Below the pieces are notes generated by a model. It was not told where the DNA came from. It saw only the letters and a list, made by a program, of their open reading frames with translations, and searched no databases. This document shows, one piece after another, positions 1-64,000 of a DNA stretch of 64,000 nucleotides; position 1 is the stretch's first letter; each line of letters opens with the position of its first letter. This DNA comes from Candidatus Latescibacterota bacterium. Lineage in GTDB: Bacteria; Latescibacterota; UBA2968. A program made the position numbers and the translations under genes. The stretch covers positions 3,968,001 to 4,032,000 of the forward strand of contig OZ220741.1 of the NCBI GenBank assembly GCA_965116885.1. The letters are read 5' to 3'.

Positions 1-507
1 CCCGTTAATAAACTCGTGGATATGGATCTGAAAAAGCTCACGACAATGAAGGGAATCGGGCGAGCAAAAGCCGCGGGTTTGGTCGCGGGATTTGAACTGG
101 CAAAACGAGGTCTCAATCAGGGAATAGGAATTGAACCTTCTATTACGAGTCCGGTTGACGTTTTGGGGTTTCTGACCGATATCAAAGATCGGCGCAAAGA
201 ATATTTTGTGGCGCTTTTTCTCAATGCTCGGAATCAGGTGATTTGCCGCGAAGATGTGTCGGTTGGCTCTCTCAACGCCTCGCTCGTGCATCCGCGAGAA
301 GTGTTTGCGCCAGCCGTGGGGTCGTCTGCTGCGAGTGTAATCCTGGCGCACAATCATCCCAGTGGTGATGTAACACCGAGCCGAGAAGATATTGAACTCA
401 CGCGCCGCATGGTGCAGGCAGGGGAGATTATGGGGATTGAGGTGTTGGACCATCTGATCGTCGGTTCGGAGCGGTTCTTGAGTATGAAAGAGGCGAATGT
501 TTTTTAG
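1..507 (+). CDS. radC: RadC/JAB-domain protein, 5'-truncated by the window edge
   Basis: GIGRAKA HhH motif, VHPREVF, AHNHPSGD..PS..D, LDHLI; frame is open back to base 1. Confidence 0.95.
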   Translation, partial: PVNKLVDMDLKKLTTMKGIGRAKAAGLVAGFELAKRGLNQGIGIEPSITSPVDVLGFLTDIKDRRKEYFVALFLNARNQVICREDVSVGSLNASLVHPREVFAPAVGSSAASVILAHNHPSGDVTPSREDIELTRRMVQAGEIMGIEVLDHLIVGSERFLSMKEANVF

Positions 508-515
508 GTGGTGAT

Positions 516-1325
516 ATGAGCCGGATATTGACATTGACGACAGATTTTGGCATTTCTGATGGCTATGTTGGCGCGATGAAGGGCGTGGTGCTCACCTGTG
601 CGCCGGACGCTCAAATTGTAGATATAACACATCAGGTGCCACCTCAGGATATTGCTGCTGGTGCGTTTGCGATGTATTGCGCATGCCCTTTTTTTTCAGA
701 GGGTAGTGTGCATGTTGGGGTGGTTGATCCCGGAGTGGGGAGTGATCGACGGGGTATTGTCGTTGAAACAGAGCAATTTGTGTATGTCGGACCGGATAAT
801 GGCCTGTTTTCTCCTGTTTACGAGCGGGAAATTGTACGGCGTATTGTAGCGATTGAAAATACGGCACTGATGCGCCCGCAAGTGAGTTCGACGTTTCACG
901 GACGAGATGTATTTGCTCCGGTGGGGGCGCATTTACTCCGAGGGATATCGTGTGAAGAGGTGGGACCGGAAATTGAGTTTCCAGTTACATGCGATTTGTG
1001 GGGCGTTGAAGAACGCGCCGATACACTCGTTGGACGAGTGGTATGTGTTGACCATTTTGGCAATGCGATCTCAATGATTGCGCGGTCGCACATTGATGAA
1101 AAATATCCCGATGGGGATTTCGAGATCGTCGTTGGGAAGACCCGGTTTGATCGGATATGTCAGACATATAGCGAGGTCAAAGAAGGAGAAGCTCTGGCGC
1201 TTTACGGCAGTTTGGATACGCTGGAGATCGCGGTTTGCGAGGGCAGTGCAAGCAGGACGCTCGGTGTAAAACGAGGGGATGAGATCTGTGTGTATAGGGA
1301 TCAGGGAAGGAGAGGTAGGAGTTGA
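516..1325 (+). CDS. SAM hydroxide adenosyltransferase / chlorinase-fluorinase family (DUF62)
   Basis: LTTDFG, VVDPGVGS, GPDNG, STFHGRDVFAP, DHFGN motifs. Confidence 0.93.
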   Translation: MSRILTLTTDFGISDGYVGAMKGVVLTCAPDAQIVDITHQVPPQDIAAGAFAMYCACPFFSEGSVHVGVVDPGVGSDRRGIVVETEQFVYVGPDNGLFSPVYEREIVRRIVAIENTALMRPQVSSTFHGRDVFAPVGAHLLRGISCEEVGPEIEFPVTCDLWGVEERADTLVGRVVCVDHFGNAISMIARSHIDEKYPDGDFEIVVGKTRFDRICQTYSEVKEGEALALYGSLDTLEIAVCEGSASRTLGVKRGDEICVYRDQGRRGRS

Positions 1326-1990
1326 GAGATGCGGTCTATTTCGATATCGGGCTGTTCTGGTGGGTTTTGAGGCTTTCTGTTTTTTTGTCGGCCATGGCGC
1401 ATACGTAAGGTAGCCATACCCAGGGTTTTTGCCGTGGCGATTTCGTCGGTGAGTTTGTCTCCCACGCATAGAATGTGGGCGTGGGGCAAGGATAATGCTT
1501 TTGCGGCCTGTATGAGCGATGGCTCTTTATCGCTGCTTTTTCGGTCGTCGTGCAGGATGAGAGTATTGTTGCCCTCGCTAAAATAATTGCACAAGCCGAG
1601 GAGGCGAACTTTTTCACGCTGACGATCGGGATTTCCAGAGGTGACGAGGGCGAGTTGATAACCGCGCTGGACAAGGGTGGTGAGGGTAGGTATTACATCG
1701 GGGAAAAGGGTGATGGTCTCCACAGTGCTGGGATTGTAGGCATTAAGTGCCTGTTCCACGATGCTGGGCGGGATATTGTACTGTGCACCAAGTATGCGAA
1801 TGGCCTCTGAAGACCCATGTGTTTGGGAAAGCAATACCTGTTGCCGATAGCCAGTCTTAATTGAGAGAGCGGGATGTGCAGATGCGAGGATTTGAGCAGC
1901 TCTGCGGCGCGCGGGTTGGGTGAGTTGTCCCGTGCAGTCAAAGAGGGTGTCGTCGAGGTCAAAAATAATGCCTCTAATTTTTGCCTTCAT
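1301..1990 (-). CDS. HAD-superfamily hydrolase
   Basis: FDLDDTL motif I and VGDK..DEI motif IV; ATG at 1990 overlaps the upstream TGA (ATGA coupling), so it is preferred over the 2176 ORF start. Confidence 0.88.
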   Translation of the reverse strand: MKAKIRGIIFDLDDTLFDCTGQLTQPARRRAAQILASAHPALSIKTGYRQQVLLSQTHGSSEAIRILGAQYNIPPSIVEQALNAYNPSTVETITLFPDVIPTLTTLVQRGYQLALVTSGNPDRQREKVRLLGLCNYFSEGNNTLILHDDRKSSDKEPSLIQAAKALSLPHAHILCVGDKLTDEIATAKTLGMATLRMRHGRQKNRKPQNPPEQPDIEIDRISQLLPLLP

Positions 1991-3945
1991 TCGTCCATGC
2001 CCCAGTAGTCGGGCACGCTCAGGCCGCAGAAAATGCGGCAGATCGCATCGGCGACTTTGGCCGGGTCGTGGCTGATAAAATCGCCTGCGCCGCGCTCTAT
2101 GGCATCGGGATAAAATTCTTCTAAGAAGTCCGCGCGGGTCCAGGAGCCGAGTGCGTCGAGCGTTTCTGAATCGCATTCGACGAGGACTTTGCCATCTTTT
2201 TTGTACTTCTTGAGCAATGGATGCCAGTCCTGGCCTTTAGATGTTTGGAATATACGGGGGTTCTGTACGAGCATGTGATCAACGACGCCGTCGCGCTGAT
2301 TTTTGGGAAGGTGATTGAGGATGGTTTTGAGATGGTCAGAAGCTCTAAAATCATCGGTTTGCCCGGGTTGTGTGACGATGTTGCAAATATAGATGGTTTT
2401 GCCCTGAGTGCGTTTGATCAGTGCTTTTCGAATGTCGGGCACGAGAAGATTGGTGATGACACTTGTGAACAAGCTACCCGGCCCAATGACGACGACATCG
2501 GCATCGGCAATGGCTCGCTGAGCCTCGCGCGGTGCTTTGATCTGATTTTGTTCCAGGCTCACTTTGCGCCCCTGGCGCACACGGATCTCAACCTGTCCTG
2601 TTTCTGGATCTATGACGTGCTCGAGTGCGCTGTTTTTGCGATTGAGTTCGCGCAATAGTGCGTCATTGGTGACGAGATACGCCCGATCAATCGGTGGTTT
2701 GTCGGGTTTTCTGACCATCCATTCGGTATATCGATGTTCGTCATTTGCCAGTTTGGCGCAAATATCGACATTGTCGATGCTGGCCGGGAAAACTGTACCC
2801 TGCACGTGCAACATGTCGCTGGCTGTTTTTATTGCCGCGTGAAAATCGCCGAGTTGCTGGGTGAGCGCAGCCACAAGAAAATTGCCAATATGGTCGTTCT
2901 TAAAAATACCGGATTCTTGTTCGCTGTTGGGAAAGCGGTGCTGGAAAACATTGAAAAGCCCCTGAGATATTTGTTCGGGGTCGGCGAGTGCTGTGAGGGC
3001 ATTGCGTATGTCACCGGGGGGCTGTACTCCCAAATTCCAGCGAATACGTCCCGAGGAAGCTCCCGTATCGGTCACGGCAACGATGGCTGTGGGATGATGG
3101 GTATAGGGGCGTAGCCCGCGCAAAACAGTGGGCAGGCCAGTGCCACCGCCGATAACGGCGATTTTGAATCGGTCGGGGGTTTTGCCGATCCGCGAGAGGT
3201 GCAACAACGTGGATAGTTGGGCGAGGTATTTGATTTCGTAGTTGGGACGGTCGCCTATCGCGGGTGTTTCTCGGGAGAATCTTCCGCGCCGCAACCAGAT
3301 CGTGGTGAGGCCCTGGCGATTGCCCGCGCGGATTTCGTCATGGGTGCGGTCGCCAACGACGATGAGTTGGTCGGGAGAGAGGTTGTGGCTTTCCATGAGT
3401 TCTGAAAACCAGTAAGCATGTGCAGGGGGACCTTCGTTGATGATGCGATCAAAATAAGGAGCAATGTCCAGGCGTTCAATTTTGTTGCGCTGACGGCGCG
3501 CCCTGCCCAGCGTGATCAGAAATAGTTTATAGCCCGCCTGGCGCAATTCCCGGAGGGTATGTAAGGCGTCGGGGTAGGGGCGAATGTCTTCTACATCTTC
3601 GGCATTGTAAACGCGCTCCATCTCAGCTACAAGGGCTTCGACCGGCTCGGCTTCCGGGTCGGTTTTTTGTTTGTCGAGAAAACGGCGTACCTGATCGGGT
3701 TTGTCTTTGAAGACGGCTTTGGCGATATCAAAAAAAGCGAAATAATAGGGCGAGGAGGAATAATAAGGACCGTGTTTGCGTTCGAGGGTATTGATGCGCT
3801 GGCGTGCGTAGGCGCGGGTGGCAAAAAAACCGTTTGAAAATAGAAAGGTGGCGACGCGTTGGCGCGCAGCATGTACGACGGGTGTCAGATCAAAGAGGGT
3901 TCCGTCGAGGTCGAATACGATTGCGCGGGCATTTTCCAGGGACAC
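1987..3945 (-). CDS. Fusion of an N-terminal HAD hydrolase and a C-terminal YvcK/GlmR (UPF0052, CofD-like) domain
   Basis: FDLDGTL and VGDR in the N-terminal part; GGGTGL, VTDTGASSG, PPGDIRN, GPGSLFTS, TQPGQTD, HDP in the C-terminal part. Confidence 0.88.
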   Translation of the reverse strand: MSLENARAIVFDLDGTLFDLTPVVHAARQRVATFLFSNGFFATRAYARQRINTLERKHGPYYSSSPYYFAFFDIAKAVFKDKPDQVRRFLDKQKTDPEAEPVEALVAEMERVYNAEDVEDIRPYPDALHTLRELRQAGYKLFLITLGRARRQRNKIERLDIAPYFDRIINEGPPAHAYWFSELMESHNLSPDQLIVVGDRTHDEIRAGNRQGLTTIWLRRGRFSRETPAIGDRPNYEIKYLAQLSTLLHLSRIGKTPDRFKIAVIGGGTGLPTVLRGLRPYTHHPTAIVAVTDTGASSGRIRWNLGVQPPGDIRNALTALADPEQISQGLFNVFQHRFPNSEQESGIFKNDHIGNFLVAALTQQLGDFHAAIKTASDMLHVQGTVFPASIDNVDICAKLANDEHRYTEWMVRKPDKPPIDRAYLVTNDALLRELNRKNSALEHVIDPETGQVEIRVRQGRKVSLEQNQIKAPREAQRAIADADVVVIGPGSLFTSVITNLLVPDIRKALIKRTQGKTIYICNIVTQPGQTDDFRASDHLKTILNHLPKNQRDGVVDHMLVQNPRIFQTSKGQDWHPLLKKYKKDGKVLVECDSETLDALGSWTRADFLEEFYPDAIERGAGDFISHDPAKVADAICRIFCGLSVPDYWGMDE

Positions 3946-4045
3946 GGCACATCTCCGCGGTTGAGTTGTGGGGCAAAGAGGAAGATAAGACTTTTTAGAT
4001 TAAGAAAAAAAATAAAAGTGGGGAAGAAGAAAGATTGTGCAGATA

Positions 4046-4744
4046 ATGTGGAAAATTTGGAAGGCGGCACTCAATTTTGTTTATCCGTCGTCTTGTATGC
4101 TTTGCCAGGCATCACTGCCGGATTCGCCAGGGCTGTGTGATTCGTGTTGGGATGATATCGATATTTGGGATTCGGGATTACACGAGGTGGATTTTGAACA
4201 CGAACTTGATCAGATAGTTATTTTATATCAATTTAATGATTGTATTCGGTCTTTAATTCACGCGCTCAAATACCGGGGAAAAACACTTCCTGGACAGATG
4301 TTTGGGAAGGCTTTGGGGCAGCGCATTGGAGGCCTCTTCGATCCCGATACGGTGATTGTCCCGGTACCACTTCACTCTGCAAAAAAAAGAGAACGCGGAT
4401 ACAATCAAAGTGAGATTATTGCACGGGCTACAGGACGAGTGTCGGGTTTGCAAGTGCTGGCAAACGCGCTGAAAAGAGTGCGGCCAACTCCTACGCAGAC
4501 ACAATTGGGCGTTTTGGAACGTCAATACAATGTGCAGGGAGCATTTCACGTGCGTCTTCCCGCGTCTATTAAGGGACGAAAGATATTTTTGATTGACGAT
4601 GTCATCACAACGGGCGCGACGCTCAATGCATGTGTGCAGGCTCTGCGATCTGCGGGGGCGCAATGCGTGTCTGTTGGCGCTGTTGCCAGTCCCCCATTTG
4701 GTGAGGATGATCTGTCTCAATATGTAGAAAAAACTGGGTCTTGA
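4046..4744 (+). CDS. comF: ComF family protein (zinc ribbon plus PRTase domain)
   Basis: CxxC...CxxC, VPVPLH..K.RERGYNQS, LIDDVITTGAT. Confidence 0.9.
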   Translation: MWKIWKAALNFVYPSSCMLCQASLPDSPGLCDSCWDDIDIWDSGLHEVDFEHELDQIVILYQFNDCIRSLIHALKYRGKTLPGQMFGKALGQRIGGLFDPDTVIVPVPLHSAKKRERGYNQSEIIARATGRVSGLQVLANALKRVRPTPTQTQLGVLERQYNVQGAFHVRLPASIKGRKIFLIDDVITTGATLNACVQALRSAGAQCVSVGAVASPPFGEDDLSQYVEKTGS

Positions 4745-4781
4745 CGCTGATTTTATATTTTAGTGAGCGGATACAACGGGC

Positions 4782-4810
4782 TTGACAGGTATGTTGCAAT
4801 ACCTTAAACT
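4782..4810 (+). promoter_or_regulatory. Sigma70-type promoter of the glycolytic operon
   Basis: TTGACA (4782-4787), 17-nt spacer, TAAACT (4805-4810), about 70 nt upstream of pfkA. Confidence 0.6.
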
Positions 4811-4880
4811 TCAGGTCTTTGAAAATCTTAAAGGGCCCAGGCGCTTATGCTCATGATAGTGATTTTGTAAGGGAGATATT

Positions 4881-6970
<2,090 letters not shown>

Positions 6971-7007
6971 AATAATAGCGGATTTTGGCTTTTTGAGAGG
7001 CGATGGC

Positions 7008-8210
7008 GTGGCGAAGTTGTCGATTACAGACCTGGATTTGAAGGATAAACGCGTTCTGGTGCGCGTTGATTTTAATGTACCCATTGAAAATGGGCAGGTC
7101 GCAGATGATACGCGCTTGCGAGCTTCTTTGCCTACGATCCAATACATTTTGGATGCGGGGGGGCAGCCCGTGTTGATGTCTCATTTGGGGCGCCCTGATG
7201 GCGAGGTAGTGCCCGGGTTATCGCTTGCGCCAGTGGCCGAGGTCCTTCAACTACTGCTGGGACGCGAAGTGCTTCTATCGCCAGACTGCGTGGGGGAAGC
7301 AACAACCTCATTGGTGAAACGCGCGCCCGAAGGTTCGGTTGTACTGCTCGAAAATTTGCGATTTCATGCTGACGAAGAAGCCAATGCACCGGGTTTTGCC
7401 ACACAATTATCAGAATTGGGTGATGTGTATGTCAACGATGCCTTTGGCAGTGCCCATCGCGCGCATGCCTCTACTGAAGGCGTTACCCATTATTTTGTTG
7501 ACTGTGCTACGGGTTTGTTGATGCAGAAAGAATTGGAATATCTGGGTACGGCATTGGCCGATCCCGGACGGCCTTATGTTGCTATTATGGGCGGGGCAAA
7601 AATTTCCGGTAAAATTGATGTGATTGAAAATTTGTTTTCAAAAGTGGATACCCTGCTCATTGGCGGTGGTATGGCGTTTACGTTTTTTAAGGCGATGGGT
7701 CTGGAAATTGGCAAGTCGTTGTTGGAGGAAGATCGCGTTGGAGTCGCTGCCCATTTGTTAAAGCGCGCAGAGGCCGAAGGTGTAGATCTGATATTGCCGA
7801 CCGATACGGTTGTGGCGGCAGAGATGACGGAGGGGATACCTGCTCAGGTTGTGCCACGAGATCAAATTCCAGCAGATTTGGAGGGGTTTGATATCGGGAT
7901 TGAGACGCGGAAACGATTTTCCAATGTGGTTTTGAGTGCTAAAACCGTGGTGTGGAATGGGCCTTTGGGAGTGTGCGAAATTTTCTCGTTTTCAAAGGGG
8001 TCGCGTGCGGTTGCCGAGGCACTGGTTACGGCGACTGTGCGCGGTGCAACGACGATTGTTGGTGGGGGGGAAACTGCTGCTGCGATGTCAGATTTTGGCG
8101 TGGCGGAAAAATTGAGCCACGTCTCGACTGGGGGCGGGGCTTCTCTGGAGTTTTTAGAAGGCCAAACACTGCCCGGTGTGGCGGCACTTTCGGATAGGGA
8201 AGAGGAATAG
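7008..8210 (+). CDS. pgk: Phosphoglycerate kinase
   Basis: RVDFNVP, SHLGRP, LLENLRF, NDAFG.AHRAHAS, HVSTGGGASLE; GTG start assumed. Confidence 0.97.
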   Translation: MAKLSITDLDLKDKRVLVRVDFNVPIENGQVADDTRLRASLPTIQYILDAGGQPVLMSHLGRPDGEVVPGLSLAPVAEVLQLLLGREVLLSPDCVGEATTSLVKRAPEGSVVLLENLRFHADEEANAPGFATQLSELGDVYVNDAFGSAHRAHASTEGVTHYFVDCATGLLMQKELEYLGTALADPGRPYVAIMGGAKISGKIDVIENLFSKVDTLLIGGGMAFTFFKAMGLEIGKSLLEEDRVGVAAHLLKRAEAEGVDLILPTDTVVAAEMTEGIPAQVVPRDQIPADLEGFDIGIETRKRFSNVVLSAKTVVWNGPLGVCEIFSFSKGSRAVAEALVTATVRGATTIVGGGETAAAMSDFGVAEKLSHVSTGGGASLEFLEGQTLPGVAALSDREEE

Positions 8211-8281
8211 GAATTAAGAATTAAAAATTGGGAGTTTGGGACTGGTGTTGGGGGGCTGATAACTGACTGCTGACAACTGAA
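8205..8281 (+). repeat. Degenerate heptamer arrays (GAATTAA-like and CTGAC(T/A)-like) between pgk and tpiA
   Basis: GAATAG GAATTAA GAATTAA AAATT ... GCTGATAACTGACTGCTGACAACTGA. Confidence 0.6.
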
Positions 8282-8292
8282 AGGGCGTAGCG

Positions 8293-9048
8293 ATGCGAAC
8301 GCCATTTGTGGCGGGAAATTGGAAGCTGAATAAAACACCTGATGAGGCGGAAACCCTTGCGCGATGCGTGGTGGGTGCGGTATCGGGCGTGACGGATGTG
8401 GATGTGGCGATATGTCCGCCTTTTACGGCGCTGGAACGGGTTTCAAGTGTGGTGTGCTGTACTGGTGTAGGGCTGGGTGCTCAGAATATGTACTGGGAGG
8501 CTGAAGGTGCTTTTACGGGTGAGGTTTCGGCCCCCATGCTGTTGACTTGCGGTTGTGAATACGTTATATTAGGACACTCTGAACGAAGGCAGTTTTTTGG
8601 CGAAACAGACGATACTGTCAACCGCCGTTTAAAGGCTGCCCTGAGTGCTGAATTGAAGCCTATTGTGTGTATTGGCGAGTCTTTTGATGAGCGTCAGGCC
8701 GATGTGACTGAGCAGGTGGTTGAGACGCAAACGCGGGGTGCTCTGGACGGCATTTCCGCTGATGATGCACAGGGCATTACCCTGGCTTATGAGCCTGTTT
8801 GGGCCATTGGCACGGGACTGACGGCGACGCCGGAACAGGCAGAGGCTGTCCATGCGTTTCTCCGACAGGTATTGGCGCAAATTTATGACGACGATGTCGC
8901 GCAGGCGGTTCGCATTCAATATGGCGGGTCTGTGAAGCCCGATAATGCGGCGGAGTTGTTTCAGCAGGACAATATTGACGGAGGATTGATCGGCGGGGCT
9001 TCGCTGGAGGCCGACGATTTTGCCGCTATTGTGAAAGCGGCTATATAG
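8293..9048 (+). CDS. tpiA: Triosephosphate isomerase
   Basis: AGNWKLN, GHSERR, AYEPVWAIGTG, YGGSVKP, GGASL. Confidence 0.98.
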   Translation: MRTPFVAGNWKLNKTPDEAETLARCVVGAVSGVTDVDVAICPPFTALERVSSVVCCTGVGLGAQNMYWEAEGAFTGEVSAPMLLTCGCEYVILGHSERRQFFGETDDTVNRRLKAALSAELKPIVCIGESFDERQADVTEQVVETQTRGALDGISADDAQGITLAYEPVWAIGTGLTATPEQAEAVHAFLRQVLAQIYDDDVAQAVRIQYGGSVKPDNAAELFQQDNIDGGLIGGASLEADDFAAIVKAAI

Positions 9049-9056
9049 AGGGTGCT

Positions 9057-9449
9057 ATGGAAATTTTTCTTTTGATTGTTCATGTGATCGTTTGTGCGGT
9101 ACTCATTCTGGTTATTTTGATGCAGCCCGGCAGAAGTGGTGGGCTGTCCGGCGGTGCTTTTGGCGGTATGGGTGGTGGTGGCACATCGATGTTTGGCGGG
9201 GGTGGTGCCGTGCCTATGTTGGCAAAAGTGACGACGTATGTGGGGATTATTTTCGCGCTGACGTGCATCGGGCTTTGGTACGCGGGACGTTCGACGGACT
9301 CTGTACCGTCAACGGCTGCTGAGCGATTAATGGAAGAGGGGCAGATGCCCATGCAACAAATTCCTCAACCTTTGACCTTTCCGGAAACCACACCCACTGA
9401 AGGAACAACCCAAACAGCACCGGCCGATACCGGCAGTACCACGCCGTAG
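9057..9449 (+). CDS. secG: Preprotein translocase subunit SecG
   Basis: Two TM helices around a Gly-rich loop after ILMQ; canonical position after tpiA. Confidence 0.93.
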   Translation: MEIFLLIVHVIVCAVLILVILMQPGRSGGLSGGAFGGMGGGGTSMFGGGGAVPMLAKVTTYVGIIFALTCIGLWYAGRSTDSVPSTAAERLMEEGQMPMQQIPQPLTFPETTPTEGTTQTAPADTGSTTP

Positions 9450-9456
9450 ATTTTGT

Positions 9457-9543
9457 GCCGAAGTGGTGGAATTGGTAGACACGCTGTCTTGAGGGGGCAG
9501 TACTCGAAAGGGTGTAGGGGTTCGAATCCCCTCTTCGGCACCA
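9457..9543 (+). tRNA. tRNA-Leu (anticodon GAG), CCA encoded
   Basis: Acceptor GCCGAAG/CTTCGGC-A-CCA, D-loop GGAATTGGTAGAC, anticodon arm CTGTC-TTGAGGG-GGCAG, long variable arm, GTTCGAATC T-loop. Confidence 0.97.
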
Positions 9544-9553
9544 CAATAAAAGC

Positions 9554-9588
9554 AAGGGCTTGTGATATATGCATCGCAAGCCCTTTTT
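9554..9588 (+). terminator. Intrinsic terminator after tRNA-Leu
   Basis: AAGGGCTTGTGAT-ATATGC-ATCGCAAGCCCTT followed by a T run. Confidence 0.8.
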
Positions 9589-9610
9589 CTGTCGATAGGA
9601 GTAAGAGGCC

Positions 9611-11197
9611 ATGCGTTGGCATATCCTCGCCTTACTATCCATTGTGCTTCTGATTCAACCTCTTCGGGCTAATGTCGCGTTAGAACAAGTCCCCAGTCCA
9701 GATTTTGATAATAGTGGCGTGGTTGATTTTCCCGACTTTTTGCTATTTGTGGCCAAGTTTGGAGCACGTCAGAGCGATGAAAAGTATGATGAGCGTTTTG
9801 ATTTGGATGGCGATGGTGAGATCGGGTTCGACGATTTTTTGCGTTTTGCCACAGACTTTGGCAAAACAGTCGCGCCAGATGGGGGGACTCCGACGGGAGA
9901 TAATAGGAAAATTCTCGGCTCGTTATTTATCTCGAAGGTATGGGCTGGACATCCCGTTAATTTTGACCTGTTGACTTATGGCGATGTACAATTTGTCGCA
10001 TTTTACGATGCCGACCGCAAAATGACGGTGGGAATGAGAAATTTAGATGCAGGGACGTGGACATTTGAACAGCCCAGAGGTGTATGGCTGGAGAATCGAG
10101 GCCGACTGTCGTCGGAAACTGGATGGGACACTCACAATTATCTGACGATGGCCATTGATGCCGACGATCACATTCATTTGAGCGGGAATATGCACGTGGA
10201 TCCGCTGATTTACTTTCGCACAACGCGGCCTCTCGATGTGAGGCGTTTTGAGCGCATTGATTCTATGGTGGGAGAAAGTGAAGACCGCTGTACTTATCCC
10301 GTGTTTATGCGCGGTCCCAATAATGAGTTAATTTTCAGGTATCGAGACGGCAGTAGTGGTAATGCGGTTGAATTTTACAATATCTATGATGTTGAGACCA
10401 GAACCTGGCGAAGATTGCACGATACGCCGTTATTAGATGGGTTGGGGCGGATGAATGCGTACGCACGCAGCCCCCAGAAAGGTCCCGATGGGATGTTCCA
10501 CATGATCTGGATGTGGCGCGATACACCCGATGCTGCGACCAATCACGATATCTCCTATGCCCGTAGCCGAGATCTGGTCGCCTGGGAAACGGGTGGCGGC
10601 GATGCGCTGGAATTACCGATTACAATAGAAAGCGGTGCCATTGTCGATCCCGTGCCGCCGAGGAGTGGAATGATAAATATGACGCAGTCATTGGGTTTTG
10701 ATCACCAGAAACGCCCGGTGATCAGTTATCACAAGCACGATGAAAATGGATACACGCAAGCCTATTGTGCGCGATTGGAATACGGCGAATGGGTTGTGTA
10801 CAAGGTGAGCGATTGGACCTATCGGTGGGAATTTGGAGGGGGCGGATCAATTGTCGCAGAGATTCGGTTGGGCAGCGTAAAGGTGGAGTCCGATGGGGGC
10901 CTGAGTATGAGCTATATACATGCGAAAGAAGGACGGGGGATCTGGAAGTTGGATCCCCAAAGTCTGCAAGTGATCGGGACTTATCCGCCGCCCCCGAGTG
11001 CGATACCCGGAGAATTGGCGCGCGTGATTTCTCAGTACCCGGGGATGAGGATCAATACGCGCTGGGCGCGGGGATCAGGCACAAGACCCGGTGAGCGATA
11101 TCTCTTGCGCTGGGAAACGCTGGGGCGCAATCGGGACCTGCCCCGAGAGGAGATCCCACCGCCGAGTGATTTGAGGCTTTATATTCTTTCGAAGTAA
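9611..11197 (+). CDS. Secreted BNR-repeat (BNR_4-like) beta-propeller protein with N-terminal dockerin/EF-hand-like pair
   Basis: Signal peptide; DFDNSGVVDFPDF and DLDGDGEIGFDDF; D.HN..MAID...IHLSGNMH, TYP.F, FRYRDG.SG, YARSRDL..W. Confidence 0.75.
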   Translation: MRWHILALLSIVLLIQPLRANVALEQVPSPDFDNSGVVDFPDFLLFVAKFGARQSDEKYDERFDLDGDGEIGFDDFLRFATDFGKTVAPDGGTPTGDNRKILGSLFISKVWAGHPVNFDLLTYGDVQFVAFYDADRKMTVGMRNLDAGTWTFEQPRGVWLENRGRLSSETGWDTHNYLTMAIDADDHIHLSGNMHVDPLIYFRTTRPLDVRRFERIDSMVGESEDRCTYPVFMRGPNNELIFRYRDGSSGNAVEFYNIYDVETRTWRRLHDTPLLDGLGRMNAYARSPQKGPDGMFHMIWMWRDTPDAATNHDISYARSRDLVAWETGGGDALELPITIESGAIVDPVPPRSGMINMTQSLGFDHQKRPVISYHKHDENGYTQAYCARLEYGEWVVYKVSDWTYRWEFGGGGSIVAEIRLGSVKVESDGGLSMSYIHAKEGRGIWKLDPQSLQVIGTYPPPPSAIPGELARVISQYPGMRINTRWARGSGTRPGERYLLRWETLGRNRDLPREEIPPPSDLRLYILSK

Positions 11198-11241
11198 AAG
11201 CCCATTGGTTGCGTATGTACAACATCAACGGAGGATGCTTT

Positions 11242-11730
11242 ATGAAACGGCTCTATATCGTGCGTCATGCCAAGTCGGATTGGAGTTATGTCGGGTTGGC
11301 TGATTTTGATCGGCCCCTGAACAAGCGCGGAAGAAGGGATTCGAAGCGCATGGGCAAATATCTGAAGCGGGCGTGGAAGGTCAAACCAGATTACTTGTTG
11401 TGCAGCACGGCCAAGCGCGTGCGATCTACTGTCAAGCGGTTGCGCAAATCTCTCAATTTTTCCAAAAAACGGATTGAATGGCACGGGCGCATTTATTCGG
11501 GGCACAGTGGGGATGTGCTGGATTTGATTCGACAGGTCGATAATCGGTATCGGGAGGTTATGGTGATAGGACATAATCCGGATATGACCGTATTGGTCAA
11601 TGAACTCACGGGATCTGCTATCGCCAATGTGCCGACTTGTGGTGTCGCAGGTATTGATCTGCCGATTGATGATTGGTCGGATGCAGTGTCGGGAGATCTG
11701 GTGTTTTTTGAGGTGCCCAAGTCGATTTGA
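11242..11730 (+). CDS. sixA: SixA-like histidine phosphatase
   Basis: RHAKSDW, DFDRPLNKRG, CSTA.R, IGHNP; RBS GGAGG. Confidence 0.9.
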   Translation: MKRLYIVRHAKSDWSYVGLADFDRPLNKRGRRDSKRMGKYLKRAWKVKPDYLLCSTAKRVRSTVKRLRKSLNFSKKRIEWHGRIYSGHSGDVLDLIRQVDNRYREVMVIGHNPDMTVLVNELTGSAIANVPTCGVAGIDLPIDDWSDAVSGDLVFFEVPKSI

Positions 11731-11803
11731 CATGGCTGTAACTTATCCGCAACCTGACTGTCACAGAATGCGGGTATTTTCTCACCTCAGTCAGCTTCCG
11801 CGT

Positions 11804-11844
11804 GGGGGTCGGTTCTTTACTTGAGAATCGGCCCTCGTTTTTTT
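11804..11844 (+). terminator. Intrinsic terminator between convergent genes
   Basis: GGGGGTCGGTTCT/AGAATCGGCCCTC stem then T7. Confidence 0.7.
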
Positions 11845-11851
11845 GGGGCCC

Positions 11852-13012
11852 TCAATACGTCTCAGATACGTCGAGCACGGTGCTGTCTTCCGCGCTTTTA
11901 GTTGTATTGGAGTTTTTGATCTTTTCCCGGAGTTTTTCATAGAAGAGATCGCTGTCAACCGGGATATCTACCCAATCGTCTGTCCAGGCAGATAAGAGCA
12001 TGGCATTGGCCAATTCGACGCCTTTGACTCCTTCGACCCCAGGCGCGAGGAGTGGACTGCCCGTGCGTATGGCGTCAACCCAGTTTTGCGTGATGCCGCG
12101 ATGGGCTTCGCCACCGCTGCCCGTGGGGATGTCGCATTTCCAGGATTCGGGGCTGCCAAAGCCGCCTTTGTATTCTTTGCAGAATTTGCTGACGGATTCG
12201 CGGGTGCGCCAGAAGGTGATATCTCCACCTTCCATGACGACTTTGCCGCGATCGCCAGTGATTTCGAGACGGTTGGTGCCGGGAGCTTCGCCTGTTGTGG
12301 TAATGAATACACCCGTTGCGCCATTTTCGTATTCCACATAGGCGGTGACTTCGTCATCGACTTCGATATCGTGGTATTTACCAAATCCGACAAATGCCCT
12401 GCATCGGATGGGCATACCGCAAATCCACTGCCACAGGTCGAGGTTGTGCGGGCACTGGTTCATTAAGACGCCGCCGCCTTCGCCTTCCCAGGTCGCGCGC
12501 CAACCACCTGAGTCGTAATAACTTTGCGAGCGGAACCAGGTGGTGATGATGTAATTCGTGCGCTGAATTTCGCCCAAATCACCCGATGCGACCAGGTCTT
12601 TGAGTTTTTGGTGTGCTCCAATGGTGCGCTGGTTGAACATGAGACCGAAAACGCGGTCGCTTTTTTCAGCTACAGCATTCATTTCTTCGACCTGTTTGGT
12701 ATAAACACCTGCGGGCTTTTCAATGAGCACATGCAATCCGCTGTTCATGGCTTGAATCGCCAGTGGCGGATGCAGGTAGTGCGGTGTGGCGACGATGACG
12801 GCATCGACAGTTCCAGAAGCCATCATATCATCGGCACTGTCGAATGTGCGGACGTTTTCGCCCAGGTTTTCACGCGCCCACTTGATGCGGTCGGGATCTA
12901 TGTCGCAGATGGCGGTGAGTTCGGCATTGGATACCTCACCCGGGTGCAAATAAAGACTATGTCCACTGCCCATGTTGCCAATGCCAATAATGCCGATGCG
13001 TACCTTATCCAT
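11852..13012 (-). CDS. Gfo/Idh/MocA oxidoreductase
   Basis: GIIGIGNMG, ATPHYLH, LIEKP, GGGVLMNQCPHNLD; RBS AAGGAG before ATG 13012. Confidence 0.92.
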   Translation of the reverse strand: MDKVRIGIIGIGNMGSGHSLYLHPGEVSNAELTAICDIDPDRIKWARENLGENVRTFDSADDMMASGTVDAVIVATPHYLHPPLAIQAMNSGLHVLIEKPAGVYTKQVEEMNAVAEKSDRVFGLMFNQRTIGAHQKLKDLVASGDLGEIQRTNYIITTWFRSQSYYDSGGWRATWEGEGGGVLMNQCPHNLDLWQWICGMPIRCRAFVGFGKYHDIEVDDEVTAYVEYENGATGVFITTTGEAPGTNRLEITGDRGKVVMEGGDITFWRTRESVSKFCKEYKGGFGSPESWKCDIPTGSGGEAHRGITQNWVDAIRTGSPLLAPGVEGVKGVELANAMLLSAWTDDWVDIPVDSDLFYEKLREKIKNSNTTKSAEDSTVLDVSETY

Positions 13013-13053
13013 AAAAATTCTCCTTATTTTTTTCAGGGTAGAGGGGTTATGCT

Positions 13054-13180
13054 GATCTTGTTTTGGGTGGATGTGGGAGCATCCTGAACATCCTTTCATC
13101 CTTACATCCCGATCCTGTTTTGGGTGGATGCGGGGGGGATCCTGAACATCCTTTCATCCTTACATCCTGATCCTGTTTTG
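13054..13180. repeat. 57-58 bp tandem duplication (about 2.2 copies) overlapping the 3' end of the racemase gene
   Basis: Copies at 13054-13110, 13111-13168 and partial 13169-13180, built on CATCCT sub-repeats. Confidence 0.9.
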
Positions 13181-14299
13181 TTCGATATAATCCCAGTTGA
13201 TGTTCATGCCCAATCCCGGACGCTGGGGAACGTGAACGAATCCTTTGTCATCCAGGGGTTCGCCGTGTTCGTGAAGCCAGGGTGCGTGTTCGTCGAAGTC
13301 GATGAAAGGGTGGAGGAGGCCGCGTTCGTAAAATTCGCCATTGGTCATGGCGCACAGGGCGTGCAGGTTGCCGGGACCGCCTCCGTGGATTTCGCAGCGC
13401 ATGCCAAAGGATTCGCACAGGTGTACGGTTTTCATCAGGGGGGTCAGGCCGCCCACATCGCCGACGCCGCAGCGGGAAATGTCGCAGGCACCGGCTTTGA
13501 TCCATTCGGCGCGGACATACATTTTGCCTTCGCATGTTTCGGGACCACATATTGGTAAGGATGTTTGCTCACAGAGCCAGACATAGGACGACATGCTGTG
13601 TTCGTCCATGGGTTCTTCCATCCAGTAATAGTCGAGTTTTTCAAGTCCTTTTGCCAGGGCGAGCGAGGCTTCGCGGTCGTAATAGTGATAGGGGTCGAGC
13701 ATGAGGGGCACATCGGGGCCGACGGCTTCGCGCACGGCTGCGCAGGCTTCGAGGTCGCGTTTGACACTGGGTGCGCCCTCGTAAGGTGGCTGCCAGGTGT
13801 GGAGTTTGAAGGCGGGGTAGCCGCGTTTCATACACCATTCGGCAAAGCGGGCATAGTCTTCGGGCGTGGCCAGACCGCCTTCGAGGTCGTCGCCGCACAT
13901 GGTAGAGGCATAGGCGGGCACTTTGTCGCGGTACCCGCCGAGCAATTTGTAAACGGGTTGATTGAGGGCGCGTCCGGCGAGGTCCCAGAGGGCGAGGTCA
14001 ACGGACATGATGACTTTGTCGGTTATCGTGTCTGAGTTGATGCGCTGGCGGTGGTTGAGGTCGTGCCAGATTTGTTCGCGCATAAAGGGATCTTTGCCAA
14101 TGAGTTCTGGTTTGACCATGCTGTTGATCACCCGTGCATTTGCGCCAAACCAGTACCCGCACACATCTTCGTCGGTTGAAATGATGAGCAGGGTCTGAAC
14201 GGCTTCGCGTTCGGGACCTGGATGTCCGTGTCCATCGCTGTCCTGTTCGGTGTTGGCGATATATTTGAATTGAATGGTTTCGACATCGGTGATTTTCAA
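13160..14299 (-). CDS. Mandelate racemase / muconate-lactonizing (enolase superfamily) enzyme
   Basis: VDLALWDL.G....PVYKLLGG, FKLH, LMLD, WMEEP, PGLG; TTG start with AGGAG RBS. Confidence 0.9.
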   Translation of the reverse strand: MKITDVETIQFKYIANTEQDSDGHGHPGPEREAVQTLLIISTDEDVCGYWFGANARVINSMVKPELIGKDPFMREQIWHDLNHRQRINSDTITDKVIMSVDLALWDLAGRALNQPVYKLLGGYRDKVPAYASTMCGDDLEGGLATPEDYARFAEWCMKRGYPAFKLHTWQPPYEGAPSVKRDLEACAAVREAVGPDVPLMLDPYHYYDREASLALAKGLEKLDYYWMEEPMDEHSMSSYVWLCEQTSLPICGPETCEGKMYVRAEWIKAGACDISRCGVGDVGGLTPLMKTVHLCESFGMRCEIHGGGPGNLHALCAMTNGEFYERGLLHPFIDFDEHAPWLHEHGEPLDDKGFVHVPQRPGLGMNINWDYIEQNRIRM

Positions 14300-14311
14300 G
14301 GAGAACTCCTT

Positions 14312-15763
14312 TCAATAAAGCGGTCTATAACGCAGGTCTCCGCCTTCTTCTTGTTGTTTTTTGTAATCGGCTTCGAGTGCTTCTCGCACCCAGTATTGTG
14401 GGGCAGAGACGTAGTTCGATTGGTGTTTCTGATTGTCAATCCAGTGTTCGAGCAAGCGGGATTTGAGGTCGTTTTCAACATGGGCGAATAGTGCGTCGCC
14501 CGCGTGGTTGACGAGTTCCTCGGGGTCGTTTTCGAGGTCGTATAGTTCGGCAGATCCGTCGGCGTAGTGCGCGTATTTGTAGCGTTCGGTTCGCACCATA
14601 GCGCGACCGCCGATTTCGCAAAATGCGGCATCTCGAATGGTCGCGGTGGGATCTTTGAATAATAGGCGAATGTCTTCTCCCTGGAGTGTGCTGGGCGGTT
14701 TGGCTTCGCAGGCATGGTAAAAGAGCGGTACGAGATCGATGATGCTGACAAGGCCTGGTGCGCGCTGATGGGCGGGGATATCGGGGCCGCGCATGATGAG
14801 GGGCACGCGAGACATGCAGTCGTAAAAGAAGCCTTTGAAGGGCAGACCGTAATCACCCAATGCGTCGCCGTGGTCGCTGGTGAAGATGATGAGGGTGTCG
14901 TCGAGTACGCCATGGGCTTCGAGCGCGGCGATGATTTTGCCAATGCCTTCGTCTATCAGGCTGATGTTGGCGTAGTAGTGCTCGCGCCATTTGTAGTAGT
15001 GTTCTGTCGTGGCTTTTGAATAGTCCAGGCGAAACATGGAGTTGGACAGGCTGCCGCTGCCGCGGTCTCTTTGTGCAGGTGGTTTATCGACAATCTCTTC
15101 TGGGTAACCGAGGGGTTCGGGTATGGGTGCATCGGCATACATACGGGCCATGTCTTCGGGGGGATCGTAGGGGTCGTGGGGGCCGGGAAAGCTGACCCAT
15201 GCGGCAAAGGGTTCGTTCCCATTTTGTTGTATCCATTCGGCTGCCTGGTCGCCGACAAAGCCATCGACGTGGAATTTTCGCTCTCTCGGTGTGATGGATG
15301 CGCCCAGATTTTCGTAATATCCCGGCAATGTGGTGGGGTGCGGTCGGTCGAGGCCGTGTGCAGCGAGAAATTGTACGTGGTGGTCGGGCAGGAAAATGTG
15401 CCGTTTGTCTTCGGCCATGATGCGTTCGTCAAAGCCCTGGTGCGAATCCCAGGGGTGAAAGTGCATTTTGCCAATGGCTGCGGTGCGCCTTCCGGTCTCG
15501 GATATGATGCGCGGCCAGGTTGGGACATGATCGGGTAGCCAGTTGCCATTGCCGAGCACGCCGGTCACGCTGGGGTACTGTCCGCTCATGATGGATGCGC
15601 GACAAGGTACGCATACAGGGGAGGGGACAATGCAGTGGTCAAATACCATGCCTTCAAGTGCAAGGCGGTCGAGGTTGGGAGTTTGCATAAAGTCGAGGCC
15701 GTAACAGGGGAGGCTGTCCCAGCGCTGTTGATCGGTGGTGATTAATAGGAGGTTGCGAGCCAT
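14312..15763 (-). CDS. Cys-type (formylglycine-dependent) sulfatase
   Basis: TTDQQR, CVPCRAS, GKMH, PHDPYDPP, TSDHGD, ELYDL.NDP.E. Confidence 0.93.
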   Translation of the reverse strand: MARNLLLITTDQQRWDSLPCYGLDFMQTPNLDRLALEGMVFDHCIVPSPVCVPCRASIMSGQYPSVTGVLGNGNWLPDHVPTWPRIISETGRRTAAIGKMHFHPWDSHQGFDERIMAEDKRHIFLPDHHVQFLAAHGLDRPHPTTLPGYYENLGASITPRERKFHVDGFVGDQAAEWIQQNGNEPFAAWVSFPGPHDPYDPPEDMARMYADAPIPEPLGYPEEIVDKPPAQRDRGSGSLSNSMFRLDYSKATTEHYYKWREHYYANISLIDEGIGKIIAALEAHGVLDDTLIIFTSDHGDALGDYGLPFKGFFYDCMSRVPLIMRGPDIPAHQRAPGLVSIIDLVPLFYHACEAKPPSTLQGEDIRLLFKDPTATIRDAAFCEIGGRAMVRTERYKYAHYADGSAELYDLENDPEELVNHAGDALFAHVENDLKSRLLEHWIDNQKHQSNYVSAPQYWVREALEADYKKQQEEGGDLRYRPLY

Positions 15764-16032
15764 GAGGTGCTCCGGAATGAGGGTGTTGTTCAGGTGGATC
15801 AAAAGGACGGGACAAGATAGGATGGGGAAAAAGGTATGGCAAAGTATTTCTGTTGGTCAAGTTGAGCAGAATTAAAAAAGAAAGCTTATTCTGTTCTGTA
15901 TCGCGCAAATCAGGCTCTTATTTTATTTTTCGTGCATTGTGCTGTTGCTTATATCGAGGTCTAACACTATCTTGTGGGGCGATTTGTTTGTCTCATTGAA
16001 TTGTGCATGGAGTTCTGGTCGGAAGGATTGCT

Positions 16033-17838
16033 ATGGATGTGTTACTGGATGATGTCAAATTGCCGTCGCATTTAGATCGTCTGACAGATACGGCTCTGGA
16101 TCTCAGGCGCGTTCAAGGGATGGTGCGCGTTGGTTCTGAGGTGTTATTTGTAATCTTGAGTGGCTCCTTGTTCAAGCTGACGACAGAGCGGGCTGTGCTC
16201 GAACCCGTGTTTGATTCTGTGACACGCTTATGGCCAGCCGATGAAAATTGTGCGCTGGTCGAATCTGAAGGTGCGCTATGGCGGGTTGATCTGGATGGTA
16301 CAAAGGGGCGCTTGCTCACTATTCCCAAAGGGACGATTTCCTATGATGTCAAATGGGGAATACGGGGCCTGGTTGTGGGTGCGCTTGTGGATCGCCGCGC
16401 GCCCGTAGATCCCAAAGCACCTTATTTTTACCCCGCGTCGAGAGAAAAGGTCACGCTGTGTCGATATGCTTCTATTGAGGGGTGGCACGACCTTGCCGAT
16501 GTGTCAGAAGGGTGTGGAAACCTGAGTATGTGCCGGTATGGTCGTCGAATCGCGTGGCGAGAATCCCTCAATGTGATTCCCGAAGAAGCGCAGCGGGGAG
16601 AGTTTTACGGCTTTGATTTAAATACAAATGAGGTACGGAAACTGACCGAGGGCGCGGGCAAAGCCGGTCGCGTGGTGATGGCTTCGGATGGCTCTGCGCT
16701 GCTTTACGAAGCCAATCACGAGGCGGTGTATCCCATTACAACGCATACGGATTTGTGGTGGTTGTCATGGGATGGCAGCGAACGGGTGAATCTCACAGAG
16801 GGCGGACGTTATATTGCGCGCTTTGGCTGGGGACATCGAGAAAAGACCGTCTGGGTGTCGTTTGTAGAGGGGTTGGAAATGCAGACGGAAGTACTGGCTC
16901 TGGACGGGACGCCAGAGGGAACATTTGGCGATTTGGACGCGGTATCAGATATTGTGTGGATGCCCGATAGTCTGGCTATTTTTGAAACCGAAGACGCGGA
17001 GCGATTTCCCGCAATTTGGACGGGAACGCGCCGTGTGCCTTTGCCTCAGCCAGCGAATTACGAGGATTTGCGCGTTTTAGAAATGGAATGGGAAGCTCCC
17101 GATGGCATGGAGATCGAAGGGGTGCTCTACGAAGCAGACGGCCTTAGAGGCTCTGCACCGTTGCTGGTTTCTGCACATGGCGGGCCTGCCGCGCCAGTGG
17201 AAAATGTGCGGAGTGAGGCGGTTCGGTATCGCCATTTGCTGCGGGCGGGCTACCGGGTTTTTCGTCCGGCATTTCGGGGTTCTCTGGGTTTTGGAGACGA
17301 TTTCGCACGGAGCAATATCGGATGCCAGGGGCGGGCTGATCTCGAGGATATTATTTCGGGTGTTGATTTTTTGATTGGAGAAGGGCTTGTATTAAAAAAC
17401 CGGGTGGGTATTTTTGGTGCGTCTTACGGGGGATATATGACTCTGCGGGCACTGTCTGTGACGGATCGATTCCATGCTGGTGTCGCGCTTTTCGGTTTTA
17501 TCGACAACAGGCGGATGACTTTGGAAACGGGTGATTTTACGTATGAGACTGAGTATTTGGAACCGCTGTCGTGGCCGATTACAGAGCGTACGCGCGGGGG
17601 CGATGTGTTTCCCAATTTGGGTGCAATTCGCACACCACTCCTGTTGTTGCACGGCGATCAGGATCCGATTTGTCCGCTGTCAGAATCCAAAGTCACCTGT
17701 CGCGCGCTGGAATCACTGGGGGTACCGGTGGGGTTGGTGGTGTATCCGGGTGAGGGCCATGGGTTTCGCAAAGAGAAAAACCGCCGCGATAGTGCGCGGC
17801 GAACGCTGGCATGGTTTTTGAATTATTTGTCTCCGTGA
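16033..17838 (+). CDS. S9 family peptidase (prolyl oligopeptidase/acylaminoacyl peptidase-like)
   Basis: HGGP, GASYGG nucleophile, LHGDQD, YPGEGHG; N-terminal propeller-like region. Confidence 0.88.
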   Translation: MDVLLDDVKLPSHLDRLTDTALDLRRVQGMVRVGSEVLFVILSGSLFKLTTERAVLEPVFDSVTRLWPADENCALVESEGALWRVDLDGTKGRLLTIPKGTISYDVKWGIRGLVVGALVDRRAPVDPKAPYFYPASREKVTLCRYASIEGWHDLADVSEGCGNLSMCRYGRRIAWRESLNVIPEEAQRGEFYGFDLNTNEVRKLTEGAGKAGRVVMASDGSALLYEANHEAVYPITTHTDLWWLSWDGSERVNLTEGGRYIARFGWGHREKTVWVSFVEGLEMQTEVLALDGTPEGTFGDLDAVSDIVWMPDSLAIFETEDAERFPAIWTGTRRVPLPQPANYEDLRVLEMEWEAPDGMEIEGVLYEADGLRGSAPLLVSAHGGPAAPVENVRSEAVRYRHLLRAGYRVFRPAFRGSLGFGDDFARSNIGCQGRADLEDIISGVDFLIGEGLVLKNRVGIFGASYGGYMTLRALSVTDRFHAGVALFGFIDNRRMTLETGDFTYETEYLEPLSWPITERTRGGDVFPNLGAIRTPLLLLHGDQDPICPLSESKVTCRALESLGVPVGLVVYPGEGHGFRKEKNRRDSARRTLAWFLNYLSP

Positions 17839-19031
17839 GGATAGTGATTGTAGTTCGCCATGTCATAAGGCTGGGTTGAGATTGCCCAACTGGTGCCGAG
17901 TTCTGAGAAGAGTTTGCCCGTGCGGAAACTGCGGTCTAACAGGTTGTCCAGGCCCCTGATGATGTGGAAAGTGGCGCCGTCGCGTTTGACGACTTCGATT
18001 TCACGGTGATCAACTGTGACGATATTGGGACAGCTTTCGTGAGCGCCATTGACGCATAGGGTTTGTGCGCGTGCGACTTCTGGCGGGCACAGGGGCGTGG
18101 CGTTGTTTTGCAGTACATCTATGGCGTTGTGAAACGGGCCGTGGTGATCGCGCAAGTCTTGCTCTTCAAAGGGTTCTGTGCTGCCGTCGTTGTAGCGAAT
18201 GATTGAACTCGGACGACTCCATTCCACTGTTCCATGTTCACATTGAAGTTGCATGAGGGGATTGAAATTTTCGCGTGTGGAATGGGATAAACCGATGAGG
18301 ACGTCAACGCCATTTGCTAAAATGCGGAGTACGGCTGTATCGAGTGTCTGGATATCGCGTGCGCGGTAGAGTTCTGCCTGTACGGTCTCGGGCATGGCCG
18401 ATTCATGATGGGTTGCGCCGCACAGGTACATGGCATTGTTGAGGTCGTGCGCCATGGCGTTGTTAATTGGGCTGTCGAGAACATAGGTGCCGTCGTCGAG
18501 TGTGAGCTGTCCGGCCCAGGTATTGCGGCTGTAATACAGGTTGTTGCGCGGCCATCCGCCTTTGATGCGAATCGCGTGTAACTTGCCCAGCCGACCATCC
18601 AATAAGCGGGCTTTGATGGTCTGGATACTGGGTGCGTAGATCGATTGATATCCGATGAGCGCGATTTTGCCCGTTTTGTTTTTTCTATTAATTAGATGGT
18701 TGGCGTCCTGTACCGTGGCTGATAGTGGTTTTTCACAGATGACATTGAATCCCGCTTCGAGTGCTGCGACGGAATAGGGGACGTGATAGTGAATGCCGAT
18801 GGGCAAGGTGACGTAATCTACGCCTCCTGAGCTGAGCAGGTCATCATAAGTGTCGTAAATGCGAACATTACGGGTTTTAAATTCGGCGAGTTTTTCGGGG
18901 TGATTTTCCGGGTCAATGACAACGGCGGCATCGAGGCGCGCGCGTCCTTTTCGTTCGAGTGCTTCGACAGAGCGTACGTGTGTTTGTCCAAAGCCGCCAA
19001 TACCAACAATGCCAAATTTTACGGGGTTCAT
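17823..19031 (-). CDS. Gfo/Idh/MocA oxidoreductase
   Basis: GIVGIGGFG, ICEKP; RBS AAGGAG before ATG 19031; 3' end overlaps the S9 gene by 16 nt. Confidence 0.88.
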   Translation of the reverse strand: MNPVKFGIVGIGGFGQTHVRSVEALERKGRARLDAAVVIDPENHPEKLAEFKTRNVRIYDTYDDLLSSGGVDYVTLPIGIHYHVPYSVAALEAGFNVICEKPLSATVQDANHLINRKNKTGKIALIGYQSIYAPSIQTIKARLLDGRLGKLHAIRIKGGWPRNNLYYSRNTWAGQLTLDDGTYVLDSPINNAMAHDLNNAMYLCGATHHESAMPETVQAELYRARDIQTLDTAVLRILANGVDVLIGLSHSTRENFNPLMQLQCEHGTVEWSRPSSIIRYNDGSTEPFEEQDLRDHHGPFHNAIDVLQNNATPLCPPEVARAQTLCVNGAHESCPNIVTVDHREIEVVKRDGATFHIIRGLDNLLDRSFRTGKLFSELGTSWAISTQPYDMANYNHYPHGDK

Positions 19032-19117
19032 GAATTGCTCCTTTGTGAGAGAATAATAAAGAAAACAAAAGCTATTGCACGAGCAACTGAAATTAGTGGC
19101 ACAAATCTCAGGGGGAC

Positions 19118-20095
19118 ATGATGAAGGACATTTTATCTGTCGGGCTGATTGGTGCAGGTTCGAATGCGGGGGGACATGCGCGCGGTATTGCGGCAAATGA
19201 GAATATCCGGCTGGCGGCGGTTATGGATATTGACCGCAGTCGGGCAGAGGCTCTTGCCAATGAGCACAACGCCCGGGCTTATGGGGTGTTGGACGATTTA
19301 TTGAATGATCCCGAAGTTGAGGCTGTGCATGTGTGTTCGATTCACAAAGTACACGCCGAGCAGGTGGTTGCCGCGGCGCGTGCTGGAAAACATGTGCTGG
19401 TTGAAAAGCCAATGGCACTGTCTGTAGCCGAATGTGATCGCATGATTGCTGCGTGTGAAGATGCCGGTGTGGTGCTGATGGTGGGACAGGTGATGCGGCA
19501 CTTTCCCGTGAATTTGAGGGTAAAGGCCCTGATTCAGGAGGGTGCAATTGGCGAGGTCGGGCACATGATCCGCAGGCGATACGGCAATTTTGATCCTCCC
19601 GACCGATCCTGGTATCTCGATTTGGAATTGGGTGGTGTTTGTGTTTTGTATTGTTTTGGTCCTCACGAATACGATATTTTACCCTGGTATATCGATTCCC
19701 CCGTGGTTAAGGTATATTCGCAGGGCAGTGAAAGCGCGGAGCGATACGCAGGGCAAAAGGATTCGTATTCGACGATTATGAATCACAAAGATGGCACGGT
19801 GAGTGTGCTGACGCAAACTGTAGTGACGCATACTGGCGCGCACGATACGTATATTATGGGTAGTGAGGGATCTATCTGGATGACCAATCAAAAATTGATG
19901 GTCAATGGCAAAGAAGTGCCCATAGATGTGACATCGCGGGTGGGGATGCCCAGTCAGATAGCCGAATTTGTAGATTGTTGTCTCAATGGAAAAGTGCCCG
20001 ATGCCAATGGGAGGTCTGTGCGGCACACGATGGCTGTGATTGAGGCGGCAAAGTTCAGTGCCGAGTGCGGTGAACCGGTGATGGTGGACGAATAG
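19118..20095 (+). CDS. Gfo/Idh/MocA oxidoreductase
   Basis: GLIGAG, HVLVEKPMA, GPHEYD. Confidence 0.9.
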   Translation: MMKDILSVGLIGAGSNAGGHARGIAANENIRLAAVMDIDRSRAEALANEHNARAYGVLDDLLNDPEVEAVHVCSIHKVHAEQVVAAARAGKHVLVEKPMALSVAECDRMIAACEDAGVVLMVGQVMRHFPVNLRVKALIQEGAIGEVGHMIRRRYGNFDPPDRSWYLDLELGGVCVLYCFGPHEYDILPWYIDSPVVKVYSQGSESAERYAGQKDSYSTIMNHKDGTVSVLTQTVVTHTGAHDTYIMGSEGSIWMTNQKLMVNGKEVPIDVTSRVGMPSQIAEFVDCCLNGKVPDANGRSVRHTMAVIEAAKFSAECGEPVMVDE

Positions 20096-20279
20096 ACGAG
20101 AAAAGCGCGAATAGACGAATAGACGAACCCCGCTCTACCACCCAACGGGCGGGCACAGGGGCACCGCCCCTACATTGATGAACTGTTCCGAACCAGTTGT
20201 ACCCCGTTCCGTAGATTCGTAGATGAACTGGCCTGAGAGGCGACCAGTTGTACACCGCTCCGCTGATTCGTAGATTCGT
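20088..20279. repeat. Composite intergenic repeat: ACGAATAG array, GTAG-type REP-like hairpin, about 45-50 bp direct repeat pair, inverted GATTCGTA array
   Basis: ACGAATAG units 20088-20127; minus strand GTAGGGGCGGTGCCCCTGTGCCCGCCC at 20147-20173; GATGAACTG..ACCAGTTGTAC.CCG.TCCG..GATTCGTA twice (20177-20221, 20222-20272). Confidence 0.8.
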
Positions 20280-20298
20280 TTTTTAATGGAGAGGATAT

Positions 20299-21759
20299 AT
20301 GAGCCAACCCAACGTGATTATTATTATGAGCGATCAGATGAAGGCAACGGCGAGCCATTTATACGGCAGTGCGTTTTGTCAGACGCCTTCTTTAGAGCGG
20401 ATGGCGAATGAGGGCGTGTTGTTCAAACACGCGGTTACGCCACATCCGCTGTGTGTACCGTGTCGGATTTCGTTTTGGACTTCTCAGTTTCCGCATTCGC
20501 ACGGTGGACGGCGAAATCAGACGCTGATGCCTGGCGATGCTACGCATGCGTTTAAGCTGTGGAAAGCCGCGGGGTATCGGTGTGGTCTGATTGGCAAGAA
20601 TCACTGTTTTGAGGAACAAAGCGATCTCGATTTGTTCGATGTGTGGTGTGAGATCGGACATGGCGGATTGCCCAGAGGTGCTGCGACAAAGGGGATGGAT
20701 TGGTTTCGATCCCGTGAGTCGATCAATGCCGCACATGTGGTGAGAAGGAATTTGCCGGATATTAGTCCGCAGTTTTCCTATGGGGTTAGCGATTTTCCGC
20801 TGGAGGATTATTCGACTGGGTTGGTGGCGGGGCAGACTGTGCGGTTTTTGGAGCAATTTGGCAATGAGCCGTTCGCGCTGTGGGTTTCCATTCCCGATCC
20901 CCATACGCCTTATGAATGTCCCGAGCGGTATGCGATTGCACCCGATGATGTGGTGATGCCGCCCTGGCGAGCGGATGAGTATAGCGATGGTACAGCGCCC
21001 GAACGCAACCGGGTCTTGCATGCGATGATTGGGGTAGAAGAGGATCCGATTGAACACGTAAAGGGCTGCGTGGGCGTGTATCACGGGATGGTGCGTTTTT
21101 TGGACGATGGCGTGGGGCAGATTTTGGATGCGCTGGATCGGCTCAATTTGCGCGAGAATACGGTTGTGGTTTTTTGTGCAGATCACGGTGATTTTTCGGG
21201 CGAACACGCGCAGATCGCCAAGGGTGGCGCGTTTTACGATTGTCTGACGCGCGTGCCGCTTATCGTGTCGTGGCCGGGGCAGATTCCGCAGGGTGTGGTG
21301 GATGAGAGTTGTGTCAATTTGATCGATATTGTGCCGACGATTTTGCAATTGCAGGGGCACGATGTGCCGCGTTCTATGCACGGGGAGGGGTTGCCCACGG
21401 TTACGGATACCGCACCGAGAGATGCGGCGTTTTCAGAATACGGCGCGGGTGGACCGGCATTTACAATGGCGGATTTGGAACAGTTTGAGAAGCCCTGGGG
21501 GCGGCGGGCTATTGCACAGTCTTTGCAATGGCGCGAGGCTGAAGGGCGCCGCAAGATGGTGCGTACAGCCAAATGGAAGTATGTGCATGATCCTATGGGG
21601 GATCTGGATGAATTGTACGATCTGGTGAACGATCCGTGGGAATTGTACAATGTGGTGGATAATGCCGATCACCGCGATGTCATCGCAGATTTGCAACTAA
21701 AATTGGCGGATTGGAGTATTCGCACAGAAGATGCGAGACCCGTTCCAATGCCGGAGTGA
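20299..21759 (+). CDS. Cys-type sulfatase
   Basis: MSDQ, CVPCR, GKNH, DPHTPY, ADHGD, ELYDLVNDPWE. Confidence 0.93.
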   Translation: MSQPNVIIIMSDQMKATASHLYGSAFCQTPSLERMANEGVLFKHAVTPHPLCVPCRISFWTSQFPHSHGGRRNQTLMPGDATHAFKLWKAAGYRCGLIGKNHCFEEQSDLDLFDVWCEIGHGGLPRGAATKGMDWFRSRESINAAHVVRRNLPDISPQFSYGVSDFPLEDYSTGLVAGQTVRFLEQFGNEPFALWVSIPDPHTPYECPERYAIAPDDVVMPPWRADEYSDGTAPERNRVLHAMIGVEEDPIEHVKGCVGVYHGMVRFLDDGVGQILDALDRLNLRENTVVVFCADHGDFSGEHAQIAKGGAFYDCLTRVPLIVSWPGQIPQGVVDESCVNLIDIVPTILQLQGHDVPRSMHGEGLPTVTDTAPRDAAFSEYGAGGPAFTMADLEQFEKPWGRRAIAQSLQWREAEGRRKMVRTAKWKYVHDPMGDLDELYDLVNDPWELYNVVDNADHRDVIADLQLKLADWSIRTEDARPVPMPE

Positions 21760-21770
21760 GGGATATAACT

Positions 21771-22721
21771 ATGAGCCAACCGCATCCGGAAATACAGAAA
21801 TTCGTACAGACATTTGAAAACGCGATGCACGATGATGGTCTGACTGATTTGCACAGCGGAGGGGTGGCAGCCGCAAGAGCCTTTAACGATTCGCGCAAAA
21901 TGCCAGATGATATGTTGCCGCCTATTTATCATGTGGAAGATAGCGCTATTTCAGGTGAAACGGGGGAGATCCCCATTCGCATTTATCGTCCGAACGACGA
22001 CCGCGAGTTGCCGCTTCTCATGTGGTTTCACGGCGGGGGATGGGTGCTGGGCGATCTGGATACTGGGGAGTTTAAATGCAGAAAACTCGCACACGATGTG
22101 GGGTGTGTTGTCGTTTCGGTTGATTATCGCTGTGCGCCAGAAACACCTTTCCCTGGTGCAATTGACGATTGTTTTGCCGCTACGTTATGGGCGGCGTCTT
22201 CAGCGGATGAATTGGGGGTTGATCCGTCCCACATTGCCGTGGCTGGCGATAGTGCCGGGGGCAATCTGGCCGCCTGTGTCGCCCTCCGCGCCCGAGATGC
22301 GGGATTAAATCTCGTTTTTCAATTGCTCGTTTATCCCGTTATTGAGGCAAATTTTGATCGTGCCTCTTATTCTGAAAATGCCGAGGGGTATTTGCTTACG
22401 GCCAGTGCGATGAAGTGGTTCTGGGATTGTTATGTTCCCAATATCGCAGACCGCAACCATCCCGATGTCGCGCCCATTTGCGCTTCTGATCTGTCTGGCT
22501 TGCCGCCCGCGCTGGTTATGACCGCTGAATTTGATCCCCTCCGCGATGAGGCTGAAGATTATGGCCAGGCCTTAAAAGCCGCAGGTGTTGACACTGTTAC
22601 ACGGCGTTATATTGGCATGACGCATGCGTTTTATATGTTGCCAACTGAAACTCCGGTTGCTGAAATTGACGCGGCGACCGATGAATCTACTGAGGCATTG
22701 CGCTGGGCTTTTAATAAGTAG
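21771..22721 (+). CDS. Alpha/beta hydrolase, HSL-like esterase/lipase
   Basis: HGGGW, GDSAGG, DPLRDE, catalytic H in MTHAF. Confidence 0.93.
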   Translation: MSQPHPEIQKFVQTFENAMHDDGLTDLHSGGVAAARAFNDSRKMPDDMLPPIYHVEDSAISGETGEIPIRIYRPNDDRELPLLMWFHGGGWVLGDLDTGEFKCRKLAHDVGCVVVSVDYRCAPETPFPGAIDDCFAATLWAASSADELGVDPSHIAVAGDSAGGNLAACVALRARDAGLNLVFQLLVYPVIEANFDRASYSENAEGYLLTASAMKWFWDCYVPNIADRNHPDVAPICASDLSGLPPALVMTAEFDPLRDEAEDYGQALKAAGVDTVTRRYIGMTHAFYMLPTETPVAEIDAATDESTEALRWAFNK

Positions 22722-22762
22722 TCAATTTCCTCACGCGACTGATCAACAACAGGAGACCATAT

Positions 22763-23827
22763 ATGTCGTCACTAAAAGAACAATACGTAGAAGAGGGATA
22801 CCTCGTTGTCAAAGATGTGCTCAATATCGAGCAGGATATTTATCCCTTGCAAAAAGCCTATTCTGCGCTCCTTGATGCGCTGGCGCGGATTTATCTGGTT
22901 GAGGCTAATTCTGAGGCACTGGATAGATTTGAAGAGATGTCTTTGCCCGAGCGGTTTGCGATGTCGCTCGGTGCGAGTCGGGGAACGGTTTTGCACCATC
23001 TCGATCCCGTGCTGAATATCTTTGTTTCGACTTTTCAGTGGCGCAAAGACCTGCCCGATGCGCGGATTCCCGAAATGTTTGCTCTTATGCGCCATCCAAA
23101 AGTCTTGGATGTTTTGGAAGTTCTTATCGGGTCGGAGATAGCTGCGTCGCCGATTTACCATTTTAATCTCAAACTCGCGCCCGATCATCTCAAGCTGGCA
23201 GACCAGGTGGCCGAGTCCGTGGGAGCAGATCTCTCAAAGGAGGGATTTTATACATTTCAGGTGGGCAAAACAGGATGGCACATGGACGCCGGTTCGGGCC
23301 TGAGAGATTCTCATGAGAGCGAGATTATCAATGCGTGGATTCCGATTACCCATGCGACCAAAGAAAATGGCTGCTTGGTGGTCATTCCCGGCAGTCACAA
23401 AGAAGGCGTCAAATACCATCCTTTTCCAGAAGATCTCGATGCGCAGGGAATTACTCTGCCCGTTGAGCCTGGAGATATTGTTTTTTTAGATAATAAAGTG
23501 ATGCACAGCTCTACGCCCAACACGAGCCGTGAAGATTATCGCTGGGCTTATAATTTCCGTTATTTGCCTATTGGGCAACCCTCTGGTCGTCCGTTTATAC
23601 CGGGTTTTGTTGCGCGCAGCCGCTCGGCTCCAGAAACAGAATTGCACAATGCCTATGTATGGAGCGCAATGTGGGTTCGCTGTCTGGATTATCTCACTGA
23701 AAAGGGCGCGCCCGCATCTTATGAAGACAGGAGCAAAATGGGCCTTGAAGAAGCGCAGGCGATTACCAGCCACTGGCGCGAACTCACCCCTGATGTGGAT
23801 GGTTGGTTGCGCTTGGGGAAGGATTGA
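22763..23827 (+). CDS. Phytanoyl-CoA dioxygenase (PhyH) family Fe(II)/2-oxoglutarate oxygenase
   Basis: WHMD, WIPIT.AT.ENGCL..IPGSHK, MHSS.PN.S...R. Confidence 0.88.
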   Translation: MSSLKEQYVEEGYLVVKDVLNIEQDIYPLQKAYSALLDALARIYLVEANSEALDRFEEMSLPERFAMSLGASRGTVLHHLDPVLNIFVSTFQWRKDLPDARIPEMFALMRHPKVLDVLEVLIGSEIAASPIYHFNLKLAPDHLKLADQVAESVGADLSKEGFYTFQVGKTGWHMDAGSGLRDSHESEIINAWIPITHATKENGCLVVIPGSHKEGVKYHPFPEDLDAQGITLPVEPGDIVFLDNKVMHSSTPNTSREDYRWAYNFRYLPIGQPSGRPFIPGFVARSRSAPETELHNAYVWSAMWVRCLDYLTEKGAPASYEDRSKMGLEEAQAITSHWRELTPDVDGWLRLGKD

Positions 23828-23828
23828 T

Positions 23829-24788
23829 ATGGATAAGGTAAAAATTGGTATTATCGGTCTCGGTTCTTTTTGTTCGGGCTATCACATTCCGAATTTACTC
23901 AAGAGGTCGGATGTAGAAGTCACGGCGGTTTGCGATATTTCTCAGGCGTGTTTGGACGGGCGCGATAGGAGGTTGCGGGATAGTCGGGTATTTACCGATT
24001 ATCGCGATATGCTCGATCCGGATTTGATTGATGGCGTTTTTGTCAGTACGCCCAATCGGGCGCACTTCGCGTCCTGCAAGTTGGCGCTTGAGCGCGGTAT
24101 TCCGGCGATTGTCGATAAACCGATTACAGTGACAGTGGAAGATGCCGAGGAACTCGTCGGGTTGAGCAAGTCGCAAAATTGCATTTTGATGACGGCGTTC
24201 ACGCGTCATTTTATGTCCAGTACGGAATACGTGCGAAGGCAAATCGCGTCGGGTGCGATCACGCCGCAAATGCTCACGGCTGTCCAGCGGCAAAGTCCTG
24301 TCAAGCGCGGTATCGAAGACGGGGGCATGTTGCATCGGCGCACGATTCACATTACAGATGTTTTGCCGTGGATCACGGGCAAGCGCGTGGTCAGAGTGGA
24401 GGGCAAAATTCAATACGAGACCGGGCATATAGAGGAAACGCTGGTGGATATGCGTCTCGAATTTGAAGGGGGATTGTGCGCCAGTCTGCTCTGTATCAAG
24501 ACTTGCGACGAAAATCAGGATGAAGTCAACATATATACTGACAAGCAGAGTTATCGCTTGGAACGCGAGCGTCTCTACACGATTAAGCGCAGGGATGGCT
24601 GGCAACGCGTGGAGAATCTGCCCGAATACGGCAATTCGAGCGATCACTTTGTCGAGGCGATTAAAGGCAATCGTCCCGATCCCGATGCTCCCTTTGCCGA
24701 TCCGCACAGCGAAGACGGATTGCAAGCCCTGCGCATTGTTTTTGCTATGCACAAAGCGGCTCAAACAGGGCGTGTGGTGGATGTTTAA
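23829..24788 (+). CDS. Gfo/Idh/MocA oxidoreductase
   Basis: GIIGLG, STPN..H, IVDKP; ATG one base after the upstream stop. Confidence 0.87.
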   Translation: MDKVKIGIIGLGSFCSGYHIPNLLKRSDVEVTAVCDISQACLDGRDRRLRDSRVFTDYRDMLDPDLIDGVFVSTPNRAHFASCKLALERGIPAIVDKPITVTVEDAEELVGLSKSQNCILMTAFTRHFMSSTEYVRRQIASGAITPQMLTAVQRQSPVKRGIEDGGMLHRRTIHITDVLPWITGKRVVRVEGKIQYETGHIEETLVDMRLEFEGGLCASLLCIKTCDENQDEVNIYTDKQSYRLERERLYTIKRRDGWQRVENLPEYGNSSDHFVEAIKGNRPDPDAPFADPHSEDGLQALRIVFAMHKAAQTGRVVDV

Positions 24789-24817
24789 ATTGATGACACC
24801 TAAAATAGGAAACAAAA

Positions 24818-26308
24818 ATGCCTTCTCAACCGAACATCGTTTTTATTCACGCCGAGAGCATGGATGGGCGAAAGATGGGCTGTATGGGCCATCCCGCCAT
24901 GCAAAATGCCACGCCCAATATGGATCGCCTCGCGAGTGATGGGGTGCTGTTTACCAATGCGTACACCAATTGTCCGGTGTGCAATCCGTCGCGGGCGAGC
25001 ATGTGGAGTGGAAAATATCCCAATTATTACGATTGCTGGAATAATCACGAAGGGCTACACGAGAATGTGCCCACGTATCAAAATACATTTGAGAGCGCGG
25101 GCTATCAGACCTCTGCTATCGGTCCTATCGATTACGCTTATGGCAAACACTCCATCCGAGATCGCATTGGCTCGTGGACGCGCGCGGCCAATATTCGCCG
25201 GCCTTTGTGTCGCACGACCTTGCCGCAAGTTGTAGATGATGGCAAGGCGAATGGGCGCGATTGGGATCGGACATATCAGGCAGTTGATCAACTGCATCAA
25301 TACGCCAGGAGCGACCGGCCCTTCTGGCTTTATCTCACTACGGGATTGGTGCATCCCGCATTTACTGCGGAGAAACGCCACATGCCGTTGATCGATGCGG
25401 ATAAGGTCGATATTCCGCCGACTTTGATGCCGCTTGAAGCTACGCACAATCAGGCGATTGCGTATCAACGCGTGACCAAAAATTGCGATAAACAGTTCTC
25501 TGAGAATATCGTTCGAGAGATTCGGCACACCTATTTTGCAATGATCGCCGCGCTTGATGAGATGGTTGGTCGGGTGCTTCAGACTGTCGATGATCTGGGG
25601 TTGCGCGATAATACGTATGTCATTTTTTCGAGCGATCACGGCGAAATGGCTGGCGATCAAAATCAGATTCTCAAGCGCTCGATGTACGAGGCATCATCCC
25701 ACGTTCCTCTCATTATTCGCGGTCCCGATGTGCAAAAAGGCGTTGTCGTCGATACGCCCGTTTCTCTCGTTGATCTATATCCCACATTTATGGATATGGC
25801 GCGTATTCGCTATGACGATTATGCGGATAATGCCGCGTACCCCGATGCGCTGGACGGAGAATCTCTATTTCCGCAACTCGTCGAGGGGGCGGGGCGCGAA
25901 CGCGATTGGGCGATGTGCGAATACCACGGCGACCGCTGTGCCACAGGCACGTTTATGTTGCGCCAGGGCGATTGGAAATACGTCAAGCACACGGGTTTTG
26001 ACTCCGAGCTCTTCAATCTCAAAGACGACCCCGATGAAACGACGGATCTCGTCCATGACAAACCGGAAATTGCCCGCGAATTGGATCGGGTGCTGACCGA
26101 GAGTTTTGATTGCGAAGGCATTGATGCGCGGGCGAAAGAATACGACCGCGAGAGTTTTGTCGCATGGCGCGAGCAGGCGCAACAAGAAGGTATTTATGAG
26201 GATACAATGGCGCTCGTCTATAGCGGTCATGATCGCATTTGTATTGAGGATATTGCGCCGTGGACAGATGGGGATGAACAGCAGATTGAAGCGTGGCTGG
26301 ACGAATAG
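24818..26308 (+). CDS. Cys-type sulfatase (choline-sulfatase/arylsulfatase K-like)
   Basis: CNPSRAS, VHP.F, SSDHGE, KRSMYE, ELFNL..DPDE. Confidence 0.9.
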   Translation: MPSQPNIVFIHAESMDGRKMGCMGHPAMQNATPNMDRLASDGVLFTNAYTNCPVCNPSRASMWSGKYPNYYDCWNNHEGLHENVPTYQNTFESAGYQTSAIGPIDYAYGKHSIRDRIGSWTRAANIRRPLCRTTLPQVVDDGKANGRDWDRTYQAVDQLHQYARSDRPFWLYLTTGLVHPAFTAEKRHMPLIDADKVDIPPTLMPLEATHNQAIAYQRVTKNCDKQFSENIVREIRHTYFAMIAALDEMVGRVLQTVDDLGLRDNTYVIFSSDHGEMAGDQNQILKRSMYEASSHVPLIIRGPDVQKGVVVDTPVSLVDLYPTFMDMARIRYDDYADNAAYPDALDGESLFPQLVEGAGRERDWAMCEYHGDRCATGTFMLRQGDWKYVKHTGFDSELFNLKDDPDETTDLVHDKPEIARELDRVLTESFDCEGIDARAKEYDRESFVAWREQAQQEGIYEDTMALVYSGHDRICIEDIAPWTDGDEQQIEAWLDE

Positions 26309-26388
26309 ACGAATCAACGAATCAACGAATAGACGAATAGACGAATCAACGAATCAACGAATAGACGAATAGACGAATCAACGAATCC
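26301..26388 (+). repeat. 11-unit 8-bp tandem array ACGAAT(AG/CA)
   Basis: Unit order AG,CA,CA,AG,AG,CA,CA,AG,AG,CA,CC; the first unit contains the sulfatase TAG stop. Confidence 0.95.
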
Positions 26389-26442
26389 CACCCTGCTACC
26401 CAGAGGCGTTACAAACCCTGTCGTAGATTCGCATTTACTAAC

Positions 26443-26802
26443 ATGGCTACTGCACTTCTTATTGTCGATCACGGGTCGAGGCGCGAAGAAGCAAATCAGA
26501 TGCTTTACGGCGTTGCCGATATTCTGCGTCAAGAACGTCCCGAGATCATTGTTCACGTCGCACATATGGAACTGGCCGAACCCACTATCAGCCAGGGCAT
26601 TGAGGCCTGTGTGCGCGAGGGGGCGAGTGAGATTATTGTTCATCCCTATATGTTGTCTCCCGGACGCCATGCCACGGAGGATATTCCGCGTATGGCAACT
26701 GAAGCGGGGGCTGCGTATCCAGATGTAAGTATCCGCGTTACCGAACCTCTGGGCCTGCACGAAAAACTATGTGAAGTTATTCTCCAACGCGCCGGGTTGT
26801 GA
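26443..26802 (+). CDS. Small CbiX/SirB-type sirohydrochlorin chelatase domain protein
   Basis: VDHGSR, AHMELAEP, PYMLSPGRH...DIP, EPLG.H. Confidence 0.9.
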   Translation: MATALLIVDHGSRREEANQMLYGVADILRQERPEIIVHVAHMELAEPTISQGIEACVREGASEIIVHPYMLSPGRHATEDIPRMATEAGAAYPDVSIRVTEPLGLHEKLCEVILQRAGL

Positions 26803-26817
26803 GGGGAAGACGATTCT

Positions 26818-28059
26818 ATGTCCACAGAAACCGCGCCATCGTTTCGCTCTATCCCAAGAGGGTCGTTTCGGCCTGTCTTTTATATTACCGCTGCACACAT
26901 GGCGTTGGATTTTTATATGGTCCTCACGCCGCCATTGTGGGCTTTTTTTCAGAGTCATTACAATCTCACGGTGGCGCAGTTTGCCTATTTGCCCACGGTG
27001 ATTGTCTTTTGCGGTTCTATCGCGCAGCCCTTTATGGGCTATTTTAGCGATGGACGCGATCGCATGGCCCTCGCTGCGCTGGGACTTTTTGCCACGGGCA
27101 TTTTTGTCTCTTGTATCGGCTTTGCACCCACCGTTTATATACTCGCTGCTTTTTTAATTTTCGCGTCTTTTGGGTCCTCCCTTTTTCATCCCACCGCCGG
27201 GGGATTGGTTACGGCTTTAACGCCACATCGAGCCAATCTGGCTATGGCCATCTTTCTCACAGGGGGGACGCTCGGCATGGCGCTCGCTTCAATTACCGGA
27301 ACGCAAATTGTCGAGCGATACGGCATCGAATATTTGTGGCTTATTGTCATCCCCGCCTTGATTCTCGCGCCATTTATCCTGTGGCAATCTCGAAAAGTTC
27401 CCGTGCATGAACGCCGCGTAACTGCGGGTAAAATCGATTTCTCGATTTTGAGAAATACCCGCTCTCTGCGGACGCTTTTTGCTTTTTTGAACAAAACCCA
27501 CTCTCTGTGGACGCTTTTTGCCATTAGTGTTTTGCGCTCTATTATTCACACGGGGTTTGTCAGTTTTACAGCTATTCTGGGGGCGTCTCGCGGTTGGACT
27601 ACCAGTGAGATCGGTTGGGTTTTTTCCTGTTATTTGCTTTCCAGCACGTTGGGACGTATCACGGGTGGTTATCTGGCAGATCGCATGTCTCAGCGCAAGC
27701 TTCTGGCTTTTTCGTGTGCTTCATCCGCAATTTTTCACGCGGGTTTTTGTCTGACAGATGGGTACGTGTCGCTTATTTCGTTTTTTGTGGCGGGGTATTT
27801 GTTCGATCTCGGTATTACGACGAATATATCTTTGGCGCAACGCGCCCTGCCGCACAATACGAGTACGGCGACGGGATTGGTGATGGGTTTTTCCTGGAGC
27901 ATGGCGGGCCTTGCGATGATCGGCGTGGGGAGCCTTGCCGAGTGGACCTCTACTGCTACTGCGCTTGTGGTTGTCTCCATGGTGCTCATTCCGGCAGCTT
28001 TTCTGGTCGCACTGCTACCTTCTGAGTATGGTGAGGTGGTTAGAAGTGGAAAAAAATAA
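26818..28059 (+). CDS. MFS transporter (Fsr-like)
   Basis: About 12 TM segments, GYFSDGR and GYLADR motif A, SLFHP. Confidence 0.88.
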   Translation: MSTETAPSFRSIPRGSFRPVFYITAAHMALDFYMVLTPPLWAFFQSHYNLTVAQFAYLPTVIVFCGSIAQPFMGYFSDGRDRMALAALGLFATGIFVSCIGFAPTVYILAAFLIFASFGSSLFHPTAGGLVTALTPHRANLAMAIFLTGGTLGMALASITGTQIVERYGIEYLWLIVIPALILAPFILWQSRKVPVHERRVTAGKIDFSILRNTRSLRTLFAFLNKTHSLWTLFAISVLRSIIHTGFVSFTAILGASRGWTTSEIGWVFSCYLLSSTLGRITGGYLADRMSQRKLLAFSCASSAIFHAGFCLTDGYVSLISFFVAGYLFDLGITTNISLAQRALPHNTSTATGLVMGFSWSMAGLAMIGVGSLAEWTSTATALVVVSMVLIPAAFLVALLPSEYGEVVRSGKK

Positions 28060-28073
28060 AAGGCGAGGCGAAT

Positions 28074-28148
28074 CCGCAGATGGCGCAGATGGACGCAGAT
28101 TAAAAGCGAGAAGTGGGATGGCTCACACGAAGACACAGAGATACGGAG
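28074..28148 (+). repeat. Degenerate CGCAGAT and CAC(A/G)(A/G)AG short repeats
   Basis: CCGCAGATGGCGCAGATGGACGCAGAT ... CACACGAAGACACAGAGATACGGAG. Confidence 0.6.
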
Positions 28149-31100
28149 AAAGGCGGGAACTGAGGTGGTGTTACGCGCTTGCTGTGGTTATTAGTGTTTG
28201 CTTTTCACAGATAGCGCACGCGCAACCCGCGTATTCTCCCGGGCAGATTCTCGTCAAGTTTCGCAGCGGAAAGCCGGCATTTTCACAATTCCGCGACCTA
28301 TCAGAGCACCATGGCGTGACGAAAATTGAGCCGCTTTTTACGCCGCGAAGTGCCAAGGCTGTTTATCCCCATCCTTTAACTCAGGTGTACCGCGTGCGCT
28401 TGTCGGGTGATCCAATCGAAGCCGCAGCCGATTACGCATTGCGTCCCGATGTTGTGTACGCGCAGCCCAATTATTTGTTTACGCACCACCAGGTGCCCAA
28501 TGACCCGCGCTACAGAGATCAATATAGCCTTCAGGTCCTTGATTGGGAGCTGCTGCAACAAAATCTCGGTCCCATTCAAAAACAGATCATTGTCGCGATC
28601 ATCGATTCTGGTGTCGATTATAACCACGAAGACTTGCGCGATAATATCTGGCACAATGCCGCAGAAGTAGGCGGTGCGTCTGGTGTTGATGACGATGGGA
28701 ATGGGTATATCGACGATATAAGGGGCTGGGATTTCACCCATGCGCCCGATCTGCCGGGGATGGGGGATTATCTCATGCGAGATAATGATCCGCAGGATGA
28801 ATCGGCGCACGGTACGCGGGTTGCCGGAATTGTTGCAGCCGCGGCAAATAACAATCGAGGTATTGCCGGTATTGCGCCCAATGCGCAGATTATGGCGCTG
28901 CGGGCGGGGCTGAGACGGCTTGGCGGCATTGGCTTTCTCGAAGAAGATGATATCGCTGCGGCTATTCTCTATGCCATAGAAAATGGCGCGCATGTTATTA
29001 ATATGAGTTTGGGGGGGCCTGAGCGCACTTTTATCCTGGGCGATGTGATCCAATACGCGCATGCTCAGGGCGTTGTACTCGTGGCCTCTGCGGGCAACTC
29101 AGGTGATGAGTTGGGTTATCCCGCGGGCAACCACTATACGATTGCCGTAGGTGCGGTGAACTCCGCCGACCGCCTGGCGAGTTTTAGCAGTACGGGCGCG
29201 TCACTCGATCTGGTTGCACCAGGTGTCAATATCCTCAGCACACGCCTCGACAATCGCTATGCTTCAGGCTCTGGCACTTCTTTTTCTGCGCCTCATATAT
29301 CCGGTTTGGTCGCGTTGATTCTCTCGCGTCGGCCCGATGTTTCGCCTCATTCTGTGCGCAATTTGCTCATTGCATCTGCAATTGACCTGGGTCCGTTGGG
29401 ACATGACAATGACTATGGCGCAGGGCGCGTGAGTGGCGCGCGACTCGCGAACCGTCTGAGTACTTTCGATTCACTGACGGTTGCGATACAATCTCCCGCC
29501 AATGACGAGGGGGAAGATACCTCGTTTGATATTCGCGCTTCTGTTTTGGGCGCGCAGGTCACGGGTTATCGCCTGTCTTATGGCATGGGACACAATCCAC
29601 AAACATGGACACTTCTTTCAGAAGGGGCGGCTTCTCAGGACATTCGCTATACATGGGATGTTTCTGCTTTTGCAAATTCTGATGTGGTTCTGCGACTCGA
29701 GGCAGATTTGTCGGATGGCGTGGTCGTGGAAGACCGCGTTCGCGTTGGCATTGAAAAAGTAGCACCCTCTATCACTGCACTTGCATGTGGCGATGTATTA
29801 GAGGACGACCGCCGTGTTTTTGAATGTCGCTGGCGAACTGATCAGCGCGCACACGGGGGTATTGCCTATCGCTATGGCGCGGATTTTGATACTCTGTACA
29901 CTGGTCTGGTGCAAAACAAACACCGCGTTGTTTTACCCCATACATTGCCTGCAGGTGTTGTGACATTCCGCGTTTTGGCCGATGGAGAAAACAATATCCG
30001 CGCGGTGCATCCGGCGCAGACAATTGATTATGTTCCTTTTCGCGTTCCGCAAAATGGCTTTGTGGAAAGGGGCATATTGCCCGATGGTTTTTTGCCCGAT
30101 CGCGCGTCGGATTTTGACCGCGATGGCAGGCTGGAAATCGCGCTTATGCCCTATGCTATAGGCGATTCTTACGGCCCAGTGCATATTTACGAACGCCAGA
30201 CGGATGGTACATTTACCGATGAATTTCAAAGCGATGAGCGTTTTTTGCCCTGGGCAATTGGCGATATTACAAATGACGGGACTGATGATTTATTGGGTGT
30301 GACTTATGAGCGTCTTGTGCTTTTTACAGATAGCTTTTCCGATCCCTATCCCACTCAGGTAGAATTTGAACAGAGCGGTACATGGGGAGGCGATTTTGCC
30401 GATGTGGATGGCGATAGCATTCCCGATATTATCGCTCGCGCAGGTGATCAGCGCGGTATCCGCGTGATTCGCAATCTCGGCAGTGTGATCCGCGAGGAGG
30501 TGTTTCTCGTTGATCCTTCGGAAGGTGGTGGAGACCCCGGTCCGCGCTTTGTGGTTGCGGATTTCGATCGGGACGAGCAACGGGAAATTCTCGCTGGCGA
30601 TGCAGATGGCGATCTCTGGATGTACGAATATCGCGCGGGAAGATACGAGCAGACATGGTACTTGCCGGGCGATGGAGATGCGCGCTGGATCGGCGGAGGT
30701 GTGGATTTGGACGGCGATGGGGTAGTCGAATTTGCCGTTGCACGCGCCTATACAGATGCGTATGATCCTTCCAATGGTTTCTGGGAATTGGAGATTTACA
30801 GTATGCGTGCGCCCGATACTTATGCGCGCGAATGGACTACGCGGATCAACGGCGTGGCGACTACGGGCAATGGGATTTCAGCAGGGGATGTCGATGGGGA
30901 TGGTCTGGCTGATTTGATAGTATGCCTGCGCCCCGATCTCTATGCTTTTTGCGCAGAGAAGCCCGATTACTATCGTCCGATCTGGCATACGCCAGTGGGT
31001 TTGATGCGACGCGCACTCATTGCCGATCTGGACAAAGATTTTCGCAATGAGGTACTTTTTAATTTTGATGGCGCAGTGCATATTGTTGAACGCGATGAAC

Positions 31101-31831
31101 CGCCAGTTACTGTTGGGTCGCCGCAGATTATACGCGCGCGGGCTCTGGGACCAACCCGCGTTGAAATCGACTGGATGCAGGTGCCCGATGCGGCTTCTTA
31201 CCAGATTTATCGCGCTGTTGGTGATGACGATCTCGATTATTTTGATGAGATCAGCGACCGCACGGTGTACATCGATTCTTTGCTGACGGAAGGCCAGACC
31301 TACCGCTACCAGATTGTCGCTGTGGCCGATTGGGACCTGCGTTCGGGTATTGTATCTCTCACGCCAAACCGTGCGCCAGAAGTCGTGCGTGTTGAAACTC
31401 TGTCGGACAGTCAGATTCAAATTTTCTTTTCGGAAGAAATGGGAGCAGATGTAGCCAGACCGTCGAGTTATCTGCTCAGCGGTATTGGACAGCCCACATC
31501 TGTTATACTTGACCAGCAAAATACCCGAGCGGTTCTGTCCTTTGCCGTGCCGTTTCCGCCCCGCTATACATTGACCATTCTCAATGTATCCGATGCGAGC
31601 GGTACACCTCTTGGGTTGATAAGGATTGCAGATACTGTTGATTCAGACCTTCTCGCGCGAGCCGATGCCGATGGTAGTGGCGTTATTGATTTTGCAGACT
31701 TTCTATCTTTTGTCCGTGCATTTCAAACTTCCGATTCCACTTATGATTTTGATGGCGATGGTATCGTCAATTTTTCCGACTTTCTCATCTTTGTCAATCT
31801 CTTTGGTCGCAAGGTTGGGACTGGGGGCTAA
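28118..31831 (+). CDS. Large secreted S8 subtilase with FG-GAP-like repeats, FN3/Ig-like domains and C-terminal dockerin/EF-hand-like pair
   Basis: IIDSGVD, HGTRVAG, SGTSFSAPH triad; repeated D.D.DG..(D/E) motifs; DADGSGVIDFADF and DFDGDGIVNFSDF at the C-terminus; start codon uncertain. Confidence 0.88.
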   Translation: MAHTKTQRYGERRELRWCYALAVVISVCFSQIAHAQPAYSPGQILVKFRSGKPAFSQFRDLSEHHGVTKIEPLFTPRSAKAVYPHPLTQVYRVRLSGDPIEAAADYALRPDVVYAQPNYLFTHHQVPNDPRYRDQYSLQVLDWELLQQNLGPIQKQIIVAIIDSGVDYNHEDLRDNIWHNAAEVGGASGVDDDGNGYIDDIRGWDFTHAPDLPGMGDYLMRDNDPQDESAHGTRVAGIVAAAANNNRGIAGIAPNAQIMALRAGLRRLGGIGFLEEDDIAAAILYAIENGAHVINMSLGGPERTFILGDVIQYAHAQGVVLVASAGNSGDELGYPAGNHYTIAVGAVNSADRLASFSSTGASLDLVAPGVNILSTRLDNRYASGSGTSFSAPHISGLVALILSRRPDVSPHSVRNLLIASAIDLGPLGHDNDYGAGRVSGARLANRLSTFDSLTVAIQSPANDEGEDTSFDIRASVLGAQVTGYRLSYGMGHNPQTWTLLSEGAASQDIRYTWDVSAFANSDVVLRLEADLSDGVVVEDRVRVGIEKVAPSITALACGDVLEDDRRVFECRWRTDQRAHGGIAYRYGADFDTLYTGLVQNKHRVVLPHTLPAGVVTFRVLADGENNIRAVHPAQTIDYVPFRVPQNGFVERGILPDGFLPDRASDFDRDGRLEIALMPYAIGDSYGPVHIYERQTDGTFTDEFQSDERFLPWAIGDITNDGTDDLLGVTYERLVLFTDSFSDPYPTQVEFEQSGTWGGDFADVDGDSIPDIIARAGDQRGIRVIRNLGSVIREEVFLVDPSEGGGDPGPRFVVADFDRDEQREILAGDADGDLWMYEYRAGRYEQTWYLPGDGDARWIGGGVDLDGDGVVEFAVARAYTDAYDPSNGFWELEIYSMRAPDTYAREWTTRINGVATTGNGISAGDVDGDGLADLIVCLRPDLYAFCAEKPDYYRPIWHTPVGLMRRALIADLDKDFRNEVLFNFDGAVHIVERDEPPVTVGSPQIIRARALGPTRVEIDWMQVPDAASYQIYRAVGDDDLDYFDEISDRTVYIDSLLTEGQTYRYQIVAVADWDLRSGIVSLTPNRAPEVVRVETLSDSQIQIFFSEEMGADVARPSSYLLSGIGQPTSVILDQQNTRAVLSFAVPFPPRYTLTILNVSDASGTPLGLIRIADTVDSDLLARADADGSGVIDFADFLSFVRAFQTSDSTYDFDGDGIVNFSDFLIFVNLFGRKVGTGG

Positions 31832-31835
31832 GGTT

Positions 31836-32480
31836 ATGAATATTGGTATTCCCAAACGCGCGTTTTTTCAGGTGGCTTTTCCCTGTATATTTCGCGCAGA
31901 CGCTCCGGCTATTGATGGCGTGCTCAATGACTGGGGGGCAACTTATTTGGTACCGGATTTGACCGGGGTTGAGGGAAAATATCCCTTTGCTGATGTGTAT
32001 ATGGCCTGGCACAATACCGGATTGTTTTTTGCAGTTGATGTAAAAGGTGCCGGGGGACGTGCGCCCGATGTTAGCCGACCATTGCGCGGTGATAGCTTTC
32101 AGGTATGGATTGATACGCGCGATGTGCGTACTGCGCCGCGAGGAAGCCGGTATTGTCATCATTTTTGTTTTTGGCCTGGAAGGGGCAAGAAGCGAGCCGG
32201 GGGAAGGCAGTTTCGTCTGCGACGGGCAAGAGCGCATCCGAGATTGTGCGATCCCGAGCGTTTAGAGGTGGCTTCAAAGGTGTACAAAGAGGGGTATCGC
32301 CTGGAAGCCCATATTCCCGCTGCTGCAATGACCGGATTTGATCCCGATGAGAATAATCGGATCGGTTTTACTTATTTGTTGCGCGATAAGAATTTAGGGC
32401 GGCAAGTTTGGACAGCAGAGGAAATTTTGCCCGTGTCTTATGATCCGAGTTTGTGGGGTACAGCGGAATTGGTGGGGTAA
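31836..32480 (+). CDS. CBM9/DOMON-like sugar-binding fold protein, no signal peptide
   Basis: P.IDG.LNDW, YMAW..TGLFFAVDV, GDSFQVWIDT, Y.LEA.IP, RIGF, P..WG. Confidence 0.65.
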   Translation: MNIGIPKRAFFQVAFPCIFRADAPAIDGVLNDWGATYLVPDLTGVEGKYPFADVYMAWHNTGLFFAVDVKGAGGRAPDVSRPLRGDSFQVWIDTRDVRTAPRGSRYCHHFCFWPGRGKKRAGGRQFRLRRARAHPRLCDPERLEVASKVYKEGYRLEAHIPAAAMTGFDPDENNRIGFTYLLRDKNLGRQVWTAEEILPVSYDPSLWGTAELVG

Positions 32481-32586
32481 GTGTCAAAAGTCGAGAAGCA
32501 GGTTTGTATTTCGTCAAATAGTTTTGTATATTGGACACATTGAACGTTAGTCTCAATCGAATATAGTTTATATTCGAGGTTGGTAT

Positions 32587-33594
32587 ATGGCACAAGATAG
32601 CGAACTTTCTCAAGACCTCACCGCTCGCGTGGAGCGTTTGGAGTCGCTGTTGGCAATTAGTCGGTTGATGAATGCGACGGCAAACCAGGGGCGGTTGATC
32701 AGTGGTATTGCGCATGAAATCTCTACGTATTTGGAAGCGGATCAGTGTTCGATTTTTTTTCACAACCGCCTGACGGATGAGCTTTATACGCATGTTGGGG
32801 CAGGGGTCGAAAAAGACACGCAGGTACGAATCCCGAGCAATAGGGGTATCGCAGGGCATGTGTTTAGGAGCGGCGATGTACGAAATGTTTTAGATACCTC
32901 TAAAGACCCCTTGTTTTCCAATGAGCTTGGGTATGAAACGCATACTATGCTGGCCTTTCCGCTGCACAACAGACGCGGAGAGGTGATAGGTGTGCTGGAA
33001 CTCCTGAATAAGAAAGGCGATCCGGGGTATTTTACAAAAGATGATGAGGATTTTTTGCATGAGGTGGCCGCGCAAATCGGTGGGTTGGTCGATATGATGC
33101 TGCGGCGAGAGGAGATGGCCCACCGCAATGAGTTGCTCGAAGCGCAGATGGAGCGCTTGTCGGGATTTGAGCATCTGGTGGAGGATCGCACGGTTATCAA
33201 TACTGTGTTTAAGTACAACCGCAAGATACACTATTGGGCCGGGTTGGTCGGCATGATTTTGTTGGCAGTGATGTCTATTACCTCTCTGGTGATGGTGCGA
33301 TCTGCTGATTTCCGGAAAATCATGCTGGAGTTGCATTCAGGGGTTATTTTTGCGGGTGCTAGCAATGCGTATATTTATACCGATATCGTTGCCTATGTTA
33401 CGTTGACGATTTGTCTTTCTGGTTTTCTGATGTATGCCTATCCACCATTGAATCGCTGGATGAGGGCCAAAAAGGATCGGCTTTCGCGGTTTATGATTCA
33501 GGCGGGAGTGCGTCAGCACAATCAAAATCGCCGGGTTCAGGAGGGATTGAGAAAAGTGTTGGGGGGCAGAGATAAGCCCTCTGGAAAAACTTGA
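32587..33594 (+). CDS. GAF-domain protein with coiled coil and PepSY-TM-like membrane helices
   Basis: GIAGHV, LNKK...FTKDDE (NKFDE-type GAF); RKIHYWAG..TM..LELHSG..TM..SGFLMY. Confidence 0.75.
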   Translation: MAQDSELSQDLTARVERLESLLAISRLMNATANQGRLISGIAHEISTYLEADQCSIFFHNRLTDELYTHVGAGVEKDTQVRIPSNRGIAGHVFRSGDVRNVLDTSKDPLFSNELGYETHTMLAFPLHNRRGEVIGVLELLNKKGDPGYFTKDDEDFLHEVAAQIGGLVDMMLRREEMAHRNELLEAQMERLSGFEHLVEDRTVINTVFKYNRKIHYWAGLVGMILLAVMSITSLVMVRSADFRKIMLELHSGVIFAGASNAYIYTDIVAYVTLTICLSGFLMYAYPPLNRWMRAKKDRLSRFMIQAGVRQHNQNRRVQEGLRKVLGGRDKPSGKT

Positions 33595-33662
33595 TTTTGT
33601 GTTGAGAAAAGTTTATTATCATGGTCCGCGATATGAAACGAGAAAGGAAATAGGAGGAAGCA

Positions 33663-34115
33663 ATGCGCTATTTGAGGTTTATGGCTTTGGGTTCGGTAAT
33701 TCTGGGCGTTGTGATGGCCGGTATCGCTGGCTGTGGTGGGGGGCAAGAACAGTCGGATAATAATCTGCCAGTGAGACGTGCGAAGATGCGTGAGATTAAG
33801 TTGAGTACAGACCGGATTATGGTCGCGCTGAAAAACGAGACGGTTGAGGGGGTTGCCGATGATGCCGAGAAGATTCAGGATGCTTTGGCAGCGGTGATCG
33901 ATCTCTATCCGCCAGAACACGAAGAGAAGTACACGATTTACAACCAGGACTCTCAAACCCATGCTTTGGGGATTGCCTCGGCTGCCAAGGCGGGAAATGT
34001 CAAAGAGGCGAATAAGCAGTTCCGCGCCATGGTACCTTATTGTGGCAAATGTCACGAAGATTGCGCGTATTTGCTGGCTCCCGCATTTCCCGAGTATGAA
34101 GATGTAAGCGAATAA
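33663..34115 (+). CDS. Lipoprotein with C-terminal CxxCH, class II (cytochrome c'-like) cytochrome c
   Basis: Lipobox IAGC; helical body; CGKCH near the C-terminus; RBS AGGAGG. Confidence 0.7.
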   Translation: MRYLRFMALGSVILGVVMAGIAGCGGGQEQSDNNLPVRRAKMREIKLSTDRIMVALKNETVEGVADDAEKIQDALAAVIDLYPPEHEEKYTIYNQDSQTHALGIASAAKAGNVKEANKQFRAMVPYCGKCHEDCAYLLAPAFPEYEDVSE

Positions 34116-34127
34116 AAATTAAGAATG

Positions 34128-34165
34128 AAAAAAGCGTCAGCTCAAGTAGCTGACGCTTTTTTTTT
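34128..34165. terminator. Bidirectional intrinsic terminator
   Basis: A6-GCGTCAGCT-CAAGT-AGCTGACGC-T9 between convergent genes. Confidence 0.9.
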
Positions 34166-34176
34166 GGGTTTTGTGA

Positions 34177-34935
34177 TTAGAACCGCCAGATTTTCAGGGC
34201 GGTTTTTCCGAATATCCATTCTCTGTCTTCTTCACTGAGGTCAGACAGACAATCCATTGGGACTTTGAGGCTGTTGTCGTAGCCTTCGCGTCTGCTTACG
34301 GGGGGATAATCGCTGCCCCACATAACTCTTTGGGGGCCAAAGGCTTCGATGGTCATGTCGGCGAGTGGGGGAATGGGATCAAAGGGCAAGGGCACGGGAC
34401 AGATTTCGCCGAATCCGGGGAGTTTGATGGACAGATTGGGCTGTTCGGCGAGTTCGAGAATTTTTTTAAAGGTATCATAAGGGGGCTGTTGGCCCTCGCC
34501 GATGCCCGCGAGGTGTTCGATTACAATGGACAGATTTGGAAATTCTCTGATTACTTCTGCAAATTCATCGCTCAGAAGGCTTTGGGGATTGCTCGGCGCA
34601 CTGACGACGAGGTCGAGTTCGGCTGCTGTACGCCACTGCGCGAGGGGGTCGGCGCAATCGGCGCGACTATTTGCAGGGAGACGGATGCCCACGATGCCCT
34701 GTTCTGCCCATTGTCGCATGGCTGTGCCATCGTCTGTTGGTTCGACGATCATGGCCGCTTGAAATTTTTCCGGATGTGCCGCCATGCTGTCGAGCATATA
34801 CTGGTTATCCGAGTTCCCCGCGTATTGGATGAAGACGGCACGATCAACGCCAGATGTGTTCATGTGGTAGAGTAGGGATTCTACGGGTTCGTATTTGTGA
34901 AGTCCAATGTGGCAGTGTGTATCGACAATGGTCAT
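34177..34935 (-). CDS. Amidohydrolase_2 family protein
   Basis: VDTHCH, VIEHLA, IKLPG, RVMWGSDYP. Confidence 0.9.
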   Translation of the reverse strand: MTIVDTHCHIGLHKYEPVESLLYHMNTSGVDRAVFIQYAGNSDNQYMLDSMAAHPEKFQAAMIVEPTDDGTAMRQWAEQGIVGIRLPANSRADCADPLAQWRTAAELDLVVSAPSNPQSLLSDEFAEVIREFPNLSIVIEHLAGIGEGQQPPYDTFKKILELAEQPNLSIKLPGFGEICPVPLPFDPIPPLADMTIEAFGPQRVMWGSDYPPVSRREGYDNSLKVPMDCLSDLSEEDREWIFGKTALKIWRF

Positions 34936-34961
34936 TGCGTTTTTACTCCGAAAGGGTGGGA

Positions 34962-35654
34962 TCAAAACAATGCGCCCTGTTCGGGCGGTTGTGCGGGTTT
35001 CAGGCAGTCTGGCGTGTCATTAGTAGGAATGTTGACGAGGGGAGAAACAGGATATGCTGTCATCTCTTGTGCGGAATAGGGTAAGAGAAGGGCTTGCAGG
35101 TCTGTTCGCTCTGCCGGATCGAGCCAGAGGTCATACACATCATCCCGTAGAATGACGGGCATGCGATTGTGAATCGGTGCCATCAGGTCGTTGGGTTCGG
35201 TTGTGATAATCGTACAGGATTGAATGCTATGTCCCTCGGGGGGTGATTGCCACGATTCCCAGAGGCCAGCAAAAGCAAAAGGGGCACCGGATTTGAGCGC
35301 GATATACATAGGGGTTTTGGTTCTGCCATCGGGATTGCGTTGCCATTCGTAAAATCCCGTTGCGGGAATCAGACACCGCCGTCTTTTGAAGGCCGTGCGA
35401 AATGAGGGTTTTTCCGCAAGGGTTTCTCCCCGCGCATTGATGAGCCGGTTGCCAATTTTGTGATCTTTTGCCCACGATGGAATAAGTCCCCATTTGAAGG
35501 CGTCCGCACGCGGCTCGGCAGTGTTGGCAATCGCCGTGATATCCTGGCCCGGTGCGATATTGTATCGCAAGGGTATCTCGTTGGGAAAAACGACCTGTGG
35601 AAATGCGAGTTGGTTTTCATCGCTTTGGGTAGCATAAACAAATCGACCGCACAT
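34962..35654 (-). CDS. SOS response-associated peptidase (SRAP/YedK/HMCES-like abasic-site protein)
   Basis: N-terminal MCGRF, RYNIAP, WGLIPSW, INARGET, GFYEW, IHNRMPVIL. Confidence 0.95.
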   Translation of the reverse strand: MCGRFVYATQSDENQLAFPQVVFPNEIPLRYNIAPGQDITAIANTAEPRADAFKWGLIPSWAKDHKIGNRLINARGETLAEKPSFRTAFKRRRCLIPATGFYEWQRNPDGRTKTPMYIALKSGAPFAFAGLWESWQSPPEGHSIQSCTIITTEPNDLMAPIHNRMPVILRDDVYDLWLDPAERTDLQALLLPYSAQEMTAYPVSPLVNIPTNDTPDCLKPAQPPEQGALF

Positions 35655-35845
35655 GATATGATTCCTTTGTAAAGCAGCGATCCAGGAAATTTTAGCTGAC
35701 TGCTGACCGCTTATCTATGTATAGTCTCTTATCGTCAAATGTCAAGGTCTTTCCCGTAATAATTTTTCTTGCTCGTGGACGGGTGTCTCATTACATTGTG
35801 CCGCGTTTTATAGATTGATTTTACATTTTCGATTGGAGGGATGTT

Positions 35846-36904
35846 ATGGCAGCAGAGCTGGGTTTTGGCGTTGTTGGACTGGGTATGGGGACGAACCACT
35901 GTCGGTCTGTCACGCGGGCCAATGGCGCGAAGTTGGTGGCTGTGTGCGATTTAGATGAGGAGCGTTTGGGACCGATGGCTGAAGAATACGGATGCAAAGC
36001 TTATACGAGTTATGAGGAGATGCTTCAGGACGATGAGGTTCAGGTCGTCAACGTTTGTGTTGAGTCCGGAAAGCACGCTGAGTTGGGTATTCAGGCCGCA
36101 GATGCAGGTAAGCATATGATCGTTGAGAAGCCCGCGGATATTACGCCTGAGCGCGTTGACCAATTAATTGGTGCGGTGAAAGATGCCGGCGTAAAGGTCG
36201 GATGTATTTTTCAAGCGCGTTTGGAACCACTAAACAGGCGGATTAAAGATGCTGTTGATAGCGGTAAGCTGGGCAAGTTAATCGGCGTTCACGGCCATTT
36301 GCCCTGGTATCGCGCGGATAGTTATTATCAGGGCGCGCATGGATCGTGGAAGGGAACGTGGGATCTCGATGGGGGAGGCTCGCTGATGAATCAGGGCGTG
36401 CATACCGTCGATTTGATTCAGTGGCTTGCAGGCGGCGTCGAGTCTGTGATGGGCATGTTCGGCGTTTTTGGACACGATATCGAAGCAGAAGATCAGACGG
36501 TGGCGTTGTTCAAGTTTAAGAATGGCGCGATTGGCACGGTTTATACAACGACTTGCTGCTATCCAGGGCTTCCGCAATTGGTGACTATTTACGGAGAGAA
36601 TGGGTCAATTATGAAAGATGCTTCAAAGTTGATTTCCTGGAAGATCCAGGGTGAGAATGAGGCATCGGAAGAAGCCGAGATGCTGGGTTTTTACGGCGAC
36701 AGGGAAGACAAGCAAAAGAATATTTCAGCAGATCCGCTGGCCGTCAGTTCCGATGGACATACGCTGATTATCGAAGACCTTATCGGGGCGATCAATGAAG
36801 AGCGCGAACCTATGATTGGCCTTGAAAGCGCGCGCCACGCCGTGGAAATTATCACTGCGGTGTTTGAATCCGGGCGCACTGGGCGGGAGGTTAAGGTGGG
36901 GTAG
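35846..36904 (+). CDS. Gfo/Idh/MocA oxidoreductase
   Basis: GVVGLGMG, IVEKP, DGGGSLMNQGVHTVD; RBS GGAGG. Confidence 0.92.
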   Translation: MAAELGFGVVGLGMGTNHCRSVTRANGAKLVAVCDLDEERLGPMAEEYGCKAYTSYEEMLQDDEVQVVNVCVESGKHAELGIQAADAGKHMIVEKPADITPERVDQLIGAVKDAGVKVGCIFQARLEPLNRRIKDAVDSGKLGKLIGVHGHLPWYRADSYYQGAHGSWKGTWDLDGGGSLMNQGVHTVDLIQWLAGGVESVMGMFGVFGHDIEAEDQTVALFKFKNGAIGTVYTTTCCYPGLPQLVTIYGENGSIMKDASKLISWKIQGENEASEEAEMLGFYGDREDKQKNISADPLAVSSDGHTLIIEDLIGAINEEREPMIGLESARHAVEIITAVFESGRTGREVKVG

Positions 36905-36907
36905 AGG

Positions 36908-36940
36908 GAAGTATGAAGTATGAAGTATGAAGTGGAAAGT
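36908..36940 (+). repeat. Heptamer array (GAAGTAT)n
   Basis: GAAGTAT GAAGTAT GAAGTAT GAAGTGG AAAGT. Confidence 0.8.
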
Positions 36941-36977
36941 AAAAAAAGCCAGATATTTTGTCTGGCTTTTTTACTTT
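36936..36977. terminator. Bidirectional intrinsic terminator
   Basis: AAAGTAAAAAAAGCCAGA-TATTTTG-TCTGGCTTTTTTACTTT. Confidence 0.85.
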
Positions 36978-37336
36978 CACGGATTGTAGCCGGGGAATGC
37001 CTCTGCCATCGCTTCTTTGTCCGTGCCTGCGAATAGCCGATCGCCGGTGTGTATTAGTGGTCGGCGTATTAGTCGAGGTTGTTCAACCATGAAGCGAATC
37101 AGTTCATCCGCCGACACTTCTTCCCTGTCGAGTTTTAGCGTTCGCGCCGAAGGACTCCGCCATGAAAATATGTCGGTTGGCGGAGTGTCGCCGAGTAATT
37201 CTCGGAGTTCTTCCTCTGAGAATTCATCTTTGAAGAAATCTCTTTCCTCAAAATTCACGTCTTCTCGTGAAAGCCACGCTTTCACCTTGCGACATGTGCT
37301 TCATCTGTTCCAGGTGTAAAAGTTGATTTTAGACAT
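36977..37336 (-). CDS. ArsC/Spx/MgsR-family thioredoxin-fold protein, probable selenoprotein (UxxC)
   Basis: ATG 37336 with AGGAG RBS reads MSKINFYTWNR-TGA-STCRKVKAWL in frame with the 102-aa ORF that contains PRLIRRPLI; TGA occupies the first Cys position of CxxC. Confidence 0.85.
37267..37285 (-). promoter_or_regulatory. Candidate bacterial SECIS hairpin
   Basis: GTGAAAGC-GTG-GCTTTCAC perfect 8-bp stem starting after a 15-nt spacer from the TGA, loop starts GU. Confidence 0.65.
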
Positions 37337-37361
37337 GGATATCTCCTGTATGTTCCATTAT

Positions 37362-40058
37362 TTACATAGAAACGCCCAGTAGCCCTCGGGTGAATTGGAA
37401 GTCTGTGTTGCCCGTTAGCGGTGTTTTGGGTGTGTATTGACGAGAGGCGACGGCGATGATCTGGCGCAAGAGGGCGTCGGCATTGTGTTCGGGGTCGGCG
37501 TTGAAGATGAGGTCAAAGTCATCGCCGTAGGAATTGGCGACGCGTTCTTCGGCTGTTGTTTGAAGCATGGGGGTCAGGGGATGGCCCTGCAAGGGGTGAT
37601 CGCCCGAATAGGCGACAATGATATGGACGCCTGTGCCGCCCAATCCCGTGAGGGTTTCTACCCAGTGGTCGGTCTGGCTGTCCATGATGTGATAGCCCGG
37701 TTGGGCGGGATTTTGCCCGTGTGCAATAGTTGGGGCAGGTGGTGTGCTGCCCAGGACCTCGGATAGATAGATGGGATGGGACAGAAAACTCGCATTGTCG
37801 GGTATAACGAGCGTGGCACCTGTGCCAATCAGGGTTTGGGATAAAATAGCGAGCGATTGTGCGGCAATATCGGAAATAGAACCAGAAGCGTGAAGACCGA
37901 TGCGGAGTGCGGACAGGTGGGCGGGAGTGATTTCAGCAGGAGGCGTCTGCGTGAACTGGTTGAAAAAATAGGCTTCAACTTTGTCGAGAACGGCCTCAAT
38001 ACCGCCATCGAGTTGCACACTGGCCCATCCAAATGTATCGGGGCTGATTCCTCTATCGTCCAGTGCGTGCCGAATATAGTCGTTGTGGGTCTTTTCACAG
38101 CCGTGTTCCAATAACAGGCAGGTTTGTACGAGGGGGTGGGTGAGGTAGCCGAGCATGGTGCGCGTGTAGAGGCGTTCGGTGGCTTCTCCCGATACGCCGC
38201 ATCCTTCGGTGTGCGCGAGGGCGACAAAGCGCGAGATGCCCTTATCGTGGCCCAGCCCCTTTTCTGTGAGACGTTTTGCCGCCATTAGCGCGATTTGCCC
38301 CGAACACAGGCTGGTGGGTAGAATCAGGCCCAGGCGGTCGGTTGTGAATCCGTCCTGGGTGCGAATGGCCTCAAAGCTGTGTTCTTCATCAGCACCAAGT
38401 GTCTGAATAGCGAGCGGCACGCCCTGGGGGTCTGGCCGGTTCGTGAGATCGGACAGGTGATCTGTTGAGGTCTGTCGCCAGGTGCGCCATATCGAGACTT
38501 GCGCGTGTGCGGCCTTTTCGCCTTTGCTGCGTTCTCCAGAGGCGATTTTGCAGGTCAGGTCAAACATATCGCTGCCGAGGTCGTCCATGGAGGTGCCGTC
38601 CAGATATGCACCCGCGTTGACATCCATATCTTTGCTGAGCAACTGATAGCGTTCGGATGTGGTCACGATTTTGATGGTGGGTACAAAGGGGAAGTTTGTG
38701 ATTGAGCCATTACCCGTGACAAAAAAGATCATGTTGCATCCCGAAGCCACCTGGCCAGCGATGCTTTCAAGATCATTTCCCGGGCTGTCCATGAAATAAT
38801 ATCCTGGATCGGTCATTGGGGCGGAGTAGTCAATGACCGAATCGAGGCGAACATCTGGATGGCGTTTCATGGCTGCGCCAATTGATTTGAGAACGATATT
38901 GTAGAGGCCGCGAAACTTGTTGCCCCCGGAAGGGTTGCCTTCTGCTGTTGTGCCGTGCCATGCAGCGAAGGTTTTATAGGCTTCTACTTTGTCGAGAAAG
39001 CACTGGGCAACATCGTAAGATGATACATTTTGGAGAACGTAGGATTCTGCGCCAATGAGTTCGTCGGTTTCTGCGAGGTTGGCTGAGCCACCGTGGCGAA
39101 TGATCTCTCGTGCCACCCACGAAGCCAATGGATTGCCGGAGATGCCCGAGAATGCGTCTGATCCGCCGCATTGCAGTGCAATTTTGATGTGCGATAGGGG
39201 TTCGGGCGTGCGGACCATTGCCTGGACTTGTGGCAGCCATTTGACAATGATGTTTTCGCCCTGTTGTAGCGCGTTTTCAAAGCTGCCTTCAAGCGTGAGA
39301 AAATGGTGTAGAACATGGTCAATGGGATAATTGTTTTGCGCGAGAAATTCCCGAAGATGCTGGTTGGTGATGGCTTCGTGACCATAGTCGATTGCGAGTA
39401 CCGCACCGACGTTTGGGTGTACTGCAAATCCGGCGAGTGTACGCAATAAGAGGTCTTTGTTATTGGGGATTTCAGTGCCGCCGCCTTCGGTGTGGGCAAC
39501 CGCAACAATGCCATCGATATTGCGATAATCTCGTACGCGATCTTTTAATCTCGCTTCGAGCTGTTTAGCATAACTTGCTGTGCGAGAGGATGTTCCCAAA
39601 ATAACTATATTATTTCTCGTACCTGCACCTCGGCCTCCCGATCTTCTGTATCCCTGAAAATTACCGTAATGATCATAGCGTTCGACTTGCTCACCCGACT
39701 CAAAGGTCACCGCATCGATCTGGTGTGGAACAATGCGATCTTCAAAGTTGGGCACATTTGGAAGCTCAAAGTCGAGATCGCGGAGTTTGAGAGCACCAAG
39801 GATCTCTGGATTGCAGGCATAATCTCCAGGAGAGATATGGCGCGTTGCAATGCCAAAGGGCAGGCCCCACGAGAGGAGCGGTTCACCAGGCGCAATGGGT
39901 TGGATGGCAAAGCGATGGCCTTCGAGGATGGTGTGCCGAAGCGCGAAGGTGCGATCTGAATGGATAATCTGTGTGCCTCTGCCCAGTTTTCGGGTCGCAA
40001 TGCCGACATTGTCTCCCGGAAGAGGGGCACGACCGATTTCAGAAAAAGTATGTGTCAT
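37362..40058 (-). CDS. UxaA/GarD-family sugar-acid dehydratase, extended by an internal duplication
   Basis: N-terminal SAF-like region, HTEGGG, LQCGGSDAFSG, GNPSGGN, KSIGA..K, FVTGNGS; second HTEGCG module in the C-terminal third. Confidence 0.88.
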   Translation of the reverse strand: MTHTFSEIGRAPLPGDNVGIATRKLGRGTQIIHSDRTFALRHTILEGHRFAIQPIAPGEPLLSWGLPFGIATRHISPGDYACNPEILGALKLRDLDFELPNVPNFEDRIVPHQIDAVTFESGEQVERYDHYGNFQGYRRSGGRGAGTRNNIVILGTSSRTASYAKQLEARLKDRVRDYRNIDGIVAVAHTEGGGTEIPNNKDLLLRTLAGFAVHPNVGAVLAIDYGHEAITNQHLREFLAQNNYPIDHVLHHFLTLEGSFENALQQGENIIVKWLPQVQAMVRTPEPLSHIKIALQCGGSDAFSGISGNPLASWVAREIIRHGGSANLAETDELIGAESYVLQNVSSYDVAQCFLDKVEAYKTFAAWHGTTAEGNPSGGNKFRGLYNIVLKSIGAAMKRHPDVRLDSVIDYSAPMTDPGYYFMDSPGNDLESIAGQVASGCNMIFFVTGNGSITNFPFVPTIKIVTTSERYQLLSKDMDVNAGAYLDGTSMDDLGSDMFDLTCKIASGERSKGEKAAHAQVSIWRTWRQTSTDHLSDLTNRPDPQGVPLAIQTLGADEEHSFEAIRTQDGFTTDRLGLILPTSLCSGQIALMAAKRLTEKGLGHDKGISRFVALAHTEGCGVSGEATERLYTRTMLGYLTHPLVQTCLLLEHGCEKTHNDYIRHALDDRGISPDTFGWASVQLDGGIEAVLDKVEAYFFNQFTQTPPAEITPAHLSALRIGLHASGSISDIAAQSLAILSQTLIGTGATLVIPDNASFLSHPIYLSEVLGSTPPAPTIAHGQNPAQPGYHIMDSQTDHWVETLTGLGGTGVHIIVAYSGDHPLQGHPLTPMLQTTAEERVANSYGDDFDLIFNADPEHNADALLRQIIAVASRQYTPKTPLTGNTDFQFTRGLLGVSM

Positions 40059-40137
40059 AGATTGCATTCCTTTGAAAAGTTTGTTCACAGTTATACGGAA
40101 AAGAAAAAATGATGTCAAGTTTCATATAAAAAAGCCC

Positions 40138-40194
40138 TTGACAGATTATATACATTTGGTTTATGTTTTTATCAGTTGTTTTATTAGCAAAACA
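40138..40194 (+). promoter_or_regulatory. Promoter with adjacent inverted repeat upstream of the dtxR-feoAB operon
   Basis: TTGACA 40138-40143; TGTTTT-N6-AAAACA at 40177-40194. Confidence 0.45.
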
Positions 40195-40236
40195 TTGGTT
40201 AAACGGCTAAACGCACTGTTCGAGGGGGGTGGTCAT

Positions 40237-40761
40237 ATGATGGCATCCGATGTATGGAAAGAATACGAGAGCAACGAAATTTCTCATAGTGTTGCCCATC
40301 ATTTAACTGCCATTCACGAGTTGATGGACGATCTGGGTTATGCGCGGGTTTCAGATGTGGCGCGTACGCTGGAGATTACCCGAGGCAGTGCATCGCTGAC
40401 GCTCAAAGCCCTCAAGGGGCGTGGACTGGTCATCGAAGATCACAATAAGTTTTTAAAATTATCCGAAGATGGCCGTCGCATTGTCGATTCTATTTTAGCC
40501 AAACGCGCCGTTGTTCGCAAATTTCTCAACGAGGTGCTCAAACTCGACGAGCATCAAGCCGAAGTGGATGCGTGCAAGGTCGAGCATCTTTTAAGCGCGC
40601 AAACTGGTGGGCAATTGCTGCATTTTGTGCGTTTTTTGCTCTCTGATGATCCCACTGCGCGACAATTTCTCGCCGAGTTTTGGTCCAAACTGGATCAGAA
40701 TGAGGAGTGGCAGTGGCCCGTTCAGGATGTTGATCAATTATTCAATTTGGAGTCTCGATAA
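40237..40761 (+). CDS. DtxR/MntR-family metal-dependent regulator (no FeoA domain)
   Basis: HHLTAIHEL, ARVSDVAR.L, SASLTLK.L, DACKVEHLLS. Confidence 0.9.
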   Translation: MMASDVWKEYESNEISHSVAHHLTAIHELMDDLGYARVSDVARTLEITRGSASLTLKALKGRGLVIEDHNKFLKLSEDGRRIVDSILAKRAVVRKFLNEVLKLDEHQAEVDACKVEHLLSAQTGGQLLHFVRFLLSDDPTARQFLAEFWSKLDQNEEWQWPVQDVDQLFNLESR

Positions 40762-41003
40762 TGGCTTATGCAACGGAAGCTGCAACCCCACTTTCAATCT
40801 GGGACCGGGGGGATGAGGGTACTATTGAAGGCATTTCAGGTGCCAATCAACTGGCGGCCCGACTGCGCGAGATAGGTGCTATGCCAGGTGTCCCTGTTCG
40901 CGTGTTGCGCGTTGGGAGCACTGTGGTCATTCAGGTGGGTAGCAGCAGATTTTGCTTGCGGAAAACCGATGCTGCATGCATTAAAGGAATGAAAGCAGCC
41001 TGA
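40761..41003 (+). CDS. feoA: Ferrous iron transport protein A
   Basis: RLREIG.MPG..VRVLR, SRFCLR...A; directly before feoB. Confidence 0.88.
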   Translation: MAYATEAATPLSIWDRGDEGTIEGISGANQLAARLREIGAMPGVPVRVLRVGSTVVIQVGSSRFCLRKTDAACIKGMKAA

Positions 41004-41010
41004 TTTTATT

Positions 41011-43191
41011 ATGGCAATGAATATAGCGGATCGAGAGCAACCTTATGTGGGTCGTGCCACGGTCGCTGTGGTTGGCAATCCCAATACGGGTAAGACAACG
41101 CTTTTTAATGCTCTAACGGGGCTTTCACAGCGCGTGGGAAATTTCCCCGGTGTTACGGTTGAGCGCAAGGTTGGACAATTGACATTGCCCGATATCGGTG
41201 CGATTGACCTGCTGGATTTGCCCGGGACATACAGTCTTTCAGCCAAGTCGCCAGATGAACTTATTGCTGTTGAAGTAATGATGGGGTTGTTGAAGAGCGA
41301 GAGCGCCATCCAGGCCGTGCTCGTGGTTCTCGACGCCAGCAATTTGCGGCGTAGCTTATATATCGTATCTCAACTTCTCGAAATTGATTTGCCCCTGGTT
41401 GTGGCCCTCAATATGTTAGATGTGGCCAAGGCCAGGGGCATTGTTATTGATGCACTTGCTCTAAGCGGGCGTTTGGGCATTCCAGTTATTCCCATACAGG
41501 CGAATAAACGTGTAGGGCTTGACGAGTTGAAAGAAGTGCTTTCTCGGGTTGTTGAAAAAGGCACGGTTCCACCACGCAAGTCGGTATTGCCACAGTCCTG
41601 GTGGACAGAAGCCGAGCAGTTGGCGCAAAAATACGAAGGCGTATCTACGGGTCTGGTGCTGCGTGTTTTAATTGACAATCAAAATGCCTTTGCATCCCAT
41701 GTTGTGGAACGCTTTGGCGATGACTTTGCCGCTGATCTTCACGCATTGCGAGCGCAGGTTAATATGGATGATGTGCTGGCGAATCGGGAGATCGAATTGC
41801 GCTATAGATGGATCGATGAGGCTCTCGATGACGTGTTGCGCGATCCCGAACCGCTTCGCGTGACCCGTTCTGATCGACTGGATCGTTTTTTGACACACCC
41901 GATCTGGGGTAGCCTGAGTTTTGCTGTAATTATGGCCTTTGTTTTTCAAGCGATTTTTTCGTGGGCCGTACCCTTAATGGACAGTATCGACGCGCTGTTT
42001 GGGGTGGTTGGTGGATGGGCTTCGGGTTATTTTCCCGAGGGTGCGCTGCAAAGTATGGTGGTGGATGGGGTGATTGCCGGGGTAGGGGGTGTGGTCATTT
42101 TTTTGCCCCAGATTTGTATTCTGTTCCTCTTTATTGCCATACTGGAAGATTGTGGTTACATGGCCCGCGCTGCGCTGTTGATGGATCGCCTGCTAACGCC
42201 TTGTGGTTTGTCGGGAAAGTCTTTTATTCCTCTTTTGTCGAGTTTTGCCTGTGCGATTCCGGGAGTGATGGCTACGCGAACGATCAATGATCCCAAAGAC
42301 CGCATTGCCACGATGCTGGTCGCGCCGTTGATGAGTTGCTCTGCGCGTTTGCCGGTGTACGCGATTTTTATTGGCGCTTTTATTCCCGATCGAGATGTTT
42401 GGGGAGGCATTGGCCTGCAAGGGCTTACGCTTTTCGCGCTGTATTGCACAGGGATTTTTGTGGCTATTCCCATTGCGTGGATTTTAAAAAAGACGCTGTT
42501 GAGAGGACAGCCCACGCCTTTTTTGCTCGAGTTGCCGTCTTACAAAATTCCAGATGTGGGTACTGTTGGGATGCGTATTTACCAAAGTGGTCGGCATTTT
42601 CTCGAAAGAGCCGGCACGTTGATTCTCGCCGCGACTATTGTGATGTGGGCACTGGCGTATTTCCCGCGGTCTGAAACAATTGCCGCGCATTACGAGGCTG
42701 AGCGCGAGCGGTTGGTTGGGGCGCCGGAGGAGATTTTGGATGATTTGCGCGCGAAAGAGGCTGGCGAGATGCTCCAGCAGAGTTTTTTGGGGCGGATGGG
42801 GCAGGCCATTGAACCCGTCGTAGAACCGCTGGGATGGGATTGGCGGATTGGGATGGCGGCGCTGGCATCTTTTCCGGCTCGGGAAGTGATAGTCGCGGTT
42901 CTGGGTACCATTTACAGTCTGGGAGAGGTGGATGAGGAATCGGCGTCGCTTAGAGACGCGCTTCGGTCAGCAACATGGTCGGATGGACGAAAGGTATTTA
43001 ATATCCCGGTTGCGCTGTCTATTATGGTGTTCTTTGCACTGTGCGCGCAGTGCGTTTCTACGCTTGCGGTTATTCAGCGCGAAACGGGTGCCTGGCGGTG
43101 GCCCGTGCTAACTTTTGTTTATATGACGGTGCTCGCCTATATCGGCGCGTTTGTCACTTATCGTCTTGGTATGGCACTTGGATGGGGGTAG
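41011..43191 (+). CDS. feoB: Ferrous iron transport protein B
   Basis: GNPNTGKTT, NFPGVTVE, DLPGTYSL, NMLD, LEDCGYMAR, MSCSARLPVY. Confidence 0.97.
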   Translation: MAMNIADREQPYVGRATVAVVGNPNTGKTTLFNALTGLSQRVGNFPGVTVERKVGQLTLPDIGAIDLLDLPGTYSLSAKSPDELIAVEVMMGLLKSESAIQAVLVVLDASNLRRSLYIVSQLLEIDLPLVVALNMLDVAKARGIVIDALALSGRLGIPVIPIQANKRVGLDELKEVLSRVVEKGTVPPRKSVLPQSWWTEAEQLAQKYEGVSTGLVLRVLIDNQNAFASHVVERFGDDFAADLHALRAQVNMDDVLANREIELRYRWIDEALDDVLRDPEPLRVTRSDRLDRFLTHPIWGSLSFAVIMAFVFQAIFSWAVPLMDSIDALFGVVGGWASGYFPEGALQSMVVDGVIAGVGGVVIFLPQICILFLFIAILEDCGYMARAALLMDRLLTPCGLSGKSFIPLLSSFACAIPGVMATRTINDPKDRIATMLVAPLMSCSARLPVYAIFIGAFIPDRDVWGGIGLQGLTLFALYCTGIFVAIPIAWILKKTLLRGQPTPFLLELPSYKIPDVGTVGMRIYQSGRHFLERAGTLILAATIVMWALAYFPRSETIAAHYEAERERLVGAPEEILDDLRAKEAGEMLQQSFLGRMGQAIEPVVEPLGWDWRIGMAALASFPAREVIVAVLGTIYSLGEVDEESASLRDALRSATWSDGRKVFNIPVALSIMVFFALCAQCVSTLAVIQRETGAWRWPVLTFVYMTVLAYIGAFVTYRLGMALGWG

Positions 43192-43195
43192 TGAT

Positions 43196-43345
43196 ATGAC
43201 CGACTGGCAAAATTGGATCGCGGTTGCAGTGGCACTCTGGTGTGCCTATCGCGTCATTGGCGAGGTCGTAAGGCCGTTTTTGACTTCGTCGTGTTCAGGC
43301 TGTGGCGGAGAAGCAAAGCGCGAGGATTTGATTGAGATTGAATAA
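43196..43345 (+). CDS. FeoB-associated Cys-rich small membrane protein
   Basis: 49 aa, one TM then CSGCGG, immediately after feoB. Confidence 0.7.
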   Translation: MTDWQNWIAVAVALWCAYRVIGEVVRPFLTSSCSGCGGEAKREDLIEIE

Positions 43346-43375
43346 GCAGGGAAGAACGGACATTTCGTTTTGTAT

Positions 43376-43414
43376 AAAAACCCTTCAATCTATGGATTGG
43401 AGGGTTTTTCTTTT
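43376..43414 (+). terminator. Intrinsic terminator after the feo operon
   Basis: AAAAACCCTTCAATC-TATG-GATTGGAGGGTTTTT. Confidence 0.8.
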
Positions 43415-43442
43415 CTTGACCGGATCCCTTGATTTTTTTATT

Positions 43443-43458
43443 TTTAGTTATAGCTAAA
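43443..43458. promoter_or_regulatory. Candidate DtxR/MntR operator upstream of the metal ABC operon
   Basis: TTTAG-TTATAG-CTAAA palindrome in an AT-rich promoter region. Confidence 0.5.
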
Positions 43459-43512
43459 TTATATTTTAGTAGTAATATAAGAAGTCTTGTAGGCATGTAT
43501 AACGGAGGGTAT

Positions 43513-44427
43513 ATGTATAAATTTTTCATTATAGCTGGCGTTTTGTTGCTGTGCGCGTGTGGTGGAGGCGAAACGCCGCCGGTTGAACAAGACAAAAGGC
43601 TGGTGGTGTGTACGACCGGGATGGTCGGCGATCTGGTGCGCCATGTTGCGGGGGATCGCGCTGAGGTGATTTCCCTGATGGGACCTGGGGTTGATCCGCA
43701 TTATTACAAGGCGACGCAGGGCGATTTGCAGAAACTGTCTCGAGCAGATGTGATATTTTACAATGGTCTCTTTCTGGAAGGCAAGCTGGAAGGTATTTTT
43801 GAAAAGATGGCACGCAGCAAGACAGTGATTCCAGTATCGCGGGATATTCCCAAAGAGAGGCTGCGGGAACCGGCTGCTGGACAAGGGGAGCACGATCCGC
43901 ATATCTGGTTTGATGTCGGCATGTGGGCAGAGACTCTGCAGGTGGTTGTCCAGACACTGAGTGAGCGTGACGCCGAAGGCGCCGATGTATTTCGAGCCAA
44001 TGCCGAGGCGTATCGCAAGCAATTGCTTGACCTTGACATCTGGGCAAAAGCGCAGATTGCACATATTCCCAGCAATCAGCGTGTGTTGATTACGGCACAC
44101 GACGCCTTTGGATATTTTGGCCTTGCTTACGGCATTGAAGTGCGCGGGCTTCAGGGGATTTCGACGGTGGCCGAATACGGCGTCAATGATGTGTCGCTGC
44201 TGGTGGATTTTATCGTCAAACGGCGGGTAAAAGCCATTTTTGTGGAAAGCAGTGTGCCCGAGCGTTCGATCAATGCCGTGCGCGAGGGTTGCAAGGCGCA
44301 GGGGTGGGATGTCGCAATTGGCGGTACGTTGTATTCCGACGCGATGGGACCTGCGGGCAGTGGGGCAGATACGTATATCGGTATGGTGAGGTCAAATGTG
44401 AACACAATTGTCGGGGCGTTAAAATAA
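43513..44427 (+). CDS. troA: Mn/Zn/Fe ABC transporter substrate-binding lipoprotein (TroA/MntA type)
   Basis: Lipobox LCAC; GVDPH.Y, DPHIWFD, TAHDAFGYF, LYSDA. Confidence 0.9.
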   Translation: MYKFFIIAGVLLLCACGGGETPPVEQDKRLVVCTTGMVGDLVRHVAGDRAEVISLMGPGVDPHYYKATQGDLQKLSRADVIFYNGLFLEGKLEGIFEKMARSKTVIPVSRDIPKERLREPAAGQGEHDPHIWFDVGMWAETLQVVVQTLSERDAEGADVFRANAEAYRKQLLDLDIWAKAQIAHIPSNQRVLITAHDAFGYFGLAYGIEVRGLQGISTVAEYGVNDVSLLVDFIVKRRVKAIFVESSVPERSINAVREGCKAQGWDVAIGGTLYSDAMGPAGSGADTYIGMVRSNVNTIVGALK

Positions 44428-45212
44428 TGTTACATGCTGTTGATGAATCGGTGACACCTATTCATATTCACGATATGACGGTGGCGTATCACAAGAAACC
44501 CGTTCTGTGGGATGTCGATCTCGCCGTGCCTGAAGGCAAACTCGTGGGGATTGTGGGGCCCAATGGCGCGGGCAAGAGCACGATGATCAAAGCCATTATG
44601 GATCTCGTGCCCAAGGCTTCGGGATGGGTTCATATCTACGGCAAACCCTATTCGCGCATGCGCCAGACCATTGGCTATGTGCCGCAACGCGAGTCAGTGG
44701 ATTGGGATTTTCCCATCAATGCCTTAGATGTGGTACTTATGGGGCGTTATGGGCACGTTGGTTGGGTGAGACGTCCGGATAAAATCGATAGAGAACTGGC
44801 TGAGGAAGCGCTCGAAAAGGTTGGTATGACCGATTTTGGGCATCGGCAGATCAATCAGCTTTCGGGAGGCCAGCAACAGCGGGTTTTCCTGGCTCGAGCC
44901 CTGGCGCAAGACGCACAAGTTTATTTAATGGACGAACCCTTTGCTGGCGTGGATGCGGCGACCGAACGCGCCATTATTGATATTTTGATGGATCTGAGGG
45001 CGAGAAAAAAGACCATGCTGGTTGTACATCACGATTTGCATACAGTGAACCAGTATTTTGACTGGCTGGTTTTGATCAATATGCGGGTCGTTGCCGCGGG
45101 TGAGACGAAAGATGTGTTCACCGATGATAATTTGAATAAAACCTACGGCGGACGGTTGACGGTTCTTTCTGAAGCCGCACAGGCTGTTGCCCATCATCAG
45201 CGGGGTTTATGA
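44427..45212 (+). CDS. troB: Metal ABC transporter ATP-binding protein
   Basis: GPNGAGKST, YVPQR, LSGGQQQR, DEPFAGVD, VHHDL. Confidence 0.93.
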   Translation: MLHAVDESVTPIHIHDMTVAYHKKPVLWDVDLAVPEGKLVGIVGPNGAGKSTMIKAIMDLVPKASGWVHIYGKPYSRMRQTIGYVPQRESVDWDFPINALDVVLMGRYGHVGWVRRPDKIDRELAEEALEKVGMTDFGHRQINQLSGGQQQRVFLARALAQDAQVYLMDEPFAGVDAATERAIIDILMDLRARKKTMLVVHHDLHTVNQYFDWLVLINMRVVAAGETKDVFTDDNLNKTYGGRLTVLSEAAQAVAHHQRGL

Positions 45213-45213
45213 G

Positions 45214-46500
45214 GTGATTTGGGACGCGACATTTCAACTGGTTTTACTCGGCTCGCTATTGATCGGGGCAACATCGGGCACGCTGGGTGCATTTGCCGTG
45301 TTGCGGCGGCGCAGCCTTTTGGGAGATGCACTGGCGCATGCAGCACTTCCGGGTGTTGCGCTGGCATTTCTATGGACGCAGAGCAAGGCATTGCCCATTC
45401 TGCTTTTGGGCGCGACAGTTTCCGGTGTGGTGGGCGTGCTTATTATTGAGGCCATTGTCAATTATACGCGCATCAAAGCAGACGCCGCGCTGGGCATTGT
45501 TCTTTCGGTATTTTTTGGTGGGGGAATTGTATTGCTCACGCATATTCAACAAAGCGAGGTGGGCAATCAAAGTGGTCTGGATAAATTTCTTTTTGGACAG
45601 GCAGCTTCCATCGTGCGTGCTGATCTGTATGTGATGTGCATTGTGTCTGCGCTGGTTATGATTGCGGTTTTTCTTTTTTTTAAGGAGTTTAAAGGACTCA
45701 TTTTCGATGCGGAATTTCTTTCAGCGCTGGGATTTTCTCAGCGTGTGGTCGATCTTTTGTTGATGGGATTGATCGTGCTTACCGTTATGGTGGGGCTTCA
45801 GGCTGTGGGGGTTATTCTCATTGCTGCGATGTTGATTACCCCGGCTGCTGCTGCGCGGTTTTGGACAGATCGACTGCATGTGATGGTGCTGGTGTCGGGC
45901 ATTTTGGGCGCGTTATGCGGTGCGCTGGGCGTTGGCCTGAGCGCGCTGGCACCCCGAATCCCAACGGGGCCAGTGATGGTGCTGGTTGCAACGGCTGCAT
46001 TTCTCATTTCTGTGCTGATTGCCCCCAGACGCGGGGTGCTCGCCAGATGGGCACGGCTCAGGGCAAATGCGTTGCGAGAGAATGGTCAGCATTTTTTGCG
46101 GGCATATCTCGCATTGCAGACGCAGGACAAGGCGGAGGTCGTATTGGCGGACCTCGCCAGCGAGCTTCAGTTGCCACTTTATCGCGTGCGTCGGCTTGCA
46201 AAGCGTCTCGCGCGCGATAGATGGGTAAGCCTGCGCAATGGTGCGTGTTCTTTGACGGAATTGGGACACAAAGAGGCGAATTTTGTGGTCAAATCCCATC
46301 AGCTATGGGAGTATTATCTGGTTTATCGGTCTATCTTAGAGGAGGATCACGTGGATAGACCCGCTGATGAAGTCGAGCACATTTTAACGCCTGAGATTAT
46401 TGAACAGCTCGAATCAATTCTGGCACAAGAAGGTATAGATGTTTCGGGAGATATCCACAAAACGCACAGTGGCTATCGGAGGGCCGGTAAAGATGGATGA
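45214..46500 (+). CDS. troC: Metal ABC permease with C-terminal DtxR-like domain
   Basis: GDALAHAALPG permease motif; C-terminal LADLASEL..., HQLWEYYL, ADEVEHILTPE. Confidence 0.88.
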   Translation: MIWDATFQLVLLGSLLIGATSGTLGAFAVLRRRSLLGDALAHAALPGVALAFLWTQSKALPILLLGATVSGVVGVLIIEAIVNYTRIKADAALGIVLSVFFGGGIVLLTHIQQSEVGNQSGLDKFLFGQAASIVRADLYVMCIVSALVMIAVFLFFKEFKGLIFDAEFLSALGFSQRVVDLLLMGLIVLTVMVGLQAVGVILIAAMLITPAAAARFWTDRLHVMVLVSGILGALCGALGVGLSALAPRIPTGPVMVLVATAAFLISVLIAPRRGVLARWARLRANALRENGQHFLRAYLALQTQDKAEVVLADLASELQLPLYRVRRLAKRLARDRWVSLRNGACSLTELGHKEANFVVKSHQLWEYYLVYRSILEEDHVDRPADEVEHILTPEIIEQLESILAQEGIDVSGDIHKTHSGYRRAGKDG

Positions 46501-47767
46501 GTTTTGGGGACCATTTTGGATTGTGCTTGCAGGTGCGCTGGCCGGAGCATCGTGCGGTTTGTTGGGCGCGTATCTCGTGTTGCGCAAAATGTCGCTTTTG
46601 GGCGATGCACTAAGCCATGCTGTTTTGCCGGGTATTGTTATTGCGTTTCTGCTTTCGGGCAGCCGCGATGTGATTCCGATGTTTATTGGTGCTGCTATAT
46701 GTGGCGTGATTGCCACGGTGTTAATTGAGACATTTCACCGCAGGTGGCGCGTGCAAGAAGATTCATCGATAGGCATTGCTTTTACAGCGCTTTTTGCGCT
46801 GGGGGTTGTTTTGATCACGGCATTTGCCGGGCAGGTCGATCTCGATCAGGAATGCGTCCTTTACGGGGAGATCGCGTACACGCCCTGGGACCGCCTGTTC
46901 TGGGGAGACTGGGACCTGGGACCGCGTCCGGTCTGGGTTCTCGGAACGGTATTTGCGCTTAATATCGCGCTTGTCCTGGTGTTCTACAAAGAGCTTTTGA
47001 TCGCGTCTTTCGATGCCGAGATGGCGCTTTCTGTGGGCGTGAGTGCCGCGCTGGTACATTATATGCTGATGGGAGCCGTTTCTGTGACGACTGTGGCTGC
47101 ATTTGAGTCCGTAGGGGCTATCCTCGTTGTGGCAATGCTGATTGTTCCCGGTGCCTCGGCTTATTTGTGGAGCGATCGGTTAAAAGTCATTTTGATGCTG
47201 TCTGCGCTGATGGGCGTTATTTCCGCAATAGCCGGATATTTCCTCGCAGGGGTTTGGAATAGTTCTATTGCCGGGGCTATGGTTGTGGTTATGGGGGTGC
47301 TGTTCGCGCTTTCCCTGATTTTTGCACCTCACTATGGGTTGCTGGGGCGATTTGTACGGCAGATGCGACTCTCTTTGCGGGTTGCGCGAGATCACGTCTT
47401 GTTGAAGTTGCTCCGCGAGCGGGAATCGCAGCGCGTCTCTGCGCTCAGCTGGGGCGACCTGGTCGATACGGCTGCACGTTGGGTGTCTGGGGTTGCGATT
47501 CGGTCGTTGATGTGGCAAGGGCTGATCTCGAGGGAAAATGGACATTTTTCGCTGGGAGAACAGGGCGTTATATATGCGACCAGATTGCTCCGCAATCACA
47601 GGCTTTGGGAGTCTTATCTGAATCAATTGGGGCTTCCGCCCGATCATGTACACGACCCTGCCGACGCGCTGGAACACTTTACGGATGACCACCTGCGGGA
47701 AGAAATTCGAGCGGCTTTGCCCAATATCGCCACTGATCCGCAGGGCAAGCGCATTCCCGATGGATAG
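46493..47767 (+). CDS. troD: Metal ABC permease with C-terminal DtxR-like domain
   Basis: GDALSHAVLPG, VDLDQECVLYGE; C-terminal RNHRLWESYL, ADALEHF, DPQGKRIP. Confidence 0.88.
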   Translation: MDEFWGPFWIVLAGALAGASCGLLGAYLVLRKMSLLGDALSHAVLPGIVIAFLLSGSRDVIPMFIGAAICGVIATVLIETFHRRWRVQEDSSIGIAFTALFALGVVLITAFAGQVDLDQECVLYGEIAYTPWDRLFWGDWDLGPRPVWVLGTVFALNIALVLVFYKELLIASFDAEMALSVGVSAALVHYMLMGAVSVTTVAAFESVGAILVVAMLIVPGASAYLWSDRLKVILMLSALMGVISAIAGYFLAGVWNSSIAGAMVVVMGVLFALSLIFAPHYGLLGRFVRQMRLSLRVARDHVLLKLLRERESQRVSALSWGDLVDTAARWVSGVAIRSLMWQGLISRENGHFSLGEQGVIYATRLLRNHRLWESYLNQLGLPPDHVHDPADALEHFTDDHLREEIRAALPNIATDPQGKRIPDG

Positions 47768-47831
47768 GATATGCTTGCTTGTATGTGAGGTTTATCTTAC
47801 TTTTGTTTGATAGCTATTTGGGGGAAGGACA

Positions 47832-48509
47832 ATGATCAGTCAATCGTCCCAGGATTATTTGAAAACGATCTATAAGCTGACACACGGGCAGAATCCCGTC
47901 GATTCTGTGACGACGTCGCTGATTGCAGAGCACAGGGCTGTTGCACCCGCTTCGGTCACCAATATGCTGAAGAAACTCGCCGCGATGAAGCTGGTGGAAC
48001 ACACGCCTTATCAGGGCGTTGTACTTACATCGACGGGAAAACGCATTGCCCTTGAAGTCCTTCGCCACCACCGTTTGCTCGAGCTTTACCTGTCCGAAGT
48101 GCTGGGGTTTGATCTGGATAAGGTCGATGAAGAGGCGGATCGGCTGGAGCATGTGATTTCTGAGGAGTTTGAAGATAAAATTGATCGCATGCTGGGGTAT
48201 CCGACAGTCGATCCACACGGCGCGCCCATTCCGCGCAAAGATGGTTCGATAGAGTACGACCATTATCTGTGTTTGTCAGATATTTCAGCGGGAGAAAATG
48301 TACGCGTTCGGCAGGTGAGTGATCAAAGTGCGGAGATGTTGCGCTATATGGCGACTATGGGCATTAAACCGAATGTCGAGATAGAGGTGGTGAGCCGAGC
48401 GCCTTTTAACGGCCCGCTGGAAATTGTGGTCAATGGCGAGGCCACGTATTCGCTCGGCCTTGAAGTGGCTACACATATTTATGTTTCATCATTGGAGGAA
48501 GAGGGTTGA
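47832..48509 (+). CDS. DtxR/TroR/MntR regulator with C-terminal FeoA domain
   Basis: QDYLKTIY, SVTNMLKKL, RHHRLLELYL, EADRLEH, DPHGAPIP. Confidence 0.95.
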   Translation: MISQSSQDYLKTIYKLTHGQNPVDSVTTSLIAEHRAVAPASVTNMLKKLAAMKLVEHTPYQGVVLTSTGKRIALEVLRHHRLLELYLSEVLGFDLDKVDEEADRLEHVISEEFEDKIDRMLGYPTVDPHGAPIPRKDGSIEYDHYLCLSDISAGENVRVRQVSDQSAEMLRYMATMGIKPNVEIEVVSRAPFNGPLEIVVNGEATYSLGLEVATHIYVSSLEEEG

Positions 48510-48510
48510 G

Positions 48511-50127
48511 ATGGGTAGGGTTGTCCTTTTGTTGACGATCGTTCTGTTGTCGGGCGGATCTGTGCATGCACAAGTTCCGCCCATTTTTGCGCCCGGAACA
48601 GAACTGCACGATATCTATTGCCGCGCATGTGCCCATTTTTTTCCCGAGGTTCTGCCCGTTGGCAGCGAGTTTCGGCTGGATAGAGCTATTTGTGGGACGT
48701 CGGCAATAAGAGGTTTGACCGCGAATTGGGATCGTTTGCCTCCCGCTGCAAAGGAGGCATTTGCGTTTCTCCAGCAACGTCCCACCCTGAGTCATTCAAT
48801 TCTGTCTTCAGAGGGGCATTTCAAGATTCACTACAATACGACGGGGACGCACGCCGTTGATCCAATCGATACAGATGCCAATGGCGTGCCGGATTATGTC
48901 GATGAGGCCGCGCGGGTGTTTGAGTCGGTTTGGGATTTGGAGATCAATCATTTGGGATACAATCCCCCACCATCTGATGGCGATGGTGTTTACGATGTGT
49001 ATATCAAAAACCTCGCCATTCAGCAGGCTTATGGTTTTACATATCCGGTGACATTTACGGATTCGAGAACGTCGAGTTATATAGAGATTGACAATAATTT
49101 TAGGGAGAATATTTACCCCGTAAATTCACGCGGACTCAATGGTTTGCGCGTGACGGCTGCACACGAGTTTTTTCACGCGATTCAATTTGGGTATTATGCC
49201 GACTTTGGCGCTGCGTGGTGGCAGGAACTCACGGCGACCTGGATGGAGGATGTGGCTTATCCCGACGTGAATGATTTTTACCAGTATATGAGTTGCCCAA
49301 GCAATTTTTCGTGTATTTACGACGATCCCGAAGCCTCATTGGAAAAATTTTCTGGCAGTCTTCATCCTTTCGGTGCGTCGATATTTGCCCACCACATTGA
49401 GCAGGTTTACGGTGCGGATGTGATTAAAAGCGTTTGGGAGTTGCTCAGAAGACGCGATCCGAGTAGATATAGTTTGTCACTTATTGATGACGGGCTGCCT
49501 CTGGGCGGATTTGCACAGGTGATGCCGCGGTTTGCTGCGTGGAATTATTTGACGGATGTGCGTGCGCGTCCCGGATATTATGTTGAGGCGCGCGATTTGC
49601 CCTCAATCAAGCATGCCAATATATTTCTCGGTCCAGGTGGCTCTTTTGAAGGGATTGAAACAGTTGATCATTTGGGGACGACATATTTGCGCGTGGCAAC
49701 TCCGAATATATTTGGCGGGCTTCGAGGGGCGTTTTCACTGGATGATCAGGGGCAGTGGAAATTGCTGGTTATGCTGATCTCTTCGTCAGGCGTTGAACTA
49801 TTGCACCCACGAGGGACAACGGTGGTGATTCCAAGAGCCAATCGTTTTGACGAGGTGGTATTTATTGTGATGGAGACATCGCTTTCGGGGGAAAGACGAC
49901 GCTTGGATTACACGTTTTCAACTGGCGGAAGTATGGCGACGGATCTCGTATGCGATGTCGATGGCGATGGGCGCGTTGCATTTTCCGATTTTCTGCGTTT
50001 TGCAGATGGCTTTAAGCTTTTGCATACGGATAGTAAGTACGATCCAAAATTGGATTTCAATGGGGATGGACCTGTTGATTTTCGCGATTTTCTCATTTTT
50101 GTTTCCCATTTTGGCGAATCGCGTTAA
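48511..50127 (+). CDS. Secreted zincin metalloprotease with C-terminal dockerin/EF-hand-like pair
   Basis: Signal peptide; TAAHEFFHAIQ, W.QE.TATWME; DVDGDGRVAFSDF and DFNGDGPVDFRDF. Confidence 0.8.
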   Translation: MGRVVLLLTIVLLSGGSVHAQVPPIFAPGTELHDIYCRACAHFFPEVLPVGSEFRLDRAICGTSAIRGLTANWDRLPPAAKEAFAFLQQRPTLSHSILSSEGHFKIHYNTTGTHAVDPIDTDANGVPDYVDEAARVFESVWDLEINHLGYNPPPSDGDGVYDVYIKNLAIQQAYGFTYPVTFTDSRTSSYIEIDNNFRENIYPVNSRGLNGLRVTAAHEFFHAIQFGYYADFGAAWWQELTATWMEDVAYPDVNDFYQYMSCPSNFSCIYDDPEASLEKFSGSLHPFGASIFAHHIEQVYGADVIKSVWELLRRRDPSRYSLSLIDDGLPLGGFAQVMPRFAAWNYLTDVRARPGYYVEARDLPSIKHANIFLGPGGSFEGIETVDHLGTTYLRVATPNIFGGLRGAFSLDDQGQWKLLVMLISSSGVELLHPRGTTVVIPRANRFDEVVFIVMETSLSGERRRLDYTFSTGGSMATDLVCDVDGDGRVAFSDFLRFADGFKLLHTDSKYDPKLDFNGDGPVDFRDFLIFVSHFGESR

Positions 50128-50139
50128 GGGAGTGGCGCT

Positions 50140-50904
50140 GTGATTGTATTGCGAACAGATCGAGAACTGGATTTGATGGTTGAGGCAAACCGCATTGTGG
50201 GGCTGGTGCATCGCACACTGAAGCCGCTTGTCAAGGGGGGGACGACGACCAGAGAGCTGGATAGCGTGGCCGAAGATGTGATTCGGTCGCACGGTGCTGA
50301 ACCCGCATTTAAGGGCTATAAGGGGTATCCGGCAGCGAGTTGTATTTCAATTAACGAACAGGTCGTACACGGGATCCCCGGATCGCGGAAGTTGGTGGAT
50401 GGCGATATTGTCAGCATTGATGTCGGTGTGAAATTGCGCGGCTACTACGGCGATCAGGCGATTACGCGCGTTGTTGGAAGTATTTCGGAGCGAGAGAAAG
50501 AATTGCTCAAGGTGACGCGAGAGTCCCTGTTTAAGGGGATTGAGCAAGCGGTTGCTGGAAGACGCTTGAGCGATATTTGCGGGGCGGTACAAAACTGGGT
50601 CGAGCAATTTGGTTTTTCTGTTGTGCGGCAATTTGTGGGGCATGGCATTGGGCGCAGGTTGCACGAAGAACCCGCCGTGCCCAATTATGCACCCCCAGAG
50701 CGCAACCCGCGTTTGCGAAAGGGAATGGTGCTCGCCATTGAACCAATGGTCAATTTGGGAACGCCTGAGGTCGTGGTGGCAGATGACGGATGGACGGCGT
50801 CTGCTGCCGATGGGTTGCCTTCGGCGCATTTTGAGCATGTGGTGGCGATTACGCGTGGAGAACCCAGGATTTTGACGATGTTTGAGGAAGAGATCGATGC
50901 GTAA
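50140..50904 (+). CDS. map: Methionine aminopeptidase type I
   Basis: SINEQVVHGIP, DIVSIDVG, GHGIG..LHEEP, IEPM, SAHFEH. Confidence 0.97.
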   Translation: MIVLRTDRELDLMVEANRIVGLVHRTLKPLVKGGTTTRELDSVAEDVIRSHGAEPAFKGYKGYPAASCISINEQVVHGIPGSRKLVDGDIVSIDVGVKLRGYYGDQAITRVVGSISEREKELLKVTRESLFKGIEQAVAGRRLSDICGAVQNWVEQFGFSVVRQFVGHGIGRRLHEEPAVPNYAPPERNPRLRKGMVLAIEPMVNLGTPEVVVADDGWTASAADGLPSAHFEHVVAITRGEPRILTMFEEEIDA

Positions 50905-51379
50905 ATCTATTTTCTTATGCGTTCTTATGTGGTTAGTGTCTTGTAGTCAACACTATGAAGAAGGGGCGCATCCACCGCCAAAGCCTCCATCTGCTCAGAC
51001 GCCAGCAGCAGATAAAGTGGTATCACAGACAGGTGCCGTGGTTTCGGGGACGATTCGGTTGACCGATGGGCTGGACGAGCGCGTTGGGGGCAATGCCGTG
51101 CTATTTGTTATTGCGCGACCTGCCCCTGTTGGCGGACCACCGCTGGCCGTGAAGCGGCTCGACATTTCTGATTTCCCCCTTTCTTACACGCTGACGCAAG
51201 GGGATGCAATGATCGAAATTGATTGGTCTGAGATCGATGCGTTGTACGTTTCTGCAAAAATTGATGCAGACGGACGTGTGGGTGGTTCGACGGCAGGGGA
51301 TATGGAGGGGATTTATCCGCAAAATCCCGTTGCACCTGGAGCCGTAGATGTGGATATTTTGATCAATACGGTACATTGA
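50897..51379 (+). CDS. Lipoprotein resembling the C-terminal Ig-like domain of CcmI/CycH
   Basis: Lipobox LVSC; LFVIAR...GGPPLAVKRL...FPL...L...DAM, V.A.I..DG, GD.EG. Confidence 0.6.
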   Translation: MRKSIFLCVLMWLVSCSQHYEEGAHPPPKPPSAQTPAADKVVSQTGAVVSGTIRLTDGLDERVGGNAVLFVIARPAPVGGPPLAVKRLDISDFPLSYTLTQGDAMIEIDWSEIDALYVSAKIDADGRVGGSTAGDMEGIYPQNPVAPGAVDVDILINTVH

Positions 51380-51382
51380 GTT

Positions 51383-53104
51383 ATGAGCTATACGGTGATT
51401 CACGCGACACACGAAGCGGTTCGCAAGGCCGGTGGTATTGGGACGGTTCTCGATGGCTTGATGACCTCTTCTGTGTACCAGAAAGCTGTGCGGCGATCTT
51501 TTCTTGTCGGCCCGCTTTCGCGCTCAGAGGATGAAGATCTTCTTGCGGAAAGTGGAGAGATAATTTTTTCGACTATTTCCGGGGTGCAAAATGTGAATTG
51601 TGCCGGCGCTCTCAATCGCATAGCAGAGCGGTACAATGTCAATATCGTTTATGGGATACGCCAATTTACAGGCGGATATGAAGCCGATGTGTTGCTCGTT
51701 GATGCCGAAGATATCAACCCGCGAAAGTCCCGCAATTTTAAATACAATCTCTACCGGCATTTTGGCCTTACATCTGACCGATACGATGCGATTGCGGATT
51801 ACGCGCTGTATATCGACAGTGCAGAGGCTATTTACGACGCTGTTATCGCGCTGATAGGAGAGGCAGCCGGGCCGCATATTGTGCTGTCCCATGAGTATAT
51901 GGGCATGCCTATCGCACTTAAAACTATTATGGAAAATGATCCGCGCTTTTGGGCGATTTTTTACGCCCATGAAGTTTCAGCGATGCGCGAGATCACTGAG
52001 GGCAACCCGGGGCATGATGTGATGTTTTACAACGCGATGGCGCAGGCACTTGTGCAGGACGAAGTGGTTGAGGATGTATTTGGGGATCAGTCCGGTTATT
52101 ATCGGCACGCGTTGGTTCAATTGGCGTCGCACTGCAATGGTATTTTTGCCGTGGGTGATCCAACGTTTGATGAACTTCGGTTTATGGGGTTTGAGACGCA
52201 GGCGATAGATCTGGTTTACAACGGGGTTCCATCTGTGCAGATTTCTTATGCAGAGAAATTACAGTCTCGCACGCGCTTACGGGATTACGCGCAGAATTTG
52301 CTCGGATATAAGCCAGATGTGGTGGTGACTCATGTCACGCGCCCGGTGATTAGCAAAGGATTGTGGCGGGATTTACTCGTGTTGGCACATCTCGATAAGT
52401 TATTGGGGGATAAGGGACAGACAGGCGTGTTTTTTGTGCTCACAACGGCTGCAGAACAGCGCAGTTCGCAAGATGTCGAGGTTATGGAATCCGAATATGG
52501 CTGGCCGGTTCACCATGAGATAGGGGCTCCCGATCTGGTTTCAAATGAGGTGGATATCTGGCGGGATATGGAAATGTTTAACCGCGAGTCTGTTGCCATT
52601 CAAGCGATTTTGGTCAATCAGTTTGGATGGGATCGGGCAAGTTGCGGGCAACGCATGCCGCAGGATATGGCGTTTGTGGATTTGCGCCGGGGCACGGATA
52701 TCGAATTTGGACAATCGATTTACGAGCCGTTTGGCATTGCCGTGCTGGAACCGCTGACTTTTGGCGGGCTGTGCGTACCGAGTAGTGTGTGCGGGTGTTG
52801 CGGATTTTTGGATCGCGTAACACAAGAAAAACCGAATTCTCTCGTCGTCGTGGCCGATTATACGACGGATGTAGCATTGGAGAGTGCCGCGTCTGCCCGT
52901 GTGATAGGCGAGTATGAACGCCGCATTCAAGAGGATAAAGTGGCAGAAAAAGTCGCGTGGGATATCGCAAATGCGTTGCCATCATCGGATAGAGAACGCG
53001 AGGCGCGATTGCATTCGGGGTACAGGTTGGCCGCACAAATGAGCTGGGATCGCGTGTGCGAAGCATTTTTTTTCCCCGGTATAGAACGCGCGATTTCTCG
53101 TTGA
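51383..53104 (+). CDS. GT-B glycosyltransferase resembling GT3 (eukaryote-type) glycogen synthase
   Basis: HEAVRKAGGIGTV (KxGG), SHEYM, VYNG, SIYEPFG..VLE. Confidence 0.65.
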   Translation: MSYTVIHATHEAVRKAGGIGTVLDGLMTSSVYQKAVRRSFLVGPLSRSEDEDLLAESGEIIFSTISGVQNVNCAGALNRIAERYNVNIVYGIRQFTGGYEADVLLVDAEDINPRKSRNFKYNLYRHFGLTSDRYDAIADYALYIDSAEAIYDAVIALIGEAAGPHIVLSHEYMGMPIALKTIMENDPRFWAIFYAHEVSAMREITEGNPGHDVMFYNAMAQALVQDEVVEDVFGDQSGYYRHALVQLASHCNGIFAVGDPTFDELRFMGFETQAIDLVYNGVPSVQISYAEKLQSRTRLRDYAQNLLGYKPDVVVTHVTRPVISKGLWRDLLVLAHLDKLLGDKGQTGVFFVLTTAAEQRSSQDVEVMESEYGWPVHHEIGAPDLVSNEVDIWRDMEMFNRESVAIQAILVNQFGWDRASCGQRMPQDMAFVDLRRGTDIEFGQSIYEPFGIAVLEPLTFGGLCVPSSVCGCCGFLDRVTQEKPNSLVVVADYTTDVALESAASARVIGEYERRIQEDKVAEKVAWDIANALPSSDREREARLHSGYRLAAQMSWDRVCEAFFFPGIERAISR

Positions 53105-53163
53105 CCACAACGAAACGTTTGATGGTTTGAAGCGTGTAAAGAGCTGACTACTATTTTATCCAT

Positions 53164-54351
53164 ATGAGAAATAATATGATGAGAAAACGATTTTTACTGA
53201 TTTTTTTCCTTGTGACATGTCTCGCCGGTTGCAATACCGAAAAGCGCAACCCGTTGGGCGAGGGCTTTGTTGGACGCGATCCCGGCGATACGGTCGTATT
53301 GCCCGCTGTTCCGCTAACGTCGGCGCGGTCCTTTCATTCCCTAATTTTTCCCACTGTGATGGGGGAACAAGAGGAATTGCTGGTCGGGCAGATGAATGGA
53401 TTTTTGCTGCGGAGTCTGTTGCGTTTTAATGTGCCAGATGAGTTTTATGGCGGTGTGCCACCGGGGTTGACGATTGATTCCCTGCGCGTCAATCTGGGTA
53501 TTCGGTCGGCGCGATTGGTCGAAAATGCGTCGCTGATTGTATTGCGGCCCGATTCGCCGTGGGAAGAACTTCAAACCTATGTCGATACGCTCTCGCTGGT
53601 CGAGACCGAGGTGCTTGCGACGCCAATCCCCGATGCTGTGGCGCAGGTGTTTGCAGATCGCGTTCGAATCGATTTGCCAGTGTCGCTCTTGAAGGATGCG
53701 ATAGAATCAAGTTCTCTATCTATGGAAATTTTGTTGCAACCCGATGGAGAGGCACCTTTTTTATTAGATATTTTTGCACGCGAAGCTAATATTATTCGTG
53801 CAGATGCGCCGATTCCAGAATTGGAGGCGGTGTATCGGGTGGGAGATGTGACAGAGCGCGTAGCTGTTCAGACCGATGCAGATACCTATTGGAGTGCGCG
53901 GACCAATGGTGGTCCGCCAGAAAATCTGGTAATTCTGTCCGAGGGTTTGTTTTACGGCAGTGTCCTGAATTTCGATCTGCCCAATATTCCGCAAGGTGCG
54001 ACGATCAATTCGGCTAAATTGCAATTGGATATCGATCTGGACCGTTCCTATTTTTCATCTTTTCCCTTTGAAGTATATGGCCTGACAATTGCAGAAGGAG
54101 ATACCTCATTTACGCGGTATAATGAGCGGTTGCTTATCGAACCTACGACAACGACTTACACAATTAATCATACTTTGATTCAGGCCTGGATATCTGGTGC
54201 GCGATTAAATCAGGGGTTGGCACTTTCGCCTCTCAATTTTACTTCTTCAACGGGTTTACCCGCGCTCTTAAATTCGCCCCCGCTCATCCGATGGCTTGTG
54301 TTAAAAGATGTGCGTTTGAACCTTATTTACTCTCTTCCTCCGGAATTGTAA
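53164..54351 (+). CDS. Lipoprotein of unknown function (DUF4270-like by resemblance)
   Basis: Lipobox LAGC; LLVG..., SLLRF, IDS..V.L, IP.GATINSAKL.L, NQGL.L; start may be 53176 or 53179. Confidence 0.55.
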   Translation: MRNNMMRKRFLLIFFLVTCLAGCNTEKRNPLGEGFVGRDPGDTVVLPAVPLTSARSFHSLIFPTVMGEQEELLVGQMNGFLLRSLLRFNVPDEFYGGVPPGLTIDSLRVNLGIRSARLVENASLIVLRPDSPWEELQTYVDTLSLVETEVLATPIPDAVAQVFADRVRIDLPVSLLKDAIESSSLSMEILLQPDGEAPFLLDIFAREANIIRADAPIPELEAVYRVGDVTERVAVQTDADTYWSARTNGGPPENLVILSEGLFYGSVLNFDLPNIPQGATINSAKLQLDIDLDRSYFSSFPFEVYGLTIAEGDTSFTRYNERLLIEPTTTTYTINHTLIQAWISGARLNQGLALSPLNFTSSTGLPALLNSPPLIRWLVLKDVRLNLIYSLPPEL

Positions 54352-54352
54352 T

Positions 54353-55516
54353 ATGATGCGAATAATTCTCGCTTTGGGTTTTATTTTTGCGCTGGTGCTG
54401 CCGGCTTGCGCCAATACAATTTTTTCTTTTTACGGTGTTGGCGATCCCGTCAGACGCGTCGATGCGCGGTCTCGAAGTATGGGGGGCGGTGGTCGGTCGC
54501 TGGCCGATGGGCTAAATTTTTCATCCCACAATCCCGCATTGTTGGGGGCTTTCCGCAGGGCGTCCGTGAGTCTGCAATTTATGGCTCAGCACCGATTTTT
54601 GAATGGCGAAAGCATCGTAAACGACGGGGATATTGGGGCTTTTCAGATCGCGCTACCTATGAGACGTGGTCCTGTTTTGGGTGTGGGACTTGAACCGCTC
54701 ACTGATATGGATTTCGGAGCAATAGAAGATCGCGGCACGGGTGATTTGAAGTATCAACTGGAGGTGGAAGCGACTGGGGGTATCCAAGCAATTTCTCTGG
54801 GGCTGGGGCATCGGATCGGGCGCAGAATTTTTGTGGGAGGGCGTATAAATTGGGTAGCTATGGGAACATTTAACGAGTCCTGGATCAAAAATTTCGACAA
54901 TGAGACGGTCTTCTTTTCCCACGACAAAATTACGCGTACCCACCGCGGATGGCTGCCATCATTTGGTATTATCTATACTCCCACTTCGCAGTGGAGCCTG
55001 GGCGCGAATGTCGATATTGGAGGCCGTATCAAGCAGCGTCAGTTTCAAAGAAATCGTTTTGTGGAACAGCGCGAAGCTATTGAGGTTGAGACGGAAAGCG
55101 ATGTGGAATTTCCCCGAGAATTTGGGGTAGGGATAACGTATCTGGCTGGCTATCGTTGGTTGGCGTCGGTCGATGTTTCTCGAGGGCTGTGGCACGCGAC
55201 AGGAGATGGGCGGTTTGATACGTGGGATGTGAGTGCTGGGATGTTGTGGCGCACGGGAAGTCCCGATGTGCTGGTGCGGAGCCGGCGCTTTGAACTCGGC
55301 GCGGGTTTTCATTATCGGTCACTTTATTTTCCAACGGCCTCGAATAGTCAGATTGACGAATTGGGCGCCAGCTTTGGTGTGGCGTTACCATTTGTAAATA
55401 ATAGCGGTCATTTTCGCTATGTACTCGAGGTGGGAAGGCGCGGTGATCGGTCAAAACACGGTGCGTCAGAACGGTTTATTCAGCACTCTTTTTCCGTGGT
55501 AGGTTTTGTAAGATAG
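54353..55516 (+). CDS. Outer-membrane beta-barrel protein (FadL/OmpP1-like)
   Basis: Signal peptide, S.YG.GD...ARS.SMGG, NPA.L, alternating amphipathic strands. Confidence 0.7.
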   Translation: MMRIILALGFIFALVLPACANTIFSFYGVGDPVRRVDARSRSMGGGGRSLADGLNFSSHNPALLGAFRRASVSLQFMAQHRFLNGESIVNDGDIGAFQIALPMRRGPVLGVGLEPLTDMDFGAIEDRGTGDLKYQLEVEATGGIQAISLGLGHRIGRRIFVGGRINWVAMGTFNESWIKNFDNETVFFSHDKITRTHRGWLPSFGIIYTPTSQWSLGANVDIGGRIKQRQFQRNRFVEQREAIEVETESDVEFPREFGVGITYLAGYRWLASVDVSRGLWHATGDGRFDTWDVSAGMLWRTGSPDVLVRSRRFELGAGFHYRSLYFPTASNSQIDELGASFGVALPFVNNSGHFRYVLEVGRRGDRSKHGASERFIQHSFSVVGFVR

Positions 55517-55532
55517 TTTGCGGCTGGACAGT

Positions 55533-56714
55533 TCAAACGGCCTGTGTTCGGCGCGCAAGCGCGCGGATGCGGCCGTTTTTGATTTTTTGAGCGATTTGAT
55601 TGACTAAAAGATACAGAAGGTGCAGACCAATCCCCGTACAAATAAAGTACAGGGGTGCGGTTTCGTGGTCAATGGATTCAAAGCAGACGATTGCAAGGAG
55701 GCCCTGTGACAATAGTGGAAGCCAGGCTTGAACGGGTTGTGACGTGAGGCGACTGCATAGCAGACCGCCGGCAATCTTGCCCAGAACCAAGGCTGCAATC
55801 AGGGGGAAAAAATGAGAAGGCGCAGAAGGCATTTGCCAGTCTAAAATAAGGCCACTAACATAGTGTGCGAGGGCAAAAGCTATCAGTGCTTCCGCTTTGG
55901 GTGGGCGGATATTAGGTCTCAGTCCGAGTTTGGTGCGCAAAGATAATGCAAGCCCCACAGCCCAAGATAAAATAAGAGGCTGAATCCAAACGTGCCACGA
56001 AGCAAGTGCGATCAGGAATGACAGGGCAAACCAACTCGTAAACTGGCCTGTAGGGGTGTGGATATGTCGCAGCCAGCGATGCACGAGTTCAATGCCAATA
56101 ACTCCGATCAAAACGGCCATTACTATATTTGCGGCCAGATTCAGAAAGGAATCGAACCCGTCGTTCAGGATGAATTCTACGCCAAAAATAAGTCCTGTTA
56201 AAAAAAGCGAACAGAGACCGATTGCCGTAACGTATAAAGAAAAAGGCCAGGTGTCTCTCAGGTTGTGTTCTGCGCGGTCTAAGAATATGGGGGCCGGGAT
56301 ACCCGATAGGATGGCGAGTTGCAAGGTAGTGACCAGGTGAAGATCGAAGAAGATGAGCACGAAGAAGGTCGTAAGAACGGGTGCAGCATAGAGATAAAGA
56401 CTGCCCGTAAGCAAACGCTGATTAGTGAAAATAGAGCGGGAGAGCGATGTGCCCAAATAAAGGCCGACCCAGGCCATTGCGATATCTGCAAAGGGTTTTA
56501 TGCTTTGATGGCTGTCAGCGGTTGTAATTGGTGCGAAGCCAATGGCGAGACCCGCTGCAATTATGCCCAGGACATCTGGCAATTTGGCACGCTGAGCCAG
56601 TCGCGCACCTACGATAGAGGCCGTCAGGAGGAAGCCGACCCAGACCATTTCGGGAGGTGATTGAAGTAGCCAGATCAGGATACCGATACCAAGTGTAATA
56701 CACAGAAGGCGCAT
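55533..56714 (-). CDS. Divergent cation:proton antiporter-like membrane protein
   Basis: About 12 TM; KLP.V.G.I.AG..IG, GKIAGG, LLSQG. Confidence 0.6.
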   Translation of the reverse strand: MRLLCITLGIGILIWLLQSPPEMVWVGFLLTASIVGARLAQRAKLPDVLGIIAAGLAIGFAPITTADSHQSIKPFADIAMAWVGLYLGTSLSRSIFTNQRLLTGSLYLYAAPVLTTFFVLIFFDLHLVTTLQLAILSGIPAPIFLDRAEHNLRDTWPFSLYVTAIGLCSLFLTGLIFGVEFILNDGFDSFLNLAANIVMAVLIGVIGIELVHRWLRHIHTPTGQFTSWFALSFLIALASWHVWIQPLILSWAVGLALSLRTKLGLRPNIRPPKAEALIAFALAHYVSGLILDWQMPSAPSHFFPLIAALVLGKIAGGLLCSRLTSQPVQAWLPLLSQGLLAIVCFESIDHETAPLYFICTGIGLHLLYLLVNQIAQKIKNGRIRALARRTQAV

Positions 56715-56724
56715 GGGAATCGTC

Positions 56725-57942
56725 TCAAGTGTGAGATTGCGGCGAATTTGCGGGTGGAATAAGTATTATTTGACTTAAAAAAACGGCAATCACGAGGCCC
56801 GTAATGAGCGTATAGTGCTGAAAGTCGAGGAGGTAAATGGCCTGTACGCCAACAGCGATACTCAGCGTGCCCTGAGGATGCCAACTCAGGGCAAGCAATT
56901 CGCGCCAGGTCTGAGGTATTTGCCAGAGAGTTTGGGAGACCGTAAAACCGATTGTACGGCCCATTCCACGCACGAGTATCATTGTGAGGGCAAGTGGAAA
57001 AAGAGGTGACCAGAGAAAAAATATACCACCGCCAAATTCCCCTATTATTGAGCCAATCAGAGCAAAAAAGATTGGCTCAATCACGTCATTTGCGCGTGTT
57101 GTAAATTCGACGACCTCGCGTTTTGCCACGGTTGTGTTAATCAGCCAGATACCCGACAGAAATCCCACGGCAAGAGATGGCAGGCCCGGTGCCTGGCACA
57201 AACCAGAAAGGGCGATCACAATGCCCAGAACGAGACTTAGTGCACGAGCACCCGTGCGGTGGCTGCGAAATGAAAAATCAAGCGCGATGCCTCCGACCAC
57301 GCCTGCGCCGAGCATGAGCAGTGCAATACCAACTACACCTATAAATGGCAAGTTTCCCAAATAAAAAATGGGATTTTCTGCAAGCGGAGGGAAAGCGAGG
57401 CACAACACGGCCATGGCCGCGATATTGCCAAGTGGCAGATTTTGCACCGGCACCGGATTTGGTATAGGGCGGTTAGGCCATTGGAAAAAAGGGGTGGGAA
57501 AGCGGGCGGTTAGAGCGAAACTGGTGAGCAGGACGATAGCGAGGGGTAAATTTTGGAGCAAGCCGAGGTAGCGATAAAGTATCAAACCACTGGCGAAGGC
57601 TGCAAGGACAGTGAATCCGCCTGTGGCAAGTACTACGGCTGTTTGTGAGTAAATCACTGAGGTGCCGTGGTCTCGCAGATTCTGGAGATCCGTTGACAGG
57701 CCTGTTTGCAGGCCAATCCACAGTAAAATAGCACCGATGCAATTGTATCGCACCACTTCAAACAGGTGAAATACCTCATTGGTTTCGGGAAAAAACATCC
57801 CGATGAGAACACCGAGGAGCAGATAATGTGCTCTGCCTATTCGCAGACTGTCTATCAGCGGGTGTGGCGGCATCCACCGGAAAAATTTTTGGCCGAAAAA
57901 AAAAGCACCAAAACCGATAATTAAGCTGAAAATAAAGGCCAT
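56725..57942 (-). CDS. Divergent cation:proton antiporter-like membrane protein
   Basis: About 12 TM; YLLLGVLIG, WIGLQTG, IEPIFFALIG, VRGMGR, PQG.LSIA. Confidence 0.6.
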   Translation of the reverse strand: MAFIFSLIIGFGAFFFGQKFFRWMPPHPLIDSLRIGRAHYLLLGVLIGMFFPETNEVFHLFEVVRYNCIGAILLWIGLQTGLSTDLQNLRDHGTSVIYSQTAVVLATGGFTVLAAFASGLILYRYLGLLQNLPLAIVLLTSFALTARFPTPFFQWPNRPIPNPVPVQNLPLGNIAAMAVLCLAFPPLAENPIFYLGNLPFIGVVGIALLMLGAGVVGGIALDFSFRSHRTGARALSLVLGIVIALSGLCQAPGLPSLAVGFLSGIWLINTTVAKREVVEFTTRANDVIEPIFFALIGSIIGEFGGGIFFLWSPLFPLALTMILVRGMGRTIGFTVSQTLWQIPQTWRELLALSWHPQGTLSIAVGVQAIYLLDFQHYTLITGLVIAVFLSQIILIPPANSPQSHT

Positions 57943-58041
57943 ACAATGCCTGCACTTTAGGGATAACTGGTGTCGTCTTTACCTCGGTGGATTATACTTT
58001 TTTCCAAAGTTTGGGTCAAGGACGAAGTTGACGACCCACGC

Positions 58042-58070
58042 TTGACAGTCGTTACAATATAGTGTATAGT
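58042..58070 (+). promoter_or_regulatory. Near-consensus sigma70 promoter
   Basis: TTGACA (58042-58047), 17 nt, TATAGT (58065-58070). Confidence 0.7.
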
Positions 58071-58189
58071 CAAGATTGAGCTGTATATAGATGGGATTTG
58101 AGAGAGCCCCTTCCCCATAGTTCTGCTAATATTGTGCTGTGCGTAGGGGCGGATGGCCGGGTACTGATAGCACAAATTCTGGAGATTCT

Positions 58190-58636
58190 ATGTCCAATTC
58201 ATTACCTCAGGTGCTAATGCACAGTGCCCCAAGTTTGTACGAGCATCTCGACGCATTTGCCCGAGTTGTTGAGTCGGCTATTCGTATATCCGGTGCTTCA
58301 GAAGATGAGCAAATTGATCTGATGGTTGCAGTCATGGAAGCACTCAATAATGCGATTGATCATGGCAATGGTGAAGATGCTTCGAAGAAAGTACATCTCA
58401 AGATCGATATCCACCCCGCTTTCATCGCGGTTTGGGTGCAAGATGAGGGGCGAGGTTTTGATCCCAACGCAGCACCTGACCCGCTTGCGCCAGAAAATCT
58501 AATGAATGATTCTGGGCGCGGGCTTTTGATGATGCGTGCGTTTATGGATGAGGTGGATTTTATGCCCTCTCAGAAGGGCACACTGGTTAAAATGATCAAG
58601 TATTTTTCCTCTAAATCGTCACCATCTCACTGTTGA
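58190..58636 (+). CDS. RsbW/SpoIIAB-like anti-sigma factor kinase (HATPase_c_2)
   Basis: EALNNAIDHGN, DEGRGFD, PDP, GRGLLMMR.FMDEV; RBS GGAG. Confidence 0.9.
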   Translation: MSNSLPQVLMHSAPSLYEHLDAFARVVESAIRISGASEDEQIDLMVAVMEALNNAIDHGNGEDASKKVHLKIDIHPAFIAVWVQDEGRGFDPNAAPDPLAPENLMNDSGRGLLMMRAFMDEVDFMPSQKGTLVKMIKYFSSKSSPSHC

Positions 58637-58647
58637 GGAGGATGCCC

Positions 58648-58965
58648 ATGCAAATTCTCATTTCTGGACGGCATTACCATGTTTCGGACAGCACGCGTAC
58701 CCATATTAAAGCTGCTGTCTCTCGGTTTGAGCGATTTTACACGCCAGTACTGGGTTGTCATATCACCATTACAAAAGAGGAGCCTGCATTTCGCGTTGAT
58801 ATTATTGTCAATGTGCATGGTCAAACCCTCAAAGCTTCCAACACTGGTAGTAAACTCTTTCCCGTTATTGATGGTTCGGCAAAGAAGATGATTCGACAAT
58901 TAAAGAAACTTCGCGACCGACGTCGAAAACCTCGCGTTATTTCTGAACCTAAGATTGAGGCATAA
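58648..58965 (+). CDS. hpf: Ribosome hibernation promoting factor (short HPF/RaiA)
   Basis: MQI.ISGRH, IDG...KM.RQLKK; upstream of hprK. Confidence 0.88.
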   Translation: MQILISGRHYHVSDSTRTHIKAAVSRFERFYTPVLGCHITITKEEPAFRVDIIVNVHGQTLKASNTGSKLFPVIDGSAKKMIRQLKKLRDRRRKPRVISEPKIEA

Positions 58966-58968
58966 GCC

Positions 58969-59937
58969 GTGCCACAAATTTCTATTGGCAAGATGTTAGA
59001 GGATTATGGCGACCAACTCGCGCTATCGTCCATAGCTGGGGAGAGGGGTATTAGCAATACACTATCTACCAGCGATGTCCATCGGCCTGGTCTCGCACTT
59101 GCGGGTTTCCTCGGTCTTTTTACTTTTGACCGTGTTCAGGTTATGGGCAATACGGAGATGCTCTATCTGTCGAGCCTGAATCCCGATGTTTGTCGCCACA
59201 CTCTTGAAACCATTTTTCAGTTTGATATTCCCTGTATGGTTATTACAGACGGCAATGAAGTGCTGCCCGTGATGGCCGAATTGTCCAACGCGCGGCAAAT
59301 TCCCCTGCTGACCACGCCGTTTGCAACGACCAAGTTCGCCCACCTTTTTTCTCATTATCTCGACGATGTGTTTGCACCGCGAACGGCCATCCACGGTTCT
59401 CTGGTTGATGTGTATGGCATTGGGCTGTTATTTGTCGGTGCAAGTGGGATTGGAAAAAGTGAAATTGCCGTTGATCTCGTTGAACGCGGGCATCGATTGG
59501 TCGCGGATGATGTCGTACTCGTGTCGCGCAAGTTACAAGGCATAATCGTAGGCAGCAGCGGGGAAACACTGCGCGATCATATAGAAATACGCGGTCTGGG
59601 CATTTTGAATGTCCGCAATATGTTTGGTGTGCGTGCCGTTCGCCTGCAAAAGCGCATTGAGGTTGTTGTCAAGCTTATTAAATGGGATGAGACCGCGGCG
59701 TATGATCGCATTGGACTCGATGAAGATTGGATCTCGATTCTCGACCTCGAAGTGCCACAGGTTACAGTGCCGATCTATCCAGGGAAAAATATTACGGTGA
59801 TTGCTGAGACGATTGCTCTGAATTATCAACTCAAAATACAGGGCTATCACACGGCACAAGAATTCAATCGTCGCCTTGTTGAGCGCATGAAAAACAAAAT
59901 TCGGGACGATATGTCTATTCGCGCGGATATCGAGTAA
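58969..59937 (+). CDS. hprK: HPr kinase/phosphorylase
   Basis: RPGLALAG, HGSLVDVYG.G, GASGIGKSE, GHRLVADD, IEIRGLGI, PGKN. Confidence 0.97.
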   Translation: MPQISIGKMLEDYGDQLALSSIAGERGISNTLSTSDVHRPGLALAGFLGLFTFDRVQVMGNTEMLYLSSLNPDVCRHTLETIFQFDIPCMVITDGNEVLPVMAELSNARQIPLLTTPFATTKFAHLFSHYLDDVFAPRTAIHGSLVDVYGIGLLFVGASGIGKSEIAVDLVERGHRLVADDVVLVSRKLQGIIVGSSGETLRDHIEIRGLGILNVRNMFGVRAVRLQKRIEVVVKLIKWDETAAYDRIGLDEDWISILDLEVPQVTVPIYPGKNITVIAETIALNYQLKIQGYHTAQEFNRRLVERMKNKIRDDMSIRADIE

Positions 59938-59952
59938 TTTATGGAGGTATAA

Positions 59953-60879
59953 ATGAAATTTAAATGTGTTGTCCTATTGTTGTTTGGACTTATTGGGTGT
60001 GGGGGACAAAGTGCTTTGGAAAGCGATGCCCAGCGCATGCTGGCTTCTGTTCGGGATCTGGAAGAAGAATTGGATGATTTGCCGCAGGCGATTGCGCGGT
60101 ATGGAGAAGTTTCGGCGCAATTCCCACATACTGAAGCGGAAAAAACTGCGCGGGCGCGGCGGGCAATACTCGAGCAGGTACAGACGCGCCTGACGAATCT
60201 CGAAGCTGTTCCGAAAGATAGTATAGAGGTATTTTACGAGGCTGTGGTCGAGATTGCGCCCGATTATTTTGCCACGTTGAAGAAGCTCGGCACCAATTAC
60301 AGTAACCAGATACACTTTACCACGCGTTTTGCTGCCAATACAGGGGCAGTACAGATAAAAGAACAGGCTATAGGAATATGGGAGAAACAGGATCGCTTGT
60401 GGTCGCGCTACACCTTTCGCCCAATCCCATCAAATCGTTTCTGGCAGGATCAGTTGTGCAAGGACGCACTGAATATTACGGAAATGTTAATTGCCAGGCC
60501 CTTTCGCGATTACAACCGCGCACTGGATATCATCAATAAGGGATTGGATTATGCTTCGGGCGAGGATGTGATTTCACGAGCCAAAGTCTATGCTGCCTAT
60601 TGTACGTTTTGGCAGGGCAAAGCAGAAGATTTTGAACAGGGTGTCGCATTGGCAAAAGAGGCTTTGAACTATGAATTTTTGTCGGATAATAACCGCGCGC
60701 GTGCCTATCATGTTATTGGCCTGTGTTATGCGTATATCTATCAGGACTCAGAGGACAGGGCGCATCTCGATGAGGCGATAAAAGCGCTCAATGAAGCCGT
60801 GAATATCGATGGGAATATGGGCGAAGCCAAACAATTACTCAAAGCATTGCGACTACAGAGAGGGAGGATAGCGTCTTAA
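59953..60879 (+). CDS. TPR-like lipoprotein of unknown function
   Basis: Lipobox LIGC; helical repeats such as AYHVIGLCY, EAIKALNEAVNID. Confidence 0.65.
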   Translation: MKFKCVVLLLFGLIGCGGQSALESDAQRMLASVRDLEEELDDLPQAIARYGEVSAQFPHTEAEKTARARRAILEQVQTRLTNLEAVPKDSIEVFYEAVVEIAPDYFATLKKLGTNYSNQIHFTTRFAANTGAVQIKEQAIGIWEKQDRLWSRYTFRPIPSNRFWQDQLCKDALNITEMLIARPFRDYNRALDIINKGLDYASGEDVISRAKVYAAYCTFWQGKAEDFEQGVALAKEALNYEFLSDNNRARAYHVIGLCYAYIYQDSEDRAHLDEAIKALNEAVNIDGNMGEAKQLLKALRLQRGRIAS

Positions 60880-60882
60880 GGT

Positions 60883-62190
60883 ATGAAAAGAATTGTTTGT
60901 AAATTTGGTGGTTCATCGGTTGCCGATGCCGCACAGGTCGGGAAGGTAGTGTCTATTGTACGGAGCGATGAACACCGTTGTTTTGTCGTGCCTTCGGCGC
61001 CGGGTAAGCGGTCTGACGATGATACAAAAATTACTGATTTGCTCTATTTGTGTCACGAACTCGCGCGGCAAAATATCGATTTCTCGGAGCCTTTTAACAA
61101 AATTAGTACGCGATTTCTGGATCTCTCAAAGGCCCTTGGTGTGTCGATTGATATGGAGAGATTGTTAGCTGAGGTCGAGGGAAAAATTGCGGGCGGTGCG
61201 GGGCGAGATTACGTGGCGTCGCGGGGCGAGTATTTGTGCGGGCGTATGCTATCCGATATTTTGGGTGCAGCGTTTGTCGATCCCGCCGAGGCGATTCTCT
61301 TTCGGTCTGATGGGCGGCTCGACAGCGATTCATATCGGCGATTGCGGTCGCATCTATCAGATGAACGACTCTATGTCATTCCGGGATTTTACGGTGCGGA
61401 TGCAGAGGGTGAGATCGTGACATTTTCTCGCGGTGGTTCAGATATTACCGGCGCGATTGTCGCTCGCGCAGTTGAAGCAGAAGTGTACGAAAACTGGACG
61501 GATGTATCGGGATTGCTCATGGCCGATCCCCGCCTGGTGCCCGATCCATTGCCCGTAGAAGAAATTACGTATCGCGAGATGCGCGAGTTGGCTTATATGG
61601 GGGCCGATGTTTTACACGACGAGGCGATGTTTCCGGTGCGTACGGCCGAAATTCCCATTCACATACGCAATACCAATCGGCCAGAGGATGCGGGTACGCT
61701 GATTTTGCCGAGCCGAGAGCTTACAGAGCGCATGATCGCCGGGGTAGCGGGGCGTCCCAATTTTAGCATGTTGTTTATTGAAAAAGACCTGATGAATCAG
61801 ACGACGGGGTTTGGACAACGGGTTCTGGAGGTGGTTGCTCGGCACGGGATCAGTTATGACCACACGCCGTCTGGCATCGATACAATGTCGGTGATCATAC
61901 AGGACGAACAATTGGATGGCAAGGGCGAACTTCTCGTCGAAGACATTCAACGCATTATTGAGCCTGATCGCATCGAACTGATCCAGGGTCTTGCGCTGAT
62001 TGCGACGGTTGGCGAGGGGATGTCGCACAGGGTTGGCATTGCTGCGCGTCTGTTTACTGCGCTGGCAGATGCAGGTGTGAATGTGCGAGTGATCGATCAG
62101 GGGGCTTCAGAGATCAATATTATTGTGGGGGTCGAAGAAGCCGATCTCGAGACAGCACTGGTCGCTATTTATCGCGCTTTTGTCAATTAG
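60883..62190 (+). CDS. lysC: Aspartate kinase
   Basis: KFGGSSVAD, SAPGKR, SRGE, TFSRGGSDITG, WTDVSG, two ACT domains. Confidence 0.95.
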   Translation: MKRIVCKFGGSSVADAAQVGKVVSIVRSDEHRCFVVPSAPGKRSDDDTKITDLLYLCHELARQNIDFSEPFNKISTRFLDLSKALGVSIDMERLLAEVEGKIAGGAGRDYVASRGEYLCGRMLSDILGAAFVDPAEAILFRSDGRLDSDSYRRLRSHLSDERLYVIPGFYGADAEGEIVTFSRGGSDITGAIVARAVEAEVYENWTDVSGLLMADPRLVPDPLPVEEITYREMRELAYMGADVLHDEAMFPVRTAEIPIHIRNTNRPEDAGTLILPSRELTERMIAGVAGRPNFSMLFIEKDLMNQTTGFGQRVLEVVARHGISYDHTPSGIDTMSVIIQDEQLDGKGELLVEDIQRIIEPDRIELIQGLALIATVGEGMSHRVGIAARLFTALADAGVNVRVIDQGASEINIIVGVEEADLETALVAIYRAFVN

Positions 62191-62213
62191 AGAGAAAGAC
62201 AGGGGAGGGATTT

Positions 62214-63263
62214 ATGAAAATTCTCGTGACGGGATCACACGGAAGGGTAGGAGGCAATCTGGTCAGACGTTTGCTCGCTAAAGGACACGACATACGCGGC
62301 TTTGTCTATCCCGGCGATGCCAGCCGCGCGGATAAATGGGAAGGCATTGATGAAGTCGAGGTCGTAGAAGGCGACTTGCGCGATTGCGATGCCGTATCTC
62401 GCGCGGTTGAGGGTGTGGATGCCGTATATCATCTGGCAGCGGCTTTTGCAAGCCCGCATAGCCATATCGAATATTTGCAGATCAATGGGCTGGGCACACT
62501 TCATTTGCTCGAAGCGGTGCGAGAGAAAGTCCCCAATTTGCAGCGTTTTGTCTATGCTTGTACAGAAGCGATATACTGGAAGGTTGAAGAGGCTGGGCGT
62601 TTGTTTGAGAAGCCAATTTCCGAAGATATGGTCAGTGCGACTAAAGCGATGCCGTATTTTTTGACCAAGTGGATCGGCGAAGAACTGGTGATGAATTACC
62701 ATGTTCAATACGGCGTTCCGAGCGTTGTGTGTCGGTTTGCCACCATTTTTGAGCCGAGCGAATTTTTGACTGAAGACGGCGTTCCCAAATTTTGTCCCCT
62801 CAGACCTCTGCTCGAACGATTGCGACGTCAGAAAAACCCCACGGATGAACAGAGGGCGCAGCTCGCGTCTATGGAAAAAGCATGGGCAGATGGCGCGCGG
62901 GTTCTGGTTAGCAGGTGCCCCGATGGCAGGAGTTTTAAGCAGGAGTGGGCAGATGTGCGGGATATCGCCCTGGGCCTTTCTCTGAGTTTGGAGCGCGATG
63001 AAGCCGTGGGCGAGGCATTTACCCTTGGTGGAATGCTCATCGTGTGGGAAGACGATGTTCCAAAAGTTGCCGATTATCTCGGCGTAGGCTATACAGAAGC
63101 GACCATGCCTGCGCCGAATTTTTTTGAATTTGATCGGACAAAAACCCAAAATCTGCTCGGATATCACGCCGAGCACGACTTGTGGAGCACGCTGAATACG
63201 GCTCTGGCGATGCAAGAGGGCAAGGAGACAGATGTTGTTCCCACAGGTGTGCGATACGGATAA
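62214..63263 (+). CDS. NAD-dependent epimerase/dehydratase (extended SDR)
   Basis: LVTGSHGRVG, VYHLAA, YFLTK (YxxxK), DVRDIA. Confidence 0.88.
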   Translation: MKILVTGSHGRVGGNLVRRLLAKGHDIRGFVYPGDASRADKWEGIDEVEVVEGDLRDCDAVSRAVEGVDAVYHLAAAFASPHSHIEYLQINGLGTLHLLEAVREKVPNLQRFVYACTEAIYWKVEEAGRLFEKPISEDMVSATKAMPYFLTKWIGEELVMNYHVQYGVPSVVCRFATIFEPSEFLTEDGVPKFCPLRPLLERLRRQKNPTDEQRAQLASMEKAWADGARVLVSRCPDGRSFKQEWADVRDIALGLSLSLERDEAVGEAFTLGGMLIVWEDDVPKVADYLGVGYTEATMPAPNFFEFDRTKTQNLLGYHAEHDLWSTLNTALAMQEGKETDVVPTGVRYG

Positions 63264-63280
63264 AATCCCGCGGAGACCTT

Positions 63281-64000
63281 ATGGCTTTTTGGCACAGGTA
63301 TATTCCAATTCTGGTATGCGCGGTATTGTTTTTCGGCGTGGGCGAGGCTCAATCTGTTGAAAATGTTACTGGCACAGTGACCGACGCAGCAAGTGGAGAA
63401 AAGTTGGAAGCGGTGCAGATCTATATTCCGGCGCTGAAACTGGGCGCAGTGTCGGATGAGCAAGGCCGCTTTACTATCGACAATGTGCCGGTTGGCACGT
63501 ATGAACTGAAGGCTGATCTGATCGGTTATACGAGTGTGACAGCGGTTATGGAAGTGATGGCTGGACAGACTACGACGGTTGCTTTGCAGATGGCGTTGTC
63601 CGCGCTTTATCTGGATGAAGTGGTGGTGACGGGTACGGCGTTTGAGGAATCGCCCATCAGTTTGACCTATGCGGTCGCCGTGGTCGGGCGGGAAAAGATG
63701 GCGGAACAGGGTTCCCCGCAGGCGGTTGATTTCTTCAAGAATCTGGGCGCGAGTCACGGCGTGATCGGCGAGCGAAACAGTTGGTACAATGCCGGTCAAG
63801 CCGCCACGCTTCCAGAGAACATCGCCAATGTGAACCTGCGCGGCCTGGGGGCTTCGCGCACCCTGGTGTTGTTCAATGGCCAGCGTCAGGTCTATGTGCC
63901 AGCGCGCTTGATTGGGGGGCGCTTCGTAGATGTAAATGCGATGCCTTCGATCGCCATTGACCGCATCGAGGTGCTCAAGGAAGGCGCGGGGGCGATCTAC
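63281..64000 (+). CDS. TonB-dependent receptor, 3'-truncated by the window edge (absent from the ORF track)
   Basis: My translation from ATG 63281: signal peptide, VTGTVTDAASGE carboxypeptidase-regulatory-like domain, LDEVVVTG TonB box, VNLRGLGASRTLVLFNG, IDRIEVLKEGAGAIY plug. Confidence 0.93.
   Translation, partial: MAFWHRYIPILVCAVLFFGVGEAQSVENVTGTVTDAASGEKLEAVQIYIPALKLGAVSDEQGRFTIDNVPVGTYELKADLIGYTSVTAVMEVMAGQTTTVALQMALSALYLDEVVVTGTAFEESPISLTYAVAVVGREKMAEQGSPQAVDFFKNLGASHGVIGERNSWYNAGQAATLPENIANVNLRGLGASRTLVLFNGQRQVYVPARLIGGRFVDVNAMPSIAIDRIEVLKEGAGAIY

Follow-up and report, generated by a model that had tools for sequence, protein, structure and literature searches.

An ArsC/Spx-family gene with an in-frame TGA and a SECIS-like hairpin, very probably encoding a selenoprotein, in Candidatus Latescibacterota

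Selenoproteins of the ArsC kind with selenocysteine (Sec) in a UxxC motif were described in the GOS marine metagenome survey of 2008, which lists the selenoprotein family 'Arsenate reductase 2 (cd03032, UxxC)' (PMC2398784). A review of 2022 has the entry 'Arsenate reductase-like protein, COG1393, UxxC', for which its reference [64] is the GOS paper itself (PMC9312934); the UxxC ArsC-like kind is also present in BSepDB 2026.

The gene analysed here lies on the minus strand of a stretch of 64,000 nucleotides (the window), which is found in sponge metagenomes. Its full coding sequence, 119 codons and a terminal TGA (36979-36977), occupies positions 36977..37336; the frame is opened by the ATG at 37336-37334, which has the Shine-Dalgarno (SD) core AGGAG 6 nt upstream (37343..37347, by direct reading), and at 70 of the 81 family loci a core of this type precedes the equivalent start by 4-18 nt. 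The sole interruption of the frame is the TGA at 37303-37301 (37301..37303, minus strand), codon 12, which its conserved column and the Cys of the homologues mark as the Sec codon of the motif U12-S-T-C15; the resolving partner, Cys15, is encoded by the TGT at 37292..37294. ORF and gene callers use instead the GTG at 37283..37285, within the SECIS stem, and obtain a product of 102 aa (36977..37285). Upstream, a dehydratase gene ends with the TAA at 37364-37362, leaving a gap of 25 nt before the ATG; directly after the stop codon of the selenoprotein gene, folding indicated an intrinsic terminator (36941..36972, minus strand) composed of an A-tract, a GCCAGA/UCUGGC stem and a U-tract, the region 36930-36982 reaching -21.9 kcal/mol on the minus strand (z = -7.6, 0/200 shuffles). 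The terminator probably works in both directions and also serves the convergent GFO/IDH/MocA gene, whose end is at 36904; a pattern scan for promoters and terminators returned zero promoters and missed this element, which was seen by folding instead. The first-pass annotation had already placed the ATG with its AGGAG, the TGA, the hairpin (37285-37267) and the 25-nt gap at these positions, and had opposed a 119-aa product to the ORF start at 37285; all of this was reproduced, and a translation of 120 letters results only when the terminal TGA is counted as a residue too.

With high probability, this is an intact gene whose product is a selenoprotein of 119 residues with the ArsC/Spx (glutaredoxin-like) fold, and its UGA is read as Sec by means of a SECIS element. 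Translation would begin at ATG 37336; for the ribosome at UGA 37303-37301, the hairpin 15 nt downstream would serve as a bacterial SECIS, its 8-bp stem and GUG loop recruiting SelB bearing Sec-tRNA(Sec), and selenocysteine would be inserted as the first residue of the U-x-x-C redox motif, where helix 1 starts. Actual insertion of selenium at this codon is a prediction from sequence, and likeness to the family suggests that the protein may act as a selenol/thiol-disulfide oxidoreductase, with Sec12 as the attacking and Cys15 as the resolving residue.

Regarding the protein itself, it reached 66.1 bits against Pfam ArsC PF03960 (threshold 24) and, with Cys replacing Sec in the query, 78.4 bits against NCBIfam TIGR01617, the Spx/MgsR subfamily, passing its threshold of 75.05 by ~3 bits; the family proposed at first pass, ArsC/Spx with UxxC, is borne out. 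The AlphaFold model (pLDDT 93.5) has the ArsC/Spx fold, and its top PDB matches by Foldseek are Spx, YffB and ArsC, with TM of 0.77-0.82. The domain cd03032 is presumably the Spx-type ArsC subfamily.

These matches raise the question of whether the protein, as a genuine selenoprotein, works like Spx, which is unlikely. Its closest solved proteins by sequence are indeed Spx regulators (3l78, 7.6e-17; 7f75, 6ghb and 1z3e, about 1e-15), with ArsC/YffB-like solved proteins at about 1e-7 only; moreover, among NCBIfam models the Spx/MgsR subfamily scores best, the top Foldseek matches are Spx-alphaCTD complexes, and the protein retains an arginine corresponding to R60 as well as an RRP(L) motif that resembles RPI of Spx. 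However, the models specific for Spx stay well under their cut-offs (NF002459, 72.7 versus 123; NF009210, 59.4 versus 159; NF009885, 56.3 versus 152). In Spx, G52 is described as essential for alphaCTD binding (PMC8501982). In the HMMER alignment, G52-T53 of 7f75_G form a two-residue insertion that is missing in the window protein, the alignment of this loop being somewhat uncertain, and YffB and ArsC fit the fold nearly as well as Spx (TM 0.77-0.79). The window protein, with 119 aa, presumably also lacks the C-terminal tail of Spx, and Spx regulators are known from Firmicutes, in contrast to the hosts here, which are Latescibacterota and Chloroflexota. That a Sec-containing, Spx-like redox sensor acts on RNA polymerase outside Firmicutes, its gene and SECIS having moved between phyla, is quite unlikely; if true, sponge-associated Latescibacterota and Dehalococcoidia would have their transcription tuned by a selenol/thiol switch whose reactivity far exceeds that of CxxC.

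As for the reading of a selenoprotein as such, it can be followed across genomes. An orthologue occurs in 18 of the 20 other genomes of the genus, with 75-94 % identity and TGA in each; together with the window gene, TGA stands at the same column in 19/19 genus genes, all distinct in coding sequence, and in 80/80 of the relatives fetched, these being the loci that were retained out of 210 relatives from GTDB species genomes. The hosts of the relatives are Candidatus Latescibacterota and Dehalococcoidia/SAR202, and the family as a whole is distributed over many genomes of Dehalococcoidia/SAR202 and a single genus of Latescibacterota; a single putative transfer of the gene family between the phyla would agree with the tree. 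Among full-length homologues, the column of the TGA holds Cys, in a CxxC motif, in 24/25 and W in 1/25. The codon of Cys15 is TGT or TGC in 19/19 genus genes, with T-G invariant across all 81 sequences, and the N-terminal peptide F/Y-Y-T-W-x-R/K, upstream of the TGA, is kept in frame in both phyla with synonymous variation.

The SECIS upper stem-loop (37267..37285, minus strand) begins 15 nt past the UGA and has an 8-bp stem, GUGAAAGC/GCUUUCAC, closed by the loop GUG; in DNA letters, positions 37285-37267 read GTGAAAGC-GTG-GCTTTCAC. The loop measures 3 nt only. Of the 181,405 TGA triplets of the genome, 164 (0.09 %) have behind them, in the same position range, a perfect hairpin with a stem of 8 bp or more and a G-first loop, and the hairpin exceeds chance expectation. 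The 60 nt from the TGA fold with -18.7 kcal/mol (z = -3.0), a stability attained by 0/200 shuffles, and the upper hairpin by itself with -10.2 kcal/mol (z = -2.5), attained by 4/200. In the genus, synonymous diversity falls to a mean of 0.022 at codons +4 to +13, compared with 0.313 elsewhere (0/100,000 random draws as low). Within the genus the covariation test was uninformative because the upper stem is invariant there and yields zero signal; on 81 sequences from both phyla, instead, RNAalifold recovered the upper hairpin, and the cells of its stem were paired in 98.7 % of cases (81 aligned, 79 distinct counted) versus 31-52 % in slid controls. Double-sided, compensatory changes numbered 33, against 7.8 ± 2.1 in shuffles (0/500 shuffles reach 33), a count of sequences rather than of independent events, which relatedness inflates; of the 79 distinct sequences, 59 have A-U and 20 have G-C at pair 29-39, and at pair 26-42 the counts are 60 for U-A, 10 for C-G and 9 for U-G. 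The first nucleotide of the loop is G in 81/81, at a third codon position, and by a simple measure the best stem of the 81 Sec forms has 8 bp in 74, 7 bp in 5, 6 bp in 1 and 4 bp in 1. At the equivalent site of eight Cys-form homologues from related genomes the best stem has merely 3-5 bp, in a comparison anchored by tblastn on distant homologues (about 27-31 % identity), of which 2/8 are of the CxxC type. The minimum free energy fold of the window's own sequence adds a possible 6-bp lower stem, CAUGUC/GACGUG (37256..37296, minus strand), which is weak; it is 79.6 % paired within the genus and missing from the consensus of 81 sequences, and it was dropped as a conserved feature.

A different account of the same signals would have the TGA as a true stop, with an 11-codon leader peptide, a protein of 102 aa starting at GTG 37285, and a hairpin devoted to regulation or translational coupling. 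Gene callers agree with it, in that 120/120 of the nearest entries begin past the TGA, and the ordinary terminal stop of the same gene is also TGA; yet the 102-aa product would lack the entire redox motif, which the full-length Cys homologues retain at the exact place, the upstream peptide is conserved across two phyla as in-frame protein, and GTG 37285 sits inside the stem and has no SD, while AGGAG precedes ATG 37336. The genome also contains the Sec machinery, and this account is very unlikely.

The machinery consists of selA (580.5 bits) and the adjoining selB (384.7 bits), together with selD (369.1 bits), which has one in-frame TGA of its own, and a tRNA-Sec (70.1 bits) that adjoins selD and to which ARAGORN assigned the anticodon TCA; all four scored above their cut-offs. 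The same genome encodes a UxxS-type ArsC-like paralogue with its own hairpin (G000:C1:5430272-5430616), and this paralogue and selD share the geometry of the window gene's hairpin, with a spacer of 13-15 nt, a stem of 7-8 bp and a G-first loop. The Latescibacterota genus thus combines the Sec machinery with at least three genes that have an in-frame TGA at a Sec/Cys position, namely the ArsC/Spx-like gene, selD and the UxxS paralogue. Equally improbable, at the level of the true stop, is a selenium-free read-through of the UGA, in which near-cognate decoding or a mis-acylated tRNA-Sec would supply Cys or Trp: sequence data cannot tell which residue enters at UGA, and the one database homologue with W is printed so at the Sec column, but a complete set of selA, selB, selD and tRNA-Sec is kept in the genome, the SelB-type hairpin is under selection, and the W is most simply a gene call made under a table with TGA=Trp.

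Finally, a pseudogene born of a nonsense mutation, or a Cys codon garbled in sequencing or assembly, has a negligible probability: one change from TGC or TGT to TGA would look alike in one genome, but the reading is refuted by the TGA shared among the 19 genus genes and 80 relatives, by purifying selection on both sides of the codon, and by zero variants at the TGA in four public runs. In the genus genes, synonymous changes occur on both sides of the TGA, with purifying selection upstream and downstream; the reads, from one DNA and three RNA-library runs, showed zero variants at the hairpin as well. Three metatranscriptome runs gave contigs over the gene, and two of these a contig that bridges the TGA; contigs from RNA libraries are no proof of transcription and are silent on decoding or on one transcript spanning two genes. 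Gene structure, conservation of the TGA, pairing of Sec with Cys, constraint on the RNA and presence of the machinery are all observed. The checks that the first-pass annotation had put forward, on the Sec genes, the alignment of homologues, the conservation and covariation of the hairpin, and reads with TGC or TGT, all came out in favour of its proposal of a SECIS-like hairpin behind a Sec codon, the hairpin being conserved, covarying and invariant in the first G of its loop.

The same annotation had suggested that the protein could serve the neighbouring sugar-acid dehydratase as a redox partner, and this idea is unsupported. For the neighbours, 83 loci were searched by tblastn with the window dehydratase and with the GFO/IDH/MocA gene, and Pfam was applied to 119 ORFs that flank the gene at 61 loci. 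The dehydratase is upstream in 16/19 genus loci, at a distance of about 25 to about 900 nt; the three species of the genus that diverge most lack it, as do all of the Chloroflexota loci (0/64). Among the flanking ORFs, Pfam found no dehydratase and no conserved neighbour that indicates a substrate; the domains tallied were DUF3179 (15 upstream and 2 downstream), homoserine dehydrogenase (17), carboxyl transferase (13), short-chain dehydrogenase (10), CorA (4) and MutS (3), and they vary by lineage. The partnership was rejected, as the two genes adjoin each other in close species only and in none of the 64 Chloroflexota loci, with neighbours specific to each lineage; the selenoprotein would rather be a stand-alone housekeeping redox protein. 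Likewise, Pfam on the window and on the flanking ORFs of family loci gave no ars-operon context at the window locus.

The main value of the locus is the correction of an annotation. The 120 nearest proteins or clusters in the public protein collection are all calls that start past the TGA, as had been anticipated at first pass for annotation pipelines, and the truncated homologues begin with 'M/V-KAWLS'; because such entries lack the active site, inference of function or structure from them misses the redox centre. The description of the protein as hidden is right for annotation, but not for the literature: the UxxC ArsC-like kind has been known since 2008 (PMC2398784), and the locus reveals neither a new mechanism nor a new kind of selenoprotein. 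It is, in addition, a clean and well-controlled case of a SECIS inside a coding sequence, marked by suppressed synonymous change and by covariation across phyla.

In comparison with known systems, the glutaredoxin-coupled ArsC (TIGR00014; PDB 1i9d) and YffB (PDB 1rw1) have the same fold as the window protein (TM 0.77-0.78) and carry the nucleophile at the corresponding N-terminal place; the window protein stays below both models, at 43 bits against a cut-off of 106.05 for TIGR00014 and 38.5 bits against 121 for NF008107, the YffB type. The selenoprotein family 'Arsenate reductase (ArsC) 1, UxxS' of the GOS survey (PMC2398784) and NCBIfam NF041106, 'ArsC family (seleno)protein', belong to the same superfamily and have Sec at the homologous N-terminal position; the UxxS paralogue of the same genome is ~29 % identical to the window gene and has Ser in place of the resolving Cys. 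The window gene itself falls outside NF041106, with 33.6 bits (26.4 in a six-frame search of the genome) versus a cut-off of 85, a value that zero genes of the genome pass. Spx/MgsR (TIGR01617; PDB 1z3e, 3gfk, 7f75) provides the best matches of the window protein in both sequence and fold, and the redox motif is at the same place, C10-x-x-C13 in Spx and U12-x-x-C15 here, Sec replacing the first Cys; the arginine equivalent to R60 is kept, and R-R-P-L is found where Spx has R-P-I. As to the hosts, the Latescibacterota genus and Dehalococcoidia/SAR202 are unnamed in the accessible GOS and review entries for the UxxC family. Finally, the window protein carries UxxC within an ArsC/Spx-type domain (U12-S-T-C15, with Spx-type best matches), and it shares with the GOS 'Arsenate reductase 2' the fold of the ArsC superfamily, Sec as the first residue of UxxC, the existence of Cys homologues, a bacterial SECIS just past the UGA and marine uncultured hosts; the gene would belong to this family, to which it was matched by motif and domain.

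Regarding its layout, the ArsC/Spx-like gene occupies 36977-37336 on the minus strand. In the sequence read from 36850 to 37500, a Shine-Dalgarno AGGAG (37347-37343) precedes the start ATG (37336), and the translation, with TGA shown as U, runs through MSKINFYTWNR to the in-frame TGA (37303-37301), resumes with STCRKVKAWL... and ends at a terminal TGA (36979-36977). The perfect hairpin GTGAAAGC-GTG-GCTTTCAC (37285-37267) begins exactly 15 nt past the in-frame TGA; the mechanical ORF list starts the gene at a GTG (37285), giving 102 aa, and the stop TAA of the upstream ORF (37364-37362, minus strand) lies 25 nt ahead of the ATG. Every detail of this arrangement, as proposed in the first-pass annotation, was reproduced from the minus-strand sequence. 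The terminal stop is TGA in 9 of the 19 genes of the genus and TAA in 10; here it is followed in frame by AAG TAA (36971-36979, minus strand), a back-up stop two codons on in a Sec-decoding organism. A strong intrinsic terminator at the gene end (-21.9 kcal/mol, z = -7.6 by folding) faces the convergent gene of a GFO/IDH/MocA oxidoreductase.

As for the decoding of the TGA, the genome, a single contig of 5.56 Mb, holds all the components of the Sec machinery: selA (580.5 bits), the adjacent selB (384.7 bits), selD (369.1 bits, with one in-frame TGA) and, adjoining selD, a tRNA-Sec (Rfam 70.1 bits) with anticodon TCA according to ARAGORN; the selA-selB pair is located elsewhere than selD and the tRNA. 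A six-frame search of 60 relatives, 20 of the genus and 40 outside it, returned an orthologue with 75-94% identity and one in-frame TGA in 18 of the 20 genus genomes; of the other two, one gave no match, and one (91% complete, 430 contigs) gave a paralogue only. The 40 outside genomes yielded no orthologue, their best matches having at most 36% identity. Including the window's own, the 19 genus genes are 19 distinct coding sequences, and all have TGA at the same column, within F-Y-T-W-x-R-U-S-[T/S]-C-R-K. The same was found in a scan of GTDB species genomes with the family alignment, which identified 210 relatives: the best 80 of these, 16 from the same Latescibacterota genus and 64 Dehalococcoidia/SAR202/Chloroflexota MAGs with 46-71% identity, all had TGA at the column, with the preceding peptide conserved in frame. 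In 70 of 81 loci, a Shine-Dalgarno core stood ahead of the start codon, which lies 9-13 codons before the TGA.

When 50%-identity representatives were searched exhaustively, 816 matches at E ≤ 0.001 were obtained, and in 24 of the 25 aligned full-length matches the Sec column was Cys (CxxC); the remaining one, P0123, had W, the print expected of a gene call made with TGA read as Trp. P0123 and a second database homologue, P0224, are printed with W in or close to the Sec column (WxxC), which suggests that a TGA=Trp genetic code was applied in some public gene calls of the family. The stretch was also found in sponge-metagenome runs from several studies; one DNA run and three RNA-library runs reported no variants at the TGA or the hairpin, and contigs from two RNA-library runs, X11 (37016-37498) and X12 (37235-37439), bridge the TGA, a bridging that is not proof of transcription. 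Together, these runs exclude an assembly error.

Chance does not explain the hairpin: a comparable one follows only 164 of the 181,405 TGA triplets of the genome (0.09%), and the 60-nt stretch from the TGA onward folds at -18.7 kcal/mol (z = -3.0), with as good a fold in 0 of 200 shuffles. All 19 genes of the genus share the same upper stem except for an A-to-G change in two, which turns a U-A pair into U-G; being near-invariant, it displays no covariation at this level. Coding DNA does not normally show such constancy: over the nine degenerate codons from +4 to +13, synonymous diversity averages 0.022, versus 0.313 at the other 79 eligible codons (Mann-Whitney p 9e-5), these nine form the lowest window of the gene, and 0 of 100,000 random draws were as low. 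The 6-bp lower stem in the window's own fold was discarded, as it is conserved neither within the genus nor in the 81-sequence consensus.

Covariation appears across the wider family. RNAalifold recovered the same helix unaided from the 81-sequence alignment, and in its 79 distinct rows 98.7% of the cells were paired, against 31-52% in controls with the 3' arm slid. Four of the eight pairs had changed on both sides, in 33 cells, a count reached in 0 of 500 shuffles (7.8 ± 2.1); pair 29-39 was A-U in 59 rows and G-C in 20, and pair 26-42 was U-A in 60, C-G in 10 and U-G in 9, neither being broken in any row. In several double changes, one arm carries an amino acid substitution (Lys to Arg, Val to Ala) and the other a synonymous one, which points to selection on the RNA, and the first loop nucleotide was G in 81 of 81 sequences, despite being a third codon position. 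The best stem was of 8 bp in 74 of the Sec forms, 7 bp in five, 6 bp in one and 4 bp in one; in the same interval, eight homologues from related genomes used as Cys-form controls, distant and only two of them of CxxC type, had best stems of only 3-5 bp. Judged on sequence, the first-pass claim of an ArsC/Spx-family selenoprotein with a UxxC motif is borne out by the machinery, the TGA conservation, the Sec/Cys pairing and the hairpin, and the gene is considered genuine and intact, with a well-supported SECIS element.

Two further in-frame TGAs examined in this genome, both outside the window, share this layout. In selD (loci L014/L017; G000:C1:607506-608627, minus strand), the in-frame TGA (...SCGG-U-ASK...) is followed by a 13-nt spacer and a 7-bp stem, ATCCAGC, with loop GGT (GGU in the RNA). 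In a second ArsC-family gene (G000:C1:5430272-5430616, plus strand), with a U-x-x-S motif (...IYHNSN-U-SKS...) and copies with TGA in most genomes of the genus, a stem of 7-8 bp (GCGCAAT) with a loop beginning GG lies 13 nt past the TGA.

Both one Latescibacterota genus and numerous Dehalococcoidia/SAR202 MAGs carry the family (loci L056-L135). A quick maximum-likelihood tree was built from 93 rows and 117 columns; its root is weak, its alignment short and its Cys outgroup not monophyletic. In it, the 17 Latescibacterota rows formed one clade (SH-aLRT 96) whose sister group is 20 Chloroflexota rows (support 89), both inside a Chloroflexota-dominated radiation (support 93). This topology, with no orthologue in the 40 genomes of the class outside the genus, is consistent with one inter-phylum transfer of the gene with its SECIS, which may have occurred in either direction.

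Regarding the protein, profiles and models were scored with Cys in place of Sec. The Pfam ArsC match was clear (66.1 bits, threshold 24), and the Spx/MgsR subfamily model TIGR01617 was passed narrowly (78.4 bits vs 75.05); scores fell far below the cut-offs of the glutaredoxin-type ArsC model (43 vs 106), of NF041106, "ArsC family (seleno)protein" (33.6 vs 85), and of the YffB-type model. The AlphaFold model, built on a 31-sequence alignment, is confident (pLDDT 93.5, pTM 0.83) and shows a predicted glutaredoxin-like ArsC/Spx fold, with the residue of the Sec codon opening the UxxC motif where helix 1 begins. Structural similarity to Spx (TM 0.80-0.82), to YffB (0.78) and to E. coli ArsC (0.77) is nearly the same, so that the fold leaves the function undecided. 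From its family and a general rule given in PMC9312934, the product is most likely a putative selenol/thiol oxidoreductase. The alternative is an Spx-like regulator, a candidate binder of the alpha-CTD: the nearest solved structures by sequence are Spx regulators (E 7.6e-17 to 7.4e-14), ahead of ArsC/YffB-like proteins (E about 1e-7), the Arg equivalent to Spx R60 is conserved, and an RRP(L) motif is present; however, scores with the Spx-specific models are far under their cut-offs, and in the alignment Spx G52, called essential for alpha-CTD binding (PMC8501982), and T53 fall in a two-residue insertion that belongs to Spx and that this protein does not have.

A redox partnership with the sugar-acid dehydratase encoded upstream, also suggested in the first pass, is unsupported. 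The dehydratase precedes the gene in 16 of 19 genus loci, the gap ranging between about 25 and about 900 nt; it does not occur there in the three species of the genus that diverge most, nor in any of the 64 Chloroflexota loci, and a Pfam analysis of 119 flanking ORFs from 61 loci found neighbours that vary by lineage and never include a dehydratase. The adjacency reflects the common descent of closely related genomes and no functional link. The dehydratase ORF itself (37362-40118, minus strand) is roughly double the normal size at 918 aa and has two stretches each of GD_AH_second and GD_AH_C (Pfam); the paralogy of its halves (30% identity over 162 aa, E = 9e-14) indicates that a UxaA/GarD-like module was duplicated in tandem and fused, and the ORF scores only 197 bits with the galactarate dehydratase model (cut-off 731). 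Nearby, the gene of an SOS-response-associated peptidase (SRAP, 34962-35654) and an Amidohydro_2 gene (34177-34965), both on the minus strand, share a 4-nt overlap.

The family is mis-annotated throughout public protein sets. In a collection of 5.8 billion proteins, each of the best 120 clusters covers only 68-85% of the query and begins with "M/V-KAWLS", so none contains the redox motif, and all are 89-103 aa long except for one entry of 174 aa; the few source names are "hypothetical protein", "arsenate reductase-like glutaredoxin family protein" and "regulatory protein spx". Among the best 150 of the 50%-identity representatives, 78 have CxxC, two WxxC and 70 no motif. The expectation that pipelines shorten the gene thus proved correct, and in this sense it is hidden, as first described; its kind, however, is not, since UxxC ArsC selenoproteins were published in 2008 (PMC2398784).

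Indeed, "ArsC-like" selenoproteins were tabulated already in 2006 (PMC1794560), and the marine metagenome (GOS) survey of 2008 reported two ArsC-type families, one being "Arsenate reductase 2, cd03032, UxxC", with 42 Sec sequences and 238 Cys homologues (PMC2398784); a 2022 review lists "Arsenate reductase-like protein, COG1393, UxxC" with the GOS paper as its source (PMC9312934). BSepDB, with 57,630 selenoproteins of 111 families from 16,621 species, includes arsenate-reductase-like selenoproteins and places Dehalococcoidia MAGs among the ten bacteria richest in selenoproteins (PMC13326102). Among the titles listed by a full-text search pairing selenoprotein or selenocysteine with Latescibacter, SAR202 or Dehalococcoidia, none concerns this family. 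In conclusion, the gene belongs to a kind of selenoprotein described since 2008; its UxxS paralogue resembles by motif the published "ArsC 1, UxxS" type, and therefore this one genome holds both ArsC-type motifs of the GOS table.
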